From an uncultured Chloroflexia bacterium (GTDB taxonomy: Bacteria > Chloroflexota > Dormibacteria > Aeolococcales > Aeolococcaceae), in contig CAWJCO010000006.1 of assembly GCA_963841385.1 (NCBI GenBank), forward strand, positions 48,883-112,882: a DNA stretch of 64,000 bases, in the 5' to 3' direction. Under the pieces are notes generated by a model. That model saw nothing but the letters and a program-made list of their open reading frames with translations. It ran no database searches and was not told the DNA's origin. Positions 1 through 64,000 of this stretch are shown here, piece by piece (positions within the stretch are counted from its first letter, which is position 1; each line of letters begins with the position of its first letter). The position numbers were made by a program, and so were the translations under genes.

Positions 1-372
1 CCGATGCCGGGCGCGCACCGCCTGGACGGCCACCGCCGCGACCAGCGTCACGATGCCCAGCACGATCAGGATCGGTGCGGCCCCGCTGGGGGTCGCGTCG
101 AGGCCGCCGATCAGCAGGAGAGCCGCCAGGGCGATGAGCGCGAGGTTGAGCAGCCAGCGCTGCCAGCTCAGGCCCGATCGGGCCGGGCGGCGGGCGCGGA
201 TGGCGTGTGCGGCGTCGTCACGCCCGCGCCGGTGACCGCGCCCACCGCCCGGGTCGCCGCCACCCGGCGGCAGGTCGTCGCGATCGAGCAGCGACCACCA
301 ATCCGGAGGCACGTTCGTGGACCGCGAATCCGGGGGGAGCCCGTGGGTCGGACGGTAGTCGTCGTCAGGCAT
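1..372 (-). CDS. Membrane protein, partial (runs off the window's left edge)
   Basis: Manual translation from ATG at 372: MPDDDYRPTHG...WQRWLLNLALIALAALLLIGGLDATPSGAAPILIVLGIVTLVAAVAVQAV. Two hydrophobic helices, no stop before base 1. Confidence 0.65.
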   Translation of the reverse strand, partial: MPDDDYRPTHGLPPDSRSTNVPPDWWSLLDRDDLPPGGGDPGGGRGHRRGRDDAAHAIRARRPARSGLSWQRWLLNLALIALAALLLIGGLDATPSGAAPILIVLGIVTLVAAVAVQAVRARHR

Positions 373-541
373 CACGTCCCACTGCGCACGCCATGCGGTC
401 CGCTGGCTTCCACGTTGACAACGCGATGCGGCCGCACTGAGATGATACCCCCGACCGCGCGCCGGGTCGACCGCCGTGCGGCCCGTCGCCGGAGGTCGCG
501 CCGATGGTGGCAGGGTCGCGTCCGGGTCCCGGAGCTCGCGC

Positions 542-1201
542 GTGCCCGGAGCTGAGCCGACGCCTCCGGAGCGGGGCTCGCTGCAGGCTCTGCAGGCCGC
601 GCACCGCGCCTGCATCCGGTGTGTCGACGGGGGCCTCCTGGCGGCCGCCAACCCGGTCTTCAGCGGCCGTCCGGGACAGCGGATCCTGCTGGTGGGACAG
701 GCCCCGGGGCCGGTCGAGAACGACGGGCAGCGACCCTTCGCGGGGCGCGCCGGCCGCCAGCTGATGCGCTGGTTCGAGCGGGGTGGCTTCGCCGGCGATG
801 CCGACGTCCGGCGCCGCGTCTACATGACCTCGATGACCACCTGCTTCCCGGGGCGCACCCCCGACGGCCGTGGCGACCGGCGCCCCAGCGCGCGGGAGGT
901 CGCCCTCTGCGCCGGCTGGCTGGACGGGGTCCTGGCGCTGCTGCGGCCGAGATTGGTGCTCCCGATCGGGACCCTGGCCCTGGCCCGCTTCGTACCCGGG
1001 ACGGGTCTGGAGGCCGCGGTGGGGAGGCTCTTCGACGCCTCGGGTGCCGAGGCGGAGGTGGGTGACCGCGTGCCCCTGCTGCTCCCGCTGCCCCACCCCT
1101 CGGGGCAGAGCCGCTGGCTCAACGAATCGGCGCACATCGCCCGCCTGGAGCAGGCCATCGCCCGACTGCCCGATCTGGTCACCTGGGCGGAATCCGGATG
1201 A
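542..1201 (+). CDS. Uracil-DNA glycosylase superfamily protein (family 4/5-like, Fe-S Cys)
   Basis: CxxC (ACIRC), GQAPG, PFAGRAG, TCFPG, LCAGWL, HPSG motifs. GTG 542 after GGAG preferred over ORF-track start 476. Confidence 0.85.
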   Translation: MPGAEPTPPERGSLQALQAAHRACIRCVDGGLLAAANPVFSGRPGQRILLVGQAPGPVENDGQRPFAGRAGRQLMRWFERGGFAGDADVRRRVYMTSMTTCFPGRTPDGRGDRRPSAREVALCAGWLDGVLALLRPRLVLPIGTLALARFVPGTGLEAAVGRLFDASGAEAEVGDRVPLLLPLPHPSGQSRWLNESAHIARLEQAIARLPDLVTWAESG

Positions 1202-1737
1202 GCGAGCGATGCTATCATCGGACGCTGTTTGTGCTCCCGCACAGTGAGAGACAGGGTGCCGCCGTGCCCGACAAGGAAACCACGCCGACGCCGGCCGTCA
1301 GCGGGGGCGTCAAGGACGCCGAGGACATCCTCGAGCGGATCTTCACCCCGCGGCCGAAGGCGTCCCCTGCCGAGCAGGCGGAGCGGGTGCTGCGCCGTCC
1401 GCGACGCATCGTCTACTGCGCCATCAGCAATCGCAACTTCTACTGGCGCCAGCACATCAGCAAGTTCGTCCTCGATGAGGGGGCCGTCCCCATCGTCCCG
1501 TTCATGCTCTTCGACTACTACCTGCTCCACACCGTGCCCAAGGAGACGGTGCGCGAGGCCTTCAACAACCTGATCGTCAAGTCGGACGAGATGTGGGTCT
1601 TCGGCACCATCTCGCTGGGCGTGAAGGTCCAGATCGGGATCGCCAAGCGCTTCCACAAAGCGGTCCGCTACTACGACATCACCGACCTGCCATACCGGGT
1701 CGTGTCGGTCCCTGAGGCGATGGTCCGCGAGGAATGA
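1198..1737 (+). CDS. Nucleoside 2-deoxyribosyltransferase-like Rossmann-fold protein of unknown function
   Basis: IVYCAIS...GAVPIVPF..F..Y...LIVKSDEMWVFG.IS.GVKVQIGIAK...VRYY pattern. ATGA overlap with UDG; alternative start GTG 1264. Confidence 0.6.
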   Translation: MSERCYHRTLFVLPHSERQGAAVPDKETTPTPAVSGGVKDAEDILERIFTPRPKASPAEQAERVLRRPRRIVYCAISNRNFYWRQHISKFVLDEGAVPIVPFMLFDYYLLHTVPKETVREAFNNLIVKSDEMWVFGTISLGVKVQIGIAKRFHKAVRYYDITDLPYRVVSVPEAMVREE

Positions 1738-2426
1738 CCGCGTCGGCGGTGGAGGGGGCGAGACCTCCCCTGCTGGTGGTCATCGAGCACGCCGAGGGCG
1801 AGGGCCCCGGCCTGATCGGCGAGATCGCCACCGGCTTCGGCATGCACGTGCGCCGGCTCGGAGCCGCCGATCCGCTGCCCGCCCTCGACGGCGTGACCGC
1901 CCTGGTGGTGATGGGCGGTCCCCAGAGCGTGCATGAGCCGGATCGGCGGCTCCGCGACGAGGTGGTGCTCCTCCACGAGGCGGTGACCCGCGGGCTGCCC
2001 GTGCTCGGGGTGTGCCTCGGCGCCCAGCTCACCGCCGCCGCCTGCGGGGCGCCGGTGCGGCCCGGGGAGCGGGGCCCCGAGCTGGGCCTGGGGGCGGTCA
2101 CCCTGACCGCGCCCGGGCGCGACGACCCTGTCTTCGAGGGCTGCGGCCCGACGCTGGCGGTGGTCCACTGGCACACCGACACCTTTGACCTGCCCCGCGG
2201 CTCCTGCCATCTGGCTCATAGCGAGGCGTATCCGAACCAGGCGTTCCGGCTCGGGCGGGCCTACGGATTCCAGTTCCACGTCGAGGTCGACGGCGCGCTG
2301 CTGAGCGCCTGGGCACGCCACCTCCCGCTGCCCGATGACGCGCGGGAGTGGCTGCGGAGCACCGATGCGGAGCGGCGGGGGATCCTCGCGCGCTGGGTCC
2401 GGCAGGCCCTCGACGCCGTCCCCTGA
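1734..2426 (+). CDS. Class I glutamine amidotransferase-like protein
   Basis: MGGP, GVCLGAQL nucleophile elbow, QFHVE His-Glu motif. ATGA-coupled to previous gene. Confidence 0.85.
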   Translation: MTASAVEGARPPLLVVIEHAEGEGPGLIGEIATGFGMHVRRLGAADPLPALDGVTALVVMGGPQSVHEPDRRLRDEVVLLHEAVTRGLPVLGVCLGAQLTAAACGAPVRPGERGPELGLGAVTLTAPGRDDPVFEGCGPTLAVVHWHTDTFDLPRGSCHLAHSEAYPNQAFRLGRAYGFQFHVEVDGALLSAWARHLPLPDDAREWLRSTDAERRGILARWVRQALDAVP

Positions 2427-2456
2427 GAGCGGCCGGCACGGCCCGGGTGGGACCCC

Positions 2457-2714
2457 TCAGCGCCAGCGGCTGCGCATCTCCTCCCGCCAGTCCGGGAAGT
2501 AACGCTCGATCATCGTCAGGTCGAAGCGGGGCAGGATCGACCCGACCGGCTCCCTCTCCAGGAGGAATGCGAACGACTGGCGCACCAGCGCCTCCGCGTC
2601 GGGGGCCCCCAGCTCCCTGGCCAGGCCGTCGTTGGCGGTGACCGCGAAGCTCCATTCCTCCACGCGCACCTGGAAGGTCCCGTCACCCCGGGGCAGCACC
2701 TCGATCCGCGCCAC
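2457..2714 (-). CDS. Small conserved hypothetical protein
   Basis: Protein-like 85 aa ORF with SFAFLLEREP..SIL..FDL..I..YFP motif. Confidence 0.7.
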   Translation of the reverse strand: MARIEVLPRGDGTFQVRVEEWSFAVTANDGLARELGAPDAEALVRQSFAFLLEREPVGSILPRFDLTMIERYFPDWREEMRSRWR

Positions 2715-2723
2715 GCCGCGGCC

Positions 2724-4055
2724 CTACGTCGCCGCAGCCGGCGTCACCGCCGCAGCCGTGGAGTCGCGGAGGGCCCAGCTCCCGTCCCAGGTCCAGGTGT
2801 AGGGGACCGCGTCGGCCCCGCAGCTCGCGCAGATGCCACCGAAGAGGACCACCTGGTCGTCGCTGGCGTCGTAGGCGACCGACGAGTCGCCGGCCACGGG
2901 GCTGGAGGAGAGCTCGCTCCAGCCCCCGCCCTTCCAGAGGTAGGTGCCGGTCGCGGTCACCAGCAGCGCCCCGTCACCCGACGTGGTCAGCTCCCAGGAC
3001 GACGGCGGCACCGAGCCGCCCGATGCCGGGCCGGCATTCCACGATGAGCCGTTCCAGGACCAGACCGGTGGGGACGCGGAGCCCGCCTCCGTCCCCCCAT
3101 CGCAGTCCTGTGGGGCGGTGACCAGATCGAGGCTCTCCGATCGGGGATCGTAGGCGAGGCTGTCGACGGCCGCCGGAGGCGGTGACGCCGCGGGATGGAG
3201 GAGAGCCCACGTGGCGCCGCTCCATCGCCAGGTCGCGGTGCTCTCGCAGCCGGGCTGGCTGGTGACCAGGATGAGCTGCCCGGTCGCCGAGTCGGTGCCG
3301 AGCGCGCTGGGCAGGTCGGCCGCCGGAAGGGTGCCCGCCGGCTGGGAGGCCCACGTCGATCCGTCCCAGGTCCAGGTGCTGTCCGTCTCTTCGAGAGGGC
3401 CTCCCGGCCTCGCCGTGTCACCGCCGGTCAGGACCAGCCGCTCCGTGGACGGGTCGTAGGCGAGCAGCGCGCCGCTCAGCCCCGGGGGCGAGACGGTGGG
3501 GTGGAGCTCGGTCCACTGCGATCCGTCCCAGCTCCAGGTGTCGGAGAGCGTGGTCAGCCCCTCGCTCCCGATGACCAGCCCACCGAAGAGGATCACGTCA
3601 CCACCGGCCGGGTCGTACGCCATCGCCGCGTCCACACGGGCCGAGGGGCGGATGGGGGGTGCGGCCGGGAGGGCTATCGGCATCGGGGTCGGAGTCGCCA
3701 CCGCGGCGGGGGCGGGATGGGAGATGGGGGAGGAGATCAAAGTGGCGGTCGCCGCCCCGACCAGGGCGGAGAGGGACACCGCGGTGACCAGCACCCGGCG
3801 GGTGACCCCGTGGCGCAGGCCCGCTCGCGGGCCGGGCGGGCGGTCCTCGGGCAGGGTCTGGAGCTCGAAGTCCGGCTCCTGTGGCGCTGCCGCGGTGGCC
3901 GATTCCCCGGGTCGCCCGGGGGTGGAGCCGACCAGGGCGCGGCGCAACCGCTGTGCCGGATGGCGCGTTTCGTCGTCCCAGCCGCCGGAGGCGGCTCGGG
4001 TGGTTCCGTCCGGTGGGGGCTCTCCCTCCGGCGCGGTGGGGCCCATGTCGGTCAT
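2724..4055 (-). CDS. Single-TM-anchored kelch-like beta-propeller protein
   Basis: TM helix (VLVTAVSLSALVGAATATLI), then repeated AYDP...LFGG...TWxWDGxxW blades. Confidence 0.75.
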   Translation of the reverse strand: MTDMGPTAPEGEPPPDGTTRAASGGWDDETRHPAQRLRRALVGSTPGRPGESATAAAPQEPDFELQTLPEDRPPGPRAGLRHGVTRRVLVTAVSLSALVGAATATLISSPISHPAPAAVATPTPMPIALPAAPPIRPSARVDAAMAYDPAGGDVILFGGLVIGSEGLTTLSDTWSWDGSQWTELHPTVSPPGLSGALLAYDPSTERLVLTGGDTARPGGPLEETDSTWTWDGSTWASQPAGTLPAADLPSALGTDSATGQLILVTSQPGCESTATWRWSGATWALLHPAASPPPAAVDSLAYDPRSESLDLVTAPQDCDGGTEAGSASPPVWSWNGSSWNAGPASGGSVPPSSWELTTSGDGALLVTATGTYLWKGGGWSELSSSPVAGDSSVAYDASDDQVVLFGGICASCGADAVPYTWTWDGSWALRDSTAAAVTPAAAT

Positions 4056-4134
4056 GGCGTCGCGTCCGTGCCGTCAACCGTACGCCGCCCACGACCGTGG
4101 GCGACCGGCGCATCGCATCCGAGCCGTGTCCTGG

Positions 4135-6627
4135 CTAGATCCGGCGAATCATCTCCCGCTCGATCGCCTCGCGGGTGCGTCGCACCAGGGGCGCCAGGCG
4201 ATGCTCGCGGAGTGCCTGCTCCATCTGGCGGAGCAGGGAGTAGAGGTTCTTGACCGCCTTCACGAGGTCGCCGACGTCGGCGCCGGGAGGGACATCGATC
4301 TCGGCGAGCGCAACCCCGGTCGCCCACTGGTGGGCGGCTCCCACGAAGTCGAAGGAGAGCGGCCGGAGCGTGGCGACGCCGTGATGCTCCTCGATGGCGC
4401 CGAGCCGCTGGAGGTCGGCGCGGAGCAGGCGGTGACCGCGCTCCACGCCCCGGCTGGGCCACTGGCGGCGGGCCGCCGGGGGCCGATCGCGCCCGCGGTC
4501 CTCGGCCACCAGCATGGTGAGCACGCCCACCAGCTCGGCCGGGGTCAGCTCCTCGAGCCAGCCGGCCTGGATTGCATCCGCCACCAGCAGGGCGTTCTCG
4601 CCGAAGAGTGCCTCGGCCAGCAGCCCGAGCTCGGTGGGCCGGTCGTTCTCCAGGAAGCCGGCCTCGCGCAGCACCCCGCGCAGGGCTCGGAACTCGCGCC
4701 GGTAGCGGCCTCGGGCCGAGCGCAGCTCCTCCTCGCCGTGACGGAGCGTCTCGGCGACATCCTCGGTCTCGCGCCGGTGGCCGCGGTGCTCGCTGAGGTG
4801 GGGACAGCCGGTGCACGGGCTCTGCTCCAACCGGGCGCGCGAGGCCTTCAGGGAGCGCCGCATGGTCTCGAACCGCCCGCCGGGATCGGCGGCGCGGCCG
4901 CCGTAGCGGCCCGCCCGGCTGTCGCGCCAGTGCTGGCGCTGGGCCCGTCGCACCTCGGTGTCCATGGCCTCGACCTGGGCGGCCAGCCGCAGGTGGCGGG
5001 TGAGCGTCGTCTCGGTGCAGGCGAGCCGCGGATGGCGGAAGACGCGCCGCGCCAGATCGTCGCGCAGCTTCTCGAGGTTTGCCCTGCGGTGCACCCAGTG
5101 CTCGCTGCGCAGCAGTGCCTGGTACTGCCCGAAGGAGCGGTCCAGCAGCTCCTCGGCTCGCTCCAGGCTCCGGGTCTTGAGCAGGGCGAGCACCATGGTG
5201 TAGGTGGGCGCGAACTTCAACTCGACGCTCATCTCGCCGCCGATCGCGGCGTCGTAGATGTCGCGCACGTCGACGTCCGACTCCTTGAGGATGATCCCGT
5301 GCCCCAGGGTGTCGATGCCGCGCCTGCCCGCCCGCCCCATCAGCTGGGTCAGCTCCGCCGGGGTGAGCGCATGGAATCCGGTGCCGTCGAACTTGGTGAA
5401 CGAGGAGACCACGCAGGCCCGGGCCGGCATGTTGAGGCCGAGCGAGAGGGTCTCGGTGGCGAACACCACCCTGACCAGGCCCTGCTGGAAGAGCACCTCG
5501 ACGGTCTCCTTGGCGTACGGCAACATGCCGGCGTGGTGCATGGCGATGCCGCGGCGGAGCAGCTTGCCGTCGAGCGCATCGAGGAAGACGCGGCGTTCGT
5601 CGTCGTCCGCGATCGCCTCGAGGCGGTGGGCGAGCTCGGTGTCGACGGCCAGCTTCTCGGCTTGCGTGGTGAGATCGAGGCCGTGCACCGCGCAGCGGGA
5701 GATCGCCTCGCGGCAGCCGCGCCGCGAGAAGATGAAGTAGATCGCCGGCAGCATGGCGTTGCCGCGCAGGCGCTCGATGACCTGGAGCAGGTCGTTCTCG
5801 GGGGCGCGCCGCGCGTAGCGCAGCCGCAGATCGCCGGCGCTCAGGTTCTGCGCCTTCTCCAGCGTGCGACGGTCCACCTGGCCGCGCTCGTCGAAGAGCG
5901 GCCAGAGCTGGTTGTCGAGGCAGAGCCAGAGCTCGAGGGCGACCGGTCGCTCGGTCTGGGTCACCACCTCCATGCCCCCGCGCAGCCCGCTCATCCAGGC
6001 GGCCACCTCGTCGACGTTGCTGATGGTCGCCGACAGCCCGGTGATCCGGATGTGAGGGGGCGCCTCGATGATCACCTCCTCCCACACCGTCCCGCGGGGG
6101 TGATCGTCGATGTAGTGGACCTCGTCGAGGACGATGTCGCCGACGAGGTCGAGGCGCGCGGGCTCGTCGTAGAGGATGTTGCGCAGGATCTCGGTGGTCA
6201 TCACCACCACCGGCGCGGACTCGTTGAGGGTGTGCTCGCCGGTGACCAGGCCGACGTTGGCCTCACCGTAGCGCTCCCCGAGGTCGCGGAACTTCTGGTT
6301 GGAGAGCGCCTTCAGCGGGGTGGTGTAGATGACCCGATGGGCTCGCGCCGGGTCCAGCCGGAGGCCCGGCGGTGCCGCCAGGCAGCGCCAGATCGCGTAC
6401 TCGGCGATGAGCGTCTTGCCGCTCGAGGTGGGGGCGCTGACCAGCACGCCCCGAGAGCGCTCCAGCTTCTCGATCGCCTCCACCTGGAAGGGATCGAGGG
6501 TCAGGCCGACGTGGGCGCTGAAGGCCTGCGCGAGCGTGCCGGCGCCGGGACCCGCCCCGACCTCGGGACCGGCCCCGGTGTCCGCGGCCACCGCGTTCCC
6601 GGCCGGCGGCCCGCTGAAGGTGCTCAT
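4135..6627 (-). CDS. helY: Ski2/HelY-like DEAD/DEAH-box RNA helicase
   Basis: APTSSGKT, TTPLKALSNQK, DEVH, LSAT, HHAG, ATETLSLGLNMPA, QLMGRAGRRG; DSHCT-like C-terminus. Confidence 0.9.
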   Translation of the reverse strand: MSTFSGPPAGNAVAADTGAGPEVGAGPGAGTLAQAFSAHVGLTLDPFQVEAIEKLERSRGVLVSAPTSSGKTLIAEYAIWRCLAAPPGLRLDPARAHRVIYTTPLKALSNQKFRDLGERYGEANVGLVTGEHTLNESAPVVVMTTEILRNILYDEPARLDLVGDIVLDEVHYIDDHPRGTVWEEVIIEAPPHIRITGLSATISNVDEVAAWMSGLRGGMEVVTQTERPVALELWLCLDNQLWPLFDERGQVDRRTLEKAQNLSAGDLRLRYARRAPENDLLQVIERLRGNAMLPAIYFIFSRRGCREAISRCAVHGLDLTTQAEKLAVDTELAHRLEAIADDDERRVFLDALDGKLLRRGIAMHHAGMLPYAKETVEVLFQQGLVRVVFATETLSLGLNMPARACVVSSFTKFDGTGFHALTPAELTQLMGRAGRRGIDTLGHGIILKESDVDVRDIYDAAIGGEMSVELKFAPTYTMVLALLKTRSLERAEELLDRSFGQYQALLRSEHWVHRRANLEKLRDDLARRVFRHPRLACTETTLTRHLRLAAQVEAMDTEVRRAQRQHWRDSRAGRYGGRAADPGGRFETMRRSLKASRARLEQSPCTGCPHLSEHRGHRRETEDVAETLRHGEEELRSARGRYRREFRALRGVLREAGFLENDRPTELGLLAEALFGENALLVADAIQAGWLEELTPAELVGVLTMLVAEDRGRDRPPAARRQWPSRGVERGHRLLRADLQRLGAIEEHHGVATLRPLSFDFVGAAHQWATGVALAEIDVPPGADVGDLVKAVKNLYSLLRQMEQALREHRLAPLVRRTREAIEREMIRRI

Positions 6628-8066
6628 GCGCTGACCGCGCCGCTCCCGGCCGCGCGGTGCCGGCGGGGGCGCAACCCGATGAAGGAGACGGCGGCTCCGG
6701 CGACGCAGAGCAGGGCCGCCACCACCATGGCCCGGTGGTAGCCCTGGTCGTACGCGCTTCCGGTGAGGTCATCGATCCCGGCGAGACCCGCCGCCAGGGG
6801 CACCGCGGCCACCGCCAGCAGGCCGGCCGCCCGGGTGACCGTGTTGTTCACCCCCGAGGCGATCGCCGCACGGGTCACCGGCACGGCTTCCAGCAGCGTG
6901 GTGGTGAGTGGCGCCGCGGTTGCCGCCAGGCCGAGCCCGAGGAGGCCCGCTGCGGGAAGCACCACGGTCAGGTAGGAGGCGGGGCCCGACACTCTGACGA
7001 AGAGGAGCAGCCCGACCGCGGCGACCAGCGGGCCGAGGGTCAGCAGCCTCCGAGCACCCAAGCGGCTGACCACCCCTCCCATCCGGGGGGTGAGGGCGAA
7101 GAGCAGCAGGGTGACCGGGAGGATGGCCGCGCCGGACGCCAGCGCGCTGTAGCCGGCCACCGCCTGGAGCTCGACGACCACCAGCAGCAGCGCGGCGCTC
7201 AGGGCCGCGTAGACGAAGAGGGTGGCGAGGTTGGCGACCGCGAACGCACGGATGCGGAAGAGGCCGAGTGGCAGCAGGGGGTGGGCGCGGCGCGTCTCCA
7301 CGATCCCGAAACCGACCATCACGGCCAGCCCGGCGACCACCGCCACCACGCTGATCGCGACCCCCAGGGTGTGCACCGCGATCAGGCCGGTGACGGCGAG
7401 TCCCAGCCCGAGGGTCACAGCCAGCGCGCCCCCGATGTCGAGGCGATCAACCCGACCTCGGGAATCGGCCTCCCGGGTGGGGAGGTGACCCCAGGCAGCG
7501 CCGACCGCGGCCGCCGCGAGCGGGACGTTGATCCAGAACACCCACCGCCACCCCGCGTGGTCGACGAGCAGGCCACCCAGCAGCGGACCGATGACCGTGG
7601 CCGTCCCCGAGATCACCGACCAGGCCGCGATGGCGCGGCCGCGATCCTCCGCGGTGAAGCCGGTGGAGACGATCGCGAGCGCGCCCGGGACCAGCAGCGC
7701 GGCCGCCGCGCCCTGGAAGAGCCGGCTCAGTTCCAGGGTCAGCCCACTCGGCGACGCGGCGCAGAGGATGGAGATCACCCCGAAGCCCGCGGCACCGGCC
7801 AGGAAGACCCGGTCGTGGCCCAGCACCTCGCCGAGCGTGGCGCCCAGCAGCACCAGACCGGCGAGGGTGAGCAGGTAGGCGTCGAGCACCCATTGCAGCG
7901 TCGCCAGGCCGCCACCCAGGTCGCGCCCGATGGCCGGCAGGGCGACCGTCACCGTGGTGGTGTCGAGCAGGGCCATCCCGGAACCGAGAACGGTCGCGGC
8001 CAGCACCCAGCGACCCGTCGGGCTGCCCAGGGCCAGCCGCCGAGCGGGCCCGCGCCCCGTGCTCAC
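6624..8066 (-). CDS. MFS transporter, DHA2 (14-TM) type
   Basis: SGMALLDTTTVTVALP, WVLDAYLL, WRWVFWINVP motifs; GTG start at 8066. Confidence 0.88.
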   Translation of the reverse strand: MSTGRGPARRLALGSPTGRWVLAATVLGSGMALLDTTTVTVALPAIGRDLGGGLATLQWVLDAYLLTLAGLVLLGATLGEVLGHDRVFLAGAAGFGVISILCAASPSGLTLELSRLFQGAAAALLVPGALAIVSTGFTAEDRGRAIAAWSVISGTATVIGPLLGGLLVDHAGWRWVFWINVPLAAAAVGAAWGHLPTREADSRGRVDRLDIGGALAVTLGLGLAVTGLIAVHTLGVAISVVAVVAGLAVMVGFGIVETRRAHPLLPLGLFRIRAFAVANLATLFVYAALSAALLLVVVELQAVAGYSALASGAAILPVTLLLFALTPRMGGVVSRLGARRLLTLGPLVAAVGLLLFVRVSGPASYLTVVLPAAGLLGLGLAATAAPLTTTLLEAVPVTRAAIASGVNNTVTRAAGLLAVAAVPLAAGLAGIDDLTGSAYDQGYHRAMVVAALLCVAGAAVSFIGLRPRRHRAAGSGAVSA

Positions 8067-8089
8067 CGGCGCGACAGCTCCACGTTCAC
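8063..8089 (-). other. Bridging mini-ORF VNVELSRR (DUF503 to MFS)
   Basis: GTG 8089 overlaps the DUF503 TGA; its own TGA (8065-8063) overlaps the MFS GTG (8066). Confidence 0.45.
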
Positions 8090-8373
8090 AGGCGCAGGAT
8101 CTCGAACCTCGAGTCGGTGAGCAGGGCCTCCCCGTCGTCGGCCACGTAGTTGAGCACCTTCTGGCAGACCTCGTCGGCGTGGCGGGCGCTGCTCGAGACG
8201 CAGGCCACCCCCAGCTCGACCGCCTGCCAGAGGTCCTGGTCACCCACCTCGGCGATCGCGACGTCGAAGGTTCGGCGCACCCGGGCGACCAGGGAGCGGA
8301 CCACCTGGCGCTTCTCCTTGAGCGAGCCGCTCTCCGGGACCTGGAGGCGCAGGACGAGGGTTCCGATGACCAT
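8086..8373 (-). CDS. DUF503 (YlxP-like) protein
   Basis: SLKEKRQVVRSLVARVRRTFDVAIAEVGDQDLWQ signature; -10-like TAGCTT 7 nt upstream of ATG 8373. Confidence 0.9.
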   Translation of the reverse strand: MVIGTLVLRLQVPESGSLKEKRQVVRSLVARVRRTFDVAIAEVGDQDLWQAVELGVACVSSSARHADEVCQKVLNYVADDGEALLTDSRFEILRL

Positions 8374-8466
8374 CCCGGGCAAGCTAGCAGACCAGCCCGG
8401 CGAGCGGGGAGACGGCCGCCCTCAGGGCGACCGCCTCACGCCGCGCGCTCGCTGATCAGGCCGGGG

Positions 8467-9948
8467 TTACGGCGAGGCCGCCCCCCTGGCCAGGGCCGGG
8501 ACGAACTGGGCCGCGTCCACCGTCCCCCAGCCGGTGGCGTCGCTGTAGTACCCGTCCGCCCGGAATCCCCGGACGGTCACCAGGTCCGAGGCGCTGGCGC
8601 ACGCGTCGTTGCTCTCGACGTCGGCGGCGATGCAGAAGGTGAAGGTGTTGTTGCCGCTGGTGATCGGCACGATGCCGTTGTGACCGCCGTGCTCGCCCAG
8701 CGCGTAGAGCTCGGGGTTGATGTAACCGAGGCTGTGCCCGGCCTCCTGGTCGGCGAGAGCCACGATCCCGGAGAAGAGCGGGCTGGCCTCGCTGGTGCCG
8801 CCCACGATGCCCCAGCCGCCCTGGAACTCGGTGCGCACCCCGTCCACGTAGTAGTAGGCGGTGGACTGGAAGAAGTCGACGGCGCCGTTCACCGCCGCGC
8901 TCATCGAGATGTCAGGGGTGCCCCGGGAGCCCCCGACCACGCCGGCCACCCCGTTCTGGAAGGCGGGCCGCGAGAAGACGGTCGAGAGCCCGCCGCCCCC
9001 GGCTCCCCAGGTGTACGCGGGTCCCGGGATGCCGACGGTGGTGCTGGAGTCGTTCCAGACGCTGGCGGGGGCGATCTGGCCGCCGCTGGCGTTGAGGTGG
9101 AGCTGGGTCCCGCCCACCGCGGTCACCAGCGGATCGGAGGACGGCCAGTCGATGGCCCGGGTGGCGTAGCAGCAGGTGAGGTTGGAGAGGTAGTCGGTCG
9201 ACCCCTGGTCCCCGCTCGCCGCCAGCACCGTGACCCCGTTGGCGGCCGCGTTCATGTAGGCGCTGCGCAGGCCGTAGATCTGCCCCGGGCTGGAGAAGGT
9301 CTGCTCGGTGGCGCCGAAGCTCTGGGTGATGACCTCACCGACGTGGTGGTTGACCACCCAGTTCTCGGCGGCGACGATGTCCGGGAAGCCCTGCTGCCCC
9401 TCGGTCTCCGAGGTGGGGGTCTCGACCAGCACGATGTTGGCGTCAGGGGCCATGGTGTGCGCCCACTCCACGTCGAGGCTGGTCTCGGTGCCCCAGCCGT
9501 AGCAGTCGCTGGCCCCGAAGGGGTCGTAGCCGCAGGACGGCACCGGTCCCTCCGGCTGGACCACCTGGAACGAGGGCGGTGCCGGAAGCCCGAAGTCCTG
9601 ATCGAACCTCGCCAGGTCCTCGCGGATGGTCGGCGAGCCGAAGGCGTCGACGATCACGATCGTCTGCCCCTGCCCCTCCACTCCCGCGGAGTAGAGCGGC
9701 TGGAGGTCGTAGGCCCGCCGGACCTGGAAGGGCTGGTAGCAGGCGATGCCGTAGGTCGCCTCGCAGTAGGCGGTGGTCGGCGGTGCGGCCAGGCTGCCCA
9801 TCGACAGGATGTGTCCCTCCGAGGCCGGGATCATGCGGATCGCGGCCGCGGCCACCGGGGCGGCGGCGGCGGCGGTCCCTCCGCCCAGGATGGCGATGGC
9901 GCCCGTGGCCACCAGCTGGGCAAGCGCGGAAACGCGCGGTGCTCTCAT
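8467..9948 (-). CDS. Secreted S53 (sedolisin-like) peptidase
   Basis: Signal peptide; ETSLDVE (Glu/Asp), SGDQG, GGTSEASP (Ser), GWGT Ca-site; SD GAAGGAGAGGAG before ATG 9948. Confidence 0.88.
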   Translation of the reverse strand: MRAPRVSALAQLVATGAIAILGGGTAAAAAPVAAAAIRMIPASEGHILSMGSLAAPPTTAYCEATYGIACYQPFQVRRAYDLQPLYSAGVEGQGQTIVIVDAFGSPTIREDLARFDQDFGLPAPPSFQVVQPEGPVPSCGYDPFGASDCYGWGTETSLDVEWAHTMAPDANIVLVETPTSETEGQQGFPDIVAAENWVVNHHVGEVITQSFGATEQTFSSPGQIYGLRSAYMNAAANGVTVLAASGDQGSTDYLSNLTCCYATRAIDWPSSDPLVTAVGGTQLHLNASGGQIAPASVWNDSSTTVGIPGPAYTWGAGGGGLSTVFSRPAFQNGVAGVVGGSRGTPDISMSAAVNGAVDFFQSTAYYYVDGVRTEFQGGWGIVGGTSEASPLFSGIVALADQEAGHSLGYINPELYALGEHGGHNGIVPITSGNNTFTFCIAADVESNDACASASDLVTVRGFRADGYYSDATGWGTVDAAQFVPALARGAASP

Positions 9949-10081
9949 CTCCTCTCCTTCCTCCTGTCCCTCCGCGCCCGCCGGCTCGGCGGACACGCTT
10001 TGCCCAACCTATCAGGCTTTCCCGCGCTTGGAAAGATGCGCGGGCGCCGCCGCGCGCCCGCCGCGGTCGCGATCCCCTGCT

Positions 10082-10366
10082 CTACAGGACACGGAGCAGC
10101 TTCTGGCGCAGGGCCTCCAGGCTCTCGAAATCACCGATCGATGGCCGGGCGGGCGTCTTGCCCGGGAACTTGAGGTGCTGAACCGCCTCCGCCAGCAGCT
10201 CGATCTCCTCCTCGCTGAGACGCACCGAGCGCAGGTTGTGGGTCGGCGCCGCCGGCACCGGGTGGACCGGAGGTTCGGGGAGGGCGGGCTCGACCGGGGC
10301 GGGCTCGTCGGTGCTGCGGAACAGCTCGTCCGAGCCCCGCAGCTGGGCGCGGCGGAAGCCGGGCAT
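10082..10366 (-). CDS. Small protein downstream of ParA (putative ParA partner)
   Basis: 94 aa, MPGFRRAQLRGSDELFRST...VRLSEEEIELLAEAV; ATG overlaps parA TGA. Confidence 0.65.
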   Translation of the reverse strand: MPGFRRAQLRGSDELFRSTDEPAPVEPALPEPPVHPVPAAPTHNLRSVRLSEEEIELLAEAVQHLKFPGKTPARPSIGDFESLEALRQKLLRVL

Positions 10367-11199
10367 CACGGGCGCCCGGCCCGTGCCCCGGATCGTGCCG
10401 GCGCCGGCTCCTCCTTGGCGGCGGTTTGCTCGGCGCCGCGCGCCATGACGGTGCGGGCGAGGCTGCGGTAGGCCCTGGCGCCGGGCAACTCGGGGGCGTA
10501 CTGAAGGATCGAGAGGCCGGCCAGCGGGGTCTCGGCGAAACGGATCGACGCGTCGACCCGGACGTCGAAGACCTCGTCGCCGTAGCGCTCCTTGACCAGC
10601 TCGAGGACCTCCTGGCTGTGCAGGGTGCGCGGCTTGTAGATGGTGGGCAGGATGCCGGCGATGGTCAGCTGCGGGTTGAGCTTTGCCCGGACCCGGTCGA
10701 TGGTCCGCTGGAGCTGCTGCATCCCCTTCATCCCGAAGTACTCGCACTGGAGCGGGATGATCACCTCGGTGGCGACGACCAGGGCGTTGACGCAGAGCAG
10801 GCCGAGCGAGGGCGGGCAGTCGATGACCGCGAAGTCGAACTCGGGCAGCAGCGGGGTCAGCTTCTCCTGCAGCACCAACTCGCGGCCGAACTCGGTGACC
10901 AGCTGGAGCTCCGCGCCGGAGAGCTCGATGTTGGCGGGCAGGAAGTCGAGCCCGATCGGCTCGGAGCGCAGGCGGGCCTCGGCCGCGGTGGTGGACGGCT
11001 CGGTGAGGATGTTGTAGACGGTCACCTCGAGCTCGTCGGGCCGGCGGACTCCCATGTTGAGGGTCAGGTGGCCCTGGGGGTCGAGATCCACAGCCAGCAC
11101 CCGGGCTCCGGCCTCGGCGAGCGCGGCGGCCAGGTTGACGGCGGTGGTGGTCTTGCCGACGCCGCCCTTCTGGTTGGCGATGGCGATGACCCGGGTCAC
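10366..11199 (-). CDS. parA: ParA/Soj-family ATPase
   Basis: NQKGGVGKTTT deviant Walker A, DLDPQG, IDCPPSLG, SIRFAETP. Confidence 0.92.
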   Translation of the reverse strand: MTRVIAIANQKGGVGKTTTAVNLAAALAEAGARVLAVDLDPQGHLTLNMGVRRPDELEVTVYNILTEPSTTAAEARLRSEPIGLDFLPANIELSGAELQLVTEFGRELVLQEKLTPLLPEFDFAVIDCPPSLGLLCVNALVVATEVIIPLQCEYFGMKGMQQLQRTIDRVRAKLNPQLTIAGILPTIYKPRTLHSQEVLELVKERYGDEVFDVRVDASIRFAETPLAGLSILQYAPELPGARAYRSLARTVMARGAEQTAAKEEPAPARSGARAGRP

Positions 11200-11344
11200 C
11201 GAGGGACCCGGGCAGCGGGGGTAGAGGATGCTGTCGAACAGATGCGCCGCACTGAGCCGGTATCATAGCGGACCCTGCACGTTGCCAAAGCCGATCTCGG
11301 CGGCGGGCTGAGCGATCGGATTACCAAGCTGAGGGAGTCTGTAC

Positions 11345-12220
11345 GTGACGGAAGCCGAACGTGTCAAGCCGCGCAGCCTGTATGTCGAGGAGGCGATTCA
11401 GGCAGCGCTGGAGAGCCGGTGGCAGGATGCCGTCGCCATCAATCGCGCCCTCATCGACCGCCATGGTGGTGACGACGAGACGTACAACCGGATCGGCAAG
11501 GCGCTGACCGAGCTCGGCGAGCACCAGCCGGCTCTGGACGCCTACTCCCAGGCGCTCCAGCTCAACCCGCTAAACGTCATCGCCCAGAAGAACGTCCGCA
11601 AGCTCCAGCAGCTCCTCGACAGCCGGGCCAAGCTGGGCGGCGCCAAGGGCGCCATCGATGTCGACCTCTTCGCCGAGGAGCCGGGGAAGAGCGCGCTGAC
11701 CGTGCTCAACCCGCCCCGCTCGGGGGTGATCTCGGTGGTGGCACCCGGCGACGTCGTCGAGCTCCACCTCCAGGATGGCGGTCTCCAGGCTCAGACCACC
11801 CGCGGTGTCGTGCTCGGCGACGTCGACAGCAAGATCGCCCGGCGCCTCGTCCCCCTGATCGGGAGCGGCAACCGCTACACCGCGGTCGTCGCGAGGGTCG
11901 ATGAGAGCCAGATCGAGGTCATCATCCGCGAGGCCTTCCAGTCTGCCGAGAACGCCCGCAAGTCGTCCTTCCCGGTGAGCCGCCAGAAGCGCGAGGAGTT
12001 CCGCCCCTACACCAAGGATTCCCTGCTCGCCCAGCGCGGCGTTGACGAGGCCGACCTCGGGGACGGCGACGACGACGACGATGTGGCCGGGACCCCGGAG
12101 CCCGGGGAGGAGCTGGAGCCGCTGGCCGCCGCGGAGGATTACGAGGAACCCGCGCCCCTCGAGGACGTCGAGGAGGAGGACGACACCGACGAGGACGTGC
12201 GCCCGGAGGACCAGTACTGA
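11345..12220 (+). CDS. TPR protein with HIRAN-like middle domain and acidic tail
   Basis: TPR helices (TYNRIGKALTELG...AYSQALQLNPLN); GVVLGDV..IARRLVPLIGSGNRYTAVV; D/E-rich C-terminus. Confidence 0.7.
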   Translation: MTEAERVKPRSLYVEEAIQAALESRWQDAVAINRALIDRHGGDDETYNRIGKALTELGEHQPALDAYSQALQLNPLNVIAQKNVRKLQQLLDSRAKLGGAKGAIDVDLFAEEPGKSALTVLNPPRSGVISVVAPGDVVELHLQDGGLQAQTTRGVVLGDVDSKIARRLVPLIGSGNRYTAVVARVDESQIEVIIREAFQSAENARKSSFPVSRQKREEFRPYTKDSLLAQRGVDEADLGDGDDDDDVAGTPEPGEELEPLAAAEDYEEPAPLEDVEEEDDTDEDVRPEDQY

Positions 12221-12262
12221 GGAGGGCCACCGAGACCTCACCGCGCGGGCCGTGCTCGACCG

Positions 12263-14983
12263 GTGGGTCTGACGCTGGCACAATCCTCGTCAACACCCAT
12301 GCCGCCCTCCGCCAGCCGGTCGCCCTGGCCCCTTGTCGGTCGGCACGAGGAGCTGACCCTGCTCGCTCGAGAGCTGGACCGTCCCGCCTCGTGCGGCGTG
12401 ATCATCGCGGGCGCCTCCGGGGTCGGCAAGACCCGGCTCCGCGCCGAGGCCCTGACCCGGCTCCGCCGCGACGGCTGGCTGGTCCGGGAGGTCACCGCCA
12501 CCCAGGCGGCGGCGACCATCCCCTTCGGCCCGCTCGCGCCGCTGCTCCCGGAGGCCCTCTCGATGAGCCCGCTCGACGTCCTCCGTCACAGCGTCCGAGG
12601 GCTGCGCCAGGAGCGCGGGAGCGGGCGGATGGTGGTCTCCGTCGATGACGCGCAGCTCCTCGACGCCGCGTCCGCCGCGCTTCTCCACCAGCTGGCGAGC
12701 ACCCAGACGGCATCGCTGCTGCTGACCGCCCGCTCCGGTGAGCCGCTGCCCGACTCGATCATGGGGCTTCGCAAGGAGGGGGCGATCGGCTGGATCGAGC
12801 TCCAGCCCCTCTCCCGCACCGAGGTGGAGGCGCTGCTCGGGCAGGTGCTCGACGGCCACGTCGATGCCGGCACCCGGCGCGAGCTCGGCCGGCTGAGCCA
12901 GGGCAACGCGCTCTTCCTCCACGAGCTGGTCGAGATCGGGCTCGAATCCGGCGCCCTGGCGGAGCGGGACGGTGTCTGGCGGTGGGAGGGGGAGCCGGTG
13001 GCGGCCGGGGGCCCGCTCGAGGCCATCGAACAGCGTCTCCGACCTCTCTCGCGGCCCCAGCGCGAGGCGGCCGAGGCGCTGGCCCTCGCCGAGCCGCTTC
13101 CGCTCGACGTGCTGGAGCGCCTGGTGGTGCCGGCCGTGATCCGGGACCTCGAGGCGGCGGCGGTGATCACCACCACCACGGTGAACGAGAAGTACCACCG
13201 GCGCTGGCAGGTGAGGCTCGCCCACCCGCTCTACGCCGAGGCGCTGCGGGGGGGTCTGACGCCGCTGCGCCGGCGCGAGCTGCTGGGGCGCCTCGGCGAC
13301 GCCCTCGAGGCCACCCCGCTGCGGCGCGGGGACGACCCCAGCCGGCTGGCCATGATCAGGCTCGAAGCCGGTCAGCGGGTCAATGCCGACGCCGCCCTCG
13401 CGGCGGCCCGCTGGATGCTGGGCTCGGGGCGCTTCGACACCGCCGAGGCGCTGGCGCAGGCGGCGGTCGACGCGGGCGGGGGCTTCCCCGCCGAGATCGC
13501 CCTCTCCCGGGCCATGACCGGGCTGCGCCGGCCGCTGGAGGCCCAGGCGGTCCTCGACGCCGCCTGTCCCGTGGGGGCCGAGCAGCGGGCCGAGCTGGCG
13601 CTCACCAGTGCCCAGAACCTCCACTTCGGGCTGGGGCGCGGCGAGCGCGCCCTCGCCGTCCTCCGGGAGGCGGTGGCCGGCGTCCCCGAAGGTCCCTGGG
13701 CTCACGAGCTGGCGGTGACCCAGGCCCTCTTCGAGTTCTCGGCCGGCCGCCTCGAGGCCGCCGTGGAGCTCGCCACCGCGGTCGTCGAGGACGCGGGCGC
13801 GGCGCCCCCGGCGAGGATCGGCGCCATCGGCATCCTCGGCCTGGCCCTGGCCTTCTCGGGTCGACCGCTGCAGGCCATCACCGCCCTCGACTCCGGCATG
13901 GAGCTGCTCCGGGACAGCCCCGAGCTGCTCTCCACCCGTTCCAACCTGCTCATCGGGAGGTGGAACGCACTCTGGTTCGCGGGGCTCGTCCCCGAAGCGC
14001 GGCGGCTCGCCGAGGAGGTCCACGATCGGCTGGTCGAGGCCAGCCTGGAGCCGCTGCGCGGCTACTGGACCGGGCTGGTTGGCTGGGCGGCGCTGCTGAG
14101 CGGGAGGACCCGGACGGCCCGCGAGTGGCTCGAGGAGGGCACCGCTATCTGCGCTCGCTACATGGCCGCCGGTGGCCACCTGACCGCCCTCGAGGGGGTC
14201 CTGGCCCAGGCCAACTGCCTCCGCGGCGACCTTCAGCGAGCCGCCACAGCTCTCGCGGCAGCGCGCAGCGCGGTCGTGGCCCCGTCGACCGAGCTGCCCT
14301 GGCTCGAGCTCTGTCAGGCCTGGGTCCTCTGGGCCCACGACGACGCCGGCGCGGCCGCTCCCGCCGCGCTGCGTGCCGCCGCCGGCTGGCGCCGGGCCGG
14401 CTTCCGCCCCCTGGAGGCGTGGGCGCTCCATGACGCCGCCCGCCTGGGTGATCCCTCCGGGGACGAGCGGCTGCGCAGCCTCGCCGGCGAGTGCGAGGGG
14501 GAGCTCGTCCCCGCCCTCGCGGCTCACGTGCACGCCCTGGTCGAGGCCGACGCTCCGGGCCTGGAGCGCGCCTCCGTCGAGTTCGAGCGGATCGGCCTGG
14601 TCCTCTTCGCGGCCGAGGCGGCGGCGGAGGCGGCCGACGCCCACCGCCGGGCCGGGCTGCCGAACCGGGCCCGGGTCCCGATGCTGCGCAGCGCGGCACT
14701 GGCGGCGGACTGCGAGGGGAGCCGGTCCCCGGCTCTCGGCCGCATCTCCACCCGCGGCACCCTCACCGATCGCGAGCTCCAGGTGGCCCGGATGGCCTCC
14801 GGGGGCGCGACCAGCGCCGACGTCGCCGCCCGCCTCGGGCTCTCGGTGCGCACCGTCGAGAACCACCTCCAGCAGGCCTACTCCAAGCTGGGCGTCAGCT
14901 CGCGGGCCCAGCTCGCCGCCATCCTGGGCATGATCCCGGAGCCGGACCGGCAGCCTGACCTGAGTACCGAATCCGGCCGCTGA
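12263..14983 (+). CDS. LAL-family regulator (AAA ATPase plus C-terminal LuxR HTH)
   Basis: LVGRHEEL, GASGVGKT, VDDAQLLD, GNALFL, LTDRELQVARMASGG...SVRTVENHL..AYSKLGV. Confidence 0.9.
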   Translation: MGLTLAQSSSTPMPPSASRSPWPLVGRHEELTLLARELDRPASCGVIIAGASGVGKTRLRAEALTRLRRDGWLVREVTATQAAATIPFGPLAPLLPEALSMSPLDVLRHSVRGLRQERGSGRMVVSVDDAQLLDAASAALLHQLASTQTASLLLTARSGEPLPDSIMGLRKEGAIGWIELQPLSRTEVEALLGQVLDGHVDAGTRRELGRLSQGNALFLHELVEIGLESGALAERDGVWRWEGEPVAAGGPLEAIEQRLRPLSRPQREAAEALALAEPLPLDVLERLVVPAVIRDLEAAAVITTTTVNEKYHRRWQVRLAHPLYAEALRGGLTPLRRRELLGRLGDALEATPLRRGDDPSRLAMIRLEAGQRVNADAALAAARWMLGSGRFDTAEALAQAAVDAGGGFPAEIALSRAMTGLRRPLEAQAVLDAACPVGAEQRAELALTSAQNLHFGLGRGERALAVLREAVAGVPEGPWAHELAVTQALFEFSAGRLEAAVELATAVVEDAGAAPPARIGAIGILGLALAFSGRPLQAITALDSGMELLRDSPELLSTRSNLLIGRWNALWFAGLVPEARRLAEEVHDRLVEASLEPLRGYWTGLVGWAALLSGRTRTAREWLEEGTAICARYMAAGGHLTALEGVLAQANCLRGDLQRAATALAAARSAVVAPSTELPWLELCQAWVLWAHDDAGAAAPAALRAAAGWRRAGFRPLEAWALHDAARLGDPSGDERLRSLAGECEGELVPALAAHVHALVEADAPGLERASVEFERIGLVLFAAEAAAEAADAHRRAGLPNRARVPMLRSAALAADCEGSRSPALGRISTRGTLTDRELQVARMASGGATSADVAARLGLSVRTVENHLQQAYSKLGVSSRAQLAAILGMIPEPDRQPDLSTESGR

Positions 14984-15029
14984 GTACCCGAGGGCGCTCC
15001 CGGTTCGCGGCTGGGTACTCCGGTACTCA
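14961..15029. promoter_or_regulatory. Four TGAGTACC/GGTACTC(A) boxes in nested inverted arrangement
   Basis: TGAGTACCG 14961, TGAGTACCC 14981, GGGTACTC 15013, CGGTACTCA 15021; upstream of -10-like TAGCCT at 15052. Confidence 0.55.
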
Positions 15030-15065
15030 TGACTCCGTCGGCGGCGATCCCTAGCCTGGCGGTCG

Positions 15066-15260
15066 ATGAACCGGGAGACGGCCCTGGCGACGCTCACCCC
15101 GGCCTACGCGGAGGCCCTGCGCCTGCGCGACCAGGGTGTCGACCACGCCGCCATCGCCCGCGCGCTGGATCTGCCCTTGGAGGCGGTGCCCAACCTGCTG
15201 GAGTTGGCCCAGGCGAAGCTCGACACCCTGCTGGTGCTGCCCGCCGGGGAGGTCGATTGA
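15066..15260 (+). CDS. Small sigma-70 region-4-like HTH protein
   Basis: 64 aa: ALATLTPAYAEALRLRDQGVDHAAIARALDLPLEAVPNLLELAQAKL. Confidence 0.7.
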   Translation: MNRETALATLTPAYAEALRLRDQGVDHAAIARALDLPLEAVPNLLELAQAKLDTLLVLPAGEVD

Positions 15261-15320
15261 ATGTTGGAGGATGAGATCGGAGTCGCTCCGAGAGGGGGAG
15301 GGATGCTCCGAGAGGGGATG

Positions 15321-15342
15321 CCCCCACCGCCGGTGGGGGTTG
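15321..15342 (+). terminator. GC hairpin, possible terminator
   Basis: CCCCCACC-GCC-GGTGGGGG perfect 8-bp stem followed by a short TTGT tail. Confidence 0.35.
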
Positions 15343-15435
15343 TGCTGACGGAGACCGCGCCGGCCGGGGGGACCGGCGCGCCTTCCGCAATGCGTTCATG
15401 CGTGACATCACGCCAAGAGACCTGGAGGTAACCGT

Positions 15436-16062
15436 ATGGCAGACCTGTGGAACAACGCGCTGGTGGAGCCCACCTGGCTCACCACCAACCCGCCGCTCAA
15501 GGTGAACGTACCGGCCAAGACCTACGGGCTGGTGCTCGGGATCCTGGCGGTGCTCGGCGCGATTGGCGCTTTGATCGCCACGATCGCCGCTTTCACATTC
15601 TCGGCCACGATTGGATCGCTCGCCACCTCCGTCTGCAATTACGACCACTCCATCGGGCTCAGCCCCGCGGGCTGCAACCTCGCGACCGGCTCTTCCATCG
15701 CCGGCCTCGGGGAGCTCGTGGTGCTCGTCGCCATGGTCCTCGGAGCCTGGGGCGGCTTCCAGATGTACCAGGGCGTCCACCGCGGCAGGGCGCTGCTCGC
15801 CTACGCCATGGCCCTCGCCGTGGTCGGCCAGCTCGTCTACCTGATCCTCTGGGGGATCGGGGCGGCCATCGCCTTCTTCATCGTCTACCTGATCGTCTAC
15901 GCGGTCATCTACTACTTCCTGGTGATCAGCAGGTTCCCCGACGAGGCGCCGCTGGTCCCCGCCGCCGCCACCCCCGCCGGCTACCCGCCCTACGGGCCTC
16001 CGCCCAACTACCCGCAGCCTCCCCAGGGTCCCTACCCGCCGCAGGGCCCACCTCAGAGCTGA
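15436..16062 (+). CDS. Membrane protein with Pro-rich C-terminal tail
   Basis: SD GGAGG; about four hydrophobic segments; C-terminal PPYGPPPNYPQPPQGPYPP. Confidence 0.75.
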   Translation: MADLWNNALVEPTWLTTNPPLKVNVPAKTYGLVLGILAVLGAIGALIATIAAFTFSATIGSLATSVCNYDHSIGLSPAGCNLATGSSIAGLGELVVLVAMVLGAWGGFQMYQGVHRGRALLAYAMALAVVGQLVYLILWGIGAAIAFFIVYLIVYAVIYYFLVISRFPDEAPLVPAAATPAGYPPYGPPPNYPQPPQGPYPPQGPPQS

Positions 16063-16224
16063 ATCAGTCTCACCTCAACCCCCAGGTCGGGAGGGCCGAG
16101 GCCGGCAGCGGTCCCGGCCCTCCTCCGGGGTCGCCCGGGCCCGCGTGGGTGCGGTGCGCTGGTCCGCTCAGCCCGGTCGGGTGCTGAGCCGCCGGTCGCC
16201 GGGTCGAGCCCGGGCCGGCCAGCC

Positions 16225-17064
16225 TCAGCCCGACCAGCGCGCCGACCCGCCGGTGGTCCGCCAGGCCCAGGACATGTGGGGAGCGTTGTGGGCGACCCCC
16301 GGGCGGCCGGCGGCATCGACGACGATGATCCCGCCCTGGCCGTTGACCCTCGCCTCCAGCTCCTCGATGAGCCGGCCGGCGGCGGTCTGGGCGTCCATCC
16401 CGCCCGCCAGCAGCTCGACCGCCCGCCGGCATCCCACCAGGCGGACGAAGTCCTCGCCGTGCCCGGTGGCGCAGGCCGCCCCGGCGAGGTCGGCGTAGAA
16501 GCCGGCGCCGCAGAGCGCGCTGTCGCCCACTCGCCCGGGCAGCTTCCCCGCGATGCCGCCGGTGGACACGGCGACCGCGAGGCCACCCCGGTCGTCGCGG
16601 CAGACCGCCCCGACCGTGCCCCCCAGGGAGCCGTCGTGGCGCCGGGCGGCGCCCGCCAGCCGAGCCGGATCGGTCGGGGCGAGGCCGCATTCGATCCCGA
16701 ACCGCGAGGCTCCGGCGCCGCTCAGCAGCACGTGGCGGCCGTCCTCCATCACCGCGCGGGCCAGCTCCACCGGGTTGGCGAAGTCGGTGACCCCGGTCAC
16801 CGCGCCGGTGCGCACTCCCGCGGCCACCATCACCCCGGCGTCCAGCTCCACCCCGCCGGTCGCGGTGAGCACGGCACCGGTCCCCGCGTTGAAGAGGGGC
16901 TCGTCCTCCAGGACCCGGACCGCGGCCACCGCCGCGTCCAGCGCCCCGCCGCCGGCGGCGTCGAAACCGGCCTGCAGGGCCCGCTCCAGGGCGGCGTCGA
17001 TCTCGGCCCGCCGGGCCCTCCGGTCGAGCCGGCCGGCGCCTCCGTGGACGACCAGGGTTGGCAT
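16225..17064 (-). CDS. iaaA: Isoaspartyl peptidase/L-asparaginase (Ntn hydrolase)
   Basis: VVHGGAG, LEDEPLFNAGTG, GTVGAV nucleophile Thr, STGG, GRVGDS, TGHGE. Confidence 0.88.
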   Translation of the reverse strand: MPTLVVHGGAGRLDRRARRAEIDAALERALQAGFDAAGGGALDAAVAAVRVLEDEPLFNAGTGAVLTATGGVELDAGVMVAAGVRTGAVTGVTDFANPVELARAVMEDGRHVLLSGAGASRFGIECGLAPTDPARLAGAARRHDGSLGGTVGAVCRDDRGGLAVAVSTGGIAGKLPGRVGDSALCGAGFYADLAGAACATGHGEDFVRLVGCRRAVELLAGGMDAQTAAGRLIEELEARVNGQGGIIVVDAAGRPGVAHNAPHMSWAWRTTGGSARWSG

Positions 17065-17127
17065 CTGCGCATTCTCGTCTGATGGAGCGGAGGCGGCGGC
17101 GCACTCACCGCATAGACTTCGCGCCAT

Positions 17128-18381
17128 ATGAGCGCGCTGCAAAGTCCGGCGCGGGGCCGTGCCGGCGGCTTCGTCGATTGGATCGGCGCGGCGGCGCAGC
17201 GCCGGCGGGCCGTCACCGAGGCCTTGGTCGACACCTTCGCCTCCTGGGGCTACGAGTACCTGGCGACTCCCCTGGTCGAGCCGCTCGAGACCGTGGCCGC
17301 CGGGGTCGGCGGAGGTCTGCAGACCCAGCTCTTCCGGTTCATGGACGCGGACGGCAGCCTGCTCGCCCTGGTGGGGGAGCGCACCGTGAGCGTCGCCCGG
17401 GTGGTCGCCACCCAGCTCCAGGGGTCACCGCCGCCGCTCCGCCTCTGCTACGCGGGGCCGGTGCTCTTCAACCGCGCGCCACTCGGGGGCCGACGCCGCG
17501 AGGCGATGCAGGCGGGCTGCGAGCTGATCGGGCATCCCGGGCTGGCCGCCGACGCCGAGTGCATCGCGGTCGCCGCTGCCGCGCTGGAGAGGGCCGGGAT
17601 CGCCGGCGTCCAGATCGACGTCGGACACGCCGACTTCGTCCCCTCGCTGCTCGACTCCGCCAACCTCGATGCCGCCTCCCGCGCGCGGGTGGCGGAGGCG
17701 CTCCGCGCGCGCGACCTGGTGGCGGTCGAGGAGGCGCTGCGCGGGACCGAGGCGGGCGACGCCGAGCGCGAGCTGCTGCTCGCCTTCCCCACCCTCCGGG
17801 GGGGCCGGGAGATCCTCGACACGGCCGGCTCGCGGATCACCGCCCCGCGGCCGCGCCGTGTCCTCGCCGACCTGGCCGAGCTCTGGACGGTCCTCGACCG
17901 GCATGGCATCACCGCCAGCGTGCATCTCGACCTGGGGGCGGTGCGCGACTGGGACTACTACACCGGTCCGACCTTCGAGCTGTTCAGCGCCGACCTCGGC
18001 TGGCCACTGGGCACCGGTGGGCGGTACGACAGGCTGCTGGAGGCCTTCGGCGCCGGCGCGCCCGCCACCGGATTCGTCCTCCACGTGGACCGCTGCTGCG
18101 ACGCCCTGCTGCGCGGAGCCGGCGAGAACGGCGGCGCCCCGGTGCTGCGGCTCGGCTACGCCGCGGAGCAGGCGCGCGAGGCCCTCACGGTGGCCTCCCG
18201 GCTCCGCGGCGCCGGCGTCGCGGTGGCGCTCGACCTGGAGCCTTCCGTCCTGCGCCCCGGCGAACCGCTGGGCGACGGTCGCGCCCACCTCGACGGCGGG
18301 GGCTTCCGCTGGCGGCTGCGCGGGCGCGAGGGCGGCGGGCTGGACGCCCTCCTGGCCGCCAGCGCCGAGGACGCCGGGTGA
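17128..18381 (+). CDS. hisZ: ATP phosphoribosyltransferase regulatory subunit
   Basis: HisRS-like fold: WGYEYLATP, QAGCELIG, DLGAVRDWDYYTG, GGRYD; precedes short hisG. Confidence 0.88.
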   Translation: MSALQSPARGRAGGFVDWIGAAAQRRRAVTEALVDTFASWGYEYLATPLVEPLETVAAGVGGGLQTQLFRFMDADGSLLALVGERTVSVARVVATQLQGSPPPLRLCYAGPVLFNRAPLGGRRREAMQAGCELIGHPGLAADAECIAVAAAALERAGIAGVQIDVGHADFVPSLLDSANLDAASRARVAEALRARDLVAVEEALRGTEAGDAERELLLAFPTLRGGREILDTAGSRITAPRPRRVLADLAELWTVLDRHGITASVHLDLGAVRDWDYYTGPTFELFSADLGWPLGTGGRYDRLLEAFGAGAPATGFVLHVDRCCDALLRGAGENGGAPVLRLGYAAEQAREALTVASRLRGAGVAVALDLEPSVLRPGEPLGDGRAHLDGGGFRWRLRGREGGGLDALLAASAEDAG

Positions 18382-19067
18382 CCGGCGGGCTGCGGATCGC
18401 GCTTCCCGCCGGGGCCCTCTTCGAGGACGCCTGCCGCCTGCTGGCCGCTGCGGGTGTCGCCGAGATCGACCCGGCCCGGCTGGACCGCCAGCTCAGCCTG
18501 GTGACCCGGTCGGCGACGGTCGTCAAGGTGCGGCCGACCGACGTGCCCGTCTACGTGGAGATGGGGGCCTGCGACGCCGGCATCGTCGGCAAGGACATCC
18601 TCTGGGAGTCACCGCGCGACTGCTACGAGCTGGTCGACCTCCGCTTCGGCGCCTGCCGGCTGGTGCTGGCCGCGCCGGAGGGCTCGCCGCTCACCCGAGG
18701 CAGCTTCCCCCGATCGCTCCGCGCCGCCACCAAGTACCCGGTGGCCGCCCGCCGTCACTTCGACTCGATGGGGCTCGCGGTGGAGCTGATCAAGCTCCAT
18801 GGGTCGGTGGAGCTGGCCCCGGCGATGGGGCTCGCGGACTGCGTCGTCGACATCACCGCCAGCGGCCGGACGCTCACCGCCAACCACCTCGTGGAGGTGG
18901 CCGAGGCGGGCCGCTCCACCGCTCGGCTGATCTCCAACCAGGCCTCCCTCAAGACCCGCAGCGGGGCGGTCAACCAGCTCGCGGCGGCGCTCCGCCGCAC
19001 CGTGATGGGCGTGGACATCGGCCCCGGATCCGCTCCCCCCGCCAGGGGAGGGCGGAGCGCGCCGTGA
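18378..19067 (+). CDS. hisG: ATP phosphoribosyltransferase, short form
   Basis: RIALPAG, VRPTDVPVYV, GIVGKD, ATKYP, GSVELAP, DITASGRTL; GTGA overlap. Confidence 0.93.
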   Translation: MTGGLRIALPAGALFEDACRLLAAAGVAEIDPARLDRQLSLVTRSATVVKVRPTDVPVYVEMGACDAGIVGKDILWESPRDCYELVDLRFGACRLVLAAPEGSPLTRGSFPRSLRAATKYPVAARRHFDSMGLAVELIKLHGSVELAPAMGLADCVVDITASGRTLTANHLVEVAEAGRSTARLISNQASLKTRSGAVNQLAAALRRTVMGVDIGPGSAPPARGGRSAP

Positions 19068-20398
19068 CCCTGCAGCTCCGATCCCCGTCCCCCGAGGAGT
19101 GGCGAGCCCAGGTGCGCGCCGAGCGGCGGAGCGCGGAGCCGGTCCTCGACGCCGAGACGGCCGGCCCGCTGGGTGCGTGGTTCGAGCTCCCCGTGACCGC
19201 CATCCGGGTGGTCCGCACCATCCTCGGGGAGGTCGCCCGCGAGGGTGACCCGGCGGTGCGGCGCTGGACGCTGAGGCTCGACCGGGTCGATGTCGCGGAG
19301 ACGCGGGTCCCCGCCGAGGCCCTGGCCCATGCCTGGGACGAGACCGACCCGGTCACCCGCGACGCGATCGCCGCCGCCGCCGCCCGCATCCGGGCCATCC
19401 ACGAGCCGCAGCGGGAGACCGCCATCCGGGGCATTGCCACCGCCCACCTCCGGCCCCTGCCGCTGCGCCGGGTCGGCTGCTACGTGCCCGGAGGGCGCGC
19501 CGCCTATCCCAGCACCGTGCTGATGAACGTGATTCCCGCCCAGATCGCCGGGGTTGCCGAGATCGCGCTGGTCTCGCCGCCAGGTGCGGGCGGCTCGGTC
19601 CACCCGCTGGTCCTCGCCAGCGCGCATCACCTCGGGGTGAGCGAGGTCCACGCCGTCGGCGGCGCCCAGGCGATCGCCGCTCTCGGCTACGGCACCGAGG
19701 CCATCGCCCGGGTGGACAAGATCACCGGGCCGGGGAACCTCTTCGTCACCCTGGCCAAGCGCGAGGTCTTCGGCGAGGTGGGGATCGACGGCGTGGCCGG
19801 GCCGAGCGAGATCGTGGTGATCGCCTCCGCCGACGCCGATCCCCGGCTGGTGGCCGCCGACCTGGTCTCCCAACTGGAGCACGACCCGCTGGCCTGGGCC
19901 GTCTGCCTCACCGACTCGCCCGCCCTGGCCGGCGCGGTGGGGGAGGCCTTCTCCACCGAGGCGGGGGTGGCGGCGCGCGGGGGGATCATCGCCGCCGCAG
20001 CCGGGCGCCACGGGGCGGTGATCGTCACCGAGACCCTGGAGGCGGCGGTGCGGCTCGCCGACGAGTTCGCCCCCGAGCACCTCTCCCTCCAGGGCCAGGC
20101 CGCCGAGGCGCTCCGTGACCGCCCCCACACCGCGTCGGCGGTCTTCGTCGGTCCGCGCTCGCCGGTGTCGATGGGCGACTATGTCGCCGGTCCCAACCAC
20201 ACCCTGCCCACCGGCGGTGCCGCCCGCCACCGCGGGCCGCTCTCGGTGATGGACTTCCAGCGCTGGCAATCGGTGGTGGAGCTCTCGGCCGGGGAGTTCG
20301 ACAGCCTGGCCCCGGTCGCCTGCGCCCTCGCCGAAGCCGAGGGACTGCGTGGCCACGAACGGGCGATCCGGCTCAGGATGGAGGATGGTGACCGATGA
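19064..20398 (+). CDS. hisD: Histidinol dehydrogenase
   Basis: YVPGGRAAYPSTVLM, GGAQAIAAL, GPGN, AGPSE, EH, APEHL, GDYVAGPNHTLPT. Confidence 0.95.
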   Translation: MTLQLRSPSPEEWRAQVRAERRSAEPVLDAETAGPLGAWFELPVTAIRVVRTILGEVAREGDPAVRRWTLRLDRVDVAETRVPAEALAHAWDETDPVTRDAIAAAAARIRAIHEPQRETAIRGIATAHLRPLPLRRVGCYVPGGRAAYPSTVLMNVIPAQIAGVAEIALVSPPGAGGSVHPLVLASAHHLGVSEVHAVGGAQAIAALGYGTEAIARVDKITGPGNLFVTLAKREVFGEVGIDGVAGPSEIVVIASADADPRLVAADLVSQLEHDPLAWAVCLTDSPALAGAVGEAFSTEAGVAARGGIIAAAAGRHGAVIVTETLEAAVRLADEFAPEHLSLQGQAAEALRDRPHTASAVFVGPRSPVSMGDYVAGPNHTLPTGGAARHRGPLSVMDFQRWQSVVELSAGEFDSLAPVACALAEAEGLRGHERAIRLRMEDGDR

Positions 20399-21003
20399 GT
20401 GAGAGCCCTTCCCAACCGGCGCCGCGCCGGACCTCAGCCGAGGAGCGGGTCACCAAGGAGACGCGGATCCAGGTCGAGGTCGATCTCGATGGCGGCGGCA
20501 GCCCCGACATCGAGGTCCCGCTGCCCTTCTTCCGTCACATGCTGGAATCATTCGTCAAGTACAGCGGCATGGACGTCCGCCTCCACGGCTCCGGCGACAT
20601 CGATGTGGACGCCCACCACCTGGTCGAGGACTGCGGGCTCGCGCTGGGGGCGGCGATCAGCCGCGCGCTCGGCGACCGCGCCGGGATCCGGCGCTTCGGT
20701 CACGCCTATGCGCCCCTCGACGAGTCCCTGGTCCGCTGCGTGCTCGACTACTCGAACCGGGCCCACCTGGAGTGGGAGATGAAGGCGCTCACCGGCCGGA
20801 TCAACGACTTCGACGTCACCGTCCTCCACGAGTTCGTGCAGGCTCTGTCCCAATCAGCGGGGATCAGCATCCACGTCGACCTGATCCGGGGCACCAACCT
20901 GCACCATGTGGCCGAGGCCGCCTTCAAGGCGCTGGGACTGGCCACCCGGGAGGCGGTGGCGGTGGTGGGACGTGGGGTGCCGTCGACCAAGGGGGTGCTC
21001 TGA
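20395..21003 (+). CDS. hisB: Imidazoleglycerol-phosphate dehydratase
   Basis: TKET, DAHHLVEDCG, PLDES, NLHHVAEAAFKA, PSTKGVL. Confidence 0.95.
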   Translation: MSESPSQPAPRRTSAEERVTKETRIQVEVDLDGGGSPDIEVPLPFFRHMLESFVKYSGMDVRLHGSGDIDVDAHHLVEDCGLALGAAISRALGDRAGIRRFGHAYAPLDESLVRCVLDYSNRAHLEWEMKALTGRINDFDVTVLHEFVQALSQSAGISIHVDLIRGTNLHHVAEAAFKALGLATREAVAVVGRGVPSTKGVL

Positions 21004-21150
21004 TGCCCCGCGCCGGGCGGGCGCCGCGCCGCTGCGCGAGCGCGGTCTGATGTCCCGGCGCAGGAGCGGCACCCGGCGCCCCCGGGAGGGCGCGGGCTGA
21101 TGCCCCGGGACGGGCGTGGCGCTCTGGGCCGTCTCGAGGGCGTGGCCTGA
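21003..21150 (+). other. Chain of three TGATG-coupled mini-ORFs (15, 16, 16 aa)
   Basis: 21003-21050 MPRAGRAPRRCASAV; 21050-21100 MSRRRSGTRRPREGAG; 21100-21150 MPRDGRGALGRLEGVA; each junction is CTGATG. Confidence 0.6.
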
Positions 21151-21797
21151 TGCCGAGGGTGGCGATCGTCGACTACGGGGTGGGCAACCTGCGCAGCGTC
21201 GAGCGGGCGCTGGCGCGCGCCGGAGCCGGCGCCGTCATCACCCCCGATCCGGGGGTGGTCGCGGCCTGCGACGCGGTGGTGCTCCCGGGGGTCGGCGCCT
21301 TCGCCCCGGCGGCGGCGCTCCTGCTCGGCTCCGGGCTCGGCGACGCGGTCCGGGAGGCGGCGGGGCGCGGCCGCCCGGTGCTCGGCGTCTGCCTCGGCTT
21401 CCAGCTCCTCTTCGAGGCCAGCGAGGAGGGCGAGGGGGGCGAGGGACTCGGTCTGCTTCCCGGACGGGTGCGCCGGATCGACGCCGCCCCGCCGCTCAAG
21501 GTGCCCCACATGGGGTGGAACCGGCTCCGGATGCACCGGCCGTCGACACTCACCGCCGGGGTCGCCGAGGGGGCCTGGTGCTACTTCGTCCACTCCTACG
21601 CCGCCGACGCCGACCCCCGGGACGTGGTCGCCACCGTCGACCACGGCGGCGAGATCGTGGCCATCTGCGAGCGGGGGACGGTGACCGGGACCCAGTTCCA
21701 CCCCGAGAAGAGCGGGCCCGCCGGGCTGCGCATCTACGCCAACCTGGTCGCCGCCTGCGCCGGCGCGCCCACCCCGGCTCAGACGGTGCTTCGGTGA
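21150..21797 (+). CDS. hisH: IGP synthase glutaminase subunit
   Basis: DYGVGNL, LPGVGAF, GVCLGFQ, PHMGWN, YFVHSY, QFHPEKS. Confidence 0.95.
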   Translation: MPRVAIVDYGVGNLRSVERALARAGAGAVITPDPGVVAACDAVVLPGVGAFAPAAALLLGSGLGDAVREAAGRGRPVLGVCLGFQLLFEASEEGEGGEGLGLLPGRVRRIDAAPPLKVPHMGWNRLRMHRPSTLTAGVAEGAWCYFVHSYAADADPRDVVATVDHGGEIVAICERGTVTGTQFHPEKSGPAGLRIYANLVAACAGAPTPAQTVLR

Positions 21798-22519
21798 TCG
21801 TCATCCCCGCCATCGACATCCGGGGAGGCCGGTGCGTCCGCCTCATCCAGGGGGACTTCGCCCGCGAGCACGTCTACGAGGACGACCCCGCGGCGGTGGC
21901 CCGCCGGCTCGGCGAGAGCGGCGCCCACCGCATCCACCTGGTGGACCTCGACGCGGCCCGGGGCATGATCGATCTCGCCTCCACCACCGCCGCCCGGCGC
22001 GTCCTCGAGAGCGCTCAGGAGGCGGGCGTGGAGGTCGAGGTCGGTGGGGGCGTCCGCACCCTGGCGGTGGCGGAGCGCTGGCTGGCGGCCGGGGCGGCCT
22101 TCGTCGTCCTCGGGAGCGTGGCCGTGCGCGAGCCGGAGGCCGCAGCGGCGATCTGCGCTGCGCTGCCCGGGCGCTGCCTGGTCGCCCTCGACGTGCGCGG
22201 CGACACGGCCCAGGCCGAGGGCTGGACCGAGGGCGCAGGCAGCGCCATCGCTCACCTGGAGCGGTGGGCGAGCTGGCCCCTGGCCGGGCTGGTGCGCACC
22301 GACGTGGCCCTCGACGGGATGCTGACGGGCCCCGACCTCGCCGGTCTCGAACAGACGGTGCGGGCGTTCCCCGGGCCGGTGATCGCGAGCGGCGGCATCA
22401 GCACCGTCGACGACATCGTCCGCTGCGCCGAGGCGGGCGCGGCCGGCGCGATCGTGGGCCGGGCCCTCTACGAGGGCAGCTTCGACCTGCGCGCCGCGAT
22501 CCTCCGGTTTTCCCGATGA
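21794..22519 (+). CDS. hisA: ProFAR isomerase
   Basis: IPAIDIRGGRCVRL, HLVDLD, GGGVR, DGMLTGPD, ASGGI, GRALYEG. Confidence 0.93.
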   Translation: MIVIPAIDIRGGRCVRLIQGDFAREHVYEDDPAAVARRLGESGAHRIHLVDLDAARGMIDLASTTAARRVLESAQEAGVEVEVGGGVRTLAVAERWLAAGAAFVVLGSVAVREPEAAAAICAALPGRCLVALDVRGDTAQAEGWTEGAGSAIAHLERWASWPLAGLVRTDVALDGMLTGPDLAGLEQTVRAFPGPVIASGGISTVDDIVRCAEAGAAGAIVGRALYEGSFDLRAAILRFSR

Positions 22520-22587
22520 GTCCGGGCGGCTCTCCCCGCGATGACTCGGGCCGGTTTCCCCCCATGAACCCGGGATCGCGACCGTGA
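22516..22587 (+). other. Bridging mini-ORF (23 aa), hisA to hisF
   Basis: ATG 22516 overlaps the hisA TGA; TGA 22585-22587 overlaps hisF GTG 22584; [23 protein letters not shown]. Confidence 0.5.
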
Positions 22588-23342
22588 GCCTGACCAAGCG
22601 GATCATCCCCTGTCTGGACGTGGACCGCGGGCGGGTGGTCAAGGGTGTCAACTTCGTCAACATCCGCGATGCCGGTGACCCCGCCGAGCTGGCTGCGCGC
22701 TACGACGCCGAGTCCGCCGACGAGCTGGTCTTCCTCGACATCACCGCGAGCAGCGAGGATCGCGACATCCTGCTCGAGGCGGTGCGGCGCACCGCCGACT
22801 CGGTCTTCATCCCGCTCACCGTCGGGGGCGGGTTGCGCGGCCTTGAGGACATCGATCGCATGCTCCGCAGCGGCGCCGACAAGGTGTCGCTCAACACCGC
22901 GGCGCTGGACCGCCCCGACCTCATCGGCGAGGCGGCCGAGCGCTTCGGTGTCCAGTGCGTGGTGGTCGCCATCGATGCCCGCCGCGACGGCGCCGGCTGG
23001 CACGTCTTCTCCCACGGCGGCCGCCGCGACACCGGTCGGGATGCCATCGACTGGGCGCGGGAGGCGGCCGATCGTGGCGCCGGTGAGATCCTGCTCACCA
23101 GCATGGATCGGGACGGCACCCAGGACGGCTACGACCTCCAGCTCACCCGGGCGGTCGGCGACCGCCTCACCATCCCCGTGATCGCGAGCGGCGGGGCCGG
23201 CGAGCCCGAGCACCTGAGGGCGGTGCTCAGCGAGGGCGGTGCCGACGCCGCCCTGGCGGCCTCCATCTTCCACGACGGCGTCCACTCCATCCCCCAGACC
23301 AAGGCCTACCTGCGCGACCACGGCGTCGAGGTGCGGCTGTGA
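22584..23342 (+). CDS. hisF: IGP synthase cyclase subunit
   Basis: [36 protein letters not shown]. Confidence 0.96.
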
Positions 23343-23788
23343 GCCCGGACCGCGACATCTCCCGCGACACCTCCCGCGACACCTCCCGCGACAACCCCCA
23401 CGACCCCTCTTCGGAGCCCCACCTCCCCCTCCGCGCGCAGCCCGAGGGCCGCACGCCCGACCTCGGCCGGGGTCTGATCACCGCGGTCGTACAGGACGCC
23501 ACCACCCGCGAGGTGCTGATGGTCGCCCACATGGACTACGACGCCTACGAGGCCACCCTCGCCACCGGGCGAGCCACCTTCTGGAGCCGGAGCCGGCAGC
23601 GCCGCTGGGAGAAGGGGGAGACGAGCGGCAACACCATGCACGTCGTCGAGGCGCGGCTGGACTGCGACGGTGACGCCGTGCTCCTGCTGGTCGAGCCGGC
23701 CGGCCCGGCCTGCCACACCGGGGCTCCCACCTGCTTCACCGCGCCATCTCCCGACGCCGCCACCATCGGAGGGGACGGCGAGTGGTGA
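23339..23788 (+). CDS. hisI: Phosphoribosyl-AMP cyclohydrolase (no HisE fusion)
   Basis: VQD...EVLM, FWSRSR, KGETSGN, DCDGD, ACHTG..CF. Confidence 0.92.
23351..23410 (+). repeat. 12-bp tandem repeat (CGCGACACCTCC) x4-5 encoding SRDT in HisI N-terminus
   Basis: Direct reading: units at 23351, 23363, 23375, 23387 and a degenerate one at 23399. Confidence 0.85.
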
Positions 23789-23841
23789 CCCGCGATCAGC
23801 CTCGGGCCCGCGCCCGTCGCGACCCGGACCGCGCCCGATGA
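23785..23841 (+). other. Bridging mini-ORF (18 aa), hisI to GH15
   Basis: GTG 23785 overlaps the hisI TGA; TGA 23839-23841 overlaps ATG 23838. Confidence 0.5.
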
Positions 23842-25742
23842 TCGAGGGGATCGACCGCACCGGCGGCTACCTCCCCATCGGCGGCTACGGTCTGATCGGC
23901 GACTGCAGGAGCGCCGCGCTGGTCGGGGTCGACGGCAGCATCGACTGGTGCTGCCTGCCCCGCTTCGACTCACCCTCGGTCTTCGGCCGGATCCTCGACG
24001 GGCGCCGGGGCGGCTACTGGCAGCTGCGCCCGCGCGGGCCGTATCGCTCCCACCAGCGCTACGGCGACCGCACCAACGTGCTGCGCACGATCTTCTCGAC
24101 GCCCACCGGGATGGTCCGGCTGAGCGACTTCATGCCCATCGACGAGGCCACCGTCGCCCATCACGCGCGTCCTCACCGGCGTCCGCGGGTGGTGCGGATC
24201 GTGGACTGCCTCGCCGGCACGGTGGCGATGGAGCACCATCTCGTGCCACGTCCCGACTACGGCCGCTCACCGGATGGCTTCAGCGCCGAGGGGCGGCGCT
24301 TCCACGGGGACGCGGAGGGCCTCCACCTCTGCGTCGTCTCGACCACTGAGATCAGCGGGCCGCACACCACCTTCACGCTCAGGGCGGGGGACGCGGTGGC
24401 CCTCTCGCTGCGCTCCCAGCACGCCGGCGGCGGCTGTACCACCTCCGAGGCCGCCTGGACGGTCGAAGCGGCCCGCCGCCTGCTGCGCCAGGCCCAGGAG
24501 TTCTGGTGGCGGTGGATCGATCATGTCCACTACACCGGCGCCTTTGCCGAGCCGGTGTGGCGGTCGGCGCTCGCGCTCAAGCTGATGATCTACGCGCCGA
24601 CCGGGGCCATCGTCGCCGCCCCCACCGCCTCGCTGCCGGAGGCGCCGGGCGGGCGGCGCAACTGGGACTACCGCTTCACCTGGCTGCGCGACGCCTCGCT
24701 CACCCTCTTCGGCCTCTTTCAACTGGGCCTGCACGAGGAGGCTCATGACTTCTTCGCCTGGCTGCGCTCCACGGGCATCGGTGAGGGCGCGAAGGTGCAG
24801 AACCTCTACCGGGTCGACGGCGGTCGCGACACGCCCGAGGAGGTGCTGAGCCACTGGAGCGGCTACCGTCACTCCAAGCCGGTGCGGATCGGCAACGGTG
24901 CCGTCGACCAGCTCCAGCTCGACGTCTACGGCGAGCTCCTGGACAGCGCCTACCTCTACGCGCGCTTCGGCGGCGAGATCGGCCAGGAGCTCTGGAAGGA
25001 GCTCCACCCGGTGGTCGACCTGGCCATCGAGAGATGGCAGCTGCCCGACGCATCGATCTGGGAGAGCCGCGGCCGGCAGCTCCACTACACATACAGCAAG
25101 ATGATGTGCTGGGTCGCCGTCGATCGTGGGCTGCGGCTGGCGGAGCGCTTCGGCCTGCGCTGCGACCGAGAGCGCTGGGAGGAGGCCCGCCGGGCCATCC
25201 ATCGGACGGTGACCACGGAGGGGTACCACCGCGGTCTGCGCTCCTTCACCCAGACCCTGGGCGGCCGGACCCTCGATGCCGCGATGCTCCGGGCCGGCCA
25301 GGTGCGCTTCCTCGACGATCGCGATCCGCGCATCGTGGCCACCGTGCGGGCCGTCGCACGCCACCTCGGCCGCGGGGTGCTGGTCAGCCGGTACCGCCCC
25401 GAGGAGACCGACGACGGCATCGACCACGGCGAGGAGGGTGCGTTCCTGATGTGCTCCTTCTGGCTGGCCGACGCCCACGCCCACATCGGGGAGGTGGAGC
25501 AGGCCCAGCGCCGCTTCGAGCGGCTGCTCGCCTTCGGCTCGCCGCTCGGGCTGATGGCCGAGGAGGTGGACGCGACCACCGGGGACCTGCTCGGCAACTA
25601 CCCCCAGGCCTTCACCCACCTGGCCCTGATCGGCGCCGCGGTCAACATCGAGCGCGCCCGCCACCGGCGGCTCGGGGTCAGCGGGCTGCGCGGCGCGGCC
25701 CCGCCCCCCGCTGGACCGGCGGGCGGCCCGGCGACCCCGTAG
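23838..25742 (+). CDS. Glycoside hydrolase family 15 (trehalase/glucoamylase-like)
   Basis: YGLIGDCRSAALV, IDWCCLPRFDSPSVF, RNWDYRFTWLRD, QLDVYGE, SIWESRG, GLMAEE, GNYPQAFTHLALI. Confidence 0.92.
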   Translation: MIEGIDRTGGYLPIGGYGLIGDCRSAALVGVDGSIDWCCLPRFDSPSVFGRILDGRRGGYWQLRPRGPYRSHQRYGDRTNVLRTIFSTPTGMVRLSDFMPIDEATVAHHARPHRRPRVVRIVDCLAGTVAMEHHLVPRPDYGRSPDGFSAEGRRFHGDAEGLHLCVVSTTEISGPHTTFTLRAGDAVALSLRSQHAGGGCTTSEAAWTVEAARRLLRQAQEFWWRWIDHVHYTGAFAEPVWRSALALKLMIYAPTGAIVAAPTASLPEAPGGRRNWDYRFTWLRDASLTLFGLFQLGLHEEAHDFFAWLRSTGIGEGAKVQNLYRVDGGRDTPEEVLSHWSGYRHSKPVRIGNGAVDQLQLDVYGELLDSAYLYARFGGEIGQELWKELHPVVDLAIERWQLPDASIWESRGRQLHYTYSKMMCWVAVDRGLRLAERFGLRCDRERWEEARRAIHRTVTTEGYHRGLRSFTQTLGGRTLDAAMLRAGQVRFLDDRDPRIVATVRAVARHLGRGVLVSRYRPEETDDGIDHGEEGAFLMCSFWLADAHAHIGEVEQAQRRFERLLAFGSPLGLMAEEVDATTGDLLGNYPQAFTHLALIGAAVNIERARHRRLGVSGLRGAAPPPAGPAGGPATP

Positions 25743-25790
25743 CGGCCGCGCATAGTCCGCGCGAGTTCGCCGATTGTGGGAGGTGTCCCG

Positions 25791-26224
25791 GTGACCGATG
25801 CTCCATCCGCGCAGTGGGTCCCCCAGGACGGCGCCGGTCGCCTGGCGGAGACGGCGCAGGGCAAGTGCTTCACCTCGGACCTGAGCGTCGACGAGTTCAT
25901 CCTGGTGCGGGAGAGCGGCTTCGTGCCCCTAGGCATGGTCATGGGCACGTCGATGTACCACATGGGTCTGCAGTACGCCGGCTGGAAGCAGTCGGTCGAG
26001 CTGACCACGCTCAGCCAGGCTATGTACGCGGCGCGTGAGCTGGCCATGAGGCGGATGCAGGACGAGGGCGGGCGCGACGGCGCGGCCGGCATCGTCAGGG
26101 TGCACGTGAGGAGAACAACCAGGTGTGGGGCGAGCACGGGGTGGAGTTCTTCGCGATGGGCACCGGGGTGCGCTCGGTGGCCGCGGCGACCACCAGCACG
26201 GTTCCCTTCGTGGTCCCCGTCTAG
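25791..26224 (+). pseudogene. YbjQ/UPF0145-like heavy-metal-binding protein, frameshifted
   Basis: FTSDLSVDEF...GTSMYH...ELTTLSQAMYAARELAMRRM..GIV, then continues in the -1 frame near 26109 (ENNQVWGEHGVEFFAMGTGV) to TAG 26222-26224. Confidence 0.7.
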
Positions 26225-26328
26225 TCCGGTCCGGCGACGTCTCGACGCCACCCCGGCTGGCCGGACCGGCCGCCATGGGCTCGCGGCTGCCCGCCCCCCT
26301 GGACCGCTCGGCGTCGGCGATACCCGGC

Positions 26329-26359
26329 GTTGCATAAACATACACCAGCAACGTATAAT
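26329..26359 (+). promoter_or_regulatory. arg operon promoter with ARG box
   Basis: TTGCAT(26330)-N18-TATAAT(26354); TGCATAAACATACA resembles the ArgR box; argR is in the operon; ATG follows 9 nt after the -10 with no SD. Confidence 0.8.
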
Positions 26360-26368
26360 CCCCCAACC

Positions 26369-27391
26369 ATGCCCGCCACCCCGATCCGCGCCGCGGTCTG
26401 CGGCGCCACCGGTTACCTCGGCGCCCATTGTGTGGAGATCCTCGACCGCCATCCCGGCTTCGAGCTGGTGGGCCTCCGCGGCCGCAGCTCGGCCGGCAGG
26501 CCCTTCGCGGCCGCAGTCCCGGGCAGCCGGGTGTCCCTCGAGGTCGAGGCCGGGCTGGACCCGGCCGACGCCCAGGTGGTGTTCGCCGCCTTGCCCCACA
26601 CCGTCGCCGCCGCCCACGCCCGGGAGTGGCTGGCCGGCGGACGGGTGGTGGTCGATATGAGCGCCGACTTCCGGCTCACCAACTCCGCGGACTATGCGCG
26701 CTGGTACGGGCTCGAGCACCCCGCCCCCGACCTCTGCGCTCAGGCGGTGTACTCATTGGTCGAATTCAACCGCTCCGCCATCGCCGCCGCCGACCTGCTG
26801 GCGATCCCGGGCTGCTACCCGACCGCCGGCCTGCTGGCGACGCTCCCCGCGCTCCGCGAGGGGCTGGTGGAGCCAGCGGTGGTGGTGGATGCCAAGAGCG
26901 GGGTGAGCGGCGGGGGGCGGTCGCCGTCGCTCGCCTTCCACTTCGCGGAGGTGAACGAATCGGTGCGCGCCTACGGGGTGGACGGCCATCGTCACAAGGC
27001 CGAGATGCTCCAGGAGCTGAGCAAGGCTGCGGGACGGGAGGTGCGACTCACCTTCGTGCCTCACCTGGTGCCGATGACCCGCGGGATCCTGGCCACCGTC
27101 TACCTGCACCCGGCCGCCGGGCGTGGGGTGGCGGATGTCGCCGAGCTGATGCGCGGTCTCTGCGCCGCCAACCCCTGCCTCCGCTACGAGGAGGCGCCTC
27201 CCGCCACCAAGTCGGTGACCGGGAGCAACGTCGCCGCCGTCAACGTCACCGACCAGGACGGGGTTGCGGTGGTCACCGTCGCCGAGGACAACCTGGTCAA
27301 GGGCGGCGCGGGCCAGGCCGTCCAGGCCGCCAACCTCCGCTTCGGGTTGGAGGAGACAGCCGGGCTCCTCGAGGCGTCGCCGTGGCCGTGA
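26369..27391 (+). CDS. argC: N-acetyl-gamma-glutamyl-phosphate reductase
   Basis: GATGYLG, DMSADFRL, PGCYPT, SGVSGGG, PHLVPMTRGI, DNLVKGGAGQAVQ. Confidence 0.95.
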   Translation: MPATPIRAAVCGATGYLGAHCVEILDRHPGFELVGLRGRSSAGRPFAAAVPGSRVSLEVEAGLDPADAQVVFAALPHTVAAAHAREWLAGGRVVVDMSADFRLTNSADYARWYGLEHPAPDLCAQAVYSLVEFNRSAIAAADLLAIPGCYPTAGLLATLPALREGLVEPAVVVDAKSGVSGGGRSPSLAFHFAEVNESVRAYGVDGHRHKAEMLQELSKAAGREVRLTFVPHLVPMTRGILATVYLHPAAGRGVADVAELMRGLCAANPCLRYEEAPPATKSVTGSNVAAVNVTDQDGVAVVTVAEDNLVKGGAGQAVQAANLRFGLEETAGLLEASPWP

Positions 27392-28671
27392 CCGAGGCGG
27401 GCTTCACCGAGGCGGGCGCCGCCGGGTCGGGACCCAATCCGATCGGCGCAGCTGACTCCGGCAGGGTTGCCGGCACCGGGGTCTGCGCGCCGCTCGGCTT
27501 CCGTGCCGGGACGGCCGCCGCGGGCATCCGCGACGGCGACCCGAGCCGCGACGACATCGCGGTGGTGATGAGCGACCGTCCCTGCGCGGGGGCGGGCGTC
27601 TTCACCCAGAACCTGGTCAAGGCCGCGCCCGTGGTCATCTCCCAGCTCACCCTGCGCCGGGGCACCCCGATCCACGCCGTGGTCCTGAACTCCGGCAACG
27701 CCAACGCCTGCACCGGCGCCCAGGGGCTCCGGGACGCCCTCCGGATGTGCGCGCTGGCCGCGGGCGTGCTGGGCCGCGATCCCGTCGAGGTGCTCGTTTG
27801 CAGCACCGGCGTGATCGGAAGGCCACTGCCGATGGACCGCGTGGCCGAGGGCCTCCGGGCCGCGGCCGGGAGGCTGAGCGGCGATTGCGGCGCGGCGGCG
27901 GCCCGGGCGATCATGACCACCGACACCGTCCCCAAGGCGGCGACCGCCAGCTTCTCGGTGGACGGCGTCGAGCACCGGGTCGGCGGGATGGCCAAGGGGG
28001 CGGGGATGATCCATCCCGACATGGCCACCCTGCTCGCGGTGGTGACCACCGATGCGGATGTCGCCGCGCCCGACCTGCAGGCGCTGCTCGCCGAGGTCGC
28101 CGACACCAGCTTCAACTCCATAACCGTGGACGGTGACACCTCCACCAACGACACCCTCTTCGCGCTCGCCAACGGGGCCGCCGGCGGGCCGGCCCTCCAT
28201 CCCGGCGACGGCGGATTCGCGGCGCTGCGCGAGGCCTTCCTGGGCGTCTGCGAGTCCCTCGCGGAGCAGGTGGTCGCCGACGCCGAGGGCGCCACCAAGC
28301 ACTTCCGGGTGACCGTCGCGGGCGGTCGCGACGATGCCGAGGCGCGCCTCGCCGCGCGCACCGTGGCCGTCTCACCGCTGGTGAAGACGGCGGTGCACGG
28401 GGCGGACCCCAACTGGGGGCGCGTGGTCATGGCCCTGGGGCGCAGCGGCGCCCGCTTCAGCCTGGATCGGGTCCGGGTGACCATCGCCGGGACCACCGTC
28501 TTCGAGCACGGGGCGCCCATCGACGCCGACCTGAGTGCCGTCGCGGCCGCGCTCCAGCAGCCGCGGAGCGAGATCGATATCGACCTCGGCGCCGGCGACG
28601 GGCGCGGCCACGCCTGGGGCTGCGATCTCACCGCCGGTTATGTCCGGATCAACGCGGAGTACACGACATGA
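27388..28671 (+). CDS. argJ: Ornithine acetyltransferase
   Basis: NSGNANACTG, STGVIG, IMTTDT, AKGAGMIHPDMATLL, DTSTND, DAEGATK, NWGR. Confidence 0.95.
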   Translation: MTEAGFTEAGAAGSGPNPIGAADSGRVAGTGVCAPLGFRAGTAAAGIRDGDPSRDDIAVVMSDRPCAGAGVFTQNLVKAAPVVISQLTLRRGTPIHAVVLNSGNANACTGAQGLRDALRMCALAAGVLGRDPVEVLVCSTGVIGRPLPMDRVAEGLRAAAGRLSGDCGAAAARAIMTTDTVPKAATASFSVDGVEHRVGGMAKGAGMIHPDMATLLAVVTTDADVAAPDLQALLAEVADTSFNSITVDGDTSTNDTLFALANGAAGGPALHPGDGGFAALREAFLGVCESLAEQVVADAEGATKHFRVTVAGGRDDAEARLAARTVAVSPLVKTAVHGADPNWGRVVMALGRSGARFSLDRVRVTIAGTTVFEHGAPIDADLSAVAAALQQPRSEIDIDLGAGDGRGHAWGCDLTAGYVRINAEYTT

Positions 28672-29534
28672 CGACACCGACCGAGACCATGGAGGAGCGG
28701 ATTCGCCGGGCCGAGGTCCTGGTCGAGGCGCTCCCCTACATCCGCCGCTTCTCCGGGCACACCCTGGTGATCAAGCTGGGTGGCGCGGCGATGGGGGAGG
28801 ACGTCGACGCCTTCCTGCAGGACGTGGTGCTCCTCCGCTTCGTGGGGATGCGCCCGGTGCTGGTCCACGGCGGCGGTCCGGAGATCTCGCTCTGGCAGAA
28901 GCGACTGGGCCTCGAGCCTCGCTTCGTCAACGGGCTGAGGGTCACCGACGGACCCACCATGGAGGTGGTGAAGATGGTGCTCACCGGCAAGATCGGTCCC
29001 GAGCTGGTGGCTCGCATCCACAAGCTGGGGGGCCAGGCGGTGGGGATGAGCGGCGAGGACGGCCCCACCTTGATGGTCCGGCCCCGTGGCACCGAGGGCG
29101 GCCATGACCTCGGCTTCGTCGGTGAGGTCGACCAGGTCAACGCCGAGCCGGTCGAGGCGGTGCTCGACCAGGGCCGCATCCCGGTGATCGCCTCCATCGG
29201 GCTGGGCGTCGACGGCGACGCCTACAACGTCAACGCCGACACCGTGGCCGCCGAGCTGGCGGTCGCCCTCAGGGCGACCAAGATGGTCCTGCTCACCGAC
29301 GTCGAGGGGGTGCGCGGCGCGGACGGCGAGCTGGTCAGCGTGCTCGATGCCCCCACCGCCGACCGGCTCATCGAGAGCGGCGCCATCAGCGGGGGCATGA
29401 TCCCCAAGGTGCGTGCGGCGCTGCGCGCCCTCGACGCGGCCACCGCCTCGCACATCATCGACGGCCGCGTTCCCCACTCGCTGCTGCTCGAGCTGCTCAC
29501 CGAGAGGGGAGTCGGCACCATGGTCACGCGGTGA
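28668..29534 (+). CDS. argB: Acetylglutamate kinase
   Basis: IKLGGAAM, VHGGGPEI, GLRVTD, NVNADT, GGMIPKV, DGRVPH. Confidence 0.95.
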   Translation: MTTPTETMEERIRRAEVLVEALPYIRRFSGHTLVIKLGGAAMGEDVDAFLQDVVLLRFVGMRPVLVHGGGPEISLWQKRLGLEPRFVNGLRVTDGPTMEVVKMVLTGKIGPELVARIHKLGGQAVGMSGEDGPTLMVRPRGTEGGHDLGFVGEVDQVNAEPVEAVLDQGRIPVIASIGLGVDGDAYNVNADTVAAELAVALRATKMVLLTDVEGVRGADGELVSVLDAPTADRLIESGAISGGMIPKVRAALRALDAATASHIIDGRVPHSLLLELLTERGVGTMVTR

Positions 29535-29638
29535 GGCGTCGCGTCGCGCCGCCGACCGGCCCCGCGGTTGTCCGCGGTAACCCGGTGAGCCACTCGACCC
29601 CGCCGATCAGCTCCGCGCCGTCCGCGGTGACCAGATGA
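29531..29638 (+). other. Bridging mini-ORF (35 aa), argB to argD
   Basis: GTG 29531 overlaps the argB TGA; TGA 29636-29638 overlaps ATG 29635; begins VRRRV. Confidence 0.5.
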
Positions 29639-30855
29639 GTCGCCCGGTCCCGGGGATCAGTGCCGCTCTCTCGGCCATCGAAGAGCGCGCCGCGACGGTC
29701 CTGATGCCGGTCTACGCCCACCAGCCGGTGGCCATCCGGGCCGGGAGCGGCTGCACCGTCATCGACGTCGACGGGCGCGAGTATCTCGATATGGTGGCCG
29801 GCATCGCGGTCAACGTCCTGGGCCACGGCCATCCCGCCGTGCTCGGCACCATCGCCGAGCAGGCGGCCCGGGTCGTCCACCTCAGCAACCTCTACTTCTC
29901 CGAGCCCCAGCTGGACGCCGCCGAGCGGCTGGTGGCCACCGCCTTCCCGAGCCGGGCCTTCTTCTGCAACAGCGGGACGGAGGCGGTCGAGACGGCGATC
30001 AAGATCGCCCGCAAGTGGGGCAAGCTGAACCGGGACGGCGCGTCCACCATCGTCTGCGCCCGCGGCGCATTCCACGGCCGCACCATGGGAGCCCTCGCAG
30101 CGACCTCCAACCGCCACTACCGCGAGCCCTTCGAGCCGCTGCCGCGCGGCTTCGTCCACGTTCCGTACGACGATCTCGCCGCGGTGGAGGAGGTCGTCGA
30201 CGAGCGCACCGTGGCGGTGCTGATGGAGCCGATCGAGGGCCAGTCCGGGGTCGTACCCATGAGCGACGAGACCCTGCGCGGGCTGCGCGGCCTCTGCGAC
30301 CGGCACGACCTCCTGCTCATCCTCGACGAGATCCAGACCGGGATGGGCCGGACCGGGCGATGGTGGGCCCACCAGCACGCCGGGATCGTGCCCGACGTCA
30401 TGGCGGTGGCCAAGGGACTGGGGGGCGGGCTTCCGATCGGTGCCGTGCTGGCCGGCCCTCGCGCCGACATCCTGGAGCCCGGCGATCACGGCACCACCTT
30501 CGGGGGCGGTCCGCTGGTCACGGCGGTGGCTGCCGCCGTCCTCGACGCGATCGAGACCGAGGGGCTGGTCGCCAATGCGGCCCGGGTCGGTGAGCACCTC
30601 CAGCGCGGACTGGTCGAGCTCGGCCGGCGTGGCGCGCCGATCGCCCAGGTGCGCGGCCGCGGCCTGATGCTGGGGGTGGTCCTCACCCAGCCGGTCGCAC
30701 CCGCGGTGGTCGCCGCCGCCCTCGACCTGGGCCTGCTGATCAATGCGACCAGCCCGTCGGCACTCCGCCTGGTCCCCCCGCTCGTCCTCACCCCGGCGCA
30801 GGCGGACGCGGCGCTGGAGATGCTCGGCGCCGCCTTCGAGGTCGTCGGGCGATGA
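29635..30855 (+). CDS. argD: Acetylornithine aminotransferase
   Basis: GIAVNVLGHGHP, CNSGTEA, FHGRT, EPIEG, DEIQTG, AKGLGGG, HGTTFGG. Confidence 0.93.
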   Translation: MSRPVPGISAALSAIEERAATVLMPVYAHQPVAIRAGSGCTVIDVDGREYLDMVAGIAVNVLGHGHPAVLGTIAEQAARVVHLSNLYFSEPQLDAAERLVATAFPSRAFFCNSGTEAVETAIKIARKWGKLNRDGASTIVCARGAFHGRTMGALAATSNRHYREPFEPLPRGFVHVPYDDLAAVEEVVDERTVAVLMEPIEGQSGVVPMSDETLRGLRGLCDRHDLLLILDEIQTGMGRTGRWWAHQHAGIVPDVMAVAKGLGGGLPIGAVLAGPRADILEPGDHGTTFGGGPLVTAVAAAVLDAIETEGLVANAARVGEHLQRGLVELGRRGAPIAQVRGRGLMLGVVLTQPVAPAVVAAALDLGLLINATSPSALRLVPPLVLTPAQADAALEMLGAAFEVVGR

Positions 30856-31397
30856 ACATCGGCTCGGCTCTCGGTCCGGTTGCCAAGGCGGAGCGGCAGC
30901 AGGCCATCCTCGACCTGATCCGCGACCGCAAGGTCCGGACCCAGGAGGAGATCGTGGCGGCGCTCCGCCACCGCAGCCTCGACGTCACCCAGGCGACCGT
31001 CTCGCGCGACATCCGCGAGCTGGGCCTGGCCAGGATCCACGATCCCGACGGCCCGCGCTACGTCGCCGGCGGCGACCCCGACGAGCCGTCACCGGTGAGC
31101 ACCCGGCTCCGCGCGGTCATGCGCGAGCACGTCCGCTCCATGGAGTTCGTGGACCATATCGGGGTCGTCCACACCCGTCCCAGCAGCGCGCCGCTGGTGG
31201 CGGCGGTCATCGACTTCGCTCACTTCGAGGAGGTCGCCGGCACCGTCGCGGGCGACGACACCGTCCTGGTGGTGGTCCGCTCGCGACCCGGCGCACGCCG
31301 GCTGGCCGAACGGCTCCGCGCGGCCGCCGGCGGAGGGCCTGCGGCAGCCCGCGCCCACGATGCCAACCAGATGAGCGGTCACGGAGGAGTCCGGTGA
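30852..31397 (+). CDS. argR: Arginine repressor
   Basis: RQQAILDLI, TQEE, TQATVSRDIRELG, GTVAGDDT. Confidence 0.93.
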   Translation: MNIGSALGPVAKAERQQAILDLIRDRKVRTQEEIVAALRHRSLDVTQATVSRDIRELGLARIHDPDGPRYVAGGDPDEPSPVSTRLRAVMREHVRSMEFVDHIGVVHTRPSSAPLVAAVIDFAHFEEVAGTVAGDDTVLVVVRSRPGARRLAERLRAAAGGGPAAARAHDANQMSGHGGVR

Positions 31398-31428
31398 GCA
31401 AGTCCATGAGCGGTCGCGGAGGATTCCG

Positions 31429-31440
<12 letters not shown>
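31371..31440 (+). repeat. 35-bp tandem duplication of the argR/argG junction, creating mini-ORF 31394-31432
   Basis: ATGAGCGGTCACGGAGGAGTCCGGTGAGCAAGTCC followed by ATGAGCGGTCGCGGAGGATTCCGGTGAGCAAACCC. Confidence 0.85.
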
Positions 31441-32678
<1,238 letters not shown>

Positions 32679-32679
<1 letters not shown>

Positions 32680-32702
32680 TGGCCCGCGGCAGGCAGCGCT
32701 GA
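32679..32702 (+). other. Bridging mini-ORF MARGRQR, argG to argH
   Basis: TGATG overlaps at both ends; the motif GCGC..TGATGGC is duplicated at 23-nt spacing. Confidence 0.55.
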
Positions 32703-34174
32703 TGGCAGAGGGCAAGCGGCGCGCCCCCAAGCCGGTCCGGCAGGCCCCGGGTCCGGCCGGGCTCGCCCCCGCCAAGGTGTGGGAGGGGCGGCTGGGGGCC
32801 CGAACCGCCCGCGCCGTCGAGGAGTACACCACCAGCTACGCGGTCGACCGGCGGCTCTTCGCCGAGGACATCGAGGGGTCGCTGGCCCACGCCCGGATGC
32901 TCCGTGAGGTCGGTCTGATCAGCGAGGCCGACCACCGGGCCATCAGGTCTGGGCTGCGCACCGTCCGCGACGAGCTGGAGCGGGGCGACTTCTCCGCGGC
33001 ACCCGCTGACGAGGACATTCACACCGCGGTCGAGCGGCGCCTGCACGAGCTGATCGGACCGGTGGCCGGAAGGCTGCACACGGGGCGCAGCCGCAACGAC
33101 CAGGTGGCCACCGACGTGCGCCTCTGGTGCCGGCGCCGCACTGTTGAGCTGATGCTCGGCTGCGCGGGGCTGCAGGAGGCGCTCCTGGCGCGCGCCGGCG
33201 AGCACCGCCACACCCCCGTCCCCGGCTACACCCACACCCAGCGGGCCCAGGTGGTCTCCCTCGCCCATCACCTGCTCGCCTACGTCGAGATGCTCCAGCG
33301 CGACGTGGAGCGGCTCGGCGACGGGTACCGACGCTGCGATGTGCTGCCGCTGGGGAGTGGCGCCCTGGCCGGCACGACGCTGTCCATCGACCGGCGGATC
33401 ACCCAACGGGCCCTCGGCTTCGCCGCGATCAGCGCCAACAGCCTGGACGCCGTCTCCGACCGCGACTTCGCGGTCGAGCTGGTCTCCAGCTGCGCCCTGC
33501 TGATGGTCCACCTCTCCCGGTTCGCCGAGGAGATCGTGCTCTGGACCACGGCGGAGTTCGGATTCGCCGAGCTCCCCGACAGCCACGCCACCGGCTCGTC
33601 GCTGATGCCCCAGAAGAAGAACCCGGACGTCCTCGAGCTGGCCCGAGGCCGGTCCGGCCGGGTGACCGGCGACCTGGTCGCGTTGCTCACTGTCCTCAAG
33701 GGGCTGCCGCTCGCCTACAACCGTGACCTCCAGGAGGACAAGGAGCCACTCTTCGACGCCGTGGACACCACTCTCGCCAGCCTCGGGATCGTGACCAACG
33801 TGGTCGGGCGCCTGCGCTACGACGCCGCCGCGATGCGGCGCGCCGCCTCCGACCCGATGCTGCTCGCCACCGACGTCGCGGAGCACCTGGTGGCGCGGGG
33901 GATGCCCTTCCGCGAGGCCCACATCCTGGTCGGGGCCACGGTCCGCCGCTGCGTCGCCGAGGGCCGGACCCTCACGGACCTCAGCCTCGAGGAGTGGCGG
34001 GGGCTCTCCGGCCTCCTCGACGAGGAGGTGCTGACGCTCTTCGATGTCGATGCGGCGCTGCGCCGCCGCGAGTTGCCCGGCGGGCCGGGCCCGCGCTCGG
34101 TCGGCCGCGCCCTCACCCGGGCCACGGCGAGGGCGGCCCGCACCCGGAAGCTGGCGGAGACGCTCGCCGGTTGA
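32702..34174 (+). CDS. argH: Argininosuccinate lyase
   Basis: EDIH, HTGRSRNDQVATD, PGYTH, PLGSGALAG, TGSSLMPQKKNPD, YNRDLQEDK. Confidence 0.96.
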   Translation: MAEGKRRAPKPVRQAPGPAGLAPAKVWEGRLGARTARAVEEYTTSYAVDRRLFAEDIEGSLAHARMLREVGLISEADHRAIRSGLRTVRDELERGDFSAAPADEDIHTAVERRLHELIGPVAGRLHTGRSRNDQVATDVRLWCRRRTVELMLGCAGLQEALLARAGEHRHTPVPGYTHTQRAQVVSLAHHLLAYVEMLQRDVERLGDGYRRCDVLPLGSGALAGTTLSIDRRITQRALGFAAISANSLDAVSDRDFAVELVSSCALLMVHLSRFAEEIVLWTTAEFGFAELPDSHATGSSLMPQKKNPDVLELARGRSGRVTGDLVALLTVLKGLPLAYNRDLQEDKEPLFDAVDTTLASLGIVTNVVGRLRYDAAAMRRAASDPMLLATDVAEHLVARGMPFREAHILVGATVRRCVAEGRTLTDLSLEEWRGLSGLLDEEVLTLFDVDAALRRRELPGGPGPRSVGRALTRATARAARTRKLAETLAG

Positions 34175-34311
34175 GGTGCGGCGGATTCCGACCTGGTCCA
34201 CCCGTCTCACCCACGCGGACAGGGCGATCCTCACGCCCGCGCCACAGGGCTCGGCGGATGCCGGAAGCAAGCGCCCAGGACGAGCATAGGGACTACAAGG
34301 GTGTCCAACGG

Positions 34312-34335
34312 GTTGAGGACGTCGATGTCCTTAAC
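34312..34335. repeat. Extragenic palindrome, copy 1
   Basis: GTTGAGGAC-GTCGAT-GTCCTTAAC; same motif as 59414-59437. Confidence 0.6.
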
Positions 34336-34450
34336 TGCCCTGACGCACCGGGGGGCCGTCACTCTCGCGGCCCGCCACCCTCCCGGCCCGGGCGGCACTC
34401 CGCCCGACGTAAGACCGTCGCCTCCCTCCAGCCCCCGCTACTCTGGGGCG

Positions 34451-35227
34451 ATGACACTGCCGATCCTCATCGTCGGGGACGTCCAGGGGGACCACGAGCG
34501 CCTGGCTGGGGCCCTCGTCGCCTACCCGGAGGAGCGGTTCGAGACGATCTTCCTCGGTGACTTCTTCACCGGGGGACGGCCGGGGGACGCCGGAGGCCAC
34601 AGGGCGGCGAGGATGGCCATGAGCCGGCGCAACAGCCGGGCCATCCTCGGCAACCACGACCTGCTGGTGATGGCGCTGGTGGAGGAGGGGCGGTACGGCG
34701 GCGAGCGGCTGCGGGCGCGTGACGGCGAGCTGTTGGAGACCATCTGGCGGCGGCGTCGGGGCGACCCCGCCGACCTCGAGGGCCTCGGCGGCGATCCCGA
34801 GCTGGAGGCCTGGCTGCGCCACCTCCCGGTGATGCTCCTGCTCGATGACGGCACCGTGGTCCAGCACACCGACGACGACGACTACGCGGCCCTCGGCGGC
34901 AGCGTGGAGCAGGTCAACGCCGCCGCGGCGGCCTTGCTGGCTCAGGAACCCGGGGGCGTGGTCCGGGTGCTGCGCCACGTGATCGGCCGGCGAGCCTTCG
35001 ATGACCGGGCGCGGCTGGACGCCCACCTCCACCGCTTCGGCGCACGCCGGGTGATCCACGGTCACACCCCACACTGGAAGAGCGCCCCGGACGTGCGCTC
35101 GGGGGGTCGAGTGATCGGCTTCGACGGCAGGTTCTCCCGCCACTGGGGACGCAACCCCGGGGAGGACGCCGGTCCGGTGGGGGCCACCGTCGCGCTGCTC
35201 CCGCCGATGCCGGCCGCTCTCCTCTGA
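34451..35227 (+). CDS. Calcineurin-like metallophosphoesterase
   Basis: GDVQG, FLGD, GNHD, HGHT motifs; TACTCT 6 nt upstream of ATG 34451. Confidence 0.8.
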   Translation: MTLPILIVGDVQGDHERLAGALVAYPEERFETIFLGDFFTGGRPGDAGGHRAARMAMSRRNSRAILGNHDLLVMALVEEGRYGGERLRARDGELLETIWRRRRGDPADLEGLGGDPELEAWLRHLPVMLLLDDGTVVQHTDDDDYAALGGSVEQVNAAAAALLAQEPGGVVRVLRHVIGRRAFDDRARLDAHLHRFGARRVIHGHTPHWKSAPDVRSGGRVIGFDGRFSRHWGRNPGEDAGPVGATVALLPPMPAALL

Positions 35228-35315
35228 GCAGCTCGACCGACCCTCCGCGGGGCGCGGCCCTCTGATCCGCGAGCTGGGGCCGATGGCGAGGTCGTCGCAA
35301 GGCCGGGTCGCCGGC

Positions 35316-35592
35316 AGATACCTCGCCCAGGCGGCCGGTGCGCACGTCGTACACGAAGCCGCGAACTTGATCCCGGTGGGGCAGGAACGGGCTCGACGTG
35401 ATCCGTGCCATCGACTGACGCAGTTCGGCCTCGAGGTCGGTGAAGGCCTCGAAGGCGAACGGCGGCCGGACGCCCGTCTCCTGCTCGACGCGAGCCGCCA
35501 GCTCGTCATCGCGGAAGCTCAGCATGACGCAGTCGGTGTGGTGGATCAGCAGCACGGCGCGGGTCCCGAGAAGGCGCTGGGAGATGACCCCC
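35316..35592 (-). pseudogene. 5'-truncated beta-class carbonic anhydrase remnant
   Basis: ISQRLLGT..VLLIHHTDC.ML.F.DD...RQS..RI..SPF...VRGFVYDV.TGRL.EV; no start codon and no N-terminal C-x-D-x-R; abuts the ECH stop. Confidence 0.75.
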
Positions 35593-36411
35593 CTAGGTGA
35601 GATCCGCCGGCCCGGAGGACCAGCGCGGTGGCCGCTTCTCCACGAACGCGGCGATGCCCTCGGCGCGGTCGGGTGAGGTGGCCGCCTCGCGCCAGGCGGC
35701 GTCCTCGAGCTCGAGGGCGGCATCGAGGTCGCGGTCGGCGCCGAGGCGGAGGGCCCGCCGGGCGGCTTGCACCGCGGTCGGGGAGTTGGCGGCGATGGCC
35801 CGGGCCAGCTCCAGGGCCGCGGATCGGGCCTCGCCTCGGGGCACCAGACGGTCAGCCAGCCCCAGCCGCACCGCCTCCGGGCCGGTCACGTGCCGGGCGG
35901 TCAGGATCAGGTCGGCGGCCACGCCCGGCCCGGCGCGGCGGACCAGCAGCTGGGTCCCGCCGCCCCCGGGGACCAGACCGACGCTCGTCTCGGGGAGCGC
36001 CAGGTCGGCCGTCTCGTCGACCACGATCAGGTCGCAGGAGAGGGCCAGCTCGAATCCGCCGCCGAGTGCATGGCCGCTCACCGCGGCGACGGTCGGCACC
36101 GCGAGGGCGCGTACCGCCTCGAAGGTGGCGCGCATCAGCGGGCGCTGCGCCAGCAGGTCGGCGTCTGCGAAGCGAGCCCTCTCCTTGAGGTCGGCGCCAA
36201 CGCAGAAGGCGCGCTCGCTCGTCGAGGTGAGGACCGCAGCCCGGAGCGGCGCCGAATGGACCAGCCGTCCGAGCTCGGCGCAAGCTGCCACCAGCTCGGT
36301 CGCGAGCGCCGTCGAGATGGCGTTGAGAGCCGCCGGACGATCGAGCGCCAGCTCGGCCACCGGCCCGTGCTGGGTCAGCCTGATCAGGGGTTCGGAGCCC
36401 GACGCCGTCAT
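35593..36411 (-). CDS. Enoyl-CoA hydratase/isomerase family (candidate methylglutaconyl-CoA hydratase)
   Basis: AFCVGADLKE, ALGGGFELALSCD, LPETSVGLVPGGGGTQ; context in leucine catabolism cluster. Confidence 0.88.
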   Translation of the reverse strand: MTASGSEPLIRLTQHGPVAELALDRPAALNAISTALATELVAACAELGRLVHSAPLRAAVLTSTSERAFCVGADLKERARFADADLLAQRPLMRATFEAVRALAVPTVAAVSGHALGGGFELALSCDLIVVDETADLALPETSVGLVPGGGGTQLLVRRAGPGVAADLILTARHVTGPEAVRLGLADRLVPRGEARSAALELARAIAANSPTAVQAARRALRLGADRDLDAALELEDAAWREAATSPDRAEGIAAFVEKRPPRWSSGPADLT

Positions 36412-37124
36412 GGCCCTGGCCGGGCAGACGGTCCTGCCGGGAGCAGGGCGGCGAGGGCCAGCGAGCGCAGCAGGGTCCGTGTCTCGTCGCCGGCCAGACG
36501 GCGGCTGTGGGGCGTGGAGTTGAGCAGGCCGAAGATGGCATGGGCGGCGGCGATCGCCTCCTCGTGCCGCTCGAACCGTCCGGCGCGGATGACGGTCTCT
36601 GCCCACAGCTCCACGTAGGTGCTCTGCAGCCGGCGCACCCGGCGCTGGTCCTCGGCGCTGAGGGCGGGCATCTCGCGCGACTGGATGGTGATGAGCGCCG
36701 GGTTGTCCACCGCGAAGCCGGCATGGAAGTCGACCAGCGCCACCAGCGCGGCCTCCGGTCCGGCGGCGGCGGCGACCCGCTCCTCGGCGCTCGAGAGCAG
36801 CCGCTCGCTGACGTCGACCAGCAGCTCGCCGAGCAGTCCCTCCTTGCTCGCAAAGTGGCGGTAAACGCCGGGCCCGGAGATGCCCGCCGCTCCCCCGATG
36901 TCGGCCAGGGTCACCGAGCTGTAGCCGCGCTGGGCGAAGAGCCCGGCCGCGGCGGACAGCAGCCGCTCCCGGCGGCTGCGGGGTGACGCTCCGGAGCCCG
37001 TTCCTCGGGCCCTGGGCGCGCCGGTGGCCCTGGGTGCGCCGGTGGCCCCGGGCGCGCCGGCCTGGGGTCCATGGCGCTCCCCCCCCACGCCACCTGCCGC
37101 CCGGGCACTGATGTTAGCCGCCAT
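36408..37124 (-). CDS. TetR-family regulator (AccR/BkaR-like by context); start uncertain
   Basis: [44 protein letters not shown]; C-terminal [13 protein letters not shown]. Confidence 0.88.
37008..37061. repeat. 18-bp tandem repeat x3 in TetR N-terminal region
   Basis: GGCCCTGGGCGCGCCGGT-like units at 37008, 37026, 37044. Confidence 0.75.
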
Positions 37125-37153
37125 TCACCGCGCATGTTACTCTGGATTAACAT
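37113..37153. promoter_or_regulatory. Putative TetR operators between divergent genes
   Basis: ATGTTAC-TCTGGA-TTAACAT (37134-37153) palindrome and weaker GTTAG-N6-TTCAC (37113-37128). Confidence 0.7.
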
Positions 37154-37182
37154 CGCGGCTGACCCGCGGGGGGTGGTGGACC

Positions 37183-38849
37183 GTGGCTGGCATGCGGACG
37201 GGTCGAGGGGGCGGCGGCGCCGAGGCTGAGCGCCTGCCCGCCGGTGCCGTCCCCGCGGGCCCGGCGCCGCGGCGAGCGGCGGCCGAGGGGCGCACCCTGG
37301 GCGAGCTGGCCGCCGAGCTCAGGGAGCGCCTGGCCCTGGTGCGCCAGGGTGGGGACGAGCGCTCGCGTCTCCGGCACCTGGAGCGGGGCAAGCTGCTGGT
37401 CCGGGAGCGGGTCGACCGGCTGCTGGACCCCGGCGCGTCCTTCCTGGAGCTGTCCCCGCTGGCCGCCTGGGAGCTGTACGGCGAGCCCGTGCCGGCCGCG
37501 GGACTGGTGACCGGGATCGGACGGGTCTCGGGGCGCTGCTGCATGGTCGTGGCCAACGACGCCACGGTGAAGGGCGGCACCTACTTCCCCATGACGGTCA
37601 AGAAACATCTCCGCGCCCAGGAGGTCGCCGCCGCCTTCCGCCTGCCGTGCTGCTACCTGGTCAACTCGGGGGGCGCCTACCTTCCCCTCCAGGACGAGGT
37701 CTTCCCGGACCGGGACCACTTCGGCCGCATCTTCTTCAACCAGGCGCGGATGTCGGCGGCCGGCATCCCCCAGCTGGCGGCGGTGATGGGCTCGAGCACG
37801 GCGGGGGGCGCCTACGTGCCCGCCATGAGCGACGAGACCGTCATCGTCCGCGAGCAGGGCACCATCTTCCTGGGCGGGCCGCCGCTGGTGCGCGCCGCCA
37901 CCGGTGAGGTGGTCAGCGCCGAGGAGCTGGGCGGGGGCGAGGTGCACGCGCGGCGCTCGGGGGTGGTGGACCACCTGGCCGAGGACGACGCCCACGCCCT
38001 GCGGATCCTGCGCTCGATGGTCGCCACGCTGGGACCGTCCGCGCCCACCCCCCCGGGCACGCCGAGCGGAGGGAGGATCGGGCCGAGCCCGAGGAGCCCG
38101 CCGAGAACCCGGCCGAGCTCTATGACGTCGTCCCCGCGGACGTGCGCCGCCCCTACGACGTGCGCCAGGTGATCCGCCGGCTGGTGGACGGGTCCCGGCT
38201 CCACGAGTTCAAGACGGTGTACGGGGAGACGCTGGTCTGCGGATTCGCCCGCATCGCCGGCTACCCCTGCGGCCTGGTCGCCAACAACGGCGTGCTCTTC
38301 AGCGAGTCCGCGCTCAAGGGGACCCACTTCGTGCAGCTCTGCAATCAGCGCGGCGTGCCGCTCGTGTTCCTCCAGAACATCAGCGGCTTCATGGTGGGGC
38401 GCGAGTACGAGCACCGGGGGATCGCCAAGGACGGCGCCAAGCTGGTCACGGCGGTGGCCTGCTCGCGGGTGGCGAAGCTCACCGTCATCATCGGCGGCTC
38501 CTTCGGGGCGGGCAACTACGGGATGTGCGGTCGCGCTTTCGATCCCCGGCTGCTGTTCATGTGGCCCAACGCGCGCATCTCCGTGATGGGTGGCGATCAG
38601 GCCGCCGAGGTGCTCTCGCTGGTGGGCGGCGAGCGGGGGGACGGTGACGGCGGGTCGGAGGCGGAGCGCAAGGCGAGGATCAGCGAGCGCTACGCCCGCC
38701 AGGGATCGGCCTACTACTCCACGTCCCGGCTGTGGGACGACGGCGTCATCGATCCGCTGGACACGCGCCGGGTGCTGGCCATGGGCCTGGCGCTGGCGGC
38801 CGCGTCTCCCGACCCGGAGCCGGCGCGCTACGGCGTGTTCCGGATGTAG
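37183..38849 (+). CDS. mccB: Methylcrotonyl-CoA carboxylase beta subunit, interrupted by a -1 frameshift near 38048-38054
   Basis: [43 protein letters not shown]; C-half ([36 protein letters not shown]) is in another frame. Confidence 0.85.
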
Positions 38850-38859
38850 GCGGCGCACC

Positions 38860-40824
38860 ATGGGCTTCGACACGCTGCTGGTCGCCAATCGGGGTGCGGT
38901 CGCGCGTCGCGTGCTGCGCACCGCTCGGCGGCTCGGGTTCCGCACCGTCGCCGTCTACTCGGACGCCGACTGCGACGCGCCGCACGTGGCCGAGGCCGAC
39001 CGCGCCGTGAGGATCGGGCCCGCCGCCGCGGCAGACTCCTACCTCTCCATCAGCGCCATCCTGGAGGCGGCCCGGAGTGCGGGCGCCGGCGGCGTGCATC
39101 CCGGCTACGGCTTCCTCGCCGAGAGCGCCGCCTTCGCCCGGGCCTGCGAGACCGCCGGACTGGTTTTCGTCGGTCCCCAGCCCGAGGTCATCGAGCTGAT
39201 GAGCCGCAAGGACCGAGCGCGACGCCTGGCCACGGAGGCCGGAGCCCCTGTGGTGCCGGCTGTCGAGGGGGAGGACTTGGGTGCGCTGGCCGCGCGGGTG
39301 GGCCCGGAGATCGGCTACCCCGCCCTGGTGAAGGCAGTCGCGGGCGGGGGCGGGCGGGGGATGCGTCTGGTCACCCGACCCGCCGACCTGGTGCCGGCGC
39401 TGGAGGCCGCCGGGCGGGAGGCGCTGGCGGCCTTCGGCGACCCCGCCCTCTTCGTGGAGCGCTACCTCCCCGAGGGGCGGCACCTGGAGGTGCAGGTGGT
39501 GGGGGACGGCACGGGTCGGGTCCTGCACCTGGGGGACCGCGACTGCTCGGTGCAGCGGCGCCACCAGAAGGTGGTCGAGGAGGCGCCCGCAACGCCCTGT
39601 TCTCCGGCGGCCCGCGCCCGCGCCCTGCAGGCGGCCACCGCGATCGCCGCCCGCGTCCGCTACCGCAGCCTGGGAACGGTCGAGTTCCTGGCCGCCGGCG
39701 CCAGCGTCCACTTCCTGGAGATGAACACCCGCCTCCAGGTGGAGCACGGGGTGACCGAGGCGGTGACCGGAGTCGACCTGGTGGAGCTGCAGCTCCGCCT
39801 CGCCGCCGGCGAGCCGCTCGGCCTCGCCCAGGACGAGATCGCGATCCGCGGCCACGCCATCGAGGCTCGTGTCTGCGCGGAGGACGCCGAGCACGGCTTC
39901 CTCCCCCAGACGGGGCGGGCCACCCTGGTCCGCTGGCCCGCGGAGGGGCGGGTCGACGCCACCCTCGAGGCCGGCCTGGCGGTGACCACCGATTACGACT
40001 CCATGCTCGCCACCCTGATCGCCCACGGCGAAACCCGTCAGGTGGCCCGCAGCCGGCTGATCGACGCCCTGGACAGCACCGCCGTCTTCGGTCTCACCAC
40101 CAACACCGGCTTCCTGCGCCGGCTGCTGGCGTCGGAGCCTTTCGCCCGGGCTGAGATCACCCCGGCGTGGCTCGACGGCCACGCCGCCGAGCTGGGCGCC
40201 GCCGACCCCTGGCCGGCCCTGGCCGCCGCCGGCGCCATCCTCGCCGAGACGGCGCGCCGGCGAGATGCCGGCGACCCCTGGGGAGCGGACGGCTGGCGAT
40301 CCGCGGGGCCGCCGGCGCCGGCCGCCGTGGAGCTGACGCTGGACGGCGAGCTGCGGCGGATTCTGGTGCGGGGGGGAGCGGCGGGCGCGGACGGGGATCT
40401 CGAGGTGGAGGGGCCCGGTCGATCCGCCCGGGTCCGCGTGGTCCGGTTGGACGCCGACACCCTGGTCGCCGAGCTCGACGGCGAGCGCGAGCACTTCGTC
40501 TTCGTCGCCGCGGCGGGGGTGCTGTTGATCGCGCACCGTGGCGAGGTCTTCCGGCTGACCACGGGCTTCGGCCCGGCGCCGGCGACGGCCGGCCGGGGGG
40601 AGGTCGTGATGGCCCCCCTCCCCGGAGTCCTGGTCAGCGTCAGCGTGGCCGCCGGCGACCGGGTGGACGCGGGCGCCGTGCTCGGGATCCTGGAGTCGAT
40701 GAAGATGGAATACACGCTGACCGCCGACGTGGCGGCCCGGGTGGAGCGCGTCGGGTTCGCGGCCGGCGGCCAGGTGGCCCGCGGCGACATCCTCTTCGAG
40801 CTGGTGCCGGAGGGCTCGTCGTGA
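38860..40824 (+). CDS. mccA: Biotin carboxylase/BCCP subunit (MCC alpha)
   Basis: VANRG, HPGYGFLAE, KAVAGGGGRGM, DCSVQRRHQKV, EMNTRLQVEH, ESMKME biotinyl-Lys. Confidence 0.93.
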   Translation: MGFDTLLVANRGAVARRVLRTARRLGFRTVAVYSDADCDAPHVAEADRAVRIGPAAAADSYLSISAILEAARSAGAGGVHPGYGFLAESAAFARACETAGLVFVGPQPEVIELMSRKDRARRLATEAGAPVVPAVEGEDLGALAARVGPEIGYPALVKAVAGGGGRGMRLVTRPADLVPALEAAGREALAAFGDPALFVERYLPEGRHLEVQVVGDGTGRVLHLGDRDCSVQRRHQKVVEEAPATPCSPAARARALQAATAIAARVRYRSLGTVEFLAAGASVHFLEMNTRLQVEHGVTEAVTGVDLVELQLRLAAGEPLGLAQDEIAIRGHAIEARVCAEDAEHGFLPQTGRATLVRWPAEGRVDATLEAGLAVTTDYDSMLATLIAHGETRQVARSRLIDALDSTAVFGLTTNTGFLRRLLASEPFARAEITPAWLDGHAAELGAADPWPALAAAGAILAETARRRDAGDPWGADGWRSAGPPAPAAVELTLDGELRRILVRGGAAGADGDLEVEGPGRSARVRVVRLDADTLVAELDGEREHFVFVAAAGVLLIAHRGEVFRLTTGFGPAPATAGRGEVVMAPLPGVLVSVSVAAGDRVDAGAVLGILESMKMEYTLTADVAARVERVGFAAGGQVARGDILFELVPEGSS

Positions 40825-40877
40825 CGCTGCGGCCGCGCGTCCACCGCCGCGGCCTCGACACCGAGGACCGGCCATGA
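40821..40877 (+). other. Bridging mini-ORF (18 aa), mccA to HMG-CoA lyase
   Basis: GTG 40821 overlaps the upstream TGA; TGA 40875-40877 overlaps ATG 40874. Confidence 0.5.
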
Positions 40878-41827
40878 CCCGGTGGCCTCCGGCTCCGCTC
40901 TCCGGTCTCCCCGCCGAGGTCAACGTGTACGAGGTCGGGCCCCGCGACGGGTTGCAGAACGAGCCGCAGGCCGTCCCGCTCGCGGTCAAGCTCGAGCTGA
41001 TCGCCCGGCTGGTGGCCGCCGGCCTGCGGGCCGTGGAGGTGACCAGCCTGGTGCGCCCCGACGCCGTGCCCCAGCTCGCCGATGCCGATGAGCTCCTCGC
41101 CCGCCTGCCCGCGAGCCCGGGGGTGCGCCACCCGGCGCTGGTCCCCAACCTCCGAGGGCTGGAGCGTGCCCTGGCCGCCGGAGCCCGGGAGGTGGCCGTC
41201 TTCGCCAGCGCCACGGAGTCGTTCGCTCGGCACAATCTCAACCGCAGCCGGTCGGAGAGCCTCCGCTCGCTCGCCGAGGTGGCCGGACACGCCCGTCAGG
41301 CGGGGATCCCGGTGCGGGGATATGTCTCCATGTGCTTCGGCGACCCCTGGGAGGGGGCCGTGGACCCGGGAGAGGTGGTGGGGGTGGCCACCCAGCTGCT
41401 GGCCATGGGCTGCGCCGAGGTCTCACTCGGCGACACCATCGGCGTGGCCACCCCGGGAGCGGTGGCCGCGCTGCTCTCCCGTCTCGCCGGTGCCGGGGTC
41501 GGCATGGGCACTCTCGCCGTGCACTTCCACGACACCTACGGCCAGGCGCTGGCCAACACCGTGGAGGCGCTGCGCTGCGGGGTCACCACCGTCGATGCGG
41601 CCGCCGGAGGGCTGGGGGGCTGCCCCTTCGCCCGGAGCGCCACCGGCAACCTGGCCACCGAGGACCTGGTCTTCCTGCTCGACGGCCTCGGCGTGGCCAC
41701 CGGAGTCGACCTGGCGGCGCTGGCCCGCACCAGCCTGTGGCTCGCCGGCCGGCTCGGCCGTCCCAGCCCCAGCCGGGTGGTCAGAGCCCTGGCCGCGAGC
41801 CTGGAAGCATCGAGCCCGGACGCATGA
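40874..41827 (+). CDS. hmgL: Hydroxymethylglutaryl-CoA lyase
   Basis: EVGPRDGLQNE, LGDTIGV, HFHDTYGQALAN, GGCPFA..ATGNLATED. Confidence 0.93.
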   Translation: MTRWPPAPLSGLPAEVNVYEVGPRDGLQNEPQAVPLAVKLELIARLVAAGLRAVEVTSLVRPDAVPQLADADELLARLPASPGVRHPALVPNLRGLERALAAGAREVAVFASATESFARHNLNRSRSESLRSLAEVAGHARQAGIPVRGYVSMCFGDPWEGAVDPGEVVGVATQLLAMGCAEVSLGDTIGVATPGAVAALLSRLAGAGVGMGTLAVHFHDTYGQALANTVEALRCGVTTVDAAAGGLGGCPFARSATGNLATEDLVFLLDGLGVATGVDLAALARTSLWLAGRLGRPSPSRVVRALAASLEASSPDA

Positions 41828-41852
41828 GGAGCTCTGGAGGGTGACGAGATGA
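41824..41852 (+). other. Two chained mini-ORFs (MRSSGG; VTR), HMG-CoA lyase to ACAD
   Basis: ATG 41824..TGA 41844; GTG 41841..TGA 41852; ACAD ATG 41849. Every link is a 4-nt overlap. Confidence 0.45.
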
Positions 41853-43051
41853 GCACGGGTGCGGCGTCGAGCCTCCCGCTGACCGAGGACCACGAGCTGC
41901 TGCGCGCGACCGTCGAGCAATTCGCCCGCCGGGAGGTCGCGCCGGTGATCGGCGAGCTCTACGTTCGGGAGGAGTTCCCCTACGCGCTGGTGGCCAGGAT
42001 GGGGACCATGGGTCTCTTCGGCCTTCCCTTCCCCGAGGAGCACGGGGGCATGGGCGGCGACCATCTGGCCCTCTGCCTGGCCATCGAGGAGCTGGCCCGG
42101 GTGGACTCCTCCCTGGCGCTCACCCTGGAGGCCGCCGTGGGCCTGGGGGCGATGCCCATCCATCGCTTCGGCACCGAAGCCCAGAAGCGCCAATGGCTTC
42201 CCCCGCTCTGCCGCGGCGAGGCGCTGGGCGCCTTCGCTCTCACCGAGCCGGGAGGCGGCTCGGACGCCGGCGCCCTCCGCACCCGGGCGCGCCGCGACGG
42301 CGACAGCTGGGTGATCGACGGGACTAAGGTGTTCATCACCAACGCGGGGACCGACATCACCAGCCTGGTCACGGTCGCCGCGGTCACCGGGGAGCCCGAG
42401 GGGCGCCGCCGCGAGATCTCGGCGATCGTGGTGCCGGCCGGCACGCCTGGGATGTCCGTCTCCAAGAAGTACTCGAAGGTCGGCTGGCTGGCCTCCGACA
42501 CCCGGGAGGTCTCGTTCGCGGATTGCCGGGTCCCGCTCGACCACCTGCTCGGGGAGGAGGGGCGGGGATACGCGGAGTTCCTGGAGGTCCTGGACGGCGG
42601 GCGCGTGGCCATCGCCGCGCTCTCCACCGGTCTGGCCCAGGGCTGCGTCGACGAGTGCCTCGCCTACCTGGGCGAGCGCGAGGCCTTCGGCCGAAGGCTC
42701 GGCGGGCACCAGGCGCTCCAGTTCAAGCTGGCGGACATGGAGGCGAGGACCCACGCCTCCCGGCTGGCCTGGTACGACGCCGCCATCCGCATGGTCTCCG
42801 GGCTGCCGTTCAAGAAACAGGCCGCCATCGCCAAGCTGGTGGCCTCGGATGCGGCGGTGGTCAATGCCCGCGAGGCGGTGCAGATCTTCGGTGGCTATGG
42901 CTTCATGAACGACACGCCCGTGGGCCGCTTCTACCGCGACGCCAAGATCCTGGAGATCGGCGAGGGGACCTCGGAGATCCAGCGCATGATCATCGCCCGG
43001 GAGCTGGGGCTGCCCGCCCATGCCGATCCGGGGGCATCCCTCCGTGACTGA
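41849..43051 (+). CDS. Acyl-CoA dehydrogenase (likely branched-chain/isovaleryl-CoA)
   Basis: FALTEPGGGSDA, GTKVFITN, RVAIAA, QIFGGYGF, IGEGTSEIQR. Confidence 0.92.
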   Translation: MSTGAASSLPLTEDHELLRATVEQFARREVAPVIGELYVREEFPYALVARMGTMGLFGLPFPEEHGGMGGDHLALCLAIEELARVDSSLALTLEAAVGLGAMPIHRFGTEAQKRQWLPPLCRGEALGAFALTEPGGGSDAGALRTRARRDGDSWVIDGTKVFITNAGTDITSLVTVAAVTGEPEGRRREISAIVVPAGTPGMSVSKKYSKVGWLASDTREVSFADCRVPLDHLLGEEGRGYAEFLEVLDGGRVAIAALSTGLAQGCVDECLAYLGEREAFGRRLGGHQALQFKLADMEARTHASRLAWYDAAIRMVSGLPFKKQAAIAKLVASDAAVVNAREAVQIFGGYGFMNDTPVGRFYRDAKILEIGEGTSEIQRMIIARELGLPAHADPGASLRD

Positions 43052-45047
43052 CCTGCCGGCGCCCCTCTGGGAGCCCTCCCCTGAGCGGGCGGCGGCCTCG
43101 CGCCTCGGTCGCTGGTGCGCCGAGCAGGGCTTCACCACCTACCAGGACGCCTGGGAGTGGTCGGTCGCGCCCCTCACCGCCGGCGCCTTCTGGCGGGCGA
43201 TCGCCGACCGCTTCGAGGTCAGGTGGCGCCGGCCTCCGGACGGTGACCTGGAGCCGGATCCCACCCGGGTGACCGGCTGGCGGTGGTTCCGAGGCGGCCG
43301 GCTCAACTACGCCGAGGCGGCCCTGCGGCCGCCGTTGGGGGGTGGGGCCTCCCCCGCCATCGTGGCCCGCTCCCAGACCCGCCCACCCCAGGAGCTGAGC
43401 TGGGCCGAGCTCACCGACCTGGTGGCCCGGGTGCGCTCGGGGTTGCTCGCCGCCGGGGTGCGGCCCGGGGAGGTGGTGGCCGGCTACCTGCCCAACATCC
43501 CCGAGGCGGTGGCGGCGATGCTGGCCTGCGCCAGCCTGGGCGCGATCTGGGCCTGCTGCGCGCCGGAGATGGGCGTCACCGGAGCCCTGGACCGGCTCTC
43601 CCAGCTGCGCCCGGCGGTGCTGCTGAGCATCGACGGCTACCGTTACGGCGCCCGCAGCGTCGATCGGACAGCCGAGGCAGGGGGCATCCTCGCCGGCCTG
43701 CCCACGGTGAGGCGGGCGGTCTGGCTTTCCTACCTCGCGCCGGAGACCCCCGCCCCCGAGGGATGGACGGCGTGGGCCGGCTTCACGTCCGCCGGAGGAC
43801 CGCTCGAGTTCGCCTCGCTCGGATTCGACCATCCCCTCTACATCCTCTTCTCGTCGGGGACCACCGGCAGGCCCAAGGCCATCGTGCACAGCCACGGCGG
43901 CATCCTCCTGGAGCACCTCAAGACGCTCGGATTCCACTTCGACCTGGGGGCGGGCGACCGCTTCTTCTGGTTCTCCACCACCGGCTGGATGATGTGGAAC
44001 CTCTGCGTCTCCGGCCTTGCGGTGGGGGCAACCGTGGTGCTCTTCGACGGCGACCCGGTGCACCCCGGGATCGATGCCCTCTGGGATCTGGTGGCCTCCA
44101 CGGGCGCCACCTGCGCCGGGACCGGGAGCAGCTACCTCGCCGCCTGCGCCAAGGCCGGGATCCGGCCCGCGGCGCTGCACGCCCTGGGCGCGCTGCGGAC
44201 CCTGGGAGCCACCGGCTCTCCGCTGCCCGCCCTGGCCGCGCGCTGGGTGTACCGGGACGTGAAGGCCGACCTGCTGCTGGCATCGTTCAGTGGCGGCACG
44301 GACGTCTGCACCGGCTTCGTCGGAGGCAGCCCGCTGCACCCGGTCTGGGCCGGCGAGATCTCCTGCCGCTGCCTGGGCGCGCGGGTGGAGGTGGTCGACG
44401 AGGGCGGGCAGCGGGTGGTGGGTCGGGAGGGCGAGCTGGTGCTCACCGCTCCCCTGCCGTCCATGCCGGTCGGGTTCTGGGACGACGACGGCTCCCGTTA
44501 CCGCGCCGCCTACTTCGAGAGGTTTCCGGGCATCTGGGCCCACGGCGACCGGGCCACCCTCACCGAGCGGGGCACGGTGGTCATCACCGGCCGCTCCGAC
44601 GGCACCCTGAACCGGGGCGGGGTCCGCATGGGGACCGCCGAGTTCTACGCGGTGGTCGAGCGCATGCCCGAGGTGACCGACAGCCTGGTGGTGCATCTCG
44701 AGGACCCCGATGGCGGGCCCGGCGAGCTCTGGCTCTTCCTGGTGGAGGGCGGCTCCGCGGAGGGCGGCCCCGGGGAGGGCGGCCCCGGCGGTCATGAGGA
44801 CCTGACTCGGCGGGTCTGCGACGCCATCCGCCGTGAGCTCTCCCCGCGCTACGTCCCCGACCGGGTGGTCTCCGTGCCCGCCCTGCCGCGCACCCTCTCG
44901 GGCAAGAAGCTGGAGGTCCCGGTCAAGCGCCTGCTGATGGGAGGAGACGTCTCCCACGCGGTGGCGCTCAGCGCGGTGGCCAACCCGGAGAGCCTGGACC
45001 CGTTCGTGTCCCTGGGCCGCGAGCGCGCTCGCCGCGCTGAGGGCTGA
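43044..45047 (+). CDS. aacS: Acetoacetyl-CoA synthetase
   Basis: LNYAE, FSSGTTGRPKAIVH, TTGWMMWN, SGGTDVC, GRSDGTLNRGGVRMGTAE, GKKLEVPVK. Confidence 0.92.
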   Translation: MTDLPAPLWEPSPERAAASRLGRWCAEQGFTTYQDAWEWSVAPLTAGAFWRAIADRFEVRWRRPPDGDLEPDPTRVTGWRWFRGGRLNYAEAALRPPLGGGASPAIVARSQTRPPQELSWAELTDLVARVRSGLLAAGVRPGEVVAGYLPNIPEAVAAMLACASLGAIWACCAPEMGVTGALDRLSQLRPAVLLSIDGYRYGARSVDRTAEAGGILAGLPTVRRAVWLSYLAPETPAPEGWTAWAGFTSAGGPLEFASLGFDHPLYILFSSGTTGRPKAIVHSHGGILLEHLKTLGFHFDLGAGDRFFWFSTTGWMMWNLCVSGLAVGATVVLFDGDPVHPGIDALWDLVASTGATCAGTGSSYLAACAKAGIRPAALHALGALRTLGATGSPLPALAARWVYRDVKADLLLASFSGGTDVCTGFVGGSPLHPVWAGEISCRCLGARVEVVDEGGQRVVGREGELVLTAPLPSMPVGFWDDDGSRYRAAYFERFPGIWAHGDRATLTERGTVVITGRSDGTLNRGGVRMGTAEFYAVVERMPEVTDSLVVHLEDPDGGPGELWLFLVEGGSAEGGPGEGGPGGHEDLTRRVCDAIRRELSPRYVPDRVVSVPALPRTLSGKKLEVPVKRLLMGGDVSHAVALSAVANPESLDPFVSLGRERARRAEG

Positions 45048-45107
45048 GCGGAGACCACCGCCGCCGAGCCGGGGGCGGGCACCCGGTCGAGCCCCTCTTC
45101 GTCCCCG

Positions 45108-45476
45108 CTACCCCTCCTCCTCCCGGCTCTCCAGCCCACCGCGGTGCAGGTGTGGGATCCCCTCCTCGACGGCGAAGCGCGTCTCGCAGGTCGGGCACTC
45201 CACGTACGGAGCCAGCTCGTCGTCCAGGGGAGGGAGCATCTGAGTGCCGCACTGGGGGCAGACCAGCACCCGGGGCTCGACCTCCGCCTCTCGCCGGATC
45301 GCCTCCGCGGCCTCGGCGAGGCCGATGGCGACCGCCGCGCACTCGGCGCAGACGAAGGTGGCGAGGCTGTCGTCGTGCTCCAGGTAGCGGGCCCGCGAGT
45401 CCACGTAGAGAGGGGCGTTGAGGGCCTCGAACCGGCCGCCGGTGCAGCCGTGGGGGCAGCGGAGATCGCGGCTCAT
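45108..45476 (-). CDS. Multi-zinc-ribbon protein of unknown function
   Basis: Four Cys pairs: CPHGC, CAEC, CPQC, CPTC; Trm112-like tail RFAVEEGIPHL; coupled to TetR. Confidence 0.75.
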   Translation of the reverse strand: MSRDLRCPHGCTGGRFEALNAPLYVDSRARYLEHDDSLATFVCAECAAVAIGLAEAAEAIRREAEVEPRVLVCPQCGTQMLPPLDDELAPYVECPTCETRFAVEEGIPHLHRGGLESREEEG

Positions 45477-46183
45477 CAGCGTGGCCGGAGCAGATGGGCA
45501 AGCCGGGCGACCGGCGGCTCCTGACCGGCGGTGACGTGGGCGGCCACCACCAGGGAGAGGAGCATGACCTTGAGGGCCCGGAAGGCGGGGGCGGGGTCAC
45601 GTTCCTCGACCAGGGCCGCCAGCGCCATCCCGTCGACGGCGGAGGCGACGGCGCCGGCGAGGTCGCGGGGTGGCACCAGGGTGTACGCGGGCAGCCGTCC
45701 CAGGGCCCCACGCAGCTCGACCTCGATGGCCTGGACCATCGCCCCCCGGAGCTCCCGGCAGCGGGCCAGGATCACCGGGCTGGCCAGGCCGAGGAGGGAG
45801 AGGTCCAGGCCGGCCCGCCAGAGCTGCGGCTCCCGGCCGCAGCGGGCGGCGATCGCATCCAGCCCCGCGATCAGCCGCTCCAGCGGGTCGTCGCCCCCGG
45901 CGACGGCCGCCGTCCAGGTCGCCGTCATCTGCTCCTGCAGGTCGCCGACCACGGCCATCAGCAGCTCGTCCTTGGACTCGAAGTAGTAGTGGAGGAGACC
46001 GGGGGCAACACCCGCCTGGTGGGCGATCTCCTTCATCGAGGTGTCGGCGCACCCCGCCCGCCCCAGCACGGTGACCGCCGCGCGGATGATCTCGCCCCGC
46101 CGGCGCCGGCTGACCGCGGCGCGGCCGCCCGGGCCCTCGACCTCGGCGTCCGCGGTCGCGTGCGGGATCACAGCGTCAACCAT
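45476..46183 (-). CDS. TetR-family regulator
   Basis: RGEIIRAAVTVLGRAG..DTSMKEIAHQAGVAPGLLHYYFESKDELL. Confidence 0.88.
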   Translation of the reverse strand: MVDAVIPHATADAEVEGPGGRAAVSRRRRGEIIRAAVTVLGRAGCADTSMKEIAHQAGVAPGLLHYYFESKDELLMAVVGDLQEQMTATWTAAVAGGDDPLERLIAGLDAIAARCGREPQLWRAGLDLSLLGLASPVILARCRELRGAMVQAIEVELRGALGRLPAYTLVPPRDLAGAVASAVDGMALAALVEERDPAPAFRALKVMLLSLVVAAHVTAGQEPPVARLAHLLRPR

Positions 46184-46203
46184 GTTGATTGGTCATCCGA
46201 CCA
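46176..46203. promoter_or_regulatory. Palindromes at TetR start (putative autoregulatory operator)
   Basis: TGGTC-ATCC-GACCA (46190-46203) and TCAAC-CAT-GTTGA over the start codon; -10-like TAGCAT just upstream. Confidence 0.45.
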
Positions 46204-46235
46204 GCCATGCTAGCACCGGGGAGGGGTGAGCGGGT

Positions 46236-47093
46236 TCAGCCCTCGACCACGGAGGCCGGGTGCATGCCGATCCCGAAGCCGCCGGGGCCGGCATGGCAGC
46301 CGAGCACTCCGCCGATCTCGACCACCCGCGGCAACTCCCCGGTGATCTCGGCCACCCGCTCGGCCACGGTCCGAGCCTGCTCGGGCCTGGCGGCGTGGGC
46401 GCAGATCACCCTGGTCGGACCCCATTCCCGTTTCGCCGCCGCCACCTCCTCGACCAGGCGGGTGAGCGCCCGCGGGTAGGTGCGCACCCGGTCGACCGCT
46501 TCGATCTTCCCATCGGTCATGCCGAGGATGGGCTTGATGCTGAGGACGGTGCCCACGAAGGCACGGCCACCCCCGATGCGTCCACCGCGGTGCAGGTACT
46601 CGAGCGTCTCGAGGGCGAAGACCAGCCGCTGCCGTTCTCGGAGCCGGGCCAGAGCGGCCACCACCGCGTCGGCGTCACGGCCCTCATCCCTCATTGCCAC
46701 CGCCACCTCCACCGCGGCGGTGTGGGTCGGCCCCACGGTCCGGCTGTCGACCACGCGGATGTCCAGTTCGGGAAGGGCTGCCCGGGCTTGCAGCGCCGAC
46801 CCGTACGTCCCGCTCAGCTCCGCCGAGATGGTGGTGCAGACGATGGCTGCGCCGTCGCCCCCGACCCGGCGGAAGACCTTCTCGAACTCGGCCGGGGTCG
46901 GCTGGGAGGTTCGGGGCAGGTGGGGATCGGTCTCCATCCTTCGGTAGAACTCCGCCGTCGAGATGTCGACCCCGTCCAGGAACTCCTCCTCGCCGAAGAT
47001 GACCCGGAGGGGGACGACGGCTACGTCGTTGGCGGTCGCGTATGCGGTGTCGAGATCTGCGGTGCTGTCGCACACGACGTGGATTCGGCTCAC
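46236..47093 (-). CDS. DegV-family fatty-acid-binding protein
   Basis: DSTADL, VVPL, TSQP, SAELSGTYGSA, VDS, LEYLHRGGRIG, SIKPIL, LGCHAGPG. Confidence 0.92.
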   Translation of the reverse strand: MSRIHVVCDSTADLDTAYATANDVAVVPLRVIFGEEEFLDGVDISTAEFYRRMETDPHLPRTSQPTPAEFEKVFRRVGGDGAAIVCTTISAELSGTYGSALQARAALPELDIRVVDSRTVGPTHTAAVEVAVAMRDEGRDADAVVAALARLRERQRLVFALETLEYLHRGGRIGGGRAFVGTVLSIKPILGMTDGKIEAVDRVRTYPRALTRLVEEVAAAKREWGPTRVICAHAARPEQARTVAERVAEITGELPRVVEIGGVLGCHAGPGGFGIGMHPASVVEG

Positions 47094-47160
47094 TCAGGCA
47101 CAGATCCTAACCGCCCACGCCCTCGTCCCCTGGTGAAGCGCCACCGCCGCGCCATCCGGG

Positions 47161-48018
47161 TCACGTCTGCACCGCCGAGGCGGGGTGGTAGAAGAGGCCG
47201 AACGCTCCCGGCCCCACGTGGCAGCCGAGCACGGCTCCGACCTCGACGATCTGGGGCGGCTCGCCGGTGACGTCCGCCACCTTCTCGGCCAGAGCCTCGG
47301 CGCCCTCGCGGTTGTCGGCGTGGGCCAGGGTGGCAGCCGTCCGCCCCCAGAGGCGCACCGCGGATGCCAGCTCCTGGACCAGGCGGTCGAGAGCCCGGGT
47401 GTAGGTGCGGACCTGATCGAGGACCTGAACCTTGCCGTCGATGAAGCCGAGGATCGGCTTGATGCTGAGGACGGTGCCGATCAGGGCCCGGGCGGTGCCG
47501 ATCCGCCCGCCCCGGCGCAGGTACTCGAGGTTCTCCACGGTGAAGACGAGGCGCTGGGTCGCCCTCAGTCGCTCGATGGCGGCCACGATGGCATCCGCGT
47601 CGCCGCCGCGGTCGCGGATGGCCACGGCCATGGCCACTGAGGCGCCGAGGGCGGGACCGCACGACTTGGTCTCGACCACCCGGATGTCGAGGTCCGGCAG
47701 GGACTGGCGGGCGTGCGTGGCCGATCCGGCGGTGCCGCTGAGGTCGGACGAGATGGTGGTGCAGATCACGGTGCCGCCGTCACTCCCGAGCCGCTGGAAG
47801 ACCTCCGTGAAGTCGCCCGGCGGCGGTTGGGAGGTCCGCGGATGGGGCCCGCCGGCGCGCATCCGCCGGTAGAAGTCACCGGTCGACATCTCCACCTGAT
47901 CGCGGAACTGCTCGTCCCCGAAGATGATCCGGAGCGGCACCAGCTCCACGTCGTGGGCGGGGTAGTAGGTGGGGCCGAGGTCGGCGGTGCTGTCACACAC
48001 GAGATGCACCGGTCTCAT
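47161..48018 (-). CDS. DegV-family protein (tandem paralog)
   Basis: DSTADL, TSQP, SSDLSGT, LEYLRRGGRIG, SIKPIL, LGCHVGPG; ATG 48018. Confidence 0.92.
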   Translation of the reverse strand: MRPVHLVCDSTADLGPTYYPAHDVELVPLRIIFGDEQFRDQVEMSTGDFYRRMRAGGPHPRTSQPPPGDFTEVFQRLGSDGGTVICTTISSDLSGTAGSATHARQSLPDLDIRVVETKSCGPALGASVAMAVAIRDRGGDADAIVAAIERLRATQRLVFTVENLEYLRRGGRIGTARALIGTVLSIKPILGFIDGKVQVLDQVRTYTRALDRLVQELASAVRLWGRTAATLAHADNREGAEALAEKVADVTGEPPQIVEVGAVLGCHVGPGAFGLFYHPASAVQT

Positions 48019-48096
48019 TGCGGGACCGATCCTACCCGTCCGCCCCACCAATGCCGTGTGGCGCCCGCCCGTCGCCGCGCGCCACAATCGGCCTCC

Positions 48097-48864
48097 ATGC
48101 TGCTCGCCATCGATGTCGGCAACACCGACACCGTGCTCGGGGTCTTCGACGGCAGCCGGCTGGTCGCCGACTTCCGGCTGCACACCGAGCCTCGGGCGAC
48201 CGGTGCCGAGCTCGGGCTGGTGGTGGTGGCCCTGCTCCGCTCCGCCGGGGTCGAGCCGGAGGCGATCTCGGCGGTCGCGGTCAGCAACGTCGTGCCCGAC
48301 CTCTCGCGCAGCCTCGAGGACCTGGGCCGCCAGCGCTTCGGCGGTCCCCCGCTGGTGATCGGGCCGGGGGTGCGGACGGGGATCCGCATCCACTACGACG
48401 ACCCCTCCATGGTCGGCGCCGACCGGATCGCCAATGCCGTCGCGGCCCAGCACCTGTACGGAGGGCCGGCGATCATCTGCGACTTCGGGACCGCGACCAC
48501 CGTCGATGCCATCGACGCCGCCGGCGACTACCTGGGGGGGGCGGTGGCACCGGGGCTGATGGTCAGCCACGACGCCCTGGTGGAGCGGGCGGCCCGGCTC
48601 TCCCACGTCGACCTGGCCGCACCCACCGCCGTGCTCGGACACAACCCGCGAGCCTCGATGCAGGCGGGCCTGATGCTCGGCTACGCGGGTCTGGCCGAGG
48701 GGTTGGTGACCCGGATGCGCCGGGAGATGGACGGCGACCCCAAGCTCATCCTCACCGGGGGGCTCGCCCCGCTGATGGCCGGGCTCATCCCCGGCGTCCA
48801 TGTCACCGACGAGTGGCTGACCCTGGTCGGGCTCCGTCTCCTCCATGAGCTGAACACGGCCTGA
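48097..48864 (+). CDS. coaX: Type III pantothenate kinase
   Basis: AIDVGNT, VGADR, DFGTATT, GGAVAPG, LTGG. Confidence 0.93.
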   Translation: MLLAIDVGNTDTVLGVFDGSRLVADFRLHTEPRATGAELGLVVVALLRSAGVEPEAISAVAVSNVVPDLSRSLEDLGRQRFGGPPLVIGPGVRTGIRIHYDDPSMVGADRIANAVAAQHLYGGPAIICDFGTATTVDAIDAAGDYLGGAVAPGLMVSHDALVERAARLSHVDLAAPTAVLGHNPRASMQAGLMLGYAGLAEGLVTRMRREMDGDPKLILTGGLAPLMAGLIPGVHVTDEWLTLVGLRLLHELNTA

Positions 48865-48958
48865 GCCCGGTGGGGCTGCAGCTGCGGCACGGGCAGAGCT
48901 GAACCCCGGCCTCACCCGGTGGGGCTCCGGCTCCCACCCCGGCCCTACGATGGCCGTC

Positions 48959-50029
48959 ATGAGCAGCGCGGGTCCCGCCTCGACAGCGCCGGTTCCCACC
49001 CTCGAGGCCCCGGCGCGGCTGCGGCTGGGCCGGCTGGAGCTGGACTCCCCGGTGCTGATCGCGCCCATGGTGGGGATCACCGACGCTCCCTTCCGGCGGC
49101 TGGCCCGCGAGCTCGGCGCCGGCCTGGTCTCGGCCGAGATGACCGCCGCGGAGGCGGTGGTCCGGCTCATCCCGCGGACCCTGGAGCTGCTCAGCTTCGA
49201 CCCCGAGGTGCGCCCCGTGGCCGCCCAGCTGGTGGGCTGCGACCCCGGGGTGATGGCCGAAGCGGCGGCGATCTGCGCCGCCCGCGGAGCCATGGTGGTG
49301 GACGTCAACCTGGGCTGCCCGGTGCCCCGGGTCACCGGCCGGGGGTCGGGCGCGGCGCTGGCCCGTGACGTCCACGCCACCGCGCGGGTCGTGCAGGCGA
49401 TGGTGGAGGCCGTCGACGTCCCCGTCACCGCCAAGATGCGGCTCGGTTGGGACCACGCCTCCATCAACGCCCCGGAGCTCTCCCGGGCCCTGGAGGACGT
49501 GGGGTGCGCCATGGTGACCGTCCATGGGCGGACCCGCGCCCAGCGCTACCAGGGCCAGGCGGACTGGGAGGAGATCGCCCGGGTCAGGCGGGCGGTGCGC
49601 ATCCCGGTGGTGGGGAGCGGCGACGTGACCGACGTCCGGGAGATCCGGCGCCGGCTCCTGGCCGGAGAGGTGGACGGGGTGGTGGTGGCCCGGGCGGCGC
49701 TCGGGAACCTCTGGTTCATCCGCCAGGCCGTCCGCCACGCGGCCACCGGTGAGCTGCTCCCCGACCTGGGGTTCGCCGAACGCATCGCGCTGACCCGCCG
49801 CCACCTGGACCTCCTGATCGACTACCACGGGGAGGCCCGGGCGCTGGTGGTGGGCCGCAAGTACGTGGCCTGGACGATCAGGGGATGCAATGGCGCCGCC
49901 CGGCTTCGGGCGATGGTCCAGACCCTGGTCACCCGCGCCGACCTCGACGCGATCCTCGATCAGGCCCTCGAGGCGGGGCTGGGGCCGGGCGGGTGGTTCC
50001 ACCCCGTCTTCACGAGTGGGGAGGGCTGA
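48959..50029 (+). CDS. dusB: tRNA-dihydrouridine synthase
   Basis: APMVGITD, DVNLGCP, GSGAAL, KMRLGW, HGRT, GSGD, ARAALGN; start 48959 preferred (TACGAT 7 nt upstream). Confidence 0.9.
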   Translation: MSSAGPASTAPVPTLEAPARLRLGRLELDSPVLIAPMVGITDAPFRRLARELGAGLVSAEMTAAEAVVRLIPRTLELLSFDPEVRPVAAQLVGCDPGVMAEAAAICAARGAMVVDVNLGCPVPRVTGRGSGAALARDVHATARVVQAMVEAVDVPVTAKMRLGWDHASINAPELSRALEDVGCAMVTVHGRTRAQRYQGQADWEEIARVRRAVRIPVVGSGDVTDVREIRRRLLAGEVDGVVVARAALGNLWFIRQAVRHAATGELLPDLGFAERIALTRRHLDLLIDYHGEARALVVGRKYVAWTIRGCNGAARLRAMVQTLVTRADLDAILDQALEAGLGPGGWFHPVFTSGEG

Positions 50030-50117
50030 CCGGCGGGACCCGGCTGGGTCCGCCAGCAGCTCGGTGTCACGCCCTGCCCCGCCCTCGCCGCCGGTGACGT
50101 GAACAGGCTCCCAGATC

Positions 50118-50154
50118 AAAAAAGAGGGCGCCCCTGGAAGACCAGAGACGCCCC
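50118..50154 (-). terminator. Intrinsic terminator (minus strand)
   Basis: GGGGCGUCUCUGG-UCUU-CCAGGGGCGCCCU, 13-bp stem with G:U pairs, then CUUUUUU. Confidence 0.8.
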
Positions 50155-50194
50155 GAGAGGGGGGGCTATGAAGGCGCGGTCCCCGACCGCTGGT
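50118..50194 (-). ncRNA. Candidate ~75-nt small RNA
   Basis: Bounded by a minus-strand TTGACC-N18-TATCAT promoter and a minus-strand intrinsic terminator; 5' hairpin plus C-rich single-stranded core. Confidence 0.55.
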
Positions 50195-50198
50195 CTAG

Positions 50199-50228
50199 AT
50201 GATAGGTAGGTTATCAGATCGGGGTCAA
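50199..50228 (-). promoter_or_regulatory. Sigma70-type promoter (minus strand)
   Basis: TTGACC (50228-50223), 18-nt spacer, TATCAT (50204-50199). Confidence 0.6.
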
Positions 50229-50365
50229 TCAGGTGGGGTCAGTTTGTTACGCGAACGTCGCCACCATCGTTTCACCCTCAGCACCTATACTCCCCTGCTT
50301 CCCCCCCTGATGCGCCGGCGTCGCTCGCCAGGCCCCATCCGCAGTCACGAAGGTCAGCCATCGCC

Positions 50366-50827
50366 ATGGACAAGCCGGTCTTGCTCACCAAAGAGGGCCT
50401 CGGCAAGCTCCAGACGGAGCTCGACGAGCTCCGGACGGTGCGACGCCCCGAGATCGCCGAGCGGATCAAATACGCGAAGGACTTCGGTGACATCACGGAG
50501 AACGCCGAGTACGAGGATGCCAAGAACGAGCAGGGCATGCTCGAGGGTCGCATCCTCACCCTGGAGATGATGGTCCGCAACGCCGTGATCATCGAGCAGG
50601 CGGAGGTCGGCGGCGTCGTCCAGGTCGGATCCACCGTCGAGGTCAAGGACGAGTACGGCACCCAGAGCTTCACCATCGTCGGTCCGGCCGAGGTCGACGT
50701 GACCTCCGGGAGGATCTCGATGGAGTCGCCGGTGGGCAAGGCCCTGCTCGGTCGCCGGATCGGGGACCGGGTCGAGGTCCAGAGCCCCGGCGGGGTGCGC
50801 GAGCTCCAGGTGACGGCCCTCCGCTGA
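50366..50827 (+). CDS. greA: Transcription elongation factor GreA
   Basis: LTKEG..KL..EL, GDITENAEYEDAK, ISMESPVGKALLG; -10 TATACT at 50286. Confidence 0.96.
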   Translation: MDKPVLLTKEGLGKLQTELDELRTVRRPEIAERIKYAKDFGDITENAEYEDAKNEQGMLEGRILTLEMMVRNAVIIEQAEVGGVVQVGSTVEVKDEYGTQSFTIVGPAEVDVTSGRISMESPVGKALLGRRIGDRVEVQSPGGVRELQVTALR

Positions 50828-50887
50828 TCTCCCCGGAAGGGGCTGGGCGCACGGGAGAGCCCGCCGCTCGGGCACCATGTACGCGGC

Positions 50888-52471
50888 ATGCCCGACGATC
50901 CCTTCATGGCCGAACGCAGGCGCAAGGCCGAGGCCCTCGCCGCCCTGGGCTTCCCCGTCTACAACGTCGACTTCCGCCCCGATCACACCCTGGCGGAGGC
51001 GCAGCGCGCCCTGGTCGACTGGGAGGCTGGCGCGCCACCCGCTGACGCCCCGGGGCCGGAGGTCGCTGTGGCCGGCCGGCTCATGCTCCACCGCATCCAG
51101 GGAAGGAGCGTCTTCTCCCACCTCGAGGACGAGACCGGCCGGATGCAGGTCTGGTTTCGCCAGGACCAGCTCGGCGAGCCGGCCTTCGAGGCGGTGAAGC
51201 TGCTCGACCTCGGCGACATCGTCGGGGTGGGGGGGACGCTGATGCGGACCCGGCGGGGAGAGCCGACTGTGCTGGTCCGGGCTCTGACGCCCCTGGTCAA
51301 GGCGTTGCGCCAGCCCCCGGAGAAGTTCCACGGGCTCCAGGACCAGGAGACCCGCTATCGCAAGCGCTACTACGACCTGATGTCCAGCGTCAGCCAGCGG
51401 CGCCATTTCCGGACCCGCGCCGCGCTGCTCCGCAGCGTGCGCAGGACCCTCGAGGACCGCGGTTTCCTGGAGGTCGAGACCCCCATCCTGCAGCTGATCC
51501 CCGGGGGCGGGCATGCCGTCCCATTCCGGACGCATTGGAACGCTCTGCACACCGACGTCTACCTGAGGATCGCCATCGAGCTGCACCTCAAGCGCCTGCT
51601 GGTCGGGGGCTACCGCCGGGTGTACGAGATCGGCCGCGTCTTTCGCAACGAGGGCCTCTCGCCACGCCACAATCCCGAGTTCACGATGCTGGAGGCGTAC
51701 CAGGCCTACGCGGACTATGCCGACATGCGCGAGCTGACCGAGGCGATCGTCGTCGACGCCGCCCGGGCCATCCCGGCTGCCGCACCCGGCGCCGCCGAGG
51801 TGGAGGAGCGCGAGGGCGATGCCCGGGATGCCGTCGGGGTCCCCGCGCCCCTCGTCGACCCCCTGCGCCGGCAGTACGGCGGCCGCGCTCTGGACCTCTC
51901 CCCACCGTTCCCGGCACGGACCATGGCGAGCCTGATCGAGGAGGTGTGCGGGTTCGACCCGGTGAGCGCCTGGGACGCCGGCACGCTGGAGGAGCGGGCC
52001 CGCCAGGCGGCGGTGGAGCTGCCCGCCGGCCTGGGCCCCGGCACCATCTTCAACGAGGTCTATGAGCAGAAGGTCGAACGCACCCTTCACGACCCCACCT
52101 TCGTCCTCGACTACCCGGCCGAGGTGAGCCCCCTGGCCCGGCGGCGGCGCGACGACCCGCGCTTCGTGGAGCGCTTCGAGCTGGTGGTCGCCGGACGGGA
52201 GCTGGCCAACGCCTTCAGCGAGCTCAACGACCCCATCGACCAGCGCGCCCGCTTCGAGGAGCAGGCCCGCCGCCGGGAGCTGGACGAGGGCGTGGGCCCC
52301 CCCCTGGACGAGGACTTCCTGGAGGCGATCGAGGCCGGGATGCCGCCCGCCGGCGGCCTGGGCATCGGCCTCGACCGGCTGGCCATGCTGCTCACCGACA
52401 GCCCCGGGATCCGCGACGTGCTGCTCTTCCCGACCATGCGTCCCCAGGGCGGAGAGGAGGCCGAGGTGTGA
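50888..52471 (+). CDS. lysS: Lysyl-tRNA synthetase class II
   Basis: OB-fold; [49 protein letters not shown]. Confidence 0.96.
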
Positions 52472-53730
52472 TTCCGCTCCACGACCTTCGCGAGGACCCC
52501 GAGCGCTACCGGCGGGGGGCCGAGCTGAAGCACGAGGCCGCCCCGATCGACGAGATCCTGGAGCTGGACACCCGTGCCCGCGCCCTCCGCGCCCAGGTCG
52601 AGGCCGCCCAGGCGGAGCGCCGCCGCGCCTCTTCGGGGGCGCGCGGTGCGCCCACCGACGAGGAGCGGGCGCGCCTCAACGAGCTGAGAGTCCAGGTCCA
52701 GTCGGGTGAGTCCGAGCTGGCGGAGATCGAGACGCAACTCCGCGACCTGCTCCTCTACGTTCCCAACCCCCCTCACGAGTCGGTGCCCATCGGCAAGGAC
52801 GAGGGCGACAACGTGACGGTGCGCACCTGGGGCGAGGTCCCCCGGCTCGACTTTCCGGCGCTGCCCCACTACGACATCGGCGAGCGTCTCGGCATCTTCG
52901 ACTTCGAGCGCGCCGCCAAGATCAGTGGCGCGCGTTTCGCCGTGCTGCGCGGCGACGGCGCGCGGTTGCAGCGGGCGCTCATCACCTGGATGCTGGACGT
53001 GGGGATCCGGGACCATGGCTACACCGAGGTGCTGCCCCCGTACCTGGTCCGCACCGAGTGCATGGTGGGCACCGCCAATCTCCCCGACAAGGAGGGGATG
53101 GCCTACCAGACCAGCGACGACCTCTACCTGGTGCCGACCGCCGAGGTGCCGGTCACCAACCTCTACCGCGAGGAGATCCTCGAAGCCGCCGACCTGCCCA
53201 TCTGCCACATCGCCTACACGGCGTGCTTCCGCCGCGAAGCCGGGGCGGCGGGCAAGGACACCCGCGGCTACATCCGGCTGCACCAGTTCGACAAGGTCGA
53301 GATGGTGAGGTTCACCACCCCCGAGGCCTCGCTGGAGGAGCTGGAGCTGCTGACCGGTCACGCCGAGTCCCTGCTGCAGCGGCTCGGCATCCGCTACCGG
53401 GTGCTCTCGATGTGCACCGGCGACATGGGCTTCGCCCAGTGGAAGAAGTACGACGTCGAGGCCTGGGCACCGGGGATGCAGCGGTGGCTGGAGGTCTCCT
53501 CGTGCAGCGCCTTCGGTGACTTCCAGGCGCGCCGGGCCAACATCCGCTACCGACCGGCGCCGGGGGAGCGTCCCCGCTTCGTTCACACGCTCAATGGCAG
53601 CGGTCTGGCCGTACCCCGTGTCCTCGACGCGATCCTCGAGACCTACCAGCAGGCGGACGGGAGCGTCGAGGTCCCCGACGCGCTCTGGCCCTACATGGGA
53701 GGCACCACCCGTCTGGAGCTGCCGCGATGA
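52468..53730 (+). CDS. serS: Seryl-tRNA synthetase
   Basis: N-terminal coiled coil; PTAEVP, FRREAG, RLHQFDKVE, EVSSCS, HTLNGSGLA. Confidence 0.96.
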   Translation: MIPLHDLREDPERYRRGAELKHEAAPIDEILELDTRARALRAQVEAAQAERRRASSGARGAPTDEERARLNELRVQVQSGESELAEIETQLRDLLLYVPNPPHESVPIGKDEGDNVTVRTWGEVPRLDFPALPHYDIGERLGIFDFERAAKISGARFAVLRGDGARLQRALITWMLDVGIRDHGYTEVLPPYLVRTECMVGTANLPDKEGMAYQTSDDLYLVPTAEVPVTNLYREEILEAADLPICHIAYTACFRREAGAAGKDTRGYIRLHQFDKVEMVRFTTPEASLEELELLTGHAESLLQRLGIRYRVLSMCTGDMGFAQWKKYDVEAWAPGMQRWLEVSSCSAFGDFQARRANIRYRPAPGERPRFVHTLNGSGLAVPRVLDAILETYQQADGSVEVPDALWPYMGGTTRLELPR

Positions 53731-54671
53731 GCCAGCCCCCGTGGCCGGGCTGGGCCCCGCCTCCGCCCCCGCCGCCTCCCGCGCAGGGGGGTGCCGACGC
53801 CGGAGTCCCCGCTCCCACGGGGTGGCCCGTCCCTCCGCCTCCGCCGCCGGGGAGCTTCCTTCCGCCCGGCTGGTGGGCGCCGGCCCCGCCCCCGCCCCCT
53901 CAGGTGCCCCCGGCCCGGCCGCGACGCGGCATGAGCGTCCTGGCGGTGATGCTCTGCGTGGCCCTGCCCCTGCTCGGTCTGGGTGCGGTCTGGCTGGTGC
54001 TCAGCGGCCTCTCGACGGGTGGTGGCCCGGCTGCACACGCGACCAGCCTCACCCTGGACAGCGGGCGGGTGGTGTGGAGTGACGATTTCACCAATCCCGA
54101 CTCCGGGTGGTTCAGCGGCACCGACAGCGCGGGCAGCAGCTTCGTCTACATGGGTGGCGCCTACGTGATCAACGGCAGCGGAGATACCGCTCACGCGGCG
54201 ACGGCGCCGTACTCGAGGGGCCTCGCCGCCATGGCGGTGAGCGCGTCCTTCACCCTCGCCTCCGCGGGTGACCTCGACGCCGGGGCCGGGCTCCGTTGCG
54301 ACCACGCCGGAGACGACTCCACGACCCACTACGTCGCCTTCCTCTTCCCGGACGGCGGCCTCCAGGTGTTCCGCTATCCGGGGGCGGCGGAGAGCTCCGC
54401 GGATGAGCCGACCAGCATCCTCATCGGCTATGTCCTCGGGGTGGGGCAGGTCGGACAGTCCAACCGGATGAGCCTCGCCTGCATCACCGTGAGCGTGGGC
54501 GACGGCCTCCAGACCACCCGGATCCTGGTTCAGGTCAACGCCGGCACCGTCCACACCGTCACCGACAGCTACCCGACCGGGGGTGGCTCGGGTTGGAACG
54601 GGGGCGTGGAGTCGGAGGGGAACTCCACCGTGGAGTACGATGACTTCAGGATTCGCGATCTCGAGGGGTGA
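53727..54671 (+). CDS. Pro-rich N-terminus, single TM, extracellular beta-sandwich protein
   Basis: Poly-Pro region, TM (VLAVMLCVALPLLGLGAVWLVL), DDF...W lectin-like domain ending EYDDFRI. Confidence 0.65.
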   Translation: MSQPPWPGWAPPPPPPPPAQGGADAGVPAPTGWPVPPPPPPGSFLPPGWWAPAPPPPPQVPPARPRRGMSVLAVMLCVALPLLGLGAVWLVLSGLSTGGGPAAHATSLTLDSGRVVWSDDFTNPDSGWFSGTDSAGSSFVYMGGAYVINGSGDTAHAATAPYSRGLAAMAVSASFTLASAGDLDAGAGLRCDHAGDDSTTHYVAFLFPDGGLQVFRYPGAAESSADEPTSILIGYVLGVGQVGQSNRMSLACITVSVGDGLQTTRILVQVNAGTVHTVTDSYPTGGGSGWNGGVESEGNSTVEYDDFRIRDLEG

Positions 54672-54709
54672 GGGGGATGACCGGCGCCGCCCCGGAAGCC
54701 GAGCGATGA
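54668..54709 (+). other. Bridging mini-ORF VRGMTGAAPEAER
   Basis: GTG 54668 overlaps the upstream TGA; TGA 54707-54709 overlaps pip ATG 54706. Confidence 0.45.
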
Positions 54710-56022
54710 CTGGGCACGAGGTGGTTTCGCGAGTCGCGGTGGACCGGATGATCGTCACCGGGCACCGCATCGAGTGCCCGCTGGATTGGGACCGGCCCGG
54801 CGAGCCCGAGACGATCAGCGTCTTCGCCCGCGAGGTCGTCGCCGCGGAGAGGATGGACGATCGTCGGATGCCGATGATCTGCTGGTACCAGGGCGGTCCG
54901 GGGATGGAGTTCAGCTTCCCGGCCTCGCGCGGCGCGTGGCTGGAGCAGCTGCTCACCCGCTACCGCGTGCTCCTCCTCGACCAGCGCGGCACGGGCCTCA
55001 GCACGCCGCTCGAGGCGCGGGCGATGCCGCGCACCGATCCGTCGGAGCTGGCCGCGTACCTCTCGCACTTCCGCGCCAACTCGATCGCGCGCGATGCCGA
55101 GCGGTTCCGCTCGGTGCTGCTCGGCGAGGACGCCGGCTGGTATCTCTTCGGGCAGAGCTTCGGGGGCTTCTGCAGCCTCACCCACCTCTCCTTCCTTCCC
55201 GAGCATCTGACCGGGGTGATCATCACCGGGGGCTTCGCCCCCGTCCTTCACGAGCCGGCTGCGGTGTACGCGGTGCTGGCCGGCCGGGTCGCCGAGCGGA
55301 ACGCCGACTTCCTGTCCCGCTTCCCGGAGGATGCGGCCCGGGTGCGGCGGATCGTCGACCATCTCGAATCGGCGAGAGACATGGACGCGTACGGTCAGCG
55401 CCTGACCGCCCCGGCCTTCCTCGCGCTCGGGACCTGCCTCGGCCATCTCCACGGCGCGGCTGAGCTGCACGGCATCGTCGAGCGCGCGGCGCATGACCTG
55501 GGGGCGCTCGGGAGACTCGGCGGCTACGTGCATCAGCAGGTCGCCGAGCTGATGGCTCCGGCGACCAATCCCATCTACTCCCTGCTCCAGGAGGCCTGCT
55601 ACGCGCAGGGCGCGCCGACCCGATGGGCGGCGGCGCGGGTCATCGCCGCCGATCCTCGCTACGCTCTGGGCGCCGAGCCGGCACCGTGTTTCACGGGCGA
55701 GATGATGTTCCCCTGGATGTTCGAGGAGTGGGCGCCGCTGCGCCCGTTCCGGGAGGCGGCCGAGATGCTCGCCAGCCGGGTCTCCTGGCCGCCCCTGTAC
55801 GACGTCGACCGGCTGAGGGGGAATCGCGTCCCGGTCGTCGGAGCGGTCTACTGGAACGATCCCTACGTGGAGCGCGGCCTGGCTCTGGAGACCGCGGGGC
55901 TGCTCGGCAACTGCGACGTCTGGATCACCAACCAGCACGAGCACCAGGCGTACCGGGTCACCCCCGCACCGGTGGCGGAGCGGCTCTTCGCCATGCTCGA
56001 CCAGCGCCGCGCGCAGAGCTGA
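54706..56022 (+). CDS. pip: Proline iminopeptidase-like alpha/beta hydrolase (S33)
   Basis: QGGPG, DQRGTGLS, FRANSIARDAE, GQSFGG nucleophile, FTGEM, ITNQHEH. Confidence 0.85.
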   Translation: MTGHEVVSRVAVDRMIVTGHRIECPLDWDRPGEPETISVFAREVVAAERMDDRRMPMICWYQGGPGMEFSFPASRGAWLEQLLTRYRVLLLDQRGTGLSTPLEARAMPRTDPSELAAYLSHFRANSIARDAERFRSVLLGEDAGWYLFGQSFGGFCSLTHLSFLPEHLTGVIITGGFAPVLHEPAAVYAVLAGRVAERNADFLSRFPEDAARVRRIVDHLESARDMDAYGQRLTAPAFLALGTCLGHLHGAAELHGIVERAAHDLGALGRLGGYVHQQVAELMAPATNPIYSLLQEACYAQGAPTRWAAARVIAADPRYALGAEPAPCFTGEMMFPWMFEEWAPLRPFREAAEMLASRVSWPPLYDVDRLRGNRVPVVGAVYWNDPYVERGLALETAGLLGNCDVWITNQHEHQAYRVTPAPVAERLFAMLDQRRAQS

Positions 56023-56107
56023 GGTTCGCGGCGCGCGGGCTGGCCGTGCATCCACCCGTCGCACCCGGTGGCCCGGCGCCCACGGGTCGCTCGCGGATAA
56101 TCGGGCC

Positions 56108-56761
56108 ATGTCGGGCGAGGTCGAGCGGGAGATCAAGCTGAGCGCGAGCCCGGGCTATGTCCTCCCCGACCTCTCCGACCTGGGCGACGGGGCGGTGGGG
56201 GACTCGGGCGCCGAGCCCCAGGAGACGATGTACTGGGACACCGAGTCCCTCGACCTCGTCCGCCAGGGGTTCGGCCTCCGCCACCGCCGCCGCCTCGACC
56301 GGCCGGAGCATCCGGGGATTTGGACCCTCAAGACCCCCGGGCACGCGGACGGCGACCGGATGGTGCGCGGTGAGCACGAGCTGGCCGCGGCGGGCGGCGC
56401 TCCGCCGCCGGCGCTGCTCGCCCGGATCCCGGCGGACGTCCCTGCCGCCGCGCTGCACCCGGTGGCGCTGCTCCGGGCGACCCGGCGCGTGCTCACCCTC
56501 GGAGAGGCGAGCGCCCAGGCCGGCGGGAGGGCGATCGTCGAGGTGATGGACGACACCGTCGAGGTCGCGGCTCCTGACGGTTCGGTCGCCGACCGCTTCC
56601 GCGAGCTGGAGGTCGAGATCCAGGACGGCGGTGACGAGCTGGCCGACCGGGTGGCGGCCCGGCTCCGCGAGGCCGGGGCGGGGCCACCCGAGAGCAGCTC
56701 GAAGTACCGCCGGGCGCTGCGTGCCCTCGGCCACGAGATCGGAGCGGACACCGACCTCTGA
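56108..56761 (+). CDS. CYTH-domain protein (triphosphatase-like)
   Basis: EVEREIKL ExExK, YWDT, LRHR, WTLK, DDTVEV, FRELEVE, SSKY. Confidence 0.88.
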   Translation: MSGEVEREIKLSASPGYVLPDLSDLGDGAVGDSGAEPQETMYWDTESLDLVRQGFGLRHRRRLDRPEHPGIWTLKTPGHADGDRMVRGEHELAAAGGAPPPALLARIPADVPAAALHPVALLRATRRVLTLGEASAQAGGRAIVEVMDDTVEVAAPDGSVADRFRELEVEIQDGGDELADRVAARLREAGAGPPESSSKYRRALRALGHEIGADTDL

Positions 56762-56768
56762 CCCGGCT

Positions 56769-56924
56769 GCGGCTCCAGACGAGCGGTCAGCCCCGGACCC
56801 CGGCCGCGGCTCCGGACGAGCGGTCAGCCCCGGCCCCGGTCAGCTCCGGACCCCGGTCAGCTCCGGGCCCCGGTCAGCTCCGGGCCCCGGTCAGCTCCGG
56901 ACCCCGGTCAGCTCCGGGCCCCGG
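56769..56924. repeat. Composite tandem array: 37-bp period x2 then 17-bp x5
   Basis: CCCCGGTCAGCTCCGG(A/G) at 56834, 56851, 56868, 56885, 56902; GCGGCTCC.GACGAGCGGTCAGCCCCGG at 56769 and 56806. Confidence 0.9.
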
Positions 56925-57645
56925 CCTGGGCTGAGCGCTCCCAGCGACGGACCCACCGCTCCTCGGCGACCACCGCCGGCCGGACGTGCTGCTCCATGAG
57001 GGTCTCGAAGAAGACCCGGCGCCGCTCGGCCTCCTCCTCCGCGGGGAACGGCGCGGCGGCACTGCGCTCCCTGATCCAGGGCGGGACAAAGCGGAGCACG
57101 ACCCGGCTGTTGAGCCGAACCCCGCACTCCGGGTCGCGCTTCTCGTCGACCTCAACTCCGATCCGGAGCAGCGGACCGGTGTTGTCGAAGAGCTTCCAAC
57201 CCTGGGACCAGCGCCGCCCGCCGCTCACCGAGGTCACCAGGTTCAGCGCCTCGGCGGCCACGTACTCGCCGAGGGCCGGCCGGGCCAGCTCCGACAGCAG
57301 GGTGCGCATCGGCTTGTCGAGGGTGTCGGCGAGGTACGAGGCGAGCGAGGGCGCCCGGTTGTCGAGATCGGGGGCAGGCAGCTCACCCCGGAACTCCACC
57401 GGGGCCAGGCTCTGGACGATCCGGGCGTGTCGCCGGCAGAGGTGCCAGGCGTTGACCTTGACGATGTGCTGGGGGCACCAGGCGGTGGGGCAGGGGGTGC
57501 CGCGGCGGTCGCGGTAGTCGCAGGTGACCCGGTCAGGGCCGTCGCAGCCGGGCTCCGAGCAGAGCTGCAAGGTCGGCTGTCCGGGCGATGCGGGAACGCC
57601 CACGACCTCGGCTTCGACGGGGGTGTGGCGCCTGAATCTCGACAC
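56908..57645 (-). CDS. Hypothetical protein with N-terminal Cys/His zinc-binding cluster
   Basis: C-x4-C-x7-C-x9-C-x4-C-x2-H-x9-C-x2-H, followed by a globular domain. Confidence 0.7.
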
Positions 57646-57914
57646 CTTCCGATCCCTTTCCCGCCACCGCGCTCGTGGCGGGCTCCCTCATACGAATGGC
57701 CGCACACTACCAGATCGTTGCTCTCCTGTCAAACGCTTACCATGGCCAGATCGTGTCACCGGCTGCCGCCCGCCGCGGAGCTGCTTCCGTGCCGATCCCG
57801 GTGGCGCCGCCCTCGCCGCCCCGCGCCGACCTCGGGCACCACCCCGCCCCACCTGCCGGTGCTTGCGGGGGACCAGCCCGCCACTGCTGGCGATCTCCGG
57901 TGGCACCTTCCCCC

Positions 57915-57935
57915 GGGGACTCCGCTAGAGTCCCC
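57915..57935. promoter_or_regulatory. Palindrome overlapping the putative -10 of trpB2
   Basis: GGGGACTC-CGCTA-GAGTCCCC; contains TAGAGT (57926-57931). Confidence 0.45.
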
Positions 57936-57968
57936 GACCACCGTCCGCCGAATCGTTGGGGAAGATCC

Positions 57969-59219
57969 ATGCGCTGGACCATGCCACCCGAGAGCCTGCC
58001 CGAAGCCTGGTTCAATGTCGTGCCGCGCCTTGCGCAGCCCATCGAGCCTCCGCTGCACCCCGGCACCCGCGAGCCCGCGGGCCCGCAGGACCTGGCCCCC
58101 CTCTTCCCGATGGCGCTGATCCTCCAGGAGGTCTCGACCGACCCGTGGATCGACATCCCGGGTGAGGTGATCGACATCCTCCGGCTCTGGCGTCCGACTC
58201 CCCTGGTGCGGGCCCGCCGCCTCGAGCAGGCGCTCGACACCCCGGCCCGCATCTACTACAAGGACGAGTCGGTCTCGCCCGCCGGGTCGCACAAGCCCAA
58301 CACCGCCGTCCCCCAGGCGTACTTCAACCGCGAGGAGGGGGTTAAGCGGATCGCCACCGAGACCGGCGCCGGTCAGTGGGGGAGCGCGCTGGCCTTCGCG
58401 TGCGCCTTCTTCGGCCTCACCTGCAAGGTCTACATGGTGCGGGCCTCGTACAACCAGAAGCCGTACCGTCGGATGATGATCGAGACCTGGGGTGGCGAGG
58501 TGGTGCCGTCGCCGGTCGACCAGCCGGACAGCCCTGGCTCGCTGGGCATGGCGATCAGCGACGCGGTCCGGGATGCCGCCGGCCGCGAGGACACCCACTA
58601 CTCGCTGGGATCGGTGCTCAACCACGTGCTGCTCCACCAGACCGTGATCGGGCTGGAGGCGAAGGAGCAGCTCCAGGCGGCGGGGGAGGAGAAGCCGGAC
58701 CTGGTCATCGGCTGCTGCGGCGGCGGGTCGAACCTGGGCGGGATCGCGCTGCCCTTCGTCCCCGACGACGGCGTCGAGCTGCTGGCGGTGGAGCCGACCA
58801 GCTGTGCCACCCTCACCACCGGGAGGTTCGAGTACGACTTCGGCGACACCGCCGGGCTCACCCCGCTGCTCTCCATGTACACGCTGGGCCACGACTTCGT
58901 GCCCCCGTCGATCCATGCCGGCGGGCTGCGCTACCACGGCGACGCGCCGATCATCAGCAACCTGGTGCGCACCGGCCGGATGCGGGCCACCGCCTGCACC
59001 CAGACCGCGGTGTTCGAGGCCGCCATCCAGTGGGCGCGGACCCAGGGGACGATCCCGGCGCCGGAGACGGCCCACGCCATCAGGGCGACCATCGACGCCG
59101 CCATCCAGGCCCGCGAGGAGGGCAAGGAGAAGGTGATCCTCTTCGGCTACTCCGGGCACGGGCTGCTCGACCTGCAGGCGTACGACGACTTCCTCTCCGG
59201 GAAGCTGGCCGGCAGCTGA
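57969..59219 (+). CDS. trpB2: Stand-alone tryptophan synthase beta-2 type PLP enzyme
   Basis: LPEAWFN, WRPTPL.RA..LE, GSHKPN (PLP Lys), [36 protein letters not shown]. Confidence 0.92.
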
Positions 59220-59413
59220 CGCGGGCCGGGGACGCCACCCCGCCGCTCGGGCACATGGCCCGGCGCGGGCCGCCGCCGGGGTGCCCTGACCGGCGCAGTG
59301 CCGCCGATGCGGGCCCTGCCCTGCCGTGCTCCCGTCCGGCTGGGCGCCTCCGTTCGGCTCAGTGCGAACGCGTCAGATGAGCACCGGCTCCGGGCCTCCT
59401 CCTCGTGAAACCA

Positions 59414-59437
59414 GTTAAGGACATTTCTGTCCTTAAG
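59414..59437. repeat. Extragenic palindrome, copy 2
   Basis: TTAAGGACA-TTTC-TGTCCTTAA perfect 9-bp inverted repeat. Confidence 0.7.
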
Positions 59438-59540
59438 GGGTTGGGCAGGCAGGGGCAACCGGCATGGACGCAGTTGCGCGATTTGGCGCGGTCCGCTGGG
59501 CGACTGCGGAGGCCTCCGCGCCCAGGCTGTCGGAAGCGGG

Positions 59541-60188
59541 TCAGAGGGGGAGGCCCTGCTCCAGGTAGGCGAGCGCCTCGTCGATGTCGGGTAGGAACTC
59601 GGTCCAGTCCCGATGCGGATTCTCGACCAGCGGCTCCATCGCCACCATCATCACCCCGAGCACCGCGCCCACGAAGGTGCGCACCCGGATGTCATCGGCG
59701 GGCCGCCCCGCTCGAACGGCGACCGCCTCGGCGAGGACCCGGAAGGATCGGACGAGCTCGTTGATCCACCGGGCTCGCACCTCCGGGACCGTGAAGGTGA
59801 GGAGCATCCGCACCCGCTCGAGCTCCACCTCCTCGGGGGAGAAGGAGCCGGTGATCCCGCCGATGCTGCGCACCGCCTCCCGGCACGCCTGCAGCGGAGT
59901 GAGATCGGGCGGCAGCTTGACGAAGATCTCCAGCAGGAGCTCGTCGTAGTCGTCGCGGAGGACGACGTCCTCCTTGGTCGGGAAGTAGCGGAAGAAGGTG
60001 CTGGGCGAGACCTCGGCGGCCTCGGCGATGTCCTCGACGGTGGCGCCGTCGTAGCCCCGCTCGCGGAAGAGGCGCATCGCCTCCTGCTGGATGGCGGCGC
60101 GGGTCTTCGCCTTCTTCCGCTCGCGGAGCGACGGGGCCCGGCCCTCGACCGTGTCTGATGACGTCATCTCGACCCGATTCTCATTCAA
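59541..60188 (-). CDS. TetR-family regulator
   Basis: SLRERKKAKTRAAIQQEAMRLF.ERGY..ATVEDIAEAAEVSPSTFFRYFPTKED. Confidence 0.92.
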   Translation of the reverse strand: MNENRVEMTSSDTVEGRAPSLRERKKAKTRAAIQQEAMRLFRERGYDGATVEDIAEAAEVSPSTFFRYFPTKEDVVLRDDYDELLLEIFVKLPPDLTPLQACREAVRSIGGITGSFSPEEVELERVRMLLTFTVPEVRARWINELVRSFRVLAEAVAVRAGRPADDIRVRTFVGAVLGVMMVAMEPLVENPHRDWTEFLPDIDEALAYLEQGLPL

Positions 60189-60220
60189 CCTGCTGGGGCG
60201 TCCGGCTAGATCCTAGCGGC

Positions 60221-61822
60221 TCACAACGCCGTCCGCGCGGCTGCGGCGTCGGCGAGCCGGGGCACCGCGGGCGAGTCAGCGGCGCCGGTCGGGGATGCGG
60301 AGGCCAGCGCCGGGGTGCGCAGCGGCATGAACACGAGGGTGAGCAGCAGGCCGACGCCGGAGATCCCCGCCGAGACCAGGAAGGCGGCGTCCATGCCCTG
60401 GACGAAGGCCGTCTGGACCCCGTGGATGAGCGCCGGGGAGCCGAGCTGCCGGGCCACCGCCAGACCCTGGCTCAGCCCCTCCTTCATGGCGGCGACGGCG
60501 GGGCCGGGCAGGCCGGCGATCGGCAGGTGCCCCTGGTACACCGAGCTGAGCGCGCTGCCGAAGACGGCGGCGCCGAGCGGCCCGCCCACCTTGTTGACCG
60601 CCTGGAGCACGCCGCTCGCCACCCCGCTGCGCTCGGCGTCGATCTGGGCCAGCGCGGCCGACGCCGCCGGGGCGAAGACCAGGCCAAGGCCGAGCCCGCC
60701 CACCGCCATCCAGGCTGCGGTGACCCCCTCGCCGGTGCCGAGGGTGGTGGTCGCCGCCCAGAGGGCGGTCAGCCCGAGGATCACGAACCCCAGGCTCATC
60801 ACCAGCTTGATGCCGATCCAGCGGATGAAGCGGGCCGAGGGCACCGCCCCGAGGATCAGGCCGCCGATCAGGGGAAGGAGGCGGACCCCGCTGCCCATCG
60901 GGTCCACGCCGGTGATCCCCTGGAAGTACTGGGGCAGGGTGAAGATCACGCCCACCATCACCACGCCACAGACGGCCAGGAGCAGCACGCCCCAGGTGAA
61001 GCTGCGCGAGCGGAAGAGCGCGATGTCGACGAGCGGCTGGCCGCCGGGGCGGCGGGTGACGAGGACCTCCCAGCGCAGGAACGCGAGGAGCAGGGCGGCA
61101 CCGATGACCATGGGCAGGACGGCGCTCAGGCTTCCCCAGCCGTCCTGACCGGCCTGGATCAGGCCGTAGGTGAGGCCCACCAGCCCGGCGGTCGAGAGCA
61201 GCACGCCGGCCGGGTCGAGCCCCGGCTTCTCGGCGGACTTGGTCTCCGGGACCAGGGCCAGCACGGCGACCAGGCCCAGCAGGGCGACCGGGACGTTCAT
61301 CAGGAACACCCAGCCCCACCAGGCGTGACTGAGGATGTAGCCGCCGAGGATGGGCCCGATCGGGAACGAGACGAAGTTGACCGCCGCCCAGATGCCCACC
61401 GCCTTGGGCCGCTCCTCCGGGGTGAAGAGCACGGCCAGGGCGGACATCGCCATCACGATCAAAGGCGCCCCGGCGAAGCCGAGCAGGACCCGCGCGGCGA
61501 GGAACTCCCCAGAGGTCTGGGAGATGGCACAGCCGGCGGAGGCGAGCCCGAAGAGCAACAGGGCGCCGAGCATCACCCGCTTGCGGCCGAACCGGTCACC
61601 CAGGAGGCCGGCGGGTAGCATCAGCGCGGCCAGCACCAGCAGGTAGCCGGAGGAGAACCACTGCAGGTCGGACTCCGAGGCATGGAGCTTGACGGCCAGG
61701 GTGGGCAGGGCGACGCTCAGCACGGTCGCGTCCAGCCCGACCGCGAGCACGGCGAGCATGACGCCGCCCAGCGCCCACCACTTGCGGACGCCGCTTCCGG
61801 AGGCGATGGCCGGTGCGTTCAT
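60221..61822 (-). CDS. MFS efflux transporter, DHA2 (EmrB/QacA-like)
   Basis: LDATVLSVALP, LQWFSSGY, GDRFGRKR, WWGWVFLMNVP; SD AGGAGG. Confidence 0.92.
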   Translation of the reverse strand: MNAPAIASGSGVRKWWALGGVMLAVLAVGLDATVLSVALPTLAVKLHASESDLQWFSSGYLLVLAALMLPAGLLGDRFGRKRVMLGALLLFGLASAGCAISQTSGEFLAARVLLGFAGAPLIVMAMSALAVLFTPEERPKAVGIWAAVNFVSFPIGPILGGYILSHAWWGWVFLMNVPVALLGLVAVLALVPETKSAEKPGLDPAGVLLSTAGLVGLTYGLIQAGQDGWGSLSAVLPMVIGAALLLAFLRWEVLVTRRPGGQPLVDIALFRSRSFTWGVLLLAVCGVVMVGVIFTLPQYFQGITGVDPMGSGVRLLPLIGGLILGAVPSARFIRWIGIKLVMSLGFVILGLTALWAATTTLGTGEGVTAAWMAVGGLGLGLVFAPAASAALAQIDAERSGVASGVLQAVNKVGGPLGAAVFGSALSSVYQGHLPIAGLPGPAVAAMKEGLSQGLAVARQLGSPALIHGVQTAFVQGMDAAFLVSAGISGVGLLLTLVFMPLRTPALASASPTGAADSPAVPRLADAAAARTAL

Positions 61823-61837
61823 GGCGGTGTCCTCCTT

Positions 61838-61886
61838 TTGACACTGACTTCCATCCGAGAGTAACCACTATAGAAGTGAATGTCAA
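61838..61886 (-). promoter_or_regulatory. MFS promoter flanked by inverted operator-like repeats
   Basis: Minus-strand TTGACA-N17-TACTCT; symmetric TTGACA-N3-ACTTC...GAAGT-N3-TGTCAA. Confidence 0.7.
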
Positions 61887-62064
61887 GAGGTGGTGACTAT
61901 CATAATTGCCACGAGCTCTTCGCGAAGCCGGCCCGAATCTGTGCTCAGCCCGCCGGCCGGCGAGGAGCCCGTGGCGCAGCTCGCCGGGCGGTAGGGGCGC
62001 AGCCCGGGCGCCGGCCGCGACGCCCACCCCGAGGAGCGGATGATCAGCGCTCGCCCATCCGCCC

Positions 62065-63411
62065 ATGAACCCGATGCCCCCCACCCCGCCTCCCGCGCCT
62101 CTGCCCGCAGCGGTCGCCCTCGTCCCGGACCTGCTCCTCCGTCGCCAGGCGGAGCCCTTCGTGGTCATGGCCAAGCCGATCGGCCCACTCTGCAACCTCG
62201 CCTGCGACTACTGCTACTACCTGGGCAAGACCAGCCTCTTCCCGGCCGGTGAGCGCTACCGGATGAGCGACGGGGTGCTCGAGGCCCACGTCCGCTCCTT
62301 CATCGAGGCGAGCCCGGGGCCCCTGGTCTGCTTCGCCTGGCACGGGGGCGAGCCCACCCTCGCCGGTCTCGCCTTCTACCGTCGGGTGGTGGAGCTGCAG
62401 CGCCGCCACCTGCCCTCGGGATGGCGGTGCATCAACAACCTGCAGACCAACGGGACCCGGCTCGACGATGGGTGGTGCGCCTTCCTCGCCGAGCATGGCT
62501 TCGCGGTCGGCCTGAGCGTCGACGGGCCCGCCCGGTTCCACGACCGCAGCCGGCCCGACCGCCGGGGGAACCCGACCCACGCCAGGGCGATGCGGGGCCT
62601 GGCTCGGCTGCGCGCCCACGGCGTCGAGCCGGACGTGCTCTGCACCCTCAACGCGCGCACCGCGGCGGCGCCGCTCGAGGTGTATCGCTTCTTCCTCGAC
62701 GAGGGGGTGCGCTGGGTGCAGTTCCTCCCCGTCGTGGAGCGGGCGGCGGATGGCGGTGTCACCGAGCGGTCGGTCGCGCCGGGGACCATGGCCAGCTTCC
62801 TCTGCACCATCTTCGACGAGTGGGTCCGCCACGACGTGGGTCGAATCGTGGTCCAGAACTTCGCCGAGGCGCTCCTGGTGGTGAGCGGGACCCCCGCCAA
62901 CCTCTGCGTGATGTCCGAGACCTGCGGCCGGGTGCTGGCTCTCGAACACGACGGCGGCGTCTACGCCTGCGACCACTTCGTCGACCCGAGTCACCGGCTG
63001 GGGAACGTCGCCCACGAAGGCCTGGGCGCGCTGGTCGGCTCGCCGGCGCAGGTCGCCTTCGGTGAGGCCAAGCGGGCGAGCCTCCCCGCCGTCTGCCGGT
63101 CCTGCCCGGTCCGGTTCCTCTGCAACGGCGGATGTCCCAAGGACCGCTTCGCATTCGCGCCCGACGGGGAGCCGGGTCTCAACCACCTCTGCGAGGGATA
63201 CCGGGTGTCCTTCGAGCACATGCTTCCCCACCTCGAGCGGATGGTCCGGCTGGGCCGGTCCGGTCAAGGGGTGGCCGCGATCATGGGAGTGCTCGCGGTC
63301 GAGGAGCGCGCTGAGCGGCAGCGCTGGCGAGCCGCCTCGCGCAACGATCCCTGCCCGTGTGGCAGCGGTCGGAAGTACAAGCACTGCTGCCTGGCGGCCC
63401 GGCGGAGGTGA
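62065..63411 (+). CDS. Anaerobic sulfatase maturase-like radical SAM/SPASM enzyme with C-terminal SEC-C motif
   Basis: CNLACDYC, WHGGEP, LQTNG, SPASM Cys (CVMSETCG, ACDH, CRSCPVRFLCNGGCPK, LCEG), RNDPCPCGSGRKYKHCC. Confidence 0.92.
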   Translation: MNPMPPTPPPAPLPAAVALVPDLLLRRQAEPFVVMAKPIGPLCNLACDYCYYLGKTSLFPAGERYRMSDGVLEAHVRSFIEASPGPLVCFAWHGGEPTLAGLAFYRRVVELQRRHLPSGWRCINNLQTNGTRLDDGWCAFLAEHGFAVGLSVDGPARFHDRSRPDRRGNPTHARAMRGLARLRAHGVEPDVLCTLNARTAAAPLEVYRFFLDEGVRWVQFLPVVERAADGGVTERSVAPGTMASFLCTIFDEWVRHDVGRIVVQNFAEALLVVSGTPANLCVMSETCGRVLALEHDGGVYACDHFVDPSHRLGNVAHEGLGALVGSPAQVAFGEAKRASLPAVCRSCPVRFLCNGGCPKDRFAFAPDGEPGLNHLCEGYRVSFEHMLPHLERMVRLGRSGQGVAAIMGVLAVEERAERQRWRAASRNDPCPCGSGRKYKHCCLAARRR

Positions 63412-64000
63412 ACGCACCGGACCCCGCCCGGGGCGTCGACGAGATCGACGCGGAGCTCCGAGCCCACGCTTCCCCGGAGCGGGCGGCGCAGGAGAGGGCG
63501 TACCTGAAAAGTGACCTGGAGCACCTTGGGGTGAGCGTTCCCGCCATCCGGGCGGTGGCGAAGCGGGTCGCCGCCCGGCGGCCCGCCCTCGGCCGGGAGG
63601 ACCTGCTCGCCCTGGTGCAGGCCCTCTGGGAGGGGAGGGTGTACGAGCGCCGACGGATCGCCGTCGAGCTGTTGGAGATCCGCGGCGATCGTCTTGAGGC
63701 GTCCGACGTCGGCCTGGTCGAGCAGCTGCTCCGGGAGGCGCGCACCTGGGCGCTGGTCGACGAGCTGGCCGCCGTCGTCGTGGGGGGGCTGGTCGAGCGC
63801 CACCCCGAGCTGGGCGCGGTGCTGGACCGCTGGGCCAGCGACCCGGACCTCTGGATCCGCCGGTCGGCGCTGCTCGCCCTGCTGGTGCCGCTCCGTCGCG
63901 GTGGCGGGGACTTCGCCCGCTTCGCACGGTACGCGGACGGGATGCTCGACGAGCCCGAGTTCTTCATCCGCAAGGCGATCGGCTGGGTGCTGCGGGACAC
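63408..64000 (+). CDS. DNA alkylation repair protein (AlkD-like), partial
   Basis: Manual translation from GTG 63408: YLKSDLEHLGV..P..R...WALVD...RWASDPDLWIRRSA...EFFIRKAIGWVLRD; runs off the right edge. Confidence 0.85.
   Translation, partial: MNAPDPARGVDEIDAELRAHASPERAAQERAYLKSDLEHLGVSVPAIRAVAKRVAARRPALGREDLLALVQALWEGRVYERRRIAVELLEIRGDRLEASDVGLVEQLLREARTWALVDELAAVVVGGLVERHPELGAVLDRWASDPDLWIRRSALLALLVPLRRGGGDFARFARYADGMLDEPEFFIRKAIGWVLRD

Follow-up and report, generated by a model that had tools for sequence, protein, structure and literature searches.

Three tandem mini-ORFs between hisB and hisH of an uncultured Candidatus Dormibacteria bacterium: a putative translational relay derived from duplicated gene junctions

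Bacterial gene pairs coupled by termination-reinitiation include the classic trpE-trpD and trpB-trpA pairs of E. coli, and the his operon of enterobacteria is associated with the leader-peptide attenuator hisL. Repeats termed MIRUs, on which MIRU-VNTR typing rests, occur in mycobacteria. The original paper on these repeats is reportedly that of Supply et al. from 1997 (Mol Microbiol 26:991). According to two articles (PMC12548453, PMC3184786), MIRUs are tandem intergenic units of 40-100 bp in mycobacterial operons, the small ORFs of which share bases with the stop and start codons on either side and which are thought to preserve translational coupling. The same articles present them as one family at about 41 M. 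tuberculosis loci that is apparently mobile and inserts at start codons with direct repeats. PMC12548453 also describes short ORFs with no role other than ribosome delivery, as well as coupling between MIRUs and the gene that follows them. Furthermore, 13 of 14 tested overlapping gene pairs were found to be strictly coupled via termination-reinitiation (Huber et al. 2019, PMC6728339).

We analyzed an intergenic spacer in a 64,000-nt stretch of DNA, hereafter the window, in which the his genes are arranged in the order hisG-hisD-hisB-hisH-hisA-hisF-hisI. The host is an uncultured soil bacterium of Candidatus Dormibacteria, as which it is identified by the public names of HisH proteins nearly identical to its own, and the source assembly comprises 2.18 Mb in 6 contigs and is 68% complete. 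The GC content is 73% in the window and 71% genome-wide. The gap between hisB and hisH measures 146 nt and is bridged, from the hisB stop to the hisH start, by three mini-ORFs of 15, 16, and 16 codons. The motif CTGATG is found at 21001, 21048, 21098, and 21148 (position of the T), corresponding to spacings of 47, 50, and 50 nt, and each mini-ORF ATG has its A in common with the preceding TGA. Units 1, 2, and 3 start with ATGCCC, ATGTCC, and ATGCCC and end with GCGAGCGCGGTCTGATG, GGGAGGGCGCGGGCTGATG, and CGAGGGCGTGGCCTGATG, respectively. His codons are absent from the three units of the window, and the units of relatives contain single ones at most. A preliminary description of the locus had listed these coordinates, peptides, spacings, and start and end motifs, all of which proved correct when the sequence was read again. 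The features are the following.

20395-21003, + strand: hisB, imidazoleglycerol-phosphate dehydratase (ORF list; Pfam IGPD on orthologues; tblastn)
20989-20995, + strand: AAGGGGG, Shine-Dalgarno (SD)-like, in the final hisB codons (..TKGVL*) (sequence; anti-SD duplex -12.7 kcal/mol)
21001-21003, + strand: hisB TGA, the A of which doubles as the first base of the mini-ORF 1 ATG
21001-21005, + strand: J0, TGATG, hisB stop/unit 1 (U1) start; shared by every relative with units (TGAATG in L148 and L184)
21003-21050, + strand: unit 1 mini-ORF of type "a", 15 codons, MPRAGRAPRRCASAV (E = 0.0054 with the nhmmer unit profile; U1 orthologue in clade A)
21048-21052, + strand: J1, TGATG, U1 stop/unit 2 (U2) start; no SD upstream (duplex -2.7)
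21050-21100, + strand: unit 2 mini-ORF, 16 codons, MSRRRSGTRRPREGAG, type "b"; GGGAGGG at 21084-21090
21098-21102, + strand: J2, TGATG, U2 stop/unit 3 (U3) start; retained in G001, L182, and L183, CGGACG in L141
21100-21150, + strand: unit 3 mini-ORF, 16 codons, MPRDGRGALGRLEGVA, second "a"-type unit (nhmmer, E = 7e-5); GAGGG at 21136-21140
21148-21152, + strand: J3, TGATG, U3 stop/hisH start; TGAATG in G001, L182, and L183
21150-21797, + strand: hisH, IGP synthase glutamine amidotransferase subunit; stop overlapping the hisA GTG start (GTGA, 21794-21797)

The three-unit relay is not due to chance. When the 146-nt gap was dinucleotide-shuffled 50,000 times, a relay of three mini-ORFs with ATG as the only start was obtained at a frequency of 6e-5, a value that rose to 6.6e-4 when GTG and TTG starts were permitted. 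TGATG occurs at a density of 0.94 per kb per strand. Nowhere in the 2.18-Mb assembly except in the hisB-hisH spacer do three short in-frame links from one TGATG to the next follow one another; one further chain consists of two links. The unit interiors are pairwise identical at 29-31 of 45 bases (P from 0.009 to <0.0005). Tandem Repeats Finder, run at a score of 30, detected no repeat in the spacer because the units are too diverged.

Sequence comparisons indicate that the spacer is a locus-specific minisatellite that arose by tandem duplication of the overlapping hisB/hisH junction (hisB ..GTGCTCTGATGCCCCGG.. hisH). Read in register, a unit of ~47 nt consists of the opening ~24 nt of hisH and, behind them, the closing ~24 nt of hisB. 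When a pseudo-unit was composed of the first 24 nt of hisH and the last 24 nt of hisB, it matched clade-B unit 1 at 25 of 42 interior bases without gaps (P = 3e-4; genome null, 13.7 ± 3.1) and clade-B unit 2 at 22 of 42 (P = 0.005). Because 47 equals 2 mod 3, a duplication joins the native hisH and hisB frames, and every copy necessarily forms an ORF of 15 codons, the ATG of which lies within the preceding TGA and the TGA of which lies within the following ATG. The AAGGGGG motif at the hisB end, an SD-like site kept in all relatives, is that of the ancestral coupled junction, and each unit holds a copy of it as GAGG or GGGAGGG. By eye, the first ~25 bases of unit 3 in the window are almost those of clade-B unit 1, and the unit closes much as hisB does; given the likeness to clade-B unit 1, the array of the window reads a-b-a. 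Unequal recombination or slippage among the repeated junctions could then shift the unit number between 0 and 3. Searches of the 2.18-Mb assembly (68% complete) with an nhmmer unit profile and blastn-short revealed no unit copies beyond these three, and this absence, together with the match to the local junction, argues for a local minisatellite. A dispersed repeat or MITE was rejected, since other copies were absent in both searches. The inverted repeats or palindromic stem and the dispersed copies that characterize REP and MITE elements were not seen either: the fold resembled that of shuffled sequences, covariation was absent, and the array is confined to a single locus. The preliminary description contained neither an origin by hisB/hisH junction duplication nor the MIRU analogue.

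As the preliminary description had proposed, the number of units and the size of indels in the spacer were compared among relatives. Within the genus, 16 species genomes were surveyed, of which 13 have units and 3 have none, along with 12 metagenome contigs with close HisH variants, and genomes of neighboring genera were additionally compared at the junction. All relatives are MAGs or metagenome contigs, and single-base indels may therefore be assembly errors. A metagenome scan with HisH yielded distant homologues only (≤63% identity), which were uninformative for the spacer. Across the 28 lineages, the unit number was 0, 1, 2, or 3. At least 10 lineages lack any unit, namely, eight with a direct TGATG/TAATG overlap (G010, G005, G015, G022, and L144-L147) and two contigs with a GTGA overlap (L149 and L150). 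Both the direct TGATG/TAATG overlap and the GTGA arrangement are also seen in other genera. A single unit was observed in G006, in which the contig breaks exactly at the array. Two units are present in ten genomes and L143 (47+47 nt) and in L142 (50+50 nt), and three units in the genome of the window, G001, and L182/L183. Remodeled yet unbroken chains were found in L148 (30 and 22 codons) and L184 (29 codons), and the chain of G003 is continuous after a +3-nt change. In a DNA tree of hisB, hisH, and hisA, all lineages with units except for the unit-free L147 group into two clades, each with full support, and the remaining lineages without units branch outside of both. The direct hisB-hisH overlap is therefore ancestral. 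L147 is sister to the two-unit genome G003 (support, 100/99), and both units were therefore precisely deleted in this lineage.

Two sister lineages illustrate how the chain can be lost. In L141, a 1.9-Mb contig, the array has the length of three units, but CTGATG at the U2/U3 junction has become CGGACG and is accompanied by a 1-nt insertion; the U2 ORF continues through hisH in another frame, and hisH itself is intact. In its sister G014, a 51-nt last unit with a +1 frame change is fused in frame to hisH and looks like a deletion derivative in which the start of U2 was joined to the end of U3. The two junction substitutions on the short L141 branch, as compared to 0 elsewhere, would fit a relaxed constraint after the break, and they correspond to a single event. 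Broken in L141, fused in G014, and deleted in L147, the relay is dispensable in some lineages. The preliminary description had named frame-breaking spacer indels in relatives with normal hisH expression as evidence that would speak against coupling. Such evidence was obtained in part, in the form of the lost junction and frame of L141 next to an intact hisH, the +1 fusion, the L147 deletion, and the lineages without units.

The junctions and the unit interiors differ markedly in their rate of change. The interiors accumulated 1.87 parsimony steps per site, compared with 1.39 at the third codon positions of hisB, hisH, and hisA in the same taxa. Invariant columns make up only 13% of the interiors and include none of the 7 interior columns with an A/T majority. 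The steps at the three codon positions of the mini-ORFs amounted to 2.0/1.64/1.21 and 1.5/1.79/1.29, whereas those of hisB were 0.2/0.05/1.35; neither an excess of third-position substitutions nor codon periodicity was present in the mini-ORF frame. The fast interiors and the lack of a third-position excess indicate that the mini-ORF peptides are unconserved. In contrast, not one substitution was seen in the main lineage set at the internal TGATG or at those TG bases of the outer junctions that belong to the relay only. The probability of such invariance was about 4e-5 when 5 columns were counted and 1e-8 when 9 were. This is illustrated by J1, for which parsimony gave 0 substitutions over 10-13 ungapped lineages and at which TGATG is found in every lineage with at least 2 units. 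Where a junction does vary, the adjacency of stop and start is kept, as in the TAATG of G010 and the TGAATG of L148, L184, and G001, the last of which was seen in two independent samples. Since the adjacency is kept while the motif is altered, a translational reading is favored over a binding site. A +1 change in a unit fuses the neighboring ORFs, so that continuity survives in two of the three phases, and frame preservation alone is thus weak evidence. Selection acting on the unbroken chain of stops and starts, and not on the peptides, is well supported by these sequence comparisons, which also bear out the view of the preliminary description that the units are degenerate and drift in their interiors while the overlaps are kept.

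We consider it probable that the spacer is a junction-derived minisatellite that serves as a relay feeding hisH, with its junctions under purifying selection. Ribosomes that finish hisB would reinitiate at U1, terminate, and pass in the same way through U2 and U3 to arrive lastly at hisH. Despite the 146 nt of very GC-rich and SD-poor RNA in between, translation of hisH and of the subsequent hisA-F-I would thereby stay coupled to that of hisB, and the mini-ORF peptides would be by-products. Once the units are fixed, a mutation destroying any junction would uncouple hisH, and it is for this reason that purifying selection would preserve the TGATG overlaps and leave the interiors free to drift. 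All ORFs are codirectional, with stop and start codons overlapping or abutting at every junction, which is the arrangement that defines candidates for termination-reinitiation coupling. The use of SD sequences is weak genome-wide, an SD core 4-mer being found at 38% of the genes and at 20% of random positions. All U2 starts of clade A lack an SD (duplex, -2.2 to -3.1 kcal/mol), as does hisH in G002 (-2.4) and L148 (-2.5). In the genome of the window, the starts of U3 and hisH are preceded at a distance of 10 nt by SD-like GGGAGGG and GAGGG motifs, respectively, which could permit independent initiation. The predicted fold of the spacer RNA has -115 kcal/mol over 191 nt, and the SD-poor starts and this stable fold would be compatible with reinitiation by terminating ribosomes. 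A sequence scan of positions 20300-21900 revealed neither promoter-like nor terminator-like sites. We infer both translation of the mini-ORFs and a dependence of hisH on it; as a whole, the interpretation of the preliminary description is partly supported.

Several other readings of the array were weighed against this one. It is unlikely that the array is a tolerated leftover of neutral slippage, in which case hisH would initiate from an SD and ATG of its own and the mini-ORFs, translated or not, would be irrelevant. Such a leftover would agree with the broken relay and intact hisH of L141, the precise loss of the array in L147 and the many zero-unit lineages, the SD-like GAGG ~10 nt before hisH in most lineages, and the common occurrence of chance bridging genome-wide. 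However, it does not account for an A/T-rich internal TGATG that remains free of substitutions in a genome with 71% GC next to interiors that change so rapidly (P from 4e-5 to 1e-8), for the hisH genes of G002 and L148 that have no SD before them, or for the remodeled arrays of L148, L184, and L142 that are still unbroken. Less likely still is a copy-number dial, in which ribosomes would be lost at each reinitiation step, the unit number would set the ratio of HisB to HisH-A-F-I, and slippage would provide a heritable and reversible tuning. The presence of 0 to 3 units among close relatives, with gains, one precise loss, and swaps (a-b, b-b, and a-b-a), is in accordance with a dial, as is the assembly break of G006 exactly at the array, but neutral minisatellite dynamics under a continuity constraint predict equal variation. 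There is no link between unit number and a trait, and a dial would supplement the relay rather than replace it.

We regard it as very improbable that the spacer is a structured RNA, a protein-binding element recognized through the repeated CUGAUG, or a translated shield against Rho-dependent polarity. The conserved hexamer is indeed repeated and the predicted RNA is very stable, but its stability is close to that of shuffled sequences (z = -1.07), the RNAalifold covariation term is +0.84 with no supported helices, and Rfam gave no match in the spacer, a chance asR3 match being located inside hisH (E = 0.47). The TAATG and TGAATG variants break the motif of a binding site and keep the adjacency of stop and start. 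None of the 16 genus genomes encodes the RNA-binding domain of Rho (PF07497), which makes protection from Rho polarity unlikely. The least probable reading, to which we give hardly any credence, is that the mini-ORFs encode functional micropeptides or an amino-acid-sensing leader-peptide attenuator. The open frames, ATG starts, and Arg-rich peptides point in that direction, but a content of Arg, Gly, Ala, and Pro is expected from sequence with 80-90% GC. Moreover, codon-position periodicity is lacking, the steps per codon position are the reverse of the hisB pattern, and no peptide is conserved between clades. As the preliminary description had concluded, this is no his attenuator: runs of His codons, a terminator, and an antiterminator were not found in the spacer, which is located inside the operon.

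Duplications of the type proposed for the hisB-hisH relay recur at the argR-argG, argG-argH, hisA-hisF, and purQ-purL junctions, and each of the resulting gaps is bridged exactly. At argR-argG, 10 genomes have a direct GGTGAGC overlap, G000 and G001 carry a 35-nt copy, and G013 carries two copies (36+35 nt) that read as a single 24-codon ORF. Most genomes have a direct cgcTGATGgc at argG-argH, where G000, G001, and G013 contain a 23-nt copy with a diverged interior and a retained TGATG. The hisA-hisF junction, with an ancestral direct ATGA, harbors mini-ORFs of 7, 15, 23, and 41 codons across six genomes, and at purQ-purL (contig C5) three extra junction copies are bridged by one 34-codon ORF. 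Duplications with a period of 0 mod 3 read as N-terminal extensions and are missed by the survey. On the basis of gene calls made within this analysis, 80 gaps are exactly bridged genome-wide, compared with 59 ± 3.4 in shuffles and 51 ± 5.3 in gap swaps. A length of 1 mod 3 was found for 274 gaps, against 184 and 153. Chance bridging is frequent because TGA dominates as the stop codon and GTGA counts as a start. The genome-wide relay excess is thus real but modest and should not be over-read; of the wider relay pattern that the preliminary description had seen, the excess of the 80 bridged gaps over expectation stands, whereas 51 to 59 such gaps are expected by chance.

The locus represents a natural experiment on serial termination-reinitiation, with ~20 versions that contain 0 to 3 relay ORFs and include remodeled, fused, broken, and precisely deleted arrays, and its signature consists of frozen junctions and neutrally drifting interiors. 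It suggests that intercistronic spacers can grow from overlapping junctions without uncoupling the operon, and that MIRU-like repeats beyond mycobacteria may have a local origin. The natural arrays are ready constructs for determining the efficiency of reinitiation per step, and for genome annotation they carry the warning that gaps of this kind should be taken neither for empty sequence nor for micropeptide genes. A broader conjecture, which we consider rather doubtful, is that extra DNA between coupled genes must be a translated relay in high-GC, SD-poor, and apparently Rho-less hosts. Minisatellites would then be reversible "resistor ladders," in which each step lowers the ribosome flow into hisH-A-F-I relative to hisB and slippage rapidly retunes the stoichiometry, and MIRUs would be a mobilized descendant of such arrays.

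The comparison with known systems reveals partial similarities in each case. Like hisL, the small ORFs are tied to a his operon, but the hisB-hisH units contain neither a His run nor a terminator/antiterminator pair and are not located ahead of the operon. The array shares with overlapping gene pairs (TGATG/ATGA, PMC6728339) the overlap motif at each junction, the codirectional operon, and an SD that is variable or absent. The known cases, however, join two real genes, whereas here there would be three serial steps via ORFs with unconstrained products. In the short upstream ORFs of mycobacteria and in synthetic bicistronic designs (PMC12548453), the ORF merely hands the ribosome onward and melts local RNA structure, as may be the case here; those ORFs are single and located at the 5' end of the transcript, whereas the hisB-hisH array is within an operon, threefold, and junction-duplicated.

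The resemblance to MIRUs, the closest analogue among known systems, extends over several properties. The hisB-hisH units are direct tandem repeats of 47, 50, and 50 nt in a within-operon spacer of a high-GC bacterium; their ORFs follow the direction of the genes and overlap the neighboring stop and start codons with their ends, TGATG being present at all four junctions; their copy number varies among relatives; and the proposed effect is that downstream coupling is kept. They differ from MIRUs in that they are found at a single locus and derive from the local hisB end and hisH start, instead of belonging to an interspersed family. Other junctions in these genomes carry their own, unrelated junction copies, and the host, Candidatus Dormibacteria, belongs to another phylum than Mycobacterium. 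Taken together, this comparison indicates that the hisB-hisH spacer would work like a MIRU array but lies outside the MIRU family, from which it is set apart by its locus and origin.

Mini-ORFs whose ends overlap the stop codon of the upstream gene and the start codon of the downstream gene, and tandem copies of gene junctions, were detected in the his operon and beyond it, at the following sites.

Window 22516-22587: hisA-hisF bridging mini-ORF of 23 codons, with an ATGA/GTGA overlap at each end.
Window 23785-23841: mini-ORF of 18 codons from hisI to a GH15-like gene, with GTGA at the hisI stop and ATGA at the next start.
Window 29531-29638: argB-argD bridging ORF of 35 codons, with GTGA and ATGA overlaps.
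Window 31394-31432: argR/argG junction, 35-nt tandem copy (GGAGGAnTCCGGTGAGCAA, present twice) that yields a 12-codon ORF.
Window 32679-32702: argG/argH junction, 23-nt copy (CGCTGATGGC, present twice) that yields a 7-codon ORF.
Genome contig C5, 189530-189630 (outside the window): purQ-purL junction array, ccGTGAgcgcc followed by three further cgccNGGTGAGCG copies.

The analysis of relatives revealed that the hisA-hisF junction consists either of a direct ATGA overlap or of a mini-ORF of 7, 15 or 41 codons; with the 23-codon version of the window included, the gap lengths are 16, 40, 64 and 118 nt, each equal to 1 mod 3. Beyond hisI, the GH15-like gene starts with the ATG at window position 23838, which the 18-codon mini-ORF overlaps (ATGA). 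The cgccNGGTGAGCG copies between purQ and purL are spaced by +34, +35 and +32 nt, resulting in a sum of 101 nt, or 2 mod 3, and a single 34-codon ORF spans the entire array.

Among the genomes of the genus compared, the 35-nt argR/argG copy was present only in the genome that contains the window (G000) and in G001. The corresponding junction of G013 harbors two copies (36 and 35 nt), both read through by a single 24-codon ORF, and ten other genomes of the genus retain the direct argR/argG overlap. The 23-nt argG/argH copy, the interior of which has diverged, is carried by G000, G001 and G013 and is missing from G014 and the remainder of the genus.

At the level of the whole genome, our own crude gene calls gave a direct stop/start overlap for 372 of the 1,289 same-strand neighboring gene pairs and, for intergenic gaps of 8 to 150 nt, an excess of lengths equal to 1 mod 3 (274 vs 184 and 153). 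None of the 16 genus genomes yielded a match to the Rho RNA-binding domain (PF07497), which was present in 9 of the 14 control genomes.

Two relatives showed peculiarities at the hisB-hisH array itself. In a metagenome contig (JGI contig Ga0209415_10180466; L184:1-311), the 29-codon relay ORF and hisH are preceded by an ORF with a LacI-family match, the C-terminal 12 residues of which are those of the HisB end (..GRGVPSTKGVL*); either the region was rearranged with preservation of the junction, or the contig is an assembly chimera. The assembly of genome G006 breaks exactly at the array, between the end of contig C17 and the start of contig C188 (loci L046 and L049), and the contig end carries only one unit. 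Copy-number heterogeneity within the sampled population may be the source of this break.

Elsewhere in the operon, the N-terminus of the hisI product contains a short tandem peptide repeat (window 23339-23420), which implies a repeat of 12 nt in the DNA just 3' of the hisF/hisI GTGA overlap. Furthermore, hisD adjoins hisB directly through an ATGA overlap (window 20395-20398). In many high-GC Gram-positive bacteria the usual order is hisD-hisC-hisB, whereas in the window no hisC intervenes between hisD and hisB.

Follow-up and report, generated by a model that had tools for sequence, protein, structure and literature searches.

The spacer between dusB and greA in the window, by which we mean the whole 64,000-nucleotide stretch of DNA analysed here, raises the question of whether the strand opposite both genes encodes a small RNA of its own and, if it does, how that RNA might act. 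An original prediction, drawn from the letters of this locus, had proposed that an unannotated small RNA (sRNA) gene lies here, equipped with its own promoter and terminator, and our comparative analysis bears this out across the order to which the host belongs. We conclude that the dusB-greA spacer very probably holds a real, independently transcribed sRNA gene, and that the element is more than the product of chance because it is conserved in related genomes.

Organisation of the sRNA gene

The features of the locus, each with the basis for its assignment, are as follows.

48950-50029, plus strand: dusB, flanking gene
50366-50827, plus strand: greA, flanking gene
50223..50228, minus strand: -35 hexamer TTGACC of the predicted sRNA promoter (consensus scan)
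50199..50204, minus strand: -10 hexamer TATCAT of the predicted sRNA promoter (consensus scan)
50118..50192, minus strand: predicted sRNA transcript of ~75 nt (sequence, RNAfold and genus-level conservation boundary)
50176..50190, minus strand: 5' hairpin GCGGUC-GGG-GACCGC (RNAfold; its sequence varies by lineage and the hairpin is kept)
50166..50175, minus strand: variable single-stranded linker (CGCCUUCAUA plus G), which includes CUUCAU (unconserved in alignments)
50155..50165, minus strand: invariant single-stranded seed CCCCCCCUCUC (identical in all homologues)
50125..50154, minus strand: terminator hairpin (scan; base GGGGCGUC invariant in greA-linked copies)
50118..50124, minus strand: U-tract CUUUUUU of the intrinsic terminator (sequence and scan)
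50286..50291, plus strand: probable -10 TATACT of the divergent greA promoter, within motif CCTATACTCC (recurrence in the family f1)

The sRNA promoter lies where it had been placed, as TTGACC-N18-TATCAT. With its spacer of 18 nt it scores 10/12 in a consensus scan and is the sole promoter-like site in 2.5 kb, none arising in 50 shuffles. The 5' end of the predicted transcript was set 6-9 nt past the -10 hexamer and its 3' end where the U-tract stops. The terminator has a 13-bp stem, in which 9 G-C pairs are combined with G-U pairs, and leads into UCUUUUUU to 50118; the scan called it on the minus strand only, in agreement with the strand specificity originally claimed for it. Likewise, RNAfold returned the order of elements that had been described for the predicted RNA, namely a 5' hairpin, then unpaired, C-rich GCCUUCAUAGCCCCCCCUCUC, and then the terminator. 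No tRNA or tmRNA was found at the site.

Promoter and structure across homologues

Comparison of 126 distinct homologues revealed that a sigma-70-type promoter always stands at the same relative place, so that the promoter of the window is conserved as well as correctly located. The -35 hexamer takes the form TTGAC[GC] in 68 homologues and TTGCC[CG] in 34, the -10 hexamer reads TATGAT (42), TATCAT (36) or TAGGCT (22), and the spacer measures 17 bp in 104 of 125. The predicted transcripts are 62-100 nt long, and in the folds of 123 homologues ~20 unpaired nt separate a 5' hairpin from a terminator hairpin.

The two hairpins are conserved in different ways. For the 5' hairpin, ~100 different sequences still fold, including GGCGCUU..AAGCGCC, CCGGGG..CCCCGG and CACAG..CUGUG besides the GCGGUC..GACCGC of the window, and a compensatory variant, GCGAUC..GAUCGC, occurs in locus L109. 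When 120 distinct 5' parts were set against dinucleotide shuffles, they folded better (mean z = -1.31, for sequences that are mutually related). In the terminator, the base of the stem, GGGGCGUC/G(G/A)CGCCC, is unvarying in greA-linked copies and the top of the stem covaries with the loop. Paired states fill 98.4% of the alignment cells of this helix, three pairs are changed on both sides, and the covariation score was reached by none of 500 shuffles; the covariation that had been proposed as a check is thus present in the upper part of the terminator stem. U-rich tails follow in most homologues.

Between these hairpins lie a variable linker of ~10 nt, 3' of the 5' hairpin, and a seed that does not vary, its form across homologues being (G/A/U)CCCCCCCUCUC. 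The sequence GCCCCCCCUCUCGGGG stays unchanged, and this holds also for paralogues whose stem differs. The mean predicted unpaired probability of the seed is 0.77, a value no higher than that obtained with shuffled 5' parts. Since a paralogue in genome G122 alters the stem yet keeps GCCCCCCCUCUCGGGG, it is the seed, together with the first four G of the stem, that is most strongly constrained. Two elements of the original prediction did not survive this comparison. The CUUCAU that had been read as an 'anti-AUG AAG' core sits in the variable linker and is absent from loci of the same genus such as L004, L005 and L009, and in these loci the ATG is lost from the 13-aa plus-strand ORF to which the RNA had been suggested to be antisense; the start codon and frame of this ORF fall in the variable linker and hairpin.

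Distribution and conservation

A DNA search found the spacer element in 39 of 41 related genomes. Within the genus, the alignment runs from 50117-50119, the last bases of the U-tract, to the greA start with 86-93% identity, and the dusB-proximal 88 nt of the spacer are unconserved. At the level of family and order only 50117-50166 is retained, at 82-94% identity, which corresponds to the terminator and the C-rich stretch; the exact string CCCCTCTCGGGGCGTC was present in all fetched loci. Indeed, the core does not differ even where the LysS proteins of two genomes are no more than 47-54% identical.

Matches to a core pattern were found in at least 120 species-level genome records, of which most bear the name Candidatus Dormibacterota or Dormibacteria and a few bear other names, and in at least 119 metagenome contigs, all of 1 kb or longer; since the pattern fixes the core sequence, these matches cannot gauge core invariance. 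A covariance model, R1, built from the linker, seed and terminator, avoids this bias. We ran it on 401 genomes drawn evenly from the phylum in the collection used, and each of the 22 genomes sampled from the families f1 (18) and f2 (4) gave a score of 58-79 bits. Outside the window's order nothing among the 401 genomes exceeded 32 bits. The weak matches (28-32 bits) elsewhere in the phylum were rejected as generic GC-rich terminators or coding sequence, one example being the terminator at the 3' end of dnaK in locus L419. No such element was found upstream of greA in 16 genomes of the sister families f3-f5. Because the model matches f1 and f2 only, and because the greA upstream regions of f3-f5 lack the element, the candidate family is, as far as these genomes reveal it, confined to one order.

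A different arrangement was observed in four f5 loci that are without the sRNA (L158, L159, L161 and L162), in which a GC-rich hairpin in the greA 5' UTR, with a U-run behind it, directly precedes the start codon. The hairpin may terminate or attenuate transcription within the leader, in the manner of GraL of E. coli.

Genomic context and paralogues

At almost every locus the sRNA gene and greA-lysS point away from each other, the greA start lying 130-370 nt from the core, and an inserted gene occurs in a few of the greA-linked loci. On its other side is dusB, the orientation of which differs by lineage. In some lineages dusB is on the same strand as the sRNA gene and starts 17-90 nt past the hairpin. 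Such downstream dusB genes have a -10-like box before the start codon, either TAGCAT-N7-ATG (L126, L153) or TACCAT-N6-ATG (L037, L086, L117), and so dusB appears to possess its own promoter box placed for a leaderless start; given this box, the sRNA would not simply be a dusB leader.

The motif CCTATACTCC (window 50284-50293; GGAGTATAGG on the sRNA strand) recurs across f1 upstream of the sRNA promoter, and is probably the -10 region of a greA promoter placed back to back with that of the sRNA. A GTAACAA motif is also seen between the sRNA and greA promoters in several genera. In many lineages lysS (window 50870-50890) and greA have no obvious Shine-Dalgarno sequence, and several genes appear, from their sequences, to be leaderless.

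Extra copies of the sRNA core occur in some genomes in unrelated contexts, and these are of two types. The first (L036, L069, L088, L123, L148) is without the 5' hairpin and has a perfect 14-bp palindrome, ATGGGCATGCCCAT, over the -35 region; it is found downstream of an ORF for a helix-turn-helix (HTH) protein resembling MerR or excisionase, convergent with an enoyl-CoA hydratase gene, and may be a separately regulated sibling sRNA. The second (G122) has its own TTGACC promoter and a different 5' domain and terminator stem, with GCCCCCCCUCUCGGGG kept exactly.

Search for targets and for RNA-binding proteins

The target prediction that had been proposed as a further check gave no signal above background, and the high GC content is responsible for a heavy background in such searches. 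In the window's genome (71% GC), the energies of seed pairing with translation-initiation regions were the same as those of shuffled seeds. The perfect 10-mer complement was as frequent as a reversed control in 41 genomes; in genome G018 the sole such complement was the antisense of the sRNA gene itself, and in lower-GC relatives the few 10-mer sites had no gene in common. When the window's genome was compared with the whole genome of one lower-GC relative (G021; 1.45 Mb, 62.8% GC), the 398 orthologue pairs contained no conserved site above control seeds. Nor was a conserved pairing site found in the start regions of greA, lysS, dusB, serS and other neighbours.

Two individual sites were considered and set aside. 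The greA codons for RRPEI (GACGCCCCGAGA, 50442-50453) are a perfect 12-nt complement of sRNA UCUCGGGGCGUC in the window's genome only, and control of greA through this coding-region site was rejected since the site is unconserved across 135 greA genes. In G021, codons 6-12 of an orphan gene for a 233-aa membrane protein (contig C51; L231 18330-18470) provide an 18-nt complement to the sRNA core; this protein has no homologue in 40 relatives, and so was rejected as a general target, being at best a lineage-specific one. Three direct CAATTCGGTGCC repeats were also observed upstream of this gene, together with a TAGAAT box at a distance of 8 nt from its ATG.

The complement of RNA-binding proteins in the host was examined by the same comparative route. 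None of 31 genomes of the order yielded Hfq (PF17209), with positive controls matched, and the Rho RNA-binding domain (PF07497) was likewise found in 0 of 31, with control genomes matched. Termination in the order presumably relies on intrinsic terminators. In the window's genome, which is 68% complete, tblastn produced no convincing match to ProQ or CsrA. An Hfq-dependent sRNA was rejected in view of the absence of Hfq from the host order (0/31), as was a Rho sponge, in which the C-rich single strand would resemble a Rho site, in view of the absence of the Rho RNA-binding domain (31/31).

Discussion

The reading that we favour, and to which we give about half of our confidence, is that the RNA acts by chaperone-independent base-pairing of a C-rich seed with mRNAs; this mode of pairing is the likeliest because the order is without Hfq and Rho. 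The locus would then be a stand-alone sRNA gene, with a sigma-70-type promoter of its own to start transcription and an intrinsic terminator to stop it. The 5' hairpin would probably protect or scaffold the RNA, and the always-identical unpaired stretch GCCCCCCCUCUC would serve as a C/U-rich seed acting in trans. By pairing with G-rich, Shine-Dalgarno-like mRNA sites (GGAGGGG or GAGAGGGG), the seed could keep ribosomes from binding or alter the stability of the mRNA. Hfq would be dispensable, as C:G-rich duplexes are strong enough without a chaperone. Sequences of the GGAGG type are common as Shine-Dalgarno sequences in the window's genome. The original prediction had envisaged an anti-Shine-Dalgarno RNA that blocks translation in trans: the C-rich core on which this rested is conserved, and blocking is plausible, but no target rises above the control seeds.

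It is also conceivable, if unlikely on balance, that a real RNA is made here which binds a protein or the ribosome and not mRNAs, acting as a decoy, sponge or assembly factor through a partner that recognises the invariant GCCCCCCCUCUCGGGG and the adjoining helix. At least 16 invariant nucleotides together with an invariant stem base exceed typical seed needs, and could instead reflect a protein or ribosomal partner. The invariance of the core in genomes whose LysS proteins have diverged so far, the constancy of the stem base in all greA-linked copies and the lack of signal in the mRNA target searches are each consistent with such a partner. Conversely, the paralogues change the stem and keep the seed, which implies that the sequence of the helix is not essential. 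Hfq and Rho are the obvious binders of U-rich and C-rich RNA, and both are absent; the window's genome yielded no convincing ProQ or CsrA, and our searches brought forward no candidate protein partner. A specific form of this explanation, to which we attach a far lower probability, has the seed pair with the 3' strand of 16S helix 44 (GAGGGGGG), beside the A residues of the decoding site. The sequence GAGGGGGGU(G/U)AAGUCGUAAC, an 8-nt complement of the seed, was present in all five 16S genes examined; however, a match of 8 nt in a 1.5-kb rRNA is roughly what would be expected at random, and in the mature ribosome the strands of helix 44 are paired. Carried to its furthest point, the argument would make this an order-specific RNA directed at the ribosome or a protein, with no part in mRNA regulation, whose GCCCCCCCUCUCGGGG module engages a universally conserved partner. 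We consider this improbable. The candidate partner could be the G-rich 3' strand of 16S helix 44 by the decoding centre, engaged while 30S subunits assemble or hibernate; a partner of this sort, if it were the true one, would explain an rRNA-like invariance of sequence in bacteria named for dormancy.

The 16S rRNA gene of one genome (G429; locus L180) has a peculiarity of its own near the 3' end, where an insertion of ~790 nt follows ...GAAGTCGTAA in the region of helices 44 and 45. The insertion contains an ORF that resembles, by eye, a homing endonuclease of the LAGLIDADG type, and on that account the insertion could be an rRNA intron or intervening sequence.

A role in cis on the neighbouring genes was another way to read the locus, whether the RNA were antisense to the 13-aa ORF, acted on greA through 50442-50453, or formed a leader or attenuator of dusB. 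Tight synteny with greA-lysS and dusB would fit such a role, as would the perfect 12-nt greA complement in the window and the position of dusB 17-90 nt downstream on the same strand in some lineages. Each of these observations meets a comparative objection, however. The 13-aa ORF is unconserved even within the genus; the greA complement varies or vanishes elsewhere, as where RRPEI becomes RRAEV, and its use would demand that the terminator open; dusB flips orientation by lineage and, where it is downstream, appears to have its own -10-like box. Paralogues in unrelated contexts and the lack of conserved pairing with the start regions of greA, lysS and dusB weigh in the same direction. We regard action in cis as very improbable, and as largely refuted by the comparative data. 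Smaller still is the probability that there is no functional RNA, that the hairpin ends antisense or convergent transcription, and that the promoter-like site is fortuitous or has some other role in the DNA. GC-rich hairpins with similar bases do form ordinary terminators elsewhere in the phylum, such as that at the dnaK 3' end in L419. Against this, more than 100 divergent genomes would not preserve a chance promoter at a constant distance and with a 17-bp spacer, and an ordinary terminator would have before it neither an invariant single-stranded motif of 12 nt nor a 5' hairpin whose structure is conserved; nor would it retain the motif in paralogues. The orientation of dusB varies, moreover, and the layout of the element does not.

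With chaperone-independent pairing to mRNAs as the preferred reading, the wider significance of the locus can be considered. Soil, peat and permafrost harbour Candidatus Dormibacteria (formerly AD3) in abundance; these bacteria are uncultured, and the literature searched here describes no RNA regulator for them. The element presented here would give Dormibacteria a first well-defined candidate sRNA family: a covariance model describes it, its genomic members number at least 120, its boundaries are clear and its seed is invariant. It can be used for an Rfam entry, for annotating metagenome-assembled genomes and for looking in peat and permafrost metatranscriptomes. Furthermore, it adds a case of candidate C-rich-seed riboregulation in a lineage without Hfq and Rho and so bears on how base-pairing sRNAs may act without classical chaperones, a mechanism that is itself not new in kind.

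Comparison with known RNAs

Scans of the window and five homologous loci at Rfam gathering thresholds returned nothing at the site, and a scan at E<=10 returned only noise, the best match being suhB/mmgR (RF00519) with 15.1 bits against a gathering score of 41 (E = 4.7). Hence the original statement that the RNA belongs to no recognised family holds, in that no Rfam family matches it. The mmgR/alpha-r8 family ('suhB', RF00519) shares a small hairpin, a C/U-rich stretch and a terminator with the RNA described here, and is the only Rfam model that aligns; it is, however, an alphaproteobacterial family, and the window's RNA falls below its threshold and is not a member. E. coli GraL consists of sense-strand greA leader RNAs made by termination within the leader. 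It resembles the present case as a small RNA tied to the greA promoter region, but the RNA here is divergent, on the opposite strand and without overlap with greA.

In architecture, Yfr1 of cyanobacteria is the closest counterpart, with no detectable homology between the two. It is a 54-69-nt RNA in which two stem-loops flank an unpaired stretch of 16-20 nt (Voss et al. 2007, PMC2190773), and this unpaired spacer contains an ultraconserved undecanucleotide, ACUCCUCACAC (PMC2190773). The likeness is one of architecture only, and comprises the two stem-loops, an unpaired, pyrimidine-rich and ultraconserved motif, a promoter and terminator of its own and a lineage-wide occurrence. The motifs differ, ACUCCUCACAC in Yfr1 as against CCCCCCCUCUC in all homologues here, as do the hosts, cyanobacteria as against f1 and f2 of Candidatus Dormibacterota, with no Rfam match at E<=10; Yfr1, moreover, has known targets.

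In likely chemistry, the closest systems are 6C and RoxS/RsaE, in which C-rich seeds are directed against G-rich sites. The 6C sRNA (RF01066) belongs to high-GC Actinobacteria without Hfq, in which runs of at least six C pair with G-rich mRNA and no chaperone takes part (PMC6486639); chaperone-free pairing by C-rich loops has been shown for the mycobacterial 6C (PMC6486639). A high-GC host without Hfq and a C-rich seed are common to both RNAs. The C-runs of 6C lie in the loops of two hairpins, however, whereas the single C-run here lies between hairpins, and the taxon and genomic context differ, with no match to RF01066 at E<=10 or at the gathering score. For RsaE/RoxS of the Firmicutes, and for other C-rich sRNAs, unpaired C-rich motifs have been proposed or shown to mask G-rich ribosome-binding sites. 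These RNAs share with ours an unpaired C-rich motif and an end formed by an intrinsic terminator, but they have several short CCCC motifs in place of the one 12-nt block found here, they are not related to it in sequence or structure, and no Rfam match links them to it.

The RNA thus has the generic marks of a trans-encoded sRNA, namely its own promoter and intrinsic terminator, no overlap with coding genes and a conserved, accessible seed. It is not a member of the Yfr1, 6C, RoxS or RsaE families, because tests of motif, taxon and covariance model all fail to place it there. Taken together, the comparisons across genomes identify it as a new, order-specific candidate sRNA family, closest to Yfr1 in its build and to 6C and RoxS/RsaE in the pairing that its seed would likely make.
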